Assembly (NCBI GenBank): GCA_964565945.1
Contig: CAZMGY010000019.1
Span: 101,460 to 133,459, forward strand
Source of the DNA: an uncultured bacterium
GTDB taxonomy: Bacteria > GCA-001730085
Direction of reading: 5' to 3'
DNA length: 32,000 nt
Below the pieces are notes generated by a model. The model did not search any database and was not told where the DNA came from. It saw nothing but the letters and a program-made list of their open reading frames with translations. Below are positions 1-32,000 of this stretch, one piece after another (positions within the stretch are counted from its first letter, which is position 1; every line of letters begins with the position of its first letter). Made by a program: the position numbers and the translations under genes.

Positions 1-1
1 T

Positions 2-880
2 GCACGCCAAAATCGAAGTTTTAAAAATTTACCAACCGATGGCACTTATAACAAGTGTTTGATTTATGCGGTTATTGGAGCAATGAAAAATGGCCGTGTG
101 GGTCTTGATCCAAAAGAACGAAATGTTGTGATTGCTGAGATGCAAAATTATCTAAGAGCTATGTATAAAAAATACAGAATAAATAACAATGAAAATATTT
201 TTCCGGAATGTTTTTGGTTTATGATGAATGAGTTCTTAACAGAGAAGGGACAGAAAGAGTTGCCGAACAATTTAGGGTATTTACTTAAGCACGCGGGTTC
301 TTCTTCTTCTGAAATTTTTTTTGAGATCTATGTAAGTAAAATTCTTCCTCACCCCAGATACCGTTTTGATGCCTTAGGTGAACTTTGGGTGTTGGCATCC
401 TTAATTCAGCGGGATATTCAGCTTCATTATTCTTATGGAATCCTAGGGGAATCGATACCTATTCTCTATAACCGTAATCTTCCTGCTTTTCTTGTGTCTC
501 AATCCTTTAAAAGGCTTATGGGTAACTTGCGAGTAGCACCTGATAACAAAGTCCATGTGGCCCATATAGGTGGAGGGGGGCACTTTGAGGCTTTAGAGTC
601 GCAGGGTTTAATGCCTCAAAATATCAACGTTATTTTTGAAAAACACCGCCTTACGATAAAGTTCGATCCTAGTAATATTGATCAACTACGTCAGTGGATT
701 CATTCCATGGTGACTGATGTTCCAGTAGAGTTTTATAGTGATAATGAAATTCTTACGGATGATAAGTTGATAGAGAAGTTAACCCATAATGTGTCAGGTG
801 ATCTTCTCAGTATTACTGTTCGCAAAAATACAGGGGACTTTTTTTCTAACGAACTCTGGTGGATTAAACAGGCAACTTAG
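2..880 (+). CDS. 5'-truncated CDS (runs off the left edge); candidate OTU-like papain-fold cysteine peptidase (deubiquitinase-type)
   Basis: The frame is open from base 2 (ARQNRSFKNLPTDGTYNKCLIYAVIGAM...). The track's TTG start at 59 lies one codon after the Cys codon (56-58). Three motifs occur in OTU order: Cys-loop-like DGtynKCLiyA, central GELWVLASLIQRDIQL (compare wGgelEL.alA), and His-loop-like VHVAHIGGGGHFEAL (compare HYd.l). Stop at 878-880. Confidence 0.4.
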   Translation, partial: ARQNRSFKNLPTDGTYNKCLIYAVIGAMKNGRVGLDPKERNVVIAEMQNYLRAMYKKYRINNNENIFPECFWFMMNEFLTEKGQKELPNNLGYLLKHAGSSSSEIFFEIYVSKILPHPRYRFDALGELWVLASLIQRDIQLHYSYGILGESIPILYNRNLPAFLVSQSFKRLMGNLRVAPDNKVHVAHIGGGGHFEALESQGLMPQNINVIFEKHRLTIKFDPSNIDQLRQWIHSMVTDVPVEFYSDNEILTDDKLIEKLTHNVSGDLLSITVRKNTGDFFSNELWWIKQAT

Positions 881-1074
881 CATTGCCCCTTACGTTCTAG
901 ATTGTCAAAATTATACTGCAGTTAGTTTGAGCTAGCCAAAAACATGGGGCATTGCGTTCTTAGTGGCTTTGTGGTGTTTAACAAAAGAATAAAGAAATAA
1001 AAATTGATTTTTTTGTGAGAATCATATAGGATGAGTTGGGTGTATTATGTATGTGGAAAGGTGGTAAGTTTGCT

Positions 1075-1977
1075 ATGAATGCTCAAGTAGTGTCTGATGT
1101 GCTGGTGGCATCTGAATCTAAACGATCTTTAGGTCATCCTGTTCGCAAGAATGATTGGCGTACTATTCCTGTTTTTGTGGGGATTACATTGGGGTCTTTG
1201 ATTGGGGGGCCTATTTACATTTATCAAAATGGCTTTCCTGCTGAGGTGGCGTGGTTAGTTGCTTTTTTTATGGTGACGACAGGGCTTTCGATCACAGCTG
1301 GGTATCACCGCTTATTTTCCCACCGCACCTTTAAAGCGAATGGTTTGGTGCGTTTTTTGTTCCTTTTTTTTGGTGCTGGAGCCATGGAAGAATCGGCGTA
1401 TCGCTGGTCTTCGCAACATCGTGAACATCACGGCTTTGTTGACACGGACAGAGACCCTTACAACATCAAAAAAGGGTTTTGGTATGCGCATTTGGGGTGG
1501 ATGATTTTTTGGGACCATGTGATTTGTTATGACAATGTGAAAGATTTGCAAAAACAAAGAATGGTGATGCATCAACATAATAACTACTTGCTTTGGACGG
1601 TAACGTCTGGTGTTGTTTTGCCTTTGCTAATGGGAGCTTTGATGGGTCATGTGGTGGGAGCCTTTATTTTTGCTGTTTGCTTTCGCTTGTTTATAGTTTA
1701 CAACGCAACTTTTTTTATCAATTCGATATGTCATATGTTTGGCAAATCGACTTATGATAAAAACGCAACAGCCAAGGATAATTGGTTGATTGCTTTTTTT
1801 ACCTATGGAGAAGGCTATCATAGCTTTCATCATAGGTTTCCTCGCGACTATCGTAATGGTGTGCGTTTCTTCGATTGGGATCCGAGCAAATGGCTGATTC
1901 GCGGTTTGGCGATGATTGGCATGGCTTGGGACTTGCAAAAAGTGACCGATGAGGTCATTGAAAAAGCCAAAGTCTGA
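1075..1977 (+). CDS. Acyl-CoA (stearoyl-CoA-type) delta-9 fatty acid desaturase, membrane-bound
   Basis: Three histidine boxes are present: GYHRLFSHR, QHREHHGFVDTDRDPYN and GEGYHSFHHRFPRDYR. There are hydrophobic TM pairs. ATG 1075 is preferred because of AAAGGTGG about 10 nt upstream. The ORF is open from 1036, so starts at 1036 or 1051 remain possible. Confidence 0.9.
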   Translation: MNAQVVSDVLVASESKRSLGHPVRKNDWRTIPVFVGITLGSLIGGPIYIYQNGFPAEVAWLVAFFMVTTGLSITAGYHRLFSHRTFKANGLVRFLFLFFGAGAMEESAYRWSSQHREHHGFVDTDRDPYNIKKGFWYAHLGWMIFWDHVICYDNVKDLQKQRMVMHQHNNYLLWTVTSGVVLPLLMGALMGHVVGAFIFAVCFRLFIVYNATFFINSICHMFGKSTYDKNATAKDNWLIAFFTYGEGYHSFHHRFPRDYRNGVRFFDWDPSKWLIRGLAMIGMAWDLQKVTDEVIEKAKV

Positions 1978-2105
1978 GGGTGATAATCGCCGTTATTGTG
2001 CAATAACTTTGGTGAATTTTCGAGTACATTAATCTTACTCAGCTAATGGTCTGCCGTTCCTAACTGTTGGGGTTTGGTTATGATGTTGAACACTGCTTGA
2101 AATCG

Positions 2106-3152
2106 TTAATCGTCGTCTCGGGTCACTAAGAATTCTCCCCAAATAGGGCGGTGATCCGAAACTGCTTTTCTAGCCGTGTAGAGATCGTTCTTATAAATGT
2201 GTTTGTCGAACTCAAAAATACTTGATTTTCCAGTGTATTCGGTCAAATGATCTTGATCGAAGAAGAAGTTGTCATAAAGGCTTTTGTCGCCTATGGTGGT
2301 TTTGCCGTTGTGAATCAGTGCACACATTCCGTTGCTACAGGCTAGCAGAGCTTGAAACCCTTCATCGCGCGGGCCAAAGTTGAAATCACCTAAAATGATA
2401 ATGTCTTGTTCATGACTATCTTGTTGTTGGAGTGTAGTGTAAACTTCGGCCAGCTGTTTGATTTCGGGGCGACGATGTTTCTTGGAGTTACCAAAAAGCA
2501 CGTGGATTGTGGCTAGGGTAAAGTCAAACTGACCAGCTTTGAAAGTGGCGTAATAGGGTTCGCGAATAAAGTGATTCTGAGGGTCAGGGTAAATCTGACC
2601 TTTTTGTTTAATTTCGATGATGCCAGCTTTGTAGATAAAGGCATAACGTTCTTTGACGCTTTTTCCGACAGGTCGAGAAATCATATAGTCATAGTCGAGG
2701 CCTTTATCTCTCAGAATAGCCAAAGTCCGTTGAATCACGGTTTCATCGCGCACTTCTTGCACCGCAATCAGGTCATACCGTTCCAAAATGGCGGCAATTT
2801 GTTGGAGCTCTTGGTCATCACGGCTTTTGTTGGAATAGATTCTAATGTTGAATGATGCGATGGTGATGGCTTTGCCCAGTTTGGCTTTAATGATGGGGTG
2901 CTTGGGGGTTGATGAGAATGGTTTGAAGTTTTGAAGAGAATCGACGAGTTGTCGCGTTTGGTGCGTGATGGTGGGGCCAACAAGTTTGCGGATCCATGTT
3001 AGCGCCTTGTTGCGATGCTGACGATAAGGCTGGTAAACGTGTGGAGCGAGTGTATCGACGATGAGCAAAATAACGGTCAAAAGCAGTAATTTTTTCAAAC
3101 GTTGTAAGTTAGGTGTAGTAGGTTTAGATTGTTTTTTCTTCTTTTGAGCCAT
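2106..3152 (-). CDS. DNase I family nuclease (endonuclease/exonuclease/phosphatase fold) with N-terminal Lys-rich segment and a signal-anchor/TM helix
   Basis: It aligns by eye along the length of bovine DNase I: SFNIRiy/AFNIRTF, RYDLIAVQEVRD/RYDIVLIQEVRD, SRPVGKSVKERYAFIYK/SEPLGRNSYKERYLFLFR, FIREPYYATFK/FSREPAVVKF, ATIHV/ALHS, ILGDFNF/LMGDFNA, YDNFFF/YDRIVV, SDHRPIW/SDHYPVEV. The N-terminus is MAQKKKKQSK...LLLLTVILLIVDTL. The start is uncertain: 3152 (MAQKKKK) or 3194. Confidence 0.8.
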   Translation of the reverse strand: MAQKKKKQSKPTTPNLQRLKKLLLLTVILLIVDTLAPHVYQPYRQHRNKALTWIRKLVGPTITHQTRQLVDSLQNFKPFSSTPKHPIIKAKLGKAITIASFNIRIYSNKSRDDQELQQIAAILERYDLIAVQEVRDETVIQRTLAILRDKGLDYDYMISRPVGKSVKERYAFIYKAGIIEIKQKGQIYPDPQNHFIREPYYATFKAGQFDFTLATIHVLFGNSKKHRRPEIKQLAEVYTTLQQQDSHEQDIIILGDFNFGPRDEGFQALLACSNGMCALIHNGKTTIGDKSLYDNFFFDQDHLTEYTGKSSIFEFDKHIYKNDLYTARKAVSDHRPIWGEFLVTRDDD

Positions 3153-3213
3153 AATTAAAAAATTTCCCTTCAAAGCATTACCATTGTATAGCAAAAACGA
3201 GATGCGGCTATGT

Positions 3214-4374
3214 TTATTTCGTCTTTTGAAGCTCGTTTTGGATTAGGTGAATAAGTCTGTGGCCCAGGTGTTTAGGGGTGAATTGTGAGTTGAACAGTTG
3301 ATGGGCTTTATGGGCAAGAGAGCTACGGAGTTCTTTGTTGTGATAAAGTTGTTTAATGGCTTTTGCTAGGGCCACGGGATCGTCCGGAGGTGTTAGAAGA
3401 GCTGTTTCATTATCGGTGAGAATTTCTCGTGATGCGGTGGTGTCCATGGTAATAATCGGTTTTTTCATGGCCATTAAGCTGTAGACTTTGATAGGAATTA
3501 CCATTTGAGCTTTTTCGGTGGTTCCAAAAATACCTAAACCCACGTCGGATTTCTCGTATAGGGCTGGCAATTCTTGCAGCGGGAGATAAGGTTTAAAGCT
3601 AATGTTGCGTGTTTGCAGTTGTTGAGTTAATTGAACTATGGATTCAAAAGTTTGGCCTTTGCCGACAAGGGTTAGACGAATTTTGGGAAAATCTTCCAAG
3701 TGTTTAGCGGCCTGAATGATGGTTTTGATGCCATGAAGGGGGACGTAGGTCCCAACAAAAAGAATCTCAAAAAAATCTGTTTCTTCAGATACTGCGGTTT
3801 TGGCTGGTTTAAAAATATCGGGATCTTCACCCACATATAAAGACTTTATTTTTTCGGGATCAATCTGAAAGGTATTGGCAATATGATGGGCATGAGCTTG
3901 GGTGTCGGACAAAACAAGCCTTGCTTGCTGAAGTGATACACGATCGACCCAATGAAGAAGTTTAGCCTCGCAACTGTTGGGATTAATAGCTTGACGATCA
4001 ATCACAGCTGTTTCATGATTCATCACAAAACTATCAAAAATAATTGGTTTGTTGAAGAGCTTGCCAATCAGGGAAGCGACTAAGACATCAAACTGATAGG
4101 GGTGTCCAATCATGATGGCGTCAATGCGGTAGACGATCAGACGATGAATAAGCTGGATACTCAGGAAGGCATACGTCCAAAATATTTTGCAGATGAACAT
4201 CAGCCAGGCCAGCCCAAGCTGCCATTTGGCAGGCTTAGGGGAAGAGAATTTTAATTTGACATCAGGCTTTAAACAAGGTTTGACGAAATCCACGCCTTGC
4301 TGTTCGAGGCCTTTGAGAATCACGCGATTGCGTATGTATTGTTGACGGCAATGCCCAAAATAGCAAAGTCTCAT
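3214..4374 (-). CDS. Glycosyltransferase, GT-B fold, group 1 (GT4-like)
   Basis: The C-terminal half has a typical glycosyl-transferase group 1 pattern (FVGTYVPLHGI..., LPALYEKSDVGLGIFG, MAMKKPIITMDT). The N-terminal half carries a hydrophobic insertion. Its ATG overlaps the upstream methyltransferase stop (ATGA at 4371-4374). Confidence 0.8.
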   Translation of the reverse strand: MRLCYFGHCRQQYIRNRVILKGLEQQGVDFVKPCLKPDVKLKFSSPKPAKWQLGLAWLMFICKIFWTYAFLSIQLIHRLIVYRIDAIMIGHPYQFDVLVASLIGKLFNKPIIFDSFVMNHETAVIDRQAINPNSCEAKLLHWVDRVSLQQARLVLSDTQAHAHHIANTFQIDPEKIKSLYVGEDPDIFKPAKTAVSEETDFFEILFVGTYVPLHGIKTIIQAAKHLEDFPKIRLTLVGKGQTFESIVQLTQQLQTRNISFKPYLPLQELPALYEKSDVGLGIFGTTEKAQMVIPIKVYSLMAMKKPIITMDTTASREILTDNETALLTPPDDPVALAKAIKQLYHNKELRSSLAHKAHQLFNSQFTPKHLGHRLIHLIQNELQKTK

Positions 4375-5042
4375 AGGGGATTATCCTGACAAGGTCGCGC
4401 CGATACAAGATATTGAAAGGCTAAAAAATTTTTAAGAAAAGGCCAGGCAAAATAAGGAGCCCAGCGATTGATTGGACGAGGTTCTTCGACAAGGCGATAG
4501 GTCGTTGAAAGAGATTCGATCGAAAAATTGGCCTGGCTAAAGAGCTCTTCGACGTTGCGTTTGGTGAAAAAACGTAAATGCGTGCGATCATGAACCCCGC
4601 GATCGCGGTAAGGCCAATAGCCTTTGACAAAAATAGTCCACAGCGAGTCCCAGTGGCGAATATTGGGCAAAGATGCGATCATTTGACCGGAAGGTTTGAG
4701 GTGTGTGCGAAGTGTTTGGAGTAGAGACCATGGATTGATCAAGTGCTCCAAAACATCACCACAAATGATGGTGTCGAAGCGTGTTGTTTTGAGCTCTTGT
4801 GTAAGGTTGAGACGATTAAGATCTCCCTGAATGACACGATCAAGTTTCTTGTGAGCCTCTTGCGCCATGTCGGGACAATATTCGATGCCCGTGACCTGAC
4901 AATCAAAATGCTTTTTAAGAGAAGCTCCGAGTGTTCCGACACTACAGCCGACATCGAGAATGGTTTGAGGATTACCTGTGATAAGAGCCACAAGATCGGA
5001 GCGTTCTCCAGTGTAGGCTGTGTTGAATGGAGTGGTTTTCAT
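4371..5042 (-). CDS. Class I SAM-dependent methyltransferase
   Basis: SAM-binding motif I ILDVGCSVGTLG, an acidic residue after beta-2 (GIEY), and motif FDTIICGDVLEHL. It has ATGA overlaps with both neighbours. Confidence 0.8.
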   Translation of the reverse strand: MKTTPFNTAYTGERSDLVALITGNPQTILDVGCSVGTLGASLKKHFDCQVTGIEYCPDMAQEAHKKLDRVIQGDLNRLNLTQELKTTRFDTIICGDVLEHLINPWSLLQTLRTHLKPSGQMIASLPNIRHWDSLWTIFVKGYWPYRDRGVHDRTHLRFFTKRNVEELFSQANFSIESLSTTYRLVEEPRPINRWAPYFAWPFLKNFLAFQYLVSARPCQDNPL

Positions 5043-6508
5043 GCTTTCTTTTCTTCCTTTAAGCGATGTAGAATTTGTAACCTTATTTTATGAACGAGTG
5101 GGTGTTCCCACCACAAGATGATTAGGCCATAGGTGAAAAGACTAAGGCCAATGCCTGCTAGCGTAAGCGGTCCTTTCGAGAAGATGCTGTGGACACTGAC
5201 GTATAAGAAGTTCAAAATGATGTTGGCTAGAACAATTGGCCCAAGGGAGCGAATTTGCTTGGGAGCCGAAGGAAACTCTTTGTTGAGAACTTTTAGAACT
5301 ACAGCAAAATCAAGCCATTGAATAAAGGTGATGGCCCAGGCTGCGCCTTTCATATCGTAATGGCGAACCGCAATCGGTATTATGACAAAACCAATGCAGA
5401 GGGAAATAATATTAGCGTAAAACAGGGTTTTGGGAGAACCGATGCTATTAAGCAATGGAGAGTAGGTAGCTAAAAAACAGCGAAAGCAGGCGTACAAACA
5501 AAAGATTTTAAGGATGGGCACCATGCCATACCAGTTGGAGCTAAACAGCGTGCCAATAATGGGTTGGCTAAACTGAGCTAAAGTGATTAAAGCTGGCAAA
5601 AGAACAATCAATAGGCTTTTGAAAATTTGAGTGGTCACAGCTAGCATGCGTGGTCGGTCATGTTGCAGTTCACAATAAATGGGAAAAGCAACGCCATTAA
5701 CGGCATGAATCACCATCATGACAGGTATGGAGGCGAAAGTGAATGCCCAGATATAAAAACCTAGTGCTTGAGCGCTAAGGTATTTGGCGACCACAAAATT
5801 GTCGTATTGCATTTTGCTAAATACAAGAAGGCCTTGACCTAAAATGTATTTCCCATAGGTAATGATGGCGATTAAGATGCGTTTGTGAACTTTTTTAGCT
5901 GAAAAGCGGATTTTGGCAAACATAAAGACGCCCAAACTGTTCACTAAAATAGCTGTGAAGTGGGCGATCAGAAGCATCCAAAAGGAAGAATAAAGCAAAC
6001 ACAAACCTAGTGCCAAAAGAGCATAAGTGGCAATGCTAATCAGTTCGGCAATGGCAATTTGTTTGAATCTATGGTTTCGCTCAAGATAAGCCACTGATAT
6101 TGTTTGGAGGGGCCATATCCAGAGGATAGAGCTAAAAATGAGTAAAATGTTTCCTAAGGGGGGCTTATTAAAAAAACTTTCTAGAGGGTAAGCCAGTAAG
6201 AGTAAAAGAAAAAAGAGGACCGCGTTTAAAGCATAGCTGAAGCACAGAGCTGTGCTTATGATGCGATCTTCGGGGTAAGACTTGTTGTAGACCACAAAAG
6301 TTGCGATTCCAAATTGCCCCAAAAGAGCCATAAAGTCGATAATACTAATACTAAGAGCAATGAGTCCAAAGTCTTCGGGCAAAAAAATACGAGCCAAAAC
6401 GATTTTGGCGATTGTCCGAATAAGGTAGCCACTTATATTTTTGGATAAAAGCCAAAAGCTGTTCGATAAAAGGTTTTCTTTGATGTTCATACTCCAGCAT
6501 TGTATCAC
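5039..6508 (-). CDS. Polysaccharide biosynthesis protein / Wzx-like MOP-family flippase (multi-pass membrane)
   Basis: About 12-14 hydrophobic helices. The N-terminal region NSFWLLSKNISGYLIRTIAKIVLARIFLPEDFGL is typical of Polysacc_synt flippases. The start is GTG 6508 or ATG 6490. Confidence 0.75.
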   Translation of the reverse strand: MIQCWSMNIKENLLSNSFWLLSKNISGYLIRTIAKIVLARIFLPEDFGLIALSISIIDFMALLGQFGIATFVVYNKSYPEDRIISTALCFSYALNAVLFFLLLLLAYPLESFFNKPPLGNILLIFSSILWIWPLQTISVAYLERNHRFKQIAIAELISIATYALLALGLCLLYSSFWMLLIAHFTAILVNSLGVFMFAKIRFSAKKVHKRILIAIITYGKYILGQGLLVFSKMQYDNFVVAKYLSAQALGFYIWAFTFASIPVMMVIHAVNGVAFPIYCELQHDRPRMLAVTTQIFKSLLIVLLPALITLAQFSQPIIGTLFSSNWYGMVPILKIFCLYACFRCFLATYSPLLNSIGSPKTLFYANIISLCIGFVIIPIAVRHYDMKGAAWAITFIQWLDFAVVLKVLNKEFPSAPKQIRSLGPIVLANIILNFLYVSVHSIFSKGPLTLAGIGLSLFTYGLIILWWEHPLVHKIRLQILHRLKEEKKA

Positions 6509-6720
6509 TGCTTGGATGGTATGTTCATGAAATGGTGTAACATGGTCTTAATATTATGTTGCAATTGAACATGTGCGATTTCGTGGGCAAGAATACTGGC
6601 AACTTCTTCGGCCGAGGAGGTCTTTTCGACTAGTTCGGATGTGATGGTCGAGCAAGTCGGATTGTTTGTAGAGCAAGAGATGTTGTGTTGCGTCGGAGGT
6701 CAACGATATTGGCTTTCATA
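6505..6720 (-). pseudogene. Decayed M48-type zinc metallopeptidase relic (frameshifted and truncated)
   Basis: A strong SD (AAGGAG, 7 nt) precedes ATG 6720, but that frame stops after 29 codons. A different frame encodes ...SSAEEVASILAHEIAHVQLQHNIKTM...*, carrying an HExxH motif (AHEIAH at 6571-6588) in M48-like context. That frame has no start codon and ends about 20 aa after the motif. Confidence 0.45.
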
Positions 6721-6921
6721 ACAGTCTCCTTGAGTTAAACACACATCTGTGCGGCTATTTTATAAGAAATGTGTGAAAGAATCTATTGGTCAATGACTGA
6801 GATTCACGCATATAATGACCCTAAGTGAGAATTGACTAATCACAAACGAAAGAGTGGGATGTGCTTGCTTATTGGGACTTACTTAGAGTGGCTTAAGTTT
6901 TGTAAGGTATAGGGTGGGCTG

Positions 6922-7752
6922 GTGCGAATGGTGTCTATGATGAAAATTTTGCTTGTACATGTTTGTATTTCGCTTATGATACTGGCGGTCATTTGGACTG
7001 TTCAAGTGCTTATTTATCCCCAGTTCCAGCAGGTACCCCTTTCTCACTTGTTGGCTTATAGCCAATCGCATGCACGATTGATCAGTTGGATTGTAATGTC
7101 CTTGATGGTGTTTGAAGTGATAACTCTTGGATCTCTTTGGGGTTGTGGTGAATCCCGAAGTCTTTGGTTAAGTGTCGCGACAGTGGCTTTGTTGGCTATG
7201 TGGATTCAAACCTTCATGCAGATGGTTCCTCTGCATCAGCAACTTCACGAATATGGACAACCTTCGTTGGATCTGGTAAAGCAGCTAATCAGCTTAAATT
7301 GGTTTTGGACTATTGCGTGGACGATCAAGTCGCTGGCTCTTGTTGCGTTAGCCCTTTTGTTAAGATGGCCTTATCTGAAGCCATCTTTTTGGAAAGATAT
7401 GTCTTGGAGAAGCCCCTTGAATAAGCCCAATGGTATTAGCTCCTGGGTCGAGACAGTGGATTCCCAGAGGGTTTCACCTATTGATTTAAGATCTTTATCG
7501 TCGTCGATTTGGCCACGCATTGAGGCTCACTGGCAGAGGGAAGGCCGTTCCTTTCGACTTCTTCAAGAACAAGGCCGTCAGCGAATCTATGTGTTATGGA
7601 CTAAAGCTTGGGTTTTTCCTGATATCATTTGTTTCAAGTTTATTGACAATCAAATTCATGTGCGCTCGCAAGCGATGTTGGGTTATTCTGACTTCGGTTA
7701 CAACCGTAAAATTTGGGATGCGTTGCAAGATCATTTGGTGGAAACACTGTGA
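6922..7752 (+). CDS. Membrane protein: N-terminal 4-TM domain (tentatively DUF1772-like) fused to a C-terminal DUF1499-like domain
   Basis: Four hydrophobic helices in the first ~150 aa, with QMVPLHQQL between TM3 and TM4. The C-terminus IHVRSQAMLGYSDFGYNRKIW matches the RS.s..GySDlGvNr signature I associate with DUF1499. The start is ambiguous (GTG 6922, ATG 6928/6937/6940). Confidence 0.5.
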   Translation: MRMVSMMKILLVHVCISLMILAVIWTVQVLIYPQFQQVPLSHLLAYSQSHARLISWIVMSLMVFEVITLGSLWGCGESRSLWLSVATVALLAMWIQTFMQMVPLHQQLHEYGQPSLDLVKQLISLNWFWTIAWTIKSLALVALALLLRWPYLKPSFWKDMSWRSPLNKPNGISSWVETVDSQRVSPIDLRSLSSSIWPRIEAHWQREGRSFRLLQEQGRQRIYVLWTKAWVFPDIICFKFIDNQIHVRSQAMLGYSDFGYNRKIWDALQDHLVETL

Positions 7753-7914
7753 ATTTTCCACTTGTCAGCAGCCTTGATTAAGTGCATGCGTACGGACACT
7801 TTGCTATAATTCTCTCAACGAGTCTTAACAAGCGAAATACCCCAAAGGGGGCGAGCAATCACTCAAGAGGATTGATAATTTACTTGAGCTTAGTTAATCA
7901 CTTTCAACAGCAAC

Positions 7915-8370
7915 TTACTGCTTCTTTTTAAAATAACTTTTTTGGAATTGATTCACCAGATCTCGAATGATTTGGGTATGTTTCGGATCTGTGGTTTGTT
8001 TGGCTTTCATAGCATGCACAAGAATGTGATGTAGCCAGGTCAGTTCCTGCTGATATTTAACAAAATCGTTTTTCTTATTCGGAGAAACGGGTTTAATTCG
8101 TTGACACAAAAAATACTTGGCAACAATGTGCTGGATTTTTTCGGCATGTTTCTCTTTGTTAGATACCCAGCGAACTAACTGATTGGGATTGGCTTGGGCA
8201 TTAATGGCCTTCATCGACTTTTCGATGGTGTGAGTGTGTTCGAGTATAAGATTGATCCGAGCTTGATCGTCGTAAATACCACAAGGAATTTCGCAGTGTG
8301 ACCAGGCGAAAGGTTGAGAGGCAAAAAGACATCCAGCAGTGGTTAAGGCCAGCATAAAGTGTTTCATCAT
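7915..8370 (-). CDS. sodN: Nickel-containing superoxide dismutase (NiSOD) precursor
   Basis: The Ni-hook motif HCEIPCGIYDD (canonical HCDLPCGVYDP) follows a 24-aa leader MMKHFMLALTTAGCLFASQPFAWS. The remainder is a ~125-aa helical-bundle-length protein. SD TAGGAGA lies upstream of the tandem ATGs. Confidence 0.88.
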   Translation of the reverse strand: MMKHFMLALTTAGCLFASQPFAWSHCEIPCGIYDDQARINLILEHTHTIEKSMKAINAQANPNQLVRWVSNKEKHAEKIQHIVAKYFLCQRIKPVSPNKKNDFVKYQQELTWLHHILVHAMKAKQTTDPKHTQIIRDLVNQFQKSYFKKKQ

Positions 8371-8838
8371 TTTCTCCTATCTGTTTGGGCTAGTTCAGCA
8401 CATGCTTCATTATACGATGGGCGTTTCGTGTTTAGCAAGTTTTGATCTCCTGAGGGTTGCAAAACTTGTGAATCGAGACAGTTGTAAAATACCACCAAAG
8501 ATCACCTGTCTGGTAAAATACAACGATGCCAATCAATTCAGGCTTTGCTAATCACATTTATACTGAATTTACGCGGTGCTGATTTCTGTATTTAATTCGC
8601 CATGGCACTCTTGGGGGATTTTGCTTGGCATTCCTTTTGGAGTCTTAGTATAGTTCTGGGGGCTTTGCCTTTGCACGGGACAACACAGCTAGGTCTTGTT
8701 TACTTGCATCGGTGTGATTGGTTTGCTAGGATATGAATTCTGGCATAACATGGTTATTGCTTGTAGCGACGGGGTTTATTGGAAGGTGGGGGGAATGTGA
8801 GGCAGTTGATTTTGATCATCTTGCTATTCGCGTGGACA

Positions 8839-8847
8839 GGGGGGGGG
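8839..8847. repeat. G9 homopolymer tract
   Basis: Nine consecutive G residues read directly in the 8371-8971 gene-poor region. Confidence 0.95.
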
Positions 8848-8971
8848 AGGAGCTTTTTGACCAAGGAACTGAAACACGCTTAAAGGTTTGAATTTTGGAG
8901 TTACTTTTCTTGCGTAAGCCAGGGACTTTCATTAGAAATAGAGGCTCACTTAAAAAATAGGAGGTTTAAGT

Positions 8972-9469
8972 ATGGCGGATTCGTTCTCATTTGATATTTT
9001 TTCGGACGTGGATGATCAAGAGGTGATGAATGCTATGCATCAGGCAAACAAAGAACATTCACAGCGTTTTGACTTAAAAAACACCAATAGCAACATTGAG
9101 TTCAAAAAAGAAGATCATGCCTTGGTGGTGGCTTCGGCCGATAAATACACCCTTAACAGTGTGGTTGAGATTCTAAAAAGTAAGCTGGTGAAACGAGGGG
9201 TTTCATTGAAATCGTTGAACTATGAAAAAATAGAAGATGCTCAGTCGGGTACGGCGCGTCAGCAAATAACATTTCAACAAGGGATTCCGAGCGATAAAGC
9301 CAAAGAAATTGTGAAAGACATTAAAGCGAGCAAGTTAAAAGTGCAAGCACAGATTATGGATCAGAAAGTGCGTGTGTCAGGCAAAAAAAGGGATGATCTT
9401 CAAGAAGTTATGAATATTGTGAAGCAAAAAGACTATGACATTCATGTCGATTTTGGAAATTATAGATAA
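8972..9469 (+). CDS. yajQ: YajQ family nucleotide-binding protein (UPF0234)
   Basis: The N-terminus SFSFDIFSDVDDQEVMNAMHQANKEHSQRFDLK matches the YajQ pattern (SFDIVSEVD.QEv.NAv.QA.KEi..RfDfK). The ~165 aa length fits, and there is a strong SD TAGGAGG. Confidence 0.85.
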   Translation: MADSFSFDIFSDVDDQEVMNAMHQANKEHSQRFDLKNTNSNIEFKKEDHALVVASADKYTLNSVVEILKSKLVKRGVSLKSLNYEKIEDAQSGTARQQITFQQGIPSDKAKEIVKDIKASKLKVQAQIMDQKVRVSGKKRDDLQEVMNIVKQKDYDIHVDFGNYR

Positions 9470-9478
9470 GGTTGAATC

Positions 9479-12112
9479 ATGAAAAGCTCTCAGTTACGCC
9501 AAGCCTACCTTGATTTTTTTAAAACCAAAGAGCACGTGCGCGTGCGCAGTGATCATTTAGTGCCTCAAAAAGATCCGACCTTGCTGTTTACCACGGCAGG
9601 GATGGTTCAGTTTAAGCCTTTATACATGGGAGCTCCGATGACCTATTCGCGTGCTGTTTCGGTGCAAAAATGTTTAAGGGCTGGGGGTAAGGATAGTGAT
9701 TTGGAGAATGTGGGCAAAACATTAAGGCATCACACCTTTTTTGAAATGCTGGGCAATTTTTCGTTTGGAGACTATTTTAAGAGAGAAGCGATCACTTGGG
9801 CTTGGGACTTTATCAATAACACATTGGAACTCCCTACCGACAAACTTTGGGTTTCGGTCTACAAAGATGACGAAGAATCGGCGAAGCTTTGGCTCGATAC
9901 AATAGGTTTCCCTAAAGAGCACTTGGTGTATTTGGGCGATGCCGATAACTTTTGGGGGCCAGCAGGAGGTTCGGGGGCTTGTGGACCTTGTTCGGAACTA
10001 CATATTGATTTAGGCCCAGAGAGAGATCCTTCAGTCCAAGAAGGTGACTTGGAAAATGGTGGCGAACGGTATTTCGAATTTTGGAACTTGGTTTTTCCTC
10101 AGTACAATCAACTGAAAGACGGTTCGCGTGAAGCCCTTGAAAGGCGCGGTATCGACACAGGAATGGGACTAGAGCGTTTGACATTTATTATGCAATATCT
10201 GAATGGAACGGCTCAGAGCAATTACGAGACCGATTTGTTTGCTCCCATTATCGAGAAGGTCTCTGCTATGAGTGGTGTGGCCTATCACAAAGATGCGGCC
10301 ACGGACTATGCGATGCATGTGATTGCCGATCATATTCGTGCGCTAACGTTCACTTTTGCCGAGAACTTGATTCCGTCCAACGAAGGACGAGGCTATGTTT
10401 TGCGTCGTATTTTGCGTCGGGCTTATCGTTTTGGCTCAACCTTGCAACTCAAAGAGCCTTTTTTGTATACTTTGGTGCCGACCGTGGTGTCGATTATGGG
10501 AGAGGTGTATCCCGAAATCAAAGAGGCTCAGGCTCATGTGCAAAATTTAATCCAGGTTGAAGAAGAGTCGTTTCAAAAAACCTTGCAAAGTTGCGAAGTT
10601 TTTCTCGAAGATATTTTATCCGCCAGTGTCGCTCACAAACAAATCTCGGGGCGACACATCTTTAAACTATACGACACGTACGGTCTGCCTTTAGATATGC
10701 TTGCCGATATTGCCGAAGAACGTGGTTATACCATTGACCAGGCTGGTTTTGATGTGCTCATGCAGGAGCAAAAAGAGCGTGCACGCCAAGGATGGTCTGG
10801 AGGTGATAAGGCCTCTATGCTTGACCAGTTTAACGAAATTCTAACAGAGCATGGCGAAACACGCTTTTTGGGTTACCAAAGCATGCAAGCCAACGCTCAG
10901 GTGTTGGCGGTGATTGAGGATAGCGAAGCCGAGCAAAGCTATGTGATCACCGATCAGACGCCCTTTTATGCTGAGTCTGGAGGACAATCGGGAGATCATG
11001 GACGTTTGGTGAGTGCGAGTTCAAACTACGCCATTGTGGATACACAGCAATTTGTGGCTGGATTAAGTGTGCATGTATTTCAGGGGATTCTTAAAGATGT
11101 TGCGGTTGGAGATACAGTCAGTTTGGGGGTTGACTCGGAGCGCCGGCGCAGACTGTCCAATAATCATACGGTCACCCATATTTTGCAAAGTGTGCTCAAA
11201 CAAGAGTTGGGTAATGATATTCGTCAAGCTGGATCTTTGGTCGAAGAGGACTATCTTCGTTTTGATTTTAGTTACTTTGAGGCGATTCCCGAGGAGGCTC
11301 TTCGTTGCATCGAAGATCGTGTGAATCAGTATATTTGGAGCAATGCTACTGTTGCCGTTGATCAGAAAACACTTGATCAAGCGAAAGAGGAAGGTGCTCT
11401 TTCATTTTTTGACGAGAAATACGGCGACACGGTCCGCATGATTTCTGTTGGTGATTTTAGTAAAGAGTTGTGCGGTGGAACGCATGTGCCTCAAACGGGA
11501 CAAATTGGGTTTTTCAAAATCACCAACGAATCTTCGGTGGCGGCAGGAACACGACGGATTACTGCTTTAACAGGAGAGGCCGCGATGCGCAAAGTTTATT
11601 GTCAAGAGAATGTGGTAGCGGGCCTTAAAAAGCAGCTTAAAGCCAGTGAAGATGAATTGTTTGAGCGCGTGGCTCAATTGCAAAAAAATCTTAAGGATGC
11701 CGATAAGCGTTTGCAACAAGCTGCCAAAAATGCTGTGCTTTCAGAATTGGACGATTTAGAAACCGATGTTTTTCAGCATCAAGATGCTTCAGTATGGTCT
11801 AAACTATTGACTGTGTCGGATGGAAGCGTGTTGAAAGATATTCATGATTGTGTGCGTCATAAGCAGGAAGATTGGATTCTGATTTTGGCTGCCAATGTAG
11901 ATGGCAAAGGTCAATTTGTGGTCAGTGTTCCTAAGGAACGTACTAAGCAAGGTTGGCATGCAGGACATATTGTGAAAGCTTTAGCCACCCGCGCTGGTGG
12001 TGGAGGGGGTGGACGTCCTGATTTGGCTCAAGCGGGGTGTAAAGATGCTTCGTCCTTGCCTGATATTATGAAAGATTTGGCCAGTTTGCTATCCGAAGTC
12101 GTTTCAGCTTAG
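9479..12112 (+). CDS. alaS: Alanine--tRNA ligase
   Basis: 877 aa. Class II core (FTTAGMVQFKP, HHTFFEMLGNFSFGDYFK, FWNLVFPQYN), editing-domain HTVTHIL and CGGTHV motifs, and C-terminal DHHA1-like GGGGGGRPDLAQAG. Confidence 0.97.
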   Translation: MKSSQLRQAYLDFFKTKEHVRVRSDHLVPQKDPTLLFTTAGMVQFKPLYMGAPMTYSRAVSVQKCLRAGGKDSDLENVGKTLRHHTFFEMLGNFSFGDYFKREAITWAWDFINNTLELPTDKLWVSVYKDDEESAKLWLDTIGFPKEHLVYLGDADNFWGPAGGSGACGPCSELHIDLGPERDPSVQEGDLENGGERYFEFWNLVFPQYNQLKDGSREALERRGIDTGMGLERLTFIMQYLNGTAQSNYETDLFAPIIEKVSAMSGVAYHKDAATDYAMHVIADHIRALTFTFAENLIPSNEGRGYVLRRILRRAYRFGSTLQLKEPFLYTLVPTVVSIMGEVYPEIKEAQAHVQNLIQVEEESFQKTLQSCEVFLEDILSASVAHKQISGRHIFKLYDTYGLPLDMLADIAEERGYTIDQAGFDVLMQEQKERARQGWSGGDKASMLDQFNEILTEHGETRFLGYQSMQANAQVLAVIEDSEAEQSYVITDQTPFYAESGGQSGDHGRLVSASSNYAIVDTQQFVAGLSVHVFQGILKDVAVGDTVSLGVDSERRRRLSNNHTVTHILQSVLKQELGNDIRQAGSLVEEDYLRFDFSYFEAIPEEALRCIEDRVNQYIWSNATVAVDQKTLDQAKEEGALSFFDEKYGDTVRMISVGDFSKELCGGTHVPQTGQIGFFKITNESSVAAGTRRITALTGEAAMRKVYCQENVVAGLKKQLKASEDELFERVAQLQKNLKDADKRLQQAAKNAVLSELDDLETDVFQHQDASVWSKLLTVSDGSVLKDIHDCVRHKQEDWILILAANVDGKGQFVVSVPKERTKQGWHAGHIVKALATRAGGGGGGRPDLAQAGCKDASSLPDIMKDLASLLSEVVSA

Positions 12113-12370
12113 GTCGGCAACGTGAAAAAGGGCGATAAAGGGGGCTGGATTGAATCGGAAGATAACCTTAGCCAAGGAGGAATCTTTGTTGGGTCTTTGG
12201 TGATGCTCTAGTCTCTGGTAATGTTCGAGTCGCTGGCGAAGGTGAGAGCTGTGACAATGATTGAGTTTCTGATCAATGTTTGGTTTAGGTAATCCGTAAT
12301 TGATTAGATCTAGTATTAACTTATGTGTATTTTTTATTATGATTGTTAAAAGACAAAATAAAATCAAGCA

Positions 12371-12399
12371 TTTAGAGAAAAGATAAAACTTGCTATAAT
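12371..12399 (+). promoter_or_regulatory. Candidate sigma70-type promoter upstream of hisD
   Basis: TTTAGA (12371-12376), a 17-nt spacer, TGC-TATAAT (12394-12399). It sits only 9 nt from ATG 12408. So either the mRNA is near-leaderless or hisD starts at ATG 12438. Confidence 0.3.
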
Positions 12400-12407
12400 A
12401 CGAGGCT

Positions 12408-13697
12408 ATGAAGATATTTAAGTCCAAAGACATAACGATGTCGCTTTTAAAAACCCTGACTCGCCAGGGCTTAGGCGATGTTTCGGCTCCGCGAGAGCAA
12501 GTTTTGCGTGTGTTGCAAAATGTTCAAAACAATGGCGATGGGGCTTTGTGTGAGTACACCCAAAAGTTCGATGGAGTCTCGTTGACTGCCCGTGATCTTA
12601 GAGTGTCCGAAGATAAACTTCAAAAGGCTCAGGTTTCATCTCAAATTGAGCAGGCTCTTGGGAAAGCTAAGGAAAACATTGAGCGCTATCAAAAACTATT
12701 ACTACCTTCGGGTGATGTGCGCGATGAAAACAATGGTGTTATGTTGGGTGCTCGTTACATTCGGCTTGATCGTGTGGGTGTTTATGTTCCTGGAGGTTCA
12801 GCACCTCTGGTTTCGACAGTTTTGATGACGGTATTGCCCGCTAAAGTCGCTGGAGTGAAAGAGGTTGTTGTGGCATCGCCTCCCACGCATAATGGAAATA
12901 TTCATCCCGCTATTTTGTACGCATGTCGATTATGTGGTGTGAGTGAAGTGTATCGTGTTGGTGGAGCACAAGCGATTGCGGCCATGGCTTTTGGCAGTGA
13001 AACCATCTCACCCGTTGACAAAATTGTGGGGCCGGGCAATTTGTATGTGACTTTGGCCAAAAAAGAAGTATTTGGCACGGTGGATATCGATATGATTGCA
13101 GGGCCGAGTGAGATTATGGTTGTGGCCGATGAACAAGCTCCGATTGATTGGGTGGTCTATGATTTGATGTCGCAAGCCGAGCACGATCCCTTGGCGGCCT
13201 CTTATTTGGTTTGCTTCGATGAGGATTATGCTGAACAAGTAGTGCAGCGTTTTGAGGAACTGAGGCGAGATAGGTCGCGTAAAGATGTGATTGAGAGGTC
13301 ATGGCAAGATCATGGACATGTGTTTGTAGTTAAGGACAACGAACAGGCTAGCGAAGTGATCAATGCGATTGCGCCCGAGCATTTGGAACTCATGGTGAGG
13401 GATGCCGAATCTTTTATATCTCATGTGAAGCATGCTGGGGCCATTTTTATCGGGAATTATACGCCAGAGGCGGTTGGGGACTATTTTGCAGGGCCAAGCC
13501 ATGTCTTGCCGACCAGTGGTTCGGCGCGTTTTTTTTCGCCTTTGAGTGTGATGAGTTTTTTAAAGACCTCCAGTTTGTTATCGTATTCCGAAGAAGCGTT
13601 TCGACGTGAAGGGGCGATGATGGCGGCTTTGGCGGATTTAGAAGGCCTTGATGCACATGCCCAGTCTGTGAATGTCCGATTAGATAAAGGTGAGTGA
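12408..13697 (+). CDS. hisD: Histidinol dehydrogenase
   Basis: [38 protein letters not shown] and PEHLEL motifs. Alternative start at ATG 12438. Confidence 0.95.
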
Positions 13698-13700
13698 GCG

Positions 13701-14738
13701 ATGGAAAAATGGATTAGCCCTCATATTCAAAAGATGCAAGCGTATGTGTCTGGGGAACAATCTCAAGATGCCTCGGTGATTAAGTTGAACTCCAACGAGT
13801 GTCCTTACGATCCGCCTCAAGCGGTTGTGGACGCTTTGGTGGCTGTTAGCGGGGAGCAGTTGCGTAAGTATCCATCAGCCAGGGGGGATTCATTGCGTCA
13901 AAAATTGGCGGACGTCTATGGTTTGCATCAAGAGAATATTTTGATTGGCAATGGTTCGGATGAAATTTTAACGATGCTTATGCGAGCTTGTGTCGAGCCA
14001 GGCGAAGCGGTGGCCTTCCCTGAGCCAACGTATGTTCTTTATCGAACCCTGGCAGACATTCAAAAAGGTCAGGTGCTGACGATTCCTTTTGATGCGAATT
14101 ACCAGATTTCAGTCGATCAGGTTGCCTTACTCAAGGCGAAGATATTTTTCTTGGCCAATCCTAATTCTCCCTCAGGAACACGTATCGATAAGCAGAACGT
14201 GAAGGCTTTGGCTCAGGCCTTCGATGGATTGTTTGTGGTTGATGAGGCTTATGTGGATTTTGCCGATGATCATTGCCTGTCTTTGGTCGGTGAATGCGAC
14301 AATGTGATTGTGCTTCGGAGCATGTCGAAATCGGTTGCTTTGGCTGGGGCTCGTCTTGGTTGGGCCTATGGACCACAGAGTACTATTGCTCAGTTGATGA
14401 AGGTGAAAGACTCCTATAATGTGAATGCCTTAACACAAGCTGTGGCTTTGGCTGTGTTAGAGGCTAAGCCAGAAATTGATCGAATGATTGACAAAATCAA
14501 AGCCACGCGCGAAAGTCTTGTTGAAAAATTGACGGCTATGGGGTGGGATGTATGCCCTTCCGAAGCCAATTTTGTTTGGATCAAGCCGTCGTGTAAACCT
14601 GCCGAGATATACACTCGACTGAAGCAGGAGGGTATTTTAATTCGCTATTTTGACGATTTGGCGGATTATGTGCGCATAACGGTGGGCACGGACGAAGAAA
14701 TGAAAGTTTTGATCAAAAAACTAGAAAATTTTGCATAA
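13701..14738 (+). CDS. hisC: Histidinol-phosphate aminotransferase
   Basis: LNSNECPY, GNGSDEIL, VVDEAYVDF and the PLP-lysine motif SMSKSVALAGARLGW. It lies 3 nt after the hisD stop. Confidence 0.92.
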   Translation: MEKWISPHIQKMQAYVSGEQSQDASVIKLNSNECPYDPPQAVVDALVAVSGEQLRKYPSARGDSLRQKLADVYGLHQENILIGNGSDEILTMLMRACVEPGEAVAFPEPTYVLYRTLADIQKGQVLTIPFDANYQISVDQVALLKAKIFFLANPNSPSGTRIDKQNVKALAQAFDGLFVVDEAYVDFADDHCLSLVGECDNVIVLRSMSKSVALAGARLGWAYGPQSTIAQLMKVKDSYNVNALTQAVALAVLEAKPEIDRMIDKIKATRESLVEKLTAMGWDVCPSEANFVWIKPSCKPAEIYTRLKQEGILIRYFDDLADYVRITVGTDEEMKVLIKKLENFA

Positions 14739-14760
14739 AATATGCTAAAATAGCGATGTT

Positions 14761-15354
14761 ATGAAACAAAGAGTTAGCCAAATCATACGCGAAAGTAGTG
14801 AAACCCAAATTTCGATTGATTTGAATATCGATGGTACGGGTCAGTACGATATTCAAACCACAATTCCTTTTTTTGACCATATGCTCACCGCTCTGGCCAA
14901 GCACAGTGCCATCGACCTTAAGATTAAGGCTAAAGGGGATACCGAAATAGATGACCACCACACCGTTGAAGATGTTGGTATTTGCTTGGGCGATGCCTTG
15001 AAAGAGGCTTTGGGCGATCGCAAGGGTATTGTTCGTTATGGACATTTTTCCTTGGCGATGGAAGAGGCTTTGGTGGATGCTAGCCTGGATGTGTCGGGAC
15101 GGTCTTATTTGGTTTATAACATTGAGATTCAAGATCGTTTGATTAAAGATTTTGCTTTGGATTTGCTTGAAGAGTTTTGGCGTGCGGTTTGCAATCGGAT
15201 GGGGCTTAATTTGCACATTCATTTGTGCACTGGCAAAAACGCTCATCATATCTATGAAGCTTCATTCAAAGCGGTGGCTCGTGCCTTACGCATGGCGATG
15301 TCTCCTGATAATCGCTTAACGGGTGTACCTTCGACCAAGGGCATGTTAGACTGA
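14761..15354 (+). CDS. hisB: Imidazoleglycerol-phosphate dehydratase (monofunctional, no phosphatase domain)
   Basis: RESSETQISIDLNIDG, FFDHML, DDHHTVEDVGI, and HHIYEASFKAVARAL. 197 aa. Confidence 0.95.
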   Translation: MKQRVSQIIRESSETQISIDLNIDGTGQYDIQTTIPFFDHMLTALAKHSAIDLKIKAKGDTEIDDHHTVEDVGICLGDALKEALGDRKGIVRYGHFSLAMEEALVDASLDVSGRSYLVYNIEIQDRLIKDFALDLLEEFWRAVCNRMGLNLHIHLCTGKNAHHIYEASFKAVARALRMAMSPDNRLTGVPSTKGMLD

Positions 15355-15358
15355 TTCT

Positions 15359-15970
15359 ATGGCTATTCAAATCATTGATTACGATATGGGCAATGTGCAT
15401 AGTGTTCAGAATGCTTTGCAGTTTTTGGGCTTAGAGAGTACCATCGTGACCGATGGCGACCAATTTGAGGAAGCCGATTGCATCATTTTGCCTGGAGTGG
15501 GAGCCTTCGGAGATGGCATGCAAGCTTTGTGCGAGAGAGGCTTAGTGGATGCGATTCACCAAACAGTTGAGCGTCAACAAAAGCTGATCGGGATTTGTTT
15601 GGGTATGCAACTTTTGCTTAATTGGAGCTACGAAATGGGTGAGTACGAAGGTTTAGGTTTGGTTGCTGGGGAAGTGATTCGATTTGAACCCAAAGACCCT
15701 AAATTAAAGGTGCCTCATATGGGTTGGAATACGGTTAAGGCTGTGCAAGATGATGTTTTATTTGAAGGCATTGCTCTGGAGGCGTATTGTTATTTTGTGC
15801 ATTCTTATTATGTGAAACCTCAAGATCCAAGTGTTGTGTTGGCGAGTACCAATTACGGTGGTGAATTCTGCTCGATTCTTAAACAAGGCCAACTCTATGG
15901 TCTGCAGTTCCATCCCGAAAAAAGCCAATCCGTGGGTTTAGCTATGTTGGCCAATCTGCTCAAGCCTTAA
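15359..15970 (+). CDS. hisH: Imidazole glycerol phosphate synthase, glutamine amidotransferase subunit
   Basis: LPGVGAFG, the nucleophile-elbow GICLGMQLL, and FVHSY...QFHPEKS. Confidence 0.95.
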   Translation: MAIQIIDYDMGNVHSVQNALQFLGLESTIVTDGDQFEEADCIILPGVGAFGDGMQALCERGLVDAIHQTVERQQKLIGICLGMQLLLNWSYEMGEYEGLGLVAGEVIRFEPKDPKLKVPHMGWNTVKAVQDDVLFEGIALEAYCYFVHSYYVKPQDPSVVLASTNYGGEFCSILKQGQLYGLQFHPEKSQSVGLAMLANLLKP

Positions 15971-16195
15971 TTGTTTACGCTGATGTACTTTGCTTAAGAG
16001 GCGCTTGAGTAAGGTTTTCCCAGAAGGTCAACCGCTTGAATGATGGTGTCGATAAGCTGGATCTTGTGGTGCAATTTAAATGGATGTCTCTATATTATGA
16101 CTCTTGTTAGAGCTTTTTGGCTGCTCAAGCATTTCAGAAAGCGTCTTAAGTCCATTAGTGATATAATAAAGGTCTTTACAAAGAAAGGCCTCAAT

Positions 16196-16918
16196 ATGCA
16201 TGTTTTACCAGCAATTGATATTCGTGGCGGCAAATGTGTCCGTCTTTTTCAGGGTGATTATGCTCAAGAAACAGTTTATTACGATAGTCCCGTAGATGTG
16301 GCGTGCATGTGGGAAGATCAAGGGGCTGCTTATTTGCATGTGGTGGATCTCGATGGAGCCAAAGACGGTACTTTAACCCATTTGCCTTTGGTGGAGAAGA
16401 TGGCGCACAAGACTCAGCTTAAAATCGAATTGGGAGGAGGTGTGCGCGACCTCGAAGATGTTCAGCGGATGATTGATGCAGGCGTTCAGTATCCGATTGT
16501 TGGGACCAAAGCTTTGGCTGGCCCTGATTTTTTTTGGGAGCTAGTGGAGCGCTTTGCCGATGCTGTGGTGGTTGGAATTGATGCACGCGATGGTAAGGTT
16601 GCCACCCGCGGTTGGTTGGATACCTCGGAGGTAACAGCTCTTGAATTGGCTCAAAAAGTAGAGCATTTTGGTGTGAAACGCATTATTTTTACCGATATTG
16701 CCACAGATGGAGCGTTCACGGGACCTAATCTGAAGGCTTGTTTGGATTTGATTGAAAAGACGAAACAATTAACGATGACCGTTTCGGGAGGAATTTCGTC
16801 GCTTAAAGATTTGGAAAGCATTGTGCAAGCTCAAAACGAACGTATTTTTGGAGTAATTATTGGCAAGGCTCTTTATGATCAACGACTTGAACTTAAGGAG
16901 GCTTTGGCGCTATGTTAA
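16196..16918 (+). CDS. hisA: 1-(5-phosphoribosyl)-5-[(5-phosphoribosylamino)methylideneamino]imidazole-4-carboxamide isomerase
   Basis: [22 protein letters not shown] is the canonical HisA N-terminus, preceded by AAGAAAGG about 8 nt upstream. The track's 52-codon upstream extension (from 16040) is W/C-rich and not protein-like. Confidence 0.92.
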
Positions 16919-17667
16919 CTAAGCGAATCATTCCTTGTTTGGATGTCAAAGATGGAAGAGTGGTGAAGGGTGTTAATTTTGTTGAATTGCGCGATGCTGG
17001 AGATCCTATTGAGACAGCACAACGCTATGAGGCTGAAGGGGCTGATGAGCTGGTTTTTTTGGATATTACGGCATCCTACGAAAATCGTAATATTATGCGT
17101 GATGTGGTTAAGCGAACGGCCGAAGTGGTTTTTATGCCTCTTACCGTTGGTGGTGGTATGCGCGCGGTCGACGATATTTATCAAATGCTACAGTCAGGGG
17201 CTGATAAAGTGTCTTTGAACACTGCGGCTGTGAACAATCCCTCTTTGGTGGCGGATTCGGCCAAACGTTTTGGTTGTCAATGCACAGTGGTGGCGATTGA
17301 TGCCCAAAAAGAAGCTGATGGCTCTTATTGTGTCTACACGAATGGTGGTCGTAACCCTGTTGACAAAGATGCGATTGCGTGGGCTAAACAGGTGGAAGAT
17401 CTGGGGGCTGGAGAAATTTTGCTTACCAGTATGGATGCTGATGGTACGAAGCAGGGGTATGAGCTTGAACTAACTCTTTTGGTGGCCGAAGCGGTTTCAA
17501 TTCCGGTAATTGCTTCGGGAGGCGCGGGAAGCATGGAGCATTTGTACGAAGGGCTCGAAGCTGGTAAGGCGGATGCAGTTTTAGCGGCCTCGATTTTTCA
17601 TTTTGGTGAAATTTCGATTCCAGAGGCCAAGGCGTATTTGAAACAACGTGGCGTTTTAGTGAGATGA
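16912..17667 (+). CDS. hisF: Imidazole glycerol phosphate synthase, cyclase subunit
   Basis: [30 protein letters not shown] and SGGAG motifs. It overlaps hisA by 7 nt. Confidence 0.96.
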
Positions 17668-17679
17668 AAGGAAAGCAGA

Positions 17680-18069
17680 ATGAGCTTTTATGATGACTTG
17701 AAGTACGATGCCAATGGTTTGATTGCAGCAGTGATTCAAGATGCCAAAACCAAAGACGTTCTTATGGTGGCCTATATGAACAAGAACTCTTTATGTGACA
17801 CGGTTAAAACTGGCAAAACCCATTTTTGGAGTCGCTCACGTCAAAAATATTGGATGAAGGGCGAATCTTCAGGCCATGTCCAAGATGTGAAAGCTATGTT
17901 TTTTGATTGTGATCAAGATTGTGTGGTGATTCATGTAGAGCAAATCGGTGGTGCAGCTTGCCATGTAGGTTATCGGACGTGCTTTTATCGTGAATTCAAT
18001 CGAAAAACCGAAAAGCTAACGGTTATCGAAGAGCCTGTTTTTGATCCTAAGCAAGTTTATAAAAAATAG
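17680..18069 (+). CDS. hisI: Phosphoribosyl-AMP cyclohydrolase (HisI domain only, no HisE domain)
   Basis: GLIAAVIQD, FWSRSRQKYWMKGESSGHVQ, DCDQD...GAACH. Only 129 aa. Confidence 0.9.
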   Translation: MSFYDDLKYDANGLIAAVIQDAKTKDVLMVAYMNKNSLCDTVKTGKTHFWSRSRQKYWMKGESSGHVQDVKAMFFDCDQDCVVIHVEQIGGAACHVGYRTCFYREFNRKTEKLTVIEEPVFDPKQVYKK

Positions 18070-18081
18070 GTGAGGTTTGGT

Positions 18082-19143
18082 GTGTCTGAGGTAAAAACAT
18101 ACGCCATGATTATGGCTGGAGGTGTGGGCGAGCGATTTTGGCCTCAAAGTAGGCAAGCGCGTCCCAAACAATTACTTGATCTGACGGGTTCAGGCTCAGT
18201 GATGCTAAAGGAAACCATCGATCGGTTGTTGCCGCTAATTCCTTGGGAGCATATATTGGTGATGACCAATGCAAGTCAAAAAAAAATGATTCATCAAGTG
18301 ATCTCTGAGCTCAAAGATGAACAAGTGATTGCAGAACCCGTGGGGCGTAACACGGCTGCTTGTGTGGGTTTTGCTGCGTTGTGGATCCAGGATAAGGATC
18401 CCGAGGCCGTAATGCTTGTGTTGCCTGCTGATCACGTGATTCCAGATCAAGAGATTTTTTTACAGACACTCGAAGTGGCTCAAGATTGGGCTCAGAAAGA
18501 TCGTCTGGTGACCATTGGCATGCAGGCATTGCATCCAGAAGTCGAATATGGCTATATTCAGGCTGGAGAGCGACTCGATGAAGAACGCTTTCCTTGTTAC
18601 AAACTTAAGACGTTCAAAGAAAAACCAGACCGTCAAACAGCACAAACATTTCTTGATCAAGGGGGCTATTTGTGGAATAGTGGCATATTTGCCTGGAAAA
18701 CGTCGAAAATTTTGCAAGAAATAGAAGGCTACGAGCCTGAATTGCATCAAGGCTTGCAAAAAGCTTGGGACGAAGGCCTTGAACATCACTATGCTCATTT
18801 GCCCAAATTACCTATTGATGAAGCAGTTATGGAACGTTCGGATTGCGCTATGGTAATCGAAGGACAATTTGCATGGAATGATCTAGGTTTATGGACATCG
18901 ATGCAAACAATGGTCGCGACCAATGTGCAAGGCAACACGCTTATTCAGGGAGACATGGAAACTTTAGATGCGCATGACAATTTGGTGTTGACCGACAAAG
19001 GTGTGGTGGCTTTGATTGGGATTGATGATTGTGTTGTGGTGCGTGATAGAGATGCCGTTTTGGTGTGTCGCAAAGACCGAGCGAAAGATGTGAAAGCTTT
19101 GTTGCAAAACATGCGCGAGCAAGGCAAGGAGTCTTTTCTGTGA
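18082..19143 (+). CDS. Mannose-1-phosphate guanylyltransferase-like sugar nucleotidyltransferase (no C-terminal isomerase/cupin domain)
   Basis: AMIMAGGVGERFWPQSRQARPKQLL matches the ManC/CpsB N-terminal signature (GG.G.RlWPlSR...PKQ), along with LPADHVI. GTG 18082 is preferred because of AGGTGAGG 6 nt upstream. The ORF is open from GTG 18070, directly abutting the hisI stop. Confidence 0.8.
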   Translation: MSEVKTYAMIMAGGVGERFWPQSRQARPKQLLDLTGSGSVMLKETIDRLLPLIPWEHILVMTNASQKKMIHQVISELKDEQVIAEPVGRNTAACVGFAALWIQDKDPEAVMLVLPADHVIPDQEIFLQTLEVAQDWAQKDRLVTIGMQALHPEVEYGYIQAGERLDEERFPCYKLKTFKEKPDRQTAQTFLDQGGYLWNSGIFAWKTSKILQEIEGYEPELHQGLQKAWDEGLEHHYAHLPKLPIDEAVMERSDCAMVIEGQFAWNDLGLWTSMQTMVATNVQGNTLIQGDMETLDAHDNLVLTDKGVVALIGIDDCVVVRDRDAVLVCRKDRAKDVKALLQNMREQGKESFL

Positions 19144-19562
19144 AACCCCGCTATCTCGGTTTGGATTATGGTGATAAGCGTATTGGTGTGGCAATGAGTG
19201 ATGGGCTTTATCTTACGGCTCAACCGAAAGGGGTTATTGCTAACACTGGCCTTAAAGCTGTGCTGAAAGAGATTGATGTGTATGCTAAAGACTATATGAT
19301 TGAAACGATTGTGTTAGGTTTGCCTTTAGGCTTAAGTGGTCAAGACACTGAGCAAACCAAAAAAGTAAGAGGTTTTAAAAATAAACTGGAGAAAAAACTT
19401 TCCTACAAAGTTTGTTTTCACGATGAAAGTTTAACCAGCAAAGAGGCTGAAGCTGTGTTGATTCAAGGGGGTATGAGTCGCAAGAAGCGTAAAGGCAAAA
19501 TTGATGCTATGGCTGCGCAATTAATGTTGCAATCGTACATGGATCAGAACCCCTTGTGCTAA
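19140..19562 (+). CDS. ruvX: Putative pre-16S rRNA nuclease / Holliday-junction-resolvase-like protein YqgF (RuvX)
   Basis: YLGLDYGDKRIGVAMSD is the YqgF N-terminal motif, and DESLTSKEAE is also present. GTG 19140 overlaps the upstream stop (GTGA). The track's upstream extension from 19065 lies inside the preceding gene. Confidence 0.85.
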   Translation: MKPRYLGLDYGDKRIGVAMSDGLYLTAQPKGVIANTGLKAVLKEIDVYAKDYMIETIVLGLPLGLSGQDTEQTKKVRGFKNKLEKKLSYKVCFHDESLTSKEAEAVLIQGGMSRKKRKGKIDAMAAQLMLQSYMDQNPLC

Positions 19563-19585
19563 CAATAACAAAAGGATCAAGACTG

Positions 19586-20851
19586 ATGGTAAAAAAATAT
19601 ACGTGTTCCAATGGGTTAGCCGTGGTTGTGGACGAAATGCCACAGATGCATTCGGCAAGTGTTGGTGTTTGGATTGGTGTTGGTGGGCGTTACGAAACGC
19701 CAGCTCAGGTAGGCTTATCGCATTTTTTGGAACATATCGTTTTTAAGGGAACGCATTCCAGGTCGTGTCAAGAGATTAAAGAGTCAATTGAAGGGATTGG
19801 TGGAGCTTTAAATGCATATACTTCTAAAGAATACACCTGTTTTTATGCCAAAGTTTTGGCCCAGGATTGTTTGAAAGCTGTTGATGTTTTGAGCGATATG
19901 GTTTTTCGTCCTTTGTTTGATCCCAAAGACATCGAGCAAGAAAAAGATGTGATTGTCGAAGAGATCAAAATGTATTTGGATTCTCCAGCACAGCTTGTGC
20001 ATGATCATTTGGACGAAATCTTGTGGCCCGATCATCCGATGAGTTATTGCTTAACAGGTTCTGAAAACAATGTGCGTGAATTTCAACAACAGGATTTTAA
20101 GGATTTTGCTCACAACTACTATTGTCCTCACAATATTGTGATTGCTGTGGCGGGTAATGTGGATGCCGAGAATGTTTTTCAAAGAGTCGAAAAGGCTTGG
20201 GGGCAACTTGAGCAGGGCAAACCTTCTCAACCTTTGGATTGTTCGGAGGACCAAGCACCTTTTCGTATTCAATGGACCACCAAAGATATTGAGCAGGCGC
20301 ATGTCGCCATGGCGTTTTATGCGTACGAGCGAGAACACCCTCTGCGCTATGCGGCAGGTCTTTTGAATATTATTTTGGGTGGCAACATGAGCTCTCGCTT
20401 ATTCAAAGAGTTAAGAGAAGAAAGAGGCTTGGCTTATGATGTGCGCAGCTCAACGTATCGTTATTCTGATGTGGGAACATTTGAAATATCGGCAGGTCTT
20501 GAGCCTCATAAAGTGAAAGAAATGCTTAAGGTAACCTGGCAAGAACTACAAAAAGCCCAACAAACTCAAGTGAGCACTGATGAACTGGAACGCGCACGTG
20601 CCTATTACAAAGGGCGCCTTCAAATGGCGATGGAAAAAACAGCCGAGTGTATGTCTTGGTGTGGCGAAGAGTTGCTGATGACAGGTCGTATGCGTGAGCT
20701 TGGAGATGTTTTGCAAGAGATTGACCGGGTTGAGGTCGATGATATTCAAAAGGTTGCGCAAGATATTTTTTGCAAACAACGTTTTTCGTTAGCAGGTATT
20801 GCCCCTGTGGATGCTACAGATTCTGTTTATGAGGTTTTGAATGCCCTCTAA
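19586..20851 (+). CDS. M16 (insulinase/pitrilysin) family zinc peptidase
   Basis: Inverted zinc motif HFLEHIVFKGT (HxxEH) with a downstream E in EEIKMY. ATG 19586 has AAAAGGA upstream. Confidence 0.85.
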   Translation: MVKKYTCSNGLAVVVDEMPQMHSASVGVWIGVGGRYETPAQVGLSHFLEHIVFKGTHSRSCQEIKESIEGIGGALNAYTSKEYTCFYAKVLAQDCLKAVDVLSDMVFRPLFDPKDIEQEKDVIVEEIKMYLDSPAQLVHDHLDEILWPDHPMSYCLTGSENNVREFQQQDFKDFAHNYYCPHNIVIAVAGNVDAENVFQRVEKAWGQLEQGKPSQPLDCSEDQAPFRIQWTTKDIEQAHVAMAFYAYEREHPLRYAAGLLNIILGGNMSSRLFKELREERGLAYDVRSSTYRYSDVGTFEISAGLEPHKVKEMLKVTWQELQKAQQTQVSTDELERARAYYKGRLQMAMEKTAECMSWCGEELLMTGRMRELGDVLQEIDRVEVDDIQKVAQDIFCKQRFSLAGIAPVDATDSVYEVLNAL

Positions 20852-21494
20852 TGGACAAGTTGAGGGGAGTGAGGGACTTGTCCTCAAACGTTTTACTTGG
20901 CAAGAGGATGGCATTTTATGTATTGTTTTCTCACGGGATTTTGGCAAATTGCTGTTAACAGATCGCCTTATGAAAAAAAAAGAAATTTATGGCGGAAAAA
21001 TGGATTTGTTCAGCCATATCGAATTCGCCTTCCTCAAAGATGATTCCAGCGAATATCAACGCTTGCTTACCGTGGAAAGTCTTGATAAGCACGAAACGAT
21101 CTATAGAGATACGGTGGCTTTATCTTGTGTCTCGCTGTTGAGTGAAGTTGTTGATAGGGCGTCTTACTTTTTTGAGGGCAATCAAGATATCTTTGTGCTT
21201 TTGAAGTCTTTTTTGGATTTTCGCGATATTCAAAATTCTCAAGATCACGAACTACATCACGAACTGCGGTTGGTGGTGTATCTTATTCATTTGTTACGAT
21301 GTTTGGGGCAGGGTTTGCGTATGTTGCCTTCGTGGAATGCAGGGACTCGTCGTTTGCTTAAAGATTTGTATCAACAAGTGCCTTTAGTGGAGGCTCTTTT
21401 CGATGATATGGAGGTGCGAGCAGCACTGAAAGCGATGATTGACCTTTACGAAGAATTGCTAGAAAAAAATCTCAAATCTAAAGTTGCTTTTTAA
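20841..21494 (+). CDS. recO: DNA repair protein RecO-like (short form, no Cys4 zinc motif seen)
   Basis: The N-terminal pattern GLVLKRFTWQEDGILCIVFSRDFGKL resembles the RecO OB-fold start (a.VL....ygE.d.iv.lfT...Gk). The helical C-terminus includes LRLVVYLIHLLRCLGQG (compare fel.lL..lG). It overlaps the M16 gene by 11 nt. Similarity was judged by eye only. Confidence 0.55.
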   Translation: MPSNGQVEGSEGLVLKRFTWQEDGILCIVFSRDFGKLLLTDRLMKKKEIYGGKMDLFSHIEFAFLKDDSSEYQRLLTVESLDKHETIYRDTVALSCVSLLSEVVDRASYFFEGNQDIFVLLKSFLDFRDIQNSQDHELHHELRLVVYLIHLLRCLGQGLRMLPSWNAGTRRLLKDLYQQVPLVEALFDDMEVRAALKAMIDLYEELLEKNLKSKVAF

Positions 21495-21499
21495 TTGGC

Positions 21500-22852
21500 T
21501 TAACTTAAAGACGTGTGAACAAGTTCACTCATCTTGATCAGCTCTGGAATAGACACGTTGTGCTTATGGAAACGTTCCATGAGCTGGGTGTCCAAGATGA
21601 TCTTTTTCTTTTGGGGAACGTAGTGAACATAGATTTTATCGAAGTTTTGGAATTCAAAACTCTGAATCAGAGTGGTAATAATGTCCAAGGACTTATCGAG
21701 AATTTTGATGTAATAGCTATCAAGCAAAGCCAGTGCTTCAGGAGATTGGTTGCGGTCAATATTTATGTTGAATTGGATGATGGAGGTTCCATCTTTTTGT
21801 TTAAGATATTGGCCTGTAACAAATTTGGTGGTGAATAACTTTTTAAGTTTTTTATCTTGGGCAAAGGTAGTGCGAATGCGGTTGGTAACTTGTCGGATGA
21901 CAAACATCGGCACAGATTCATCTTTGAACGTTTGCTGAGAATTATTCCAAGAATGAATATTCTCATGCTCTTTGTATTCTTTGGGAAAACCTTGATAAGT
22001 AAGACCCTGATCGGGGATCTTTTTGTGCAAAGCGTAGATGGTTTCCATGATTTTAGGGGTCAAATGGGTGTTAATTACAAACAGGTATTCGTTTTGATAG
22101 CCTGAAGGAACCTGAAAAGCATAGTCTTTGTAGTGTTCATCTGGTTGGTAGGTTTCTGTCACTTTGATGTAAACCAATGCTTTGAAGCGACTGAGTCTCT
22201 TGGTTTTAATATCAATGATTTCATATTTTTTTTCTGTTTTCATGCTGTGCTCCATCAGCATGGCGAAGAAGGCTGGTGAGACTTTATCGATGCTAATGTT
22301 GTCGGGGAAAAAAGATTTGATAATTTCGTTTGCAGGGGCGGAACGCATCTTTTGGAAAAAAGAGCGCACCATGTTTTCGCCCATAATAACGGGGTTGAAC
22401 TCGATATCCATTTCCATGCGCTGGATGTAATCGTCACGAGAAATTGCTCCCAACATGAACTTTTTGATGTCGTGCACATAGCGTGTGATCACCAGTTCAA
22501 CGCCAGGATTTTTGGTGTCGAATACTACTATTTTATAAAACTGAATATCGTTGGTAGCACTTAGACCAGCACGTGAAGCAGCCAAGGTAACATTATTGAT
22601 TTGTTTCATTGATTTTTCCGAAAGAAAGCGTGCCGAAAGAATAATGTCCTTAACAGGTAGGTAGACATAGAGGGTGTTACCAATGATTTTAGAGGTTAAG
22701 TCTATGTCGTATTCTTTTTTACAAACATCAATCACGCATTGAGCCAGTTCATCACGAGAATAGGTGTTTTGATTTTTTTCAAAACAACCTGTTAAGGAAA
22801 CTAAAAGCAATAAAAGTCCCGCAATACACCAGTGAGTCGATGTTTTTACCAT
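21500..22852 (-). CDS. Lipoprotein of unknown function
   Basis: The signal peptide has a lipobox (LLLLLVSLTG|C). 450 aa with no motif I recognise. Its ATG overlaps the FtsH-like stop by 7 nt (ATGGTAA), implying co-translation with that gene. Confidence 0.7.
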   Translation of the reverse strand: MVKTSTHWCIAGLLLLLVSLTGCFEKNQNTYSRDELAQCVIDVCKKEYDIDLTSKIIGNTLYVYLPVKDIILSARFLSEKSMKQINNVTLAASRAGLSATNDIQFYKIVVFDTKNPGVELVITRYVHDIKKFMLGAISRDDYIQRMEMDIEFNPVIMGENMVRSFFQKMRSAPANEIIKSFFPDNISIDKVSPAFFAMLMEHSMKTEKKYEIIDIKTKRLSRFKALVYIKVTETYQPDEHYKDYAFQVPSGYQNEYLFVINTHLTPKIMETIYALHKKIPDQGLTYQGFPKEYKEHENIHSWNNSQQTFKDESVPMFVIRQVTNRIRTTFAQDKKLKKLFTTKFVTGQYLKQKDGTSIIQFNINIDRNQSPEALALLDSYYIKILDKSLDIITTLIQSFEFQNFDKIYVHYVPQKKKIILDTQLMERFHKHNVSIPELIKMSELVHTSLS

Positions 22853-24510
22853 GGAGGAGTTCCTTCTTCTGTGTCTTCCTTATGAGTGGCGTATGGCTGG
22901 AATGTGGTTTTACCGTACTCCTGGAAGATGGCGTCAATTTCGTCGTATTCAAGCTCTTCTTTTTCGAGAAGTTCTTGAACAAAGCGATCAACGATAGGCC
23001 ATTCTTTATGCAACAGATCTTGGACATCCTTAAGCGCGTTGTTGATAAGCTTGTCCACTTCTTTATTGAGTCGTTTTTTGAGATCTTCTGACAGCAATTC
23101 CTTAGGAATTGCCGCGTAATCCCCAATGGTTGAAACGTTTTCCGACATACCCCAGCTCCATACCATAAGGTTTGCAAGATTTGTGGCTTGGCGGAAGTCC
23201 GAAGAAACACCGTTGGTGGTGGTGCCATATTTGATCTTTTCAGCAACATACCCACCTAGGGCGACCTTAATATCGGCCATGAATTTCTCTTTATTGTGTG
23301 CGTAGAGCTCTTCACGAGGTTGGCGATAGACAACTCCCAATGTTTGTTTCCGCGCAATAATAGAGGCTTTAAATACATCGTCTGTTGGATGGAGAATAAA
23401 GGTTGTTACCAAATGACCCGTTTCGTGATAGGCCGTCATTTCACGTTCATGCGGAGTTAAGCTCTTTTTGTGCTTGATACCGAGTTCAATTCGCTCCATG
23501 GAGCTACTGAGATCTTTATGATCGACAATTTCTTTTTTCTCGCGTAGGGCGATCAATGCTGCTTCTTTAACGATGTTTTCAATTTCCGCGGGCGATTTAT
23601 GAATAGCAATCCGAGCCAAACGCCCAATGTCAATGTTTGGATCGTGCTTAACTTTGTTAAGGTAAAATTCGAAAAGTTTATGACGACCTTCTAGTCCTGG
23701 GCGATCAATGTAGACCTTACGGTCAAAACGACCTGGACGCAAAAGGGCTTCGTCAAGAGAATCTTCTGGCGCATTGGTTGCGCCGATAATGATGATGTTC
23801 TCTTGTTTATCTCCCAAACCATCCATTTCAACCAGTAATTGATTTTGTGTGGCGTTAGTTTCTTGTCCACCTCCAAAACTTAATACTTTTCTCTTTTGAG
23901 CGATGGCATCAATTTCGTCGATAAAGACAATGCAAGAGCCATGTGCTTCGGCTTGGCGACGTGCCTGTTTGAAAAGTTTGCGCATACGTGAAGCACCAAC
24001 ACCCACAAAGACTTCAACAAATTCACTGCCAGCGATTGACATGAAGGGTATACCCGCCTCGGTCGCGATGGCTTTGGCCAAAAGTGTTTTACCACAGCCT
24101 GGAGGACCAACCATTAAAAGACCTTTAAGAATTTTTCCCCCGATCCGTTTGACCTTTTGACGATCACGGATGAGTTCCACTACTTCCCATGCTTCTTCCT
24201 TGGCTTCGTCGATACCGAGAACTTGATCAAAGTGAATATTCACTTGAGTTGCTTTAACCGATTTTTTAGAAAACTTGGAAAATCCATCTCTCAAAACGGT
24301 TAGGTAAAGGAACACAAACACTGCGGCATGAAAAATACCCTGCAAGAGCATGATTGGCATTTGAGCAAGAGTCATACGGCGGTAAAAAGGCTCCATTTTG
24401 CTCAAGCCGAAAATAGAAAGCAAGATCAAAATGATCAGCCCACTGACAACAAGAATAGAAATCCAGTGATCCATAAAAATTAACTTCATGCGCTTAAAAA
24501 AACGGGGCAT
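22846..24510 (-). CDS. ftsH: FtsH-family ATP-dependent zinc metalloprotease (AAA+ plus M41), short form with a minimal extracytoplasmic loop
   Basis: Walker A GPPGCGKTLLAKAIA, pore loop FVEVFVGVGASRMR, Walker B IVFIDEIDA, SRH ATNAPEDSLDEALLRPGRFDR, and zinc site HETGHLV. There are two N-terminal TM helices separated by only ~12 aa. ATG 24510 is preferred because of GAGGAGG 9 nt upstream; the track's TTG 24528 lies inside that SD. Confidence 0.9.
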   Translation of the reverse strand: MPRFFKRMKLIFMDHWISILVVSGLIILILLSIFGLSKMEPFYRRMTLAQMPIMLLQGIFHAAVFVFLYLTVLRDGFSKFSKKSVKATQVNIHFDQVLGIDEAKEEAWEVVELIRDRQKVKRIGGKILKGLLMVGPPGCGKTLLAKAIATEAGIPFMSIAGSEFVEVFVGVGASRMRKLFKQARRQAEAHGSCIVFIDEIDAIAQKRKVLSFGGGQETNATQNQLLVEMDGLGDKQENIIIIGATNAPEDSLDEALLRPGRFDRKVYIDRPGLEGRHKLFEFYLNKVKHDPNIDIGRLARIAIHKSPAEIENIVKEAALIALREKKEIVDHKDLSSSMERIELGIKHKKSLTPHEREMTAYHETGHLVTTFILHPTDDVFKASIIARKQTLGVVYRQPREELYAHNKEKFMADIKVALGGYVAEKIKYGTTTNGVSSDFRQATNLANLMVWSWGMSENVSTIGDYAAIPKELLSEDLKKRLNKEVDKLINNALKDVQDLLHKEWPIVDRFVQELLEKEELEYDEIDAIFQEYGKTTFQPYATHKEDTEEGTPPW

Positions 24511-24555
24511 GCGACGTATCCTCCTCAAGGTTCTACTAACTAATAGATTTAAAGC

Positions 24556-24584
24556 ATTGTATGTGACAAAATACTATTCAGCAA
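24556..24584 (-). promoter_or_regulatory. Candidate sigma70-type promoter for the ftsH-like/lipoprotein pair
   Basis: On the minus strand: TTGCTG (24584-24579), a 17-nt spacer, TACAAT (24561-24556). This sits about 45 nt upstream of ATG 24510. Confidence 0.35.
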
Positions 24585-24743
24585 GGGTAACACAACCATT
24601 TCTACTAAGTCAAATTATCCTAATGAAACCTTAGAGCTTTTACTTGGAGGCTAGGGAGAAGAATTTAGGAAAAAAAGTAACTAAATTTTATTAATTGTCT
24701 TAATAATGAAATGAGTTATATTAGGTTTAAGAAAATTCTTCTC

Positions 24744-24771
24744 TTGAGCTTTATAAAAATTTTGGTAGAAT
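24744..24771 (+). promoter_or_regulatory. Candidate sigma70-type promoter for rpe
   Basis: TTGAGC (24744-24749), a 16-nt spacer, then the extended -10 TGG-TAGAAT (24766-24771). This sits about 58 nt upstream of ATG 24829. Confidence 0.35.
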
Positions 24772-24828
24772 AGAGGGTCAATATCTCAGCCTATACGGTG
24801 TTTTGAAGCAAAGGGTCTATAAGAAGCG

Positions 24829-25488
24829 ATGGAATATAAAATTGCACCATCAATACTTTCGGCAGACTTTAGTCGTCTTGCGGATGATGTAAGTTTGCTT
24901 GAGCAGTGCCAACTCGAAATGCTACATGTGGATGTGATGGATGGGCACTTTGTTCCCAACTTAACCATTGGGCCAGTTGTTATAGATAAGCTACGTCCTC
25001 ATAGTCAGATGCTTTTCGATGTTCATCTTATGTTGCAACACCCTCAGAATTATATTCAAGCTTTTGCACGTGCGGGTACCGATAGTATTACGGTTCATGT
25101 TGAATCCGATCATAATATTCTAGAAACGATTCAGCTGATTCGTCAAAAAGGCAAGAAGGTTGGTGTGTCTTTAAACCCCGACACTTCATCGAATGTTGTG
25201 GAAGGTTTACTCGAGCATGTTGATATGGTTTTATTGATGACTGTGTTTCCAGGTTTTGGTGGACAGCTTTTCATCGAAGATGTGTTGCCTAAGGTGGAAC
25301 AAGTTCGTGAATGGGTGCATACGAAAGGACTAGAACAACAGGTTAATGTGCAAGTGGATGGGGGAATTAACAATCACACTTTGCTTCAAGCCAAAGATGC
25401 TGGAGCGAATGTGTTTGTTGTTGGGAATTATATTTTTGGTCAAGGTAAAATTGTGGAAACAATTGAGCACTTAAAAAGTCTGCTATAG
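24829..25488 (+). CDS. rpe: Ribulose-phosphate 3-epimerase
   Basis: APSILSADFSRL, LHVDVMDGHFVPN, MTVFPGFGGQ.F and VQVDGGIN motifs. Confidence 0.93.
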   Translation: MEYKIAPSILSADFSRLADDVSLLEQCQLEMLHVDVMDGHFVPNLTIGPVVIDKLRPHSQMLFDVHLMLQHPQNYIQAFARAGTDSITVHVESDHNILETIQLIRQKGKKVGVSLNPDTSSNVVEGLLEHVDMVLLMTVFPGFGGQLFIEDVLPKVEQVREWVHTKGLEQQVNVQVDGGINNHTLLQAKDAGANVFVVGNYIFGQGKIVETIEHLKSLL

Positions 25489-25507
25489 CGGCAAGGAGTC
25501 ATAACAT

Positions 25508-26932
25508 ATGTCACAGGTCAAATTTGGTACAGATGGGTGGAGGGGCATTATTTCGGAAACATTCACAATGGAGAATGTTGAGTATGTGAGTCAGGCGATT
25601 GCCGATGTGATTGCGGCTCGCAAGAATAACCCTTCTAAGACAATTGTGATTGGTTATGATACACGTTTTATGTCGGATGATTATGCTAAGCGGATTGCCG
25701 AAATTTTAGCGGCCAATGACTTTAAGGTTGTTTTGTCAAATAAAGTTGCTCCAACGCCTATTGTTTCTTATTTGGTTAAGCATCATCAGGCTGCAGGTGG
25801 AATTGTTGTAACGGCAAGTCATAATCCGTATCGTTTCAATGGGATAAAGTTTAAGGATTATTATGGAGGTCCTGCTTCACCTGAATTAACCACTGATTTC
25901 GAAGATGCCTTGGAACAATCTCCAGTGAAAAAAGTTGTACTAGATCAAGCCATCGAGCAAGGGAAGGTGGTTATTGAAGATTTCGATGATGTTTATGGGG
26001 CTTTTTTAGAGTCCTATTTGGACTTTGATAAAATTCGTCAAGGTCAATGGTCGGTTGCTGTCGATGCTATGTATGGTGCGGGGCAAACTTATTTTGAAAA
26101 ATTATTGGGGCGTAGCTACCAAGGTAAGGTAACTACGATTCATAGTGACGAAAACCCCTCTTTTGGAGGTGTCAATCCCGAGCCAATCGCTGCTAACTTG
26201 AGCGAGTTGATTCAGATGTGTCAGGGAGATTTTGATTTAGGTTTAGCTACAGATGGTGATGGCGATCGTATTGGTATCGTTGATGATACTGGGCGTTTTG
26301 TTTTTTCTCATCAACTGATTGCACTTTTTATTCTTTACCTTATGGAATCAAGATCTTGGACAGGCGCTGTGGTTAAATCAATTTCGACAACGGCTTTGGT
26401 TAATGTGATTGTCGAGGATAAAGGTCTTGATCTATTCGAAACTCCAGTTGGTTTTAAACATATTTGTAGGCTTATGCGTGACAAGGATGTGCTTGTTGGT
26501 GGCGAAGAAAGTGGGGGAATTGGGTTTAAAAACCATGTTCCCGAGCGTGATGGTTTGTTGGCGGGTTTACTTGTGCTTGAAATGATGTGTCACTATCAAA
26601 AACCTTTAAGTCAGATTATTGCCTCGATGGAAGAAACCTATGGTCGATACTATTACGAAAGAAATGATATTCGTTATGATATGTCTCTAATGGATCAAAT
26701 TTTGGGTGGTTTGAAAGATTTAACTCAAGAGAAGATTGATGGTCTTAAAGTTGTGTCTGTGTTAACAGAAGATGGGATCAAACAGGTATTGGAAGATGGA
26801 TCTTGGTTGCTTATGCGTGGATCTGGAACCGAACCAGTGTTAAGAGTGTATGCGGAGTCTAAAGATCAAGGGCGTGTGAATAGGCTTTTGAGTCTTGGAA
26901 AAGAACTTGCTTTGGGGGAGAACCAGAGCTAA
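25508..26932 (+). CDS. Alpha-D-phosphohexomutase family enzyme (phosphomannomutase/phosphoglucomutase-type)
   Basis: FGTDGWRG, active-site serine loop TASHNPYRFNGIKF, metal loop ATDGDGDRIG, sugar loop GGEESGG, and RGSGTEP. Strong SD AAGGAG. Confidence 0.88.
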   Translation: MSQVKFGTDGWRGIISETFTMENVEYVSQAIADVIAARKNNPSKTIVIGYDTRFMSDDYAKRIAEILAANDFKVVLSNKVAPTPIVSYLVKHHQAAGGIVVTASHNPYRFNGIKFKDYYGGPASPELTTDFEDALEQSPVKKVVLDQAIEQGKVVIEDFDDVYGAFLESYLDFDKIRQGQWSVAVDAMYGAGQTYFEKLLGRSYQGKVTTIHSDENPSFGGVNPEPIAANLSELIQMCQGDFDLGLATDGDGDRIGIVDDTGRFVFSHQLIALFILYLMESRSWTGAVVKSISTTALVNVIVEDKGLDLFETPVGFKHICRLMRDKDVLVGGEESGGIGFKNHVPERDGLLAGLLVLEMMCHYQKPLSQIIASMEETYGRYYYERNDIRYDMSLMDQILGGLKDLTQEKIDGLKVVSVLTEDGIKQVLEDGSWLLMRGSGTEPVLRVYAESKDQGRVNRLLSLGKELALGENQS

Positions 26933-26993
26933 GAGCTTTCGCATGAATGGGAAAATTTAAATGATTTGAATACTGATAAAAAGGGATGTACGT

Positions 26994-29900
26994 ATGCGGA
27001 TACTTCAGATGGTAAGTTTGTGTTGGGTCGCGATGTTAACGGTGGGTTTTGTCCCCGAGCGACCTATTGACCTCTATAACAAAGCCAAGGATTTGGTAAA
27101 AGAAGCTTCGATCAGTAAGGACTCAGGGAATTTATTGCAGAGTTTGGATCGTTACAATGAAGCTTTGTTTTTATTGGAGAAGGTTCGTCAAGATTATCCT
27201 ACTTGGGATATGATGATTTTGGTGGACATCGAAGCTAAAAAAAGTGAGGACTTGATCAAACAATTGCAGATTCAGGTTGAGCGAAGCAAAGTTTATAGTG
27301 TTCAGAAGGTCAAAAAAGAAACAACAGAAAAAATTCAGCTCTTTGAGCAAAAAATTGTCGAACTTGAACAGCTTGTTCAGAAAGAAAAAGCCAAAAAATA
27401 TGAACAAAAGGTTTTGTCTCGGGATTTTCGTCTTCAGTTAGAGCAAACACAGTCTCATGTAAAAAAATTGTTGAATGAAAAGTTGACCATTGAAGAGAAG
27501 TATCGAGTAGAAAACAAAAATAATGCGAGGATTAAATCGGAATATGATTTTCTTAAGAAAGAGGTCAATAAGCTAAGACGTAATTACAATGAAGTACAAA
27601 CCATTAATGTAGAAAGCTTGCGCAAAATTGCTCACCTAGAATCTATTGAGAAAAGCGTTATGTCTTTACGTCAGGAAAATATTCGCCTTTTGGAACGTTA
27701 TAACGATCTTTTGAAAAAGAAAAACCGCTTGGAAGATAATTTCGAGACTTTAGTGGTTAAAACCAAAAAGCCAGAAGTTAATAACCAGAAGTTATCGGAA
27801 CTTGTGGAAAAGACTCAAATGAATGAGCAAACCATTACTCAGTTGCGTGCTGAGGTTGAATTGCAGAAACGTAGAGTTGGCAAGACTGCGGATTTGGAAA
27901 AAAGATATCAAGAAGCTTTGTTGAACTTGGGTGAGTTGAAGAAAGTTTTGCAAAAAAACCAGCAGGTCTTGAGCCAAAAAGATCAAGAGATCGAGCAGCT
28001 TCAAGAAATTCAAAAGCAAGGTCTTGAAGACAAGGTTAAGGTTTTGATTGAAGGGAAGAAAGCGTTGAACCAAAAGTTGGAAGGCAAACAACGTTTGGAG
28101 TTAATTTTGCGTGAAAAAATCGCGAATTTGGCTAAGTTGTCCAGGCAGAGGCAAGCGACCATAAAGTCTTTGCAAGAACAAGAAACGCAAGGTGTTGATG
28201 CGGCTCAGTTGGAAGGTTTGCAACAAATAATCCGTCAACTTGAGGAAGAGCTTAAATTTAAAGGTCAGACGATTAAACAGCAAGAAATAGAGTCAAAAAA
28301 TCAGTTGAAGTCTCTAGAGGGCTACAAGGTTTCTTTGGAGGAACAGGTGCAATCCTTGGAAACAAAAAGTGCCCAAGTTGTTGAAGACAATAAGCAGTTG
28401 AAAAAGACACTCGAAAAGCTAAAGCAGTCCAAAGAACAGTTTTTTATACAAGTCAGTCGTTCCGAAAAAAAATCGCAAGGGAAGTTTAACGCGGTTGTGG
28501 TCCAAAAGGATAAGCTTAAGGAGTCGTTAGGTCAGCTTAAGCAGGAGAACGCTAAGCTTGAAGAAGACTTACAAAAATCCGCAGCGGCGTTGGATAAAGT
28601 TCAAGTGCAGAGTGATCAAATGACTAGTATAGGGGAACAGAACACTGCTCTTACAAAGGCTGTCGATCGTTTAAAGAAAGAGAAAGAGCAATTGGCGGTT
28701 AAGCTTAATCAAGTTTCATCTCTGGCGGAAGGGGATGCGGGCCAAGTGGTTGAATTGCAGAAAACGCTTGTGGCATCGAACCAAGATTTGAAAACTTATC
28801 AAAAACAATACAAAGAATTAGAACGTAAGATAGCTAACTTAGAAAATCAACAGACAAAGAGCCAGGGCGAATCTAGCCAAGAGTTGAATGAGCTACATCA
28901 GGTGGGTGATCGATTAAGGCAAAGCCTTGCTTCGAAAGACAAAGAGTTGGCCGAGATTAAGAGTCAGTTAGATCAGTTTAAAGCAAATAATGCCATTCTT
29001 AAGTCGGAGTTGACCGCTATTCTTAATCGCGACAAAAGAGAAAATAAAACTGTTTTGGAATTAAAGGCGCAACAAAAAGAAATGCAATTGGCCTTTGTGG
29101 AAAAAAATAAAGAGGTTTTGGCCTTGCGTGAAACACTTAGGGATAGTCGTGGCGAATTTTCTAAGATTCAAGATTATTTGAATCAAAAAAATAATCAGAT
29201 TAAAAGTATTCAAGAGAAATATTTGGCTTACCGTGAAAATTCTGGGGTAAAAATAACTGAGAGTAGTCAGGCTAAAAAGAAGTTGCAGGAAGAGTTCGAG
29301 GTCAATCAAAAGAAGGTATCTAGCTTGCAAAAAGAGTTGGATGAAGTGAGCAAAAAGACAGCGGTTCAGCTAACGGTCAAAGATAAAGAAATTCAGTCTC
29401 TACAGGAAAATCTTAAGGATATGATGCAGCAGCTTAAAAATCAACAAGAAGAGTTTGAGAGTATTTCAAAAAAAAAAAACGAAACCGACGAACTCTATCA
29501 AAACATCACTAAGAAGAATGCGACATTAGTTTTCGAATGGGGTCAATTAAAATCTAATGAGGAGCAATTGCTTGATCATTTGGAAGGTTTTGCTAACTTA
29601 CAAATAGATCATCAAAAGACTTTGAAAATAAATGATAATTTAAAGCAAAACCTTAGTGAGAGGTCTCAGGCGCTCAAATTTCTTGAGCGTAGTTATCAAA
29701 CCCAAAAAGCCTTTTCAAACCAAACTCAGACAGGACTCAAAGCCATCACAAAAAAGTATGCCAACTTAAGAGTGCAGAGGATTGAAGATCAAGAACAAGC
29801 ACAGTTATTAGAATCCGATTATAAGGCTACGGTAGAGACTCAGGCTTCCTTAGAGCAGCGTATTCAAACCTTAGAACAGCAAAAACGGGAGCTAGAGGAA

Positions 29901-32000
29901 CAGCGGATGGTTGCTATTGGTCAGAAAGAATCTTTGCAAACCAATTTGTCGCAACTGAATCAGCAAGTTTCTCAAGCCAACACAAAAGTTCAGGACTTAG
30001 AGCAGAAATATGCGCAGGCTCAGAAAAAGGTGCAGGCTTTGCAGAAAAATCAAGAGCGCGCGAAAGATGGCTTGGCCAAGGTTGAGCAAGCCAAAAATGC
30101 TCTGGAGCAAGAGACTAAAGTGCTGAAAGCCAAGCAAGAAAGCAGCGACGGATATCTGAAAACGGTGCAGAAGGACAAAAACTTTCTAGAGAAAGAATAT
30201 AAAGGTTTGAAAAAGAAAAATCAGGAGCTCGAACGTGATGTGCAAGCCTGGCAGAAGCAAAGCCGAGTTTTCGAAGATGAAGTGGTCAAAATGCAGTTGT
30301 CACATCGCAAGAAGATTGAGCAGTCTGAAAAGTTGTATTCCGAACAAACACAAAAATGGCAACAGCTTCAAAAGGAACAGCGTGATTTGCAAGTTCGTTT
30401 GAAGAATGCGAACAAAGAAAAGAAAGCGATTGAGCAAAGTGTTTCTGTATTGCAAAGTGGTCAGCAATCGCTGATAGATCGCCTTAATAGTTTGAAGATC
30501 GAAAAAAACAAACTCGAAGAGCGGGGGGCTAAAGACAAAGAGGAGATGGTTTTGCTTGACAAACAGCAGAAAGAGGCACGTCTACAAGTCGAGCAGGTTA
30601 GTCAAGACAAAGAGCAATTACAAAGTCTTGTTCAAAAGGTGGAAAAAGATCGAGAAGATCTTAAACAGCGTTTGCAGTCTCTTGAACAATCCAAAGTTAC
30701 TTTAGAAGCTCAAAGTGCGAGTGAGCAAGAAGAATTTAAACGAGCGAATGCAGTCCTTAAAAAAGATTTGCAGCAAAGTCATTATTTGCAAAGCCTTAAT
30801 CAAGAACAGTATCAGGGATTGAAGCAAACGTATGAAGATTTAAGGAGAAGTTATGGGAGTGAACGCCAGAAAATCTTTGAGGTAACGGAAGAGTTTTCCA
30901 AACTGCAAAAGCAAGCCGAGGCCCTTAAAGCTGAGCTAAAGACTTTGCAGGACGAACGCCGTCGCGATCGGGCCAAACTTTCGGAGTGGACAAGTAAAAG
31001 TCGAGACACGCAAGAAAGGTTGGAGCGAGAGCAAAAACTTGGTCGGGACTTGAAAGTTCAGTTCGATGATGTTAAGTATAAGTATGATCTTAATGAGCAG
31101 CGAGTGTATCATTTTAAATCGAATTACCGTCATTTGGAAAAGAATTATCGATCTCTTGAAGAACAAGCTAAAGTGTATCAAGAACAGTTGGAGCACTTGA
31201 ATAAAGATAAAGCTATTCAGCAAGATAATCAGAAACGTCTGGCTGAAAGTTTGGAACAGGTAGAGTTGGACAAAAAAGAATTAAACAACCAGTTAACGCA
31301 AGTGCTTAAGGATAAAGGATCCGTGGAAGGGCAGTTTTTGGCTACTCAGGCGAAGCAAAAATCATTGCAACAATCGCTGGATCAAACGGTTGGACAATTG
31401 AGGCAGGTGAAGGGGCAATTGCAAGATCTTGAACAAGCCAAAGATTCACAGGTTCAAAAAGTGTCCGAATATGCGGGACAGCTGGAAAAGTTTCGTCAAC
31501 GGATAGAAACGAATGAACGTCAACTTAGGGCCAAGGATCAAGAGTATCAACGTTTGCAAGAGTCGTATGAAGAGCATCTGAAAAATCGGAAAGCTATGGA
31601 GCAAACAGCTAAGGGTTTGCAGGAAGAGATGCAAAGCCAAGATGAAAAATTTGTAGCTCAAAGACAGGCATATACAAAGTTGCAACAGTTGCATGAGACT
31701 AAGCTTAAAGAACAGCGTGGTTTAGAGCAGAATTTGGAGTATTTAGAGAAAAAATTACAGTCTCAGCAACGTGAACTTACGGCCAAGGATCAAGAGTATC
31801 AACGTTTGCAAGAGTCGTATGAAGAGCATCTGAAAAATCGGAAAGCTATGGAGCAAACAGCTAAGCGTTTGCAGGAAAAGATGCAAAGCCAAGATGAAAA
31901 ATTTGTAGCTCAAAGACAGGCATATACAAAGTTGCAACAGTTGCATGAGACTAAGCTTAAAGAACAGCGTGGTTTAGAGCAGAATTTGGAGTATTTAGAG
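26994..32000 (+). CDS. 3'-truncated giant coiled-coil protein (more than 1,669 aa) with an N-terminal signal/anchor helix and a TPR-like segment
   Basis: ATG 26994 has AAGGGA 7 nt upstream and in-frame stops at 26958 and 26967. Reading codon by codon, I found no stop through base 32000. The frame was checked at 28080, 29460, 30480 and 31500. The N-terminus is MRILQMVSLCWVAMLTVGFV, then YNKAKDLV...YNEALFLLEKVRQDYP, then a continuous Q/E/K/L-rich heptad-like sequence with almost no proline. It is not in the supplied track because no stop is reached. Confidence 0.85.
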   Translation, partial: MRILQMVSLCWVAMLTVGFVPERPIDLYNKAKDLVKEASISKDSGNLLQSLDRYNEALFLLEKVRQDYPTWDMMILVDIEAKKSEDLIKQLQIQVERSKVYSVQKVKKETTEKIQLFEQKIVELEQLVQKEKAKKYEQKVLSRDFRLQLEQTQSHVKKLLNEKLTIEEKYRVENKNNARIKSEYDFLKKEVNKLRRNYNEVQTINVESLRKIAHLESIEKSVMSLRQENIRLLERYNDLLKKKNRLEDNFETLVVKTKKPEVNNQKLSELVEKTQMNEQTITQLRAEVELQKRRVGKTADLEKRYQEALLNLGELKKVLQKNQQVLSQKDQEIEQLQEIQKQGLEDKVKVLIEGKKALNQKLEGKQRLELILREKIANLAKLSRQRQATIKSLQEQETQGVDAAQLEGLQQIIRQLEEELKFKGQTIKQQEIESKNQLKSLEGYKVSLEEQVQSLETKSAQVVEDNKQLKKTLEKLKQSKEQFFIQVSRSEKKSQGKFNAVVVQKDKLKESLGQLKQENAKLEEDLQKSAAALDKVQVQSDQMTSIGEQNTALTKAVDRLKKEKEQLAVKLNQVSSLAEGDAGQVVELQKTLVASNQDLKTYQKQYKELERKIANLENQQTKSQGESSQELNELHQVGDRLRQSLASKDKELAEIKSQLDQFKANNAILKSELTAILNRDKRENKTVLELKAQQKEMQLAFVEKNKEVLALRETLRDSRGEFSKIQDYLNQKNNQIKSIQEKYLAYRENSGVKITESSQAKKKLQEEFEVNQKKVSSLQKELDEVSKKTAVQLTVKDKEIQSLQENLKDMMQQLKNQQEEFESISKKKNETDELYQNITKKNATLVFEWGQLKSNEEQLLDHLEGFANLQIDHQKTLKINDNLKQNLSERSQALKFLERSYQTQKAFSNQTQTGLKAITKKYANLRVQRIEDQEQAQLLESDYKATVETQASLEQRIQTLEQQKRELEEQRMVAIGQKESLQTNLSQLNQQVSQANTKVQDLEQKYAQAQKKVQALQKNQERAKDGLAKVEQAKNALEQETKVLKAKQESSDGYLKTVQKDKNFLEKEYKGLKKKNQELERDVQAWQKQSRVFEDEVVKMQLSHRKKIEQSEKLYSEQTQKWQQLQKEQRDLQVRLKNANKEKKAIEQSVSVLQSGQQSLIDRLNSLKIEKNKLEERGAKDKEEMVLLDKQQKEARLQVEQVSQDKEQLQSLVQKVEKDREDLKQRLQSLEQSKVTLEAQSASEQEEFKRANAVLKKDLQQSHYLQSLNQEQYQGLKQTYEDLRRSYGSERQKIFEVTEEFSKLQKQAEALKAELKTLQDERRRDRAKLSEWTSKSRDTQERLEREQKLGRDLKVQFDDVKYKYDLNEQRVYHFKSNYRHLEKNYRSLEEQAKVYQEQLEHLNKDKAIQQDNQKRLAESLEQVELDKKELNNQLTQVLKDKGSVEGQFLATQAKQKSLQQSLDQTVGQLRQVKGQLQDLEQAKDSQVQKVSEYAGQLEKFRQRIETNERQLRAKDQEYQRLQESYEEHLKNRKAMEQTAKGLQEEMQSQDEKFVAQRQAYTKLQQLHETKLKEQRGLEQNLEYLEKKLQSQQRELTAKDQEYQRLQESYEEHLKNRKAMEQTAKRLQEKMQSQDEKFVAQRQAYTKLQQLHETKLKEQRGLEQNLEYLE
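29468..29479 (+). repeat. A12 homopolymer inside the giant ORF
   Basis: Twelve consecutive A residues (tcAAAAAAAAAAAAc), encoding S-K-K-K-N in frame. Confidence 0.95.
31529..32000 (+). repeat. Tandem 252-bp (84-codon) in-frame repeat, at least 2 copies, continuing to the window edge
   Basis: Copy 1 (31529-31748) and copy 2 (31781-32000) are 220 nt each and differ at only 2 positions: G31614/C31866 (Gly to Arg) and G31626/A31878 (Glu to Lys). The 32-nt linkers are diverged. The track's two minus-strand ORFs (31446..31694 and 31755..31946) share an identical 55-aa N-terminus for the same reason. Confidence 0.93.

Follow-up and report, generated by a model that had tools for sequence, protein, structure and literature searches.

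Long coiled coils set distances in cells, and the known bacterial envelope spacers (Lpp, OmpM/SlpA and Omp-alpha) cover about 8-50 nm. Sec-exported coiled-coil fibres with repetitive stalks, such as YadA/BadA and archaeal tetrabrachion, measure tens to hundreds of nm. OmpM and SlpA have a tripartite layout, in which an anchoring domain is followed by a coiled-coil spacer that varies in length between lineages and by an outer-membrane anchor (PMC9388160). Omp-alpha bridges the periplasm as a rod with a length of about 45-50 nm (PMC5082667, PMC9388160). GspB/OutB connects the secretin with both the inner membrane and peptidoglycan (PMC9239104).

The window analysed here, a stretch of 32,000 nucleotides, ends inside a gene for a giant coiled-coil protein. 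This protein shares with OmpM/SlpA and Omp-alpha a signal peptide (here a signal-peptide-like segment), a small N-terminal domain and a coiled-coil stalk. Its visible rod has about five times the length of Omp-alpha. It has no Pfam match to the SLH domain found in OmpM/SlpA, and carries a different, all-helical module instead. SlpA is a trimer, whereas the giant protein would probably be two-stranded, and any C-terminal anchor would lie beyond the visible part.

The gene (26994-32000, plus strand, frame +1) is open for 1,669 stop-free codons up to the last base of the window, and its 3′ end lies beyond. The remaining five frames contain 55-154 stops each over the same interval. A Shine-Dalgarno-like AAGGGA, read from the sequence (26981-26986, plus strand), precedes the ATG at 26994 with a 7-nt spacer, and in-frame stops lie further upstream at 26967-26969 (TGA) and 26958-26960 (TAA). 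The visible part has a mass of 196 kDa and a pI of 9.1, and the rod has a slightly positive net charge (+33). The visible sequence is composed of 14.0% Q, 13.5% K, 12.6% L and 12.3% E, with one cysteine and only four prolines (residues 21, 24, 69 and 260) in 1,669 residues. The ORF listing omits this frame for the sole reason that it continues past the window end. Relisting returned exactly seven minus-strand ORFs of at least 60 aa across the gene, all of them L/F-rich antisense shadows. On each of these points retranslation bears out the preliminary description, which had reported a frame of this length with a well-signalled ATG, missing from the ORF track and cut by the window end. The GC3 of the gene is 0.41, inside the range of its neighbours (0.33-0.47), and its codon usage is therefore native.

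The visible part closes with a tandem repeat. Copy 1 (31516-31767, plus strand) is 252 bp long, equal to 84 aa or exactly 12 heptads, which corresponds to about 12.5 nm of coiled coil. Copy 2 (31768-32000, plus strand) is cut by the window end and differs from copy 1 at four bases, all four of them nonsynonymous. Tandem Repeats Finder reported a period of 252, 1.9 copies and 98% matches, and base-by-base and protein-level comparisons agreed. An earlier reading of this DNA had overlooked the repeat. Six Logan short-read contigs from different runs were 100% identical to the gene, without a mismatch, up to position 31558 (codon 1521); runs that carry the locus include SRR12008129, SRR23257892 and SRR19987513. 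L002 and the 107-kb contig behind L012 end at 31551 and L004 ends at 31558, the points at which 31-mers cease to be unique. Three independent assemblies break at the repeat start, and every Logan contig retrieved ends inside the gene. The repeat is genuine, being supported by independent read sets, and it is the reason why the gene is incomplete in the assemblies. The case illustrates how short-read assembly systematically cuts such genes short, after which ORF listings lose them.

Residues 96-1507 (27279-31515, plus strand) make up a unique, canonical heptad rod in which no internal repeats were found. Strong canonical heptad periodicity extends over about 1,570 residues that are almost free of proline, with none beyond residue 260. 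The Fourier power of core residues at a period of 3.5 was 3.5, compared with a mean of 0.17 and a maximum of 1.27 in shuffles (n = 500); it was 0.12 at a period of 3.67 and 0.01 at a period of 51. Enrichment at a and d was 0.43, whereas shuffled sequences gave 0.25 ± 0.014. Leu fills 43% of d positions and 27% of a positions, a further 21% of the latter being Val/Ile, and positions e and g are occupied by Q, E and K. The claim of more than 1,500 residues of nearly proline-free, Q/E/K/L-rich heptad-like sequence thus holds in both periodicity and composition. The longest unbroken register covers 400 residues (1270-1669), and the 252-bp repeat falls within it.

The preliminary description also estimated a rod of more than 200 nm. 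The arithmetic is correct, but a single continuous rod is unproven and the rod may instead fold back, since the Viterbi register track contains 21 register shifts after residue 96 and a single-sequence AlphaFold2 model of residues 1-600, itself of low confidence (pLDDT 63, pTM 0.26), shows short non-helical breaks at 135-142, 256-260, 399-402, 493-497 and 578-581. A Foldseek search with this low-confidence model returned nothing significant. The statement that such a length is far beyond known bacterial coiled coils was overstated: Scy has about 1,326 aa, the Mycoplasma protein HMW2 has about 1,818 aa, and the fibres of trimeric autotransporters can be about 240 nm long, as in BadA.

A Kyte-Doolittle scan with a 19-residue window identified one hydrophobic segment only, as had been described, with a peak of 1.88 confined to residues 1-21. 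This segment (residues 1-20, MRILQMVSLCWVAMLTVGFV; 26994-27053, plus strand) resembles a signal peptide. It consists of an n-region MR, a 13-residue h-region ILQMVSLCWVAML and a c-region TVG, in which positions -3 and -1 are small, and is followed by P21 and P24. By rule, the cleavage site is assigned after about Gly18 (-1 Gly, -3 Thr). One positive charge, R2, stands before the hydrophobic core, and the flank after it, PERPID, leans acidic; under the positive-inside rule such a charge layout gives an N-in, C-out orientation. Since the module that follows it comes directly after classical signal peptides in all relatives (see below), a Sec signal peptide or signal anchor is a likelier reading of the segment than an anchor that faces the cytoplasm. 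The earlier term ‘membrane-anchored’ goes beyond what is shown, given this n/h/c layout and the cleavable type of the relatives' signal peptides. Alternatively, the segment could stay uncleaved as an anchor, oriented either way. A lipoprotein attached through Cys10 was ruled out: the sequence lacks a lipobox, and too few n/h residues precede Cys10.

The signal-peptide-like segment is followed by a three-helix module (residues 22-95; 27057-27278, plus strand). It comprises a TPR/MIT-like hairpin (helices 24-43 and 47-67), a loop (68-73) and a helix that starts at residue 74 and continues into the rod. In an AlphaFold2 model of the module the pLDDT is 86-94 over residues 21-100, and helix 3 runs into the stalk. 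The TPR-like helix pair noted earlier is present insofar as positions 10-40 of the module profile match consensus single TPR motifs, but it is really part of a three-helix module, the third helix of which continues as the rod. In alignments of four proteins the module, about 75 aa long, has invariant P, Y, A, L, P, W, M, L and V positions. The most conserved motif, DYPTWDMMILVD (residues 67-78; 27192-27227, plus strand), spans the loop and the start of helix 3 with invariant P, W, M, L and V, and DYPxWxMMILVD is conserved in the same alignments. The conserved N-terminal module therefore exists and folds. It is found in neither Pfam nor NCBIfam, and we regard it as a candidate docking domain that appears to be previously undescribed.

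The closest structural analogues of the module are MIT domains (Vps4, MITD1 and NRBF2), which are likewise asymmetric three-helix bundles (target TM-score 0.81-0.88, rmsd 1.2-1.8 Å over about 70 residues); with Vps4-like MIT domains Foldseek gave a target TM-score of 0.86, an rmsd of 1.2 Å and an E-value of 8e-3. However, the Foldseek E-values are only about 1e-2 and identity is about 15%, and the giant protein has no Pfam MIT match. MIT domains are cytosolic ESCRT-III binders without a counterpart of the DYPxWxMMILVD motif. TPR proteins contain tandem 34-residue repeats, usually at least three, whereas the module has one TPR-like motif and the giant protein no Pfam TPR match. On the evidence of the model, the likeness to MIT and TPR, both peptide-binding folds, is best regarded as structural analogy and not as membership.

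Among 1.84 billion representative proteins the module has three relatives (P0006, P0007 and P0008), all aligned to residues 22-95 with E-values of 4e-5 to 4e-4. Pairwise BLASTP of the module gave 2e-13 and 3e-13 (P0008: 2e-13, 30% identity). In all three the module begins 3-5 residues after a classical signal peptide (SLA/SQEP, AVQA/KEGSP and ALS/EEYP, the slash marking the junction). Their C-terminal parts differ: one is beta-barrel-like, one consists of TPRs and one combines a coiled coil with a GspB-like domain. P0006 consists of the module, a charged helical linker and a Y/S/N/G-rich part that ends in ...LEARNDITF, with alternating hydrophobics and a terminal Phe. This end fits the outer-membrane beta-signal pattern, and these sequence features suggest a barrel, although P0006 has no Pfam match even at E ≤ 10. 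Its order of parts copies the tripartite SlpA/OmpM layout (PMC9388160). The P0006 gene is followed by one for a signal-peptide-bearing multihaem cytochrome. P0007 scores 25.7 bits against the Pfam MIT family (PF04212), whose cut-off is 30 bits. P0008, a metagenomic protein of 449 aa, has a signal peptide, the module, about 270 aa of coiled coil and a T2SS GspB-like domain (PF16537, E 4e-6, 26.8 bits, just under the 28.4-bit cut-off). No other protein recovered shares the part order of the giant protein, of which this uncharacterised relative is a miniature, with a heptad-like coiled coil coming directly after the module. However, its coil of about 270 aa compares with more than 1,570 aa in the giant protein, and no homology is detectable between the coils. 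GspB/OutB itself has an N-terminal transmembrane anchor and not this three-helix module. Whatever the function of the giant protein, a small conserved module is thus common to exported proteins with quite different C-terminal parts.

The rod body has no relatives in the 1.84 billion representative proteins, Pfam, PDB, PHROGs or PADLOC, and the protein in the window matches no Pfam family at E ≤ 0.1. No confident full-length match to a characterised family, which the preliminary description had named as grounds for rejecting its reading, was found in these searches. Word-indexed protein searches with the full protein, residues 1-140 and the module profile returned nothing; they also missed the known relatives and carry little weight. 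Scans of genome collections with the protein and with an exact 40-mer from the repeat gave no match, metagenome scans recovered only P0007's own 1.9-kb contig, and neither a viral scan nor a plasmid tblastn search gave a match. A phage or defence protein was ruled out by the lack of PHROGs and PADLOC matches. A comparison with the giant proteins of Omnitrophota was dropped, since the preprint on them describes multi-transmembrane, multi-enzyme architectures and does not mention coiled coils.

Several other explanations of the locus were weighed. Every assembly terminates within the gene and the last 485 bases of the window are a tandem repeat, a typical trouble spot, as would be expected of a chance open frame, an assembly chimera or a collapsed-repeat artefact. 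The long frame stands against the 55-154 stops of the other frames, the heptad phase is coherent along the entire length, the N-terminal module is conserved and the sequence is identical in six independent assemblies. Uncertainty is confined to the copy number and to what lies beyond the repeat. An artefact is thus scarcely conceivable, and the ORF is a real, native bacterial gene. Hardly more credible is an SMC/MukB/Rad50-type chromosome-organising ATPase or a relative of one, which is suggested by matches to the NCBIfam models SMC_prok_B, SMC_prok_A and ASRP at E-values of 4e-26 to 4e-11. The match to TIGR02168 is limited to arm positions of about 250-494 out of 1181 and scores 91 bits against a cut-off of 567 bits. 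No Walker A motif ([AG]xxxxGK[ST]) occurs anywhere in the visible protein, there is no Pfam SMC_N or hinge match and no PDB sequence match, and the N-terminus is a hydrophobic segment with the three-helix module and not an ATPase head. For the visible 1,669 residues an SMC-type protein is effectively refuted, in agreement with the preliminary description, which recognised no such head.

The remaining possibilities concern where the rod resides, and of the roles suggested in the preliminary description, the evidence favours an envelope tether, while a cytoskeletal scaffold and a surface fibre are kept as rivals. A cytoplasmic, membrane-anchored scaffold like EzrA, Scy/FilP, crescentin or Mycoplasma HMW2, with the helix N-out/C-in and the rod lining the inner face of the membrane or forming filaments, is possible but rather unlikely. 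A lone N-terminal hydrophobic helix ahead of a very long heptad rod would suit it, as would the cytosolic location of MIT domains and the housekeeping neighbours, and the positive charge and high pI of the rod would suit contact with membrane or nucleic acid. Crescentin, FilP, Scy, Ccrp and HMW2 are long low-complexity rod formers of the same order of size. However, Scy, FilP and crescentin-type proteins are cytoplasmic without a signal sequence, whereas the giant protein has, by rules, a signal-peptide-like segment whose charge flanks favour N-in/C-out. All three module relatives carry cleavable-type signal peptides and extracytoplasmic partner domains. There is no Pfam match to EzrA or to the crescentin rod (Rod_CreS). 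The periodicity of Scy/FilP is non-heptad (a 51-residue, hendecad-like pattern) while that of the giant protein is strictly 3.5 and not 3.67, and no sequence similarity is seen. Less probable still is a fully secreted or surface fibre, an adhesin or a host- or prey-interaction protein that would mimic the long coiled-coil tethers of eukaryotes and use its repeats for antigenic or length variation. The signal-peptide-like N-terminus, the eukaryote-like Q/E/K/L-rich composition and the orphan body fit such a fibre, as does the restriction of repeat differences to nonsynonymous changes, which are common between near-identical repeats of surface proteins. Against this, no adhesin, autotransporter, LPXTG or secretion-system signal is present in the visible part and no secretion-system or virulence genes lie nearby. 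The YadA head, neck and stalk families of Pfam are lacking in residues 1-1669 (the C-terminal anchor region lies beyond), and the rod has Q/E/K/L heptads and not the N/T/S/A-rich stalks or undecads of trimeric autotransporters. The LPXTG sortase signal of Gram-positive M-like surface fibrils is C-terminal and would lie beyond the window; the visible part contains no such motif. The gene is 100% identical in all runs examined, with no variation in its unique part. The genome encodes full histidine biosynthesis, which would be atypical of an obligate intracellular bacterium.

We therefore favour, at about even odds, a Sec-targeted, very long alpha-helical coiled-coil envelope protein serving as a fibre, tether or spacer. 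Export is suggested by the signal-peptide-like layout, the charge flanks and the signal peptides and extracytoplasmic parts of the relatives. In such a protein the N-terminal segment would direct export and either be cleaved after about Gly18 or be kept as a signal anchor, with the bulk outside the cytoplasm. The TPR/MIT-like module may act as a docking or capping domain whose helix 3 nucleates the rod. More than 1,570 residues of heptads would form a parallel, probably two-stranded coiled coil with stutters and short hinges, the distal part being built of near-identical 84-residue, 12-heptad units. Because this unit is exactly 12 heptads, copy number could change in frame without disturbing the register, which would alter the length in steps of about 12.5 nm. 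The C-terminus beyond the visible part would presumably be a second attachment or functional domain. If exported, the rod would be several times longer than the known envelope spacers and partly made of exact 12-heptad cassettes, a natural length-tunable envelope ruler or fibre, and would suggest that this organism, so far seen solely in metagenomes, has an unusual cell architecture. Some observations run against an envelope protein: the best structural analogues of the module are cytosolic, its homology comprises three sequences at the library E-values given above, a rod of more than 230 nm is too long to cross a normal periplasm, and the flanks are housekeeping genes. A more speculative proposal, to which we give only a small chance, is that the module plays an SLH-like role in an unrecognised class of periplasmic connectors, of which the giant protein would be the extreme member, a ruler or tether longer than 230 nm whose length could be adjusted 12 heptads (about 12.5 nm) at a time. 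If so, this uncultured lineage would have an unusual envelope, for example a much widened periplasm, a sheath, a stalk or a tether between cells.

The genomic surroundings consist of housekeeping genes; no envelope, secretion, adhesion or virulence genes flank the giant gene, and the window contains no RNA genes. The 6.8 kb upstream of the window likewise hold solely housekeeping genes (queG, fba, nadA and an aminotransferase). Genes for rpe and a phosphomannomutase/phosphoglucomutase, identified by Pfam (24829-26932), lie directly upstream on the plus strand, the latter separated from the giant gene by 61 bp. Since this gap is short and no terminator-like site was found in 24400-27400, the three genes are possibly in one transcript.

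Translation of the plus strand from 26994 to 32000 confirmed one frame of 1669 stop-free codons, as the preliminary description had claimed; the five other frames of this interval contain 55–154 stops. A Shine-Dalgarno-like AAGGGA (26981–26986, plus strand) is separated by a 7-nt spacer from the ATG at 26994, and two in-frame stops precede it on the same strand (26958–26960 and 26967–26969). The gene is missing from the ORF list only because ORF listing omits ORFs that leave the source. Opposite the gene, the list shows seven minus-strand ORFs of ≥60 aa, L/F-rich mirrors of its Q/E/K/L codons, and their dismissal as antisense shadows was correct. Six Logan contigs from different sequencing runs match the window at 99.98–100% and, within the gene, are free of mismatches up to 31558 (codon 1521). 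A frameshift or stop is therefore excluded for >90% of the visible ORF, and we consider an artefact very improbable. The gene looks native by codon usage, since its GC3 (0.41; neighbours 0.33–0.47) and synonymous codon choice fall within the range of its neighbours. These are housekeeping genes: the his operon; a GDP-mannose pathway gene, ruvX, an M16 peptidase gene and recO; ftsH with a lipoprotein gene; and, directly upstream, rpe with a phosphomannomutase/phosphoglucomutase gene. No terminator-like site was found in the 61-bp gap between the latter and the giant gene.

The sole hydrophobic segment of the protein, residues 1–20 (MRILQMVSLCWVAMLTVGFV), combines an n-region of one charge, a core of 13 residues and a T-V-G c-region; P21 and P24 come next, and the segment has no lipobox. 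Residues 22–95 form a compact module, modelled by AlphaFold2 from a four-sequence alignment with pLDDT 86–94 over residues 21–100. Helices 24–43 and 47–67 are followed by a loop (68–73, DYPTWD) and a third helix that starts at residue 74 and runs on into the rod. In Foldseek the fold adjoins MIT domains (target TM-score ∼0.86, rmsd 1.2–1.8 Å), yet with E ∼1e-2 and ∼15% identity. At the sequence level, a profile of the module hits single TPR motifs, with a weak match to MIT domains as well.

No Pfam family was matched at E ≤ 0.1, and there were no PDB sequence, PHROGs or PADLOC matches. An exhaustive phmmer search with residues 1–1200 against 1.84 billion representative proteins gave three matches at E ≤ 1e-3, all on the module. 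For the coiled-coil body none of these searches detected a relative, although relatives >50% identical could have been missed because they would share the protein's own cluster, which, Logan fragments included, was absent from every search's output. The three proteins matched, P0006, P0007 and P0008, align to the module at E 4e-5 to 4e-4 (pairwise BLASTP 2e-13, 3e-13) and share with it the motif PIDxY...YxEAxxLL...RxDYPxWxMMILVD. In all three the module starts 3–5 residues past a classical signal-peptide cleavage motif. Beyond it, P0007 has a TPR domain, and P0008 has ∼270 residues of coiled coil and then a T2SS GspB-like C-terminal domain just below the Pfam threshold. P0006 continues with a charged helical linker and a Y/S/N/G-rich region whose end, ...NDITF, resembles an outer-membrane beta-signal; Pfam gave no support for this barrel-like part. 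The plan that recurs is thus a signal peptide, the module, a helical stalk that varies in length and a functional domain at the C-terminus. The window protein has by far the longest stalk among the module proteins found. On L011, the DNA carrying P0006, the next gene (7899–9182) encodes an exported, Cys/His-rich multihaem cytochrome with a signal peptide, a porin-cytochrome-like arrangement. Upstream of P0006 (1–6117) lies a cytoplasmic multidomain protein of >2038 aa, with metallo-beta-lactamase-like, cyclic-nucleotide-binding-like and coiled-coil regions recognized by eye.

From about residue 96 on, the window protein consists of canonical heptad coiled coil, with a Fourier power of 3.5 at period 3.5 (500 shuffles: mean 0.17, maximum 1.27), against 0.12 at the hendecad period of 3.67 and 0.01 at period 51. 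Leu makes up 43% of d positions, a positions carry Leu/Val/Ile and some Lys/Tyr, and Q/E/K occupy e and g, a pattern commoner in two-stranded parallel coils, which hints weakly at such a state. The last proline is at residue 260. The rod had been put at >200 nm; residues 96–1669 would indeed span 234 nm at 0.1485 nm/residue as one straight coiled coil, a length that is arithmetical and assumes continuity. Continuity itself fared less well: in a Viterbi track the register shifts 21 times past residue 96, with a longest unshifted run of 400 residues (1270–1669). A low-confidence single-sequence model of residues 1–600 (pLDDT 63) is nearly all helix with short breaks at 135–142, 256–260, 399–402, 493–497 and 578–581, and had no significant structural match.

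Residues 1–1496 contain no internal repeats. From 31516 to the window end (plus strand) runs a tandem repeat whose 252-bp unit encodes 84 aa, the length of exactly 12 heptads, in 1.9 copies of 98% identity. All four differences between the copies (31521, 31528, 31614 and 31626) are nonsynonymous (Q/E, R/T, G/R, E/K), which is suggestive of diversification, the number being too small for a test. No retrievable contig with the neighbouring genes reaches the 3' end of the giant gene; they stop within it, at codons 101, 351, 737, 830, 879, 1519 and 1521. Logan contig L004 ends at 31558: the two copies do not differ from 31529 on, so that 31558 is exactly where the final 31-mer specific to copy 1 ends. 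Another, L002, ends at 31551; coordinate mapping puts the end of the 107,622-bp contig SRR12008129_3841 (behind L012) at the same base, on the assumption that its unread part is colinear. Independent k=31 assemblies thus break at two positions 7 bases apart, matching the two variant sites at the repeat start. Since 31551 is 31521 + 30, the break there implies a further copy in those read sets, with the base of copy 1 at 31528 and a different one at 31521, a variant absent from the window. This hints at more than two copies or at strain heterogeneity in those read sets. The window's right end, 449 bases past 31551, is therefore most probably also the end of the source contig.

With about even confidence, we favour an envelope fibre or tether exported through Sec. 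Its N-terminal segment would target export, and the module may dock a partner and seed the coiled coil; TPR and MIT folds usually bind peptides or helices. The rod would act as spacer or fibre, 12-heptad cassettes would allow length changes with the register kept, and the C-terminus beyond the window would provide distal attachment. A strictly periplasmic location is strained, as a rod of >230 nm is several times longer than a periplasm is normally wide; such a rod would need to run along the envelope, to be segmented or folded, or to extend beyond the cell. A secreted surface or host-interaction fibre is, in our judgement, quite unlikely. A cytoplasmic membrane-anchored scaffold is somewhat unlikely, being disfavoured by the way charges are distributed and by the signal peptides of the relatives. 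That the protein is SMC-like is scarcely credible: NCBIfam SMC models match through arm regions only (91 bits versus a 567-bit cut-off) and the window protein has no Walker A motif, in keeping with the original failure to recognize an SMC-type head.

Giant coiled-coil orphans have precedents in bacteria. Scy has ∼1326 aa, HMW2 ∼1818 aa and BadA fibres reach ∼240 nm, so the wording 'far beyond' known bacterial coiled-coil proteins was overstated. What is new is a signal-peptide-like leader combined with an undescribed conserved module, a canonical-heptad rod of exceptional length and a repeat cassette of exactly 12 heptads. The SlpA/OmpM/Omp-alpha connectors combine SLH, coiled coil and an outer-membrane anchor (PMC9388160, PMC5082667). 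The window protein may resemble them in its proposed working mode as a connector, but the SLH domain was searched for and is absent, which places it outside that family.

Several other genes of the window deserve mention. A 450-aa protein (21500–22852, minus strand) has a textbook lipobox, MVKTSTHWCIAGLLLLLVSLTG followed by C, and matches nothing in Pfam or NCBIfam; its gene shares 7 nt with ftsH, start over stop, and is therefore probably co-transcribed with it. The FtsH homologue (22846–24528, minus strand) is short (554–560 aa), and its two transmembrane helices (∼23–41 and ∼54–72) are ∼12 residues apart, leaving almost no periplasmic domain. AlaRS, Rpe and PMM each form a one-member 90%-identity cluster, seen only in the NCBI MAG contig and Logan assemblies; that collection therefore holds no close sequenced relative genome. 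The first ORF (59–880, plus strand) represents the C-terminal portion of a protein of 576 aa without a Pfam family (13495–15225 of L012, part of a 107-kb Logan contig). The nickel superoxide dismutase gene sodN (7915–8370, minus strand) has no adjacent SodX-type maturation peptidase gene and adjoins a 600-bp stretch (8371–8971) with no ORF >70 aa and no Rfam match. A DUF1499 protein (6922–7752, plus strand) carries an N-terminal extension with four predicted transmembrane helices, and Logan gene calls begin 2 or 18 codons past its longest-ORF start.
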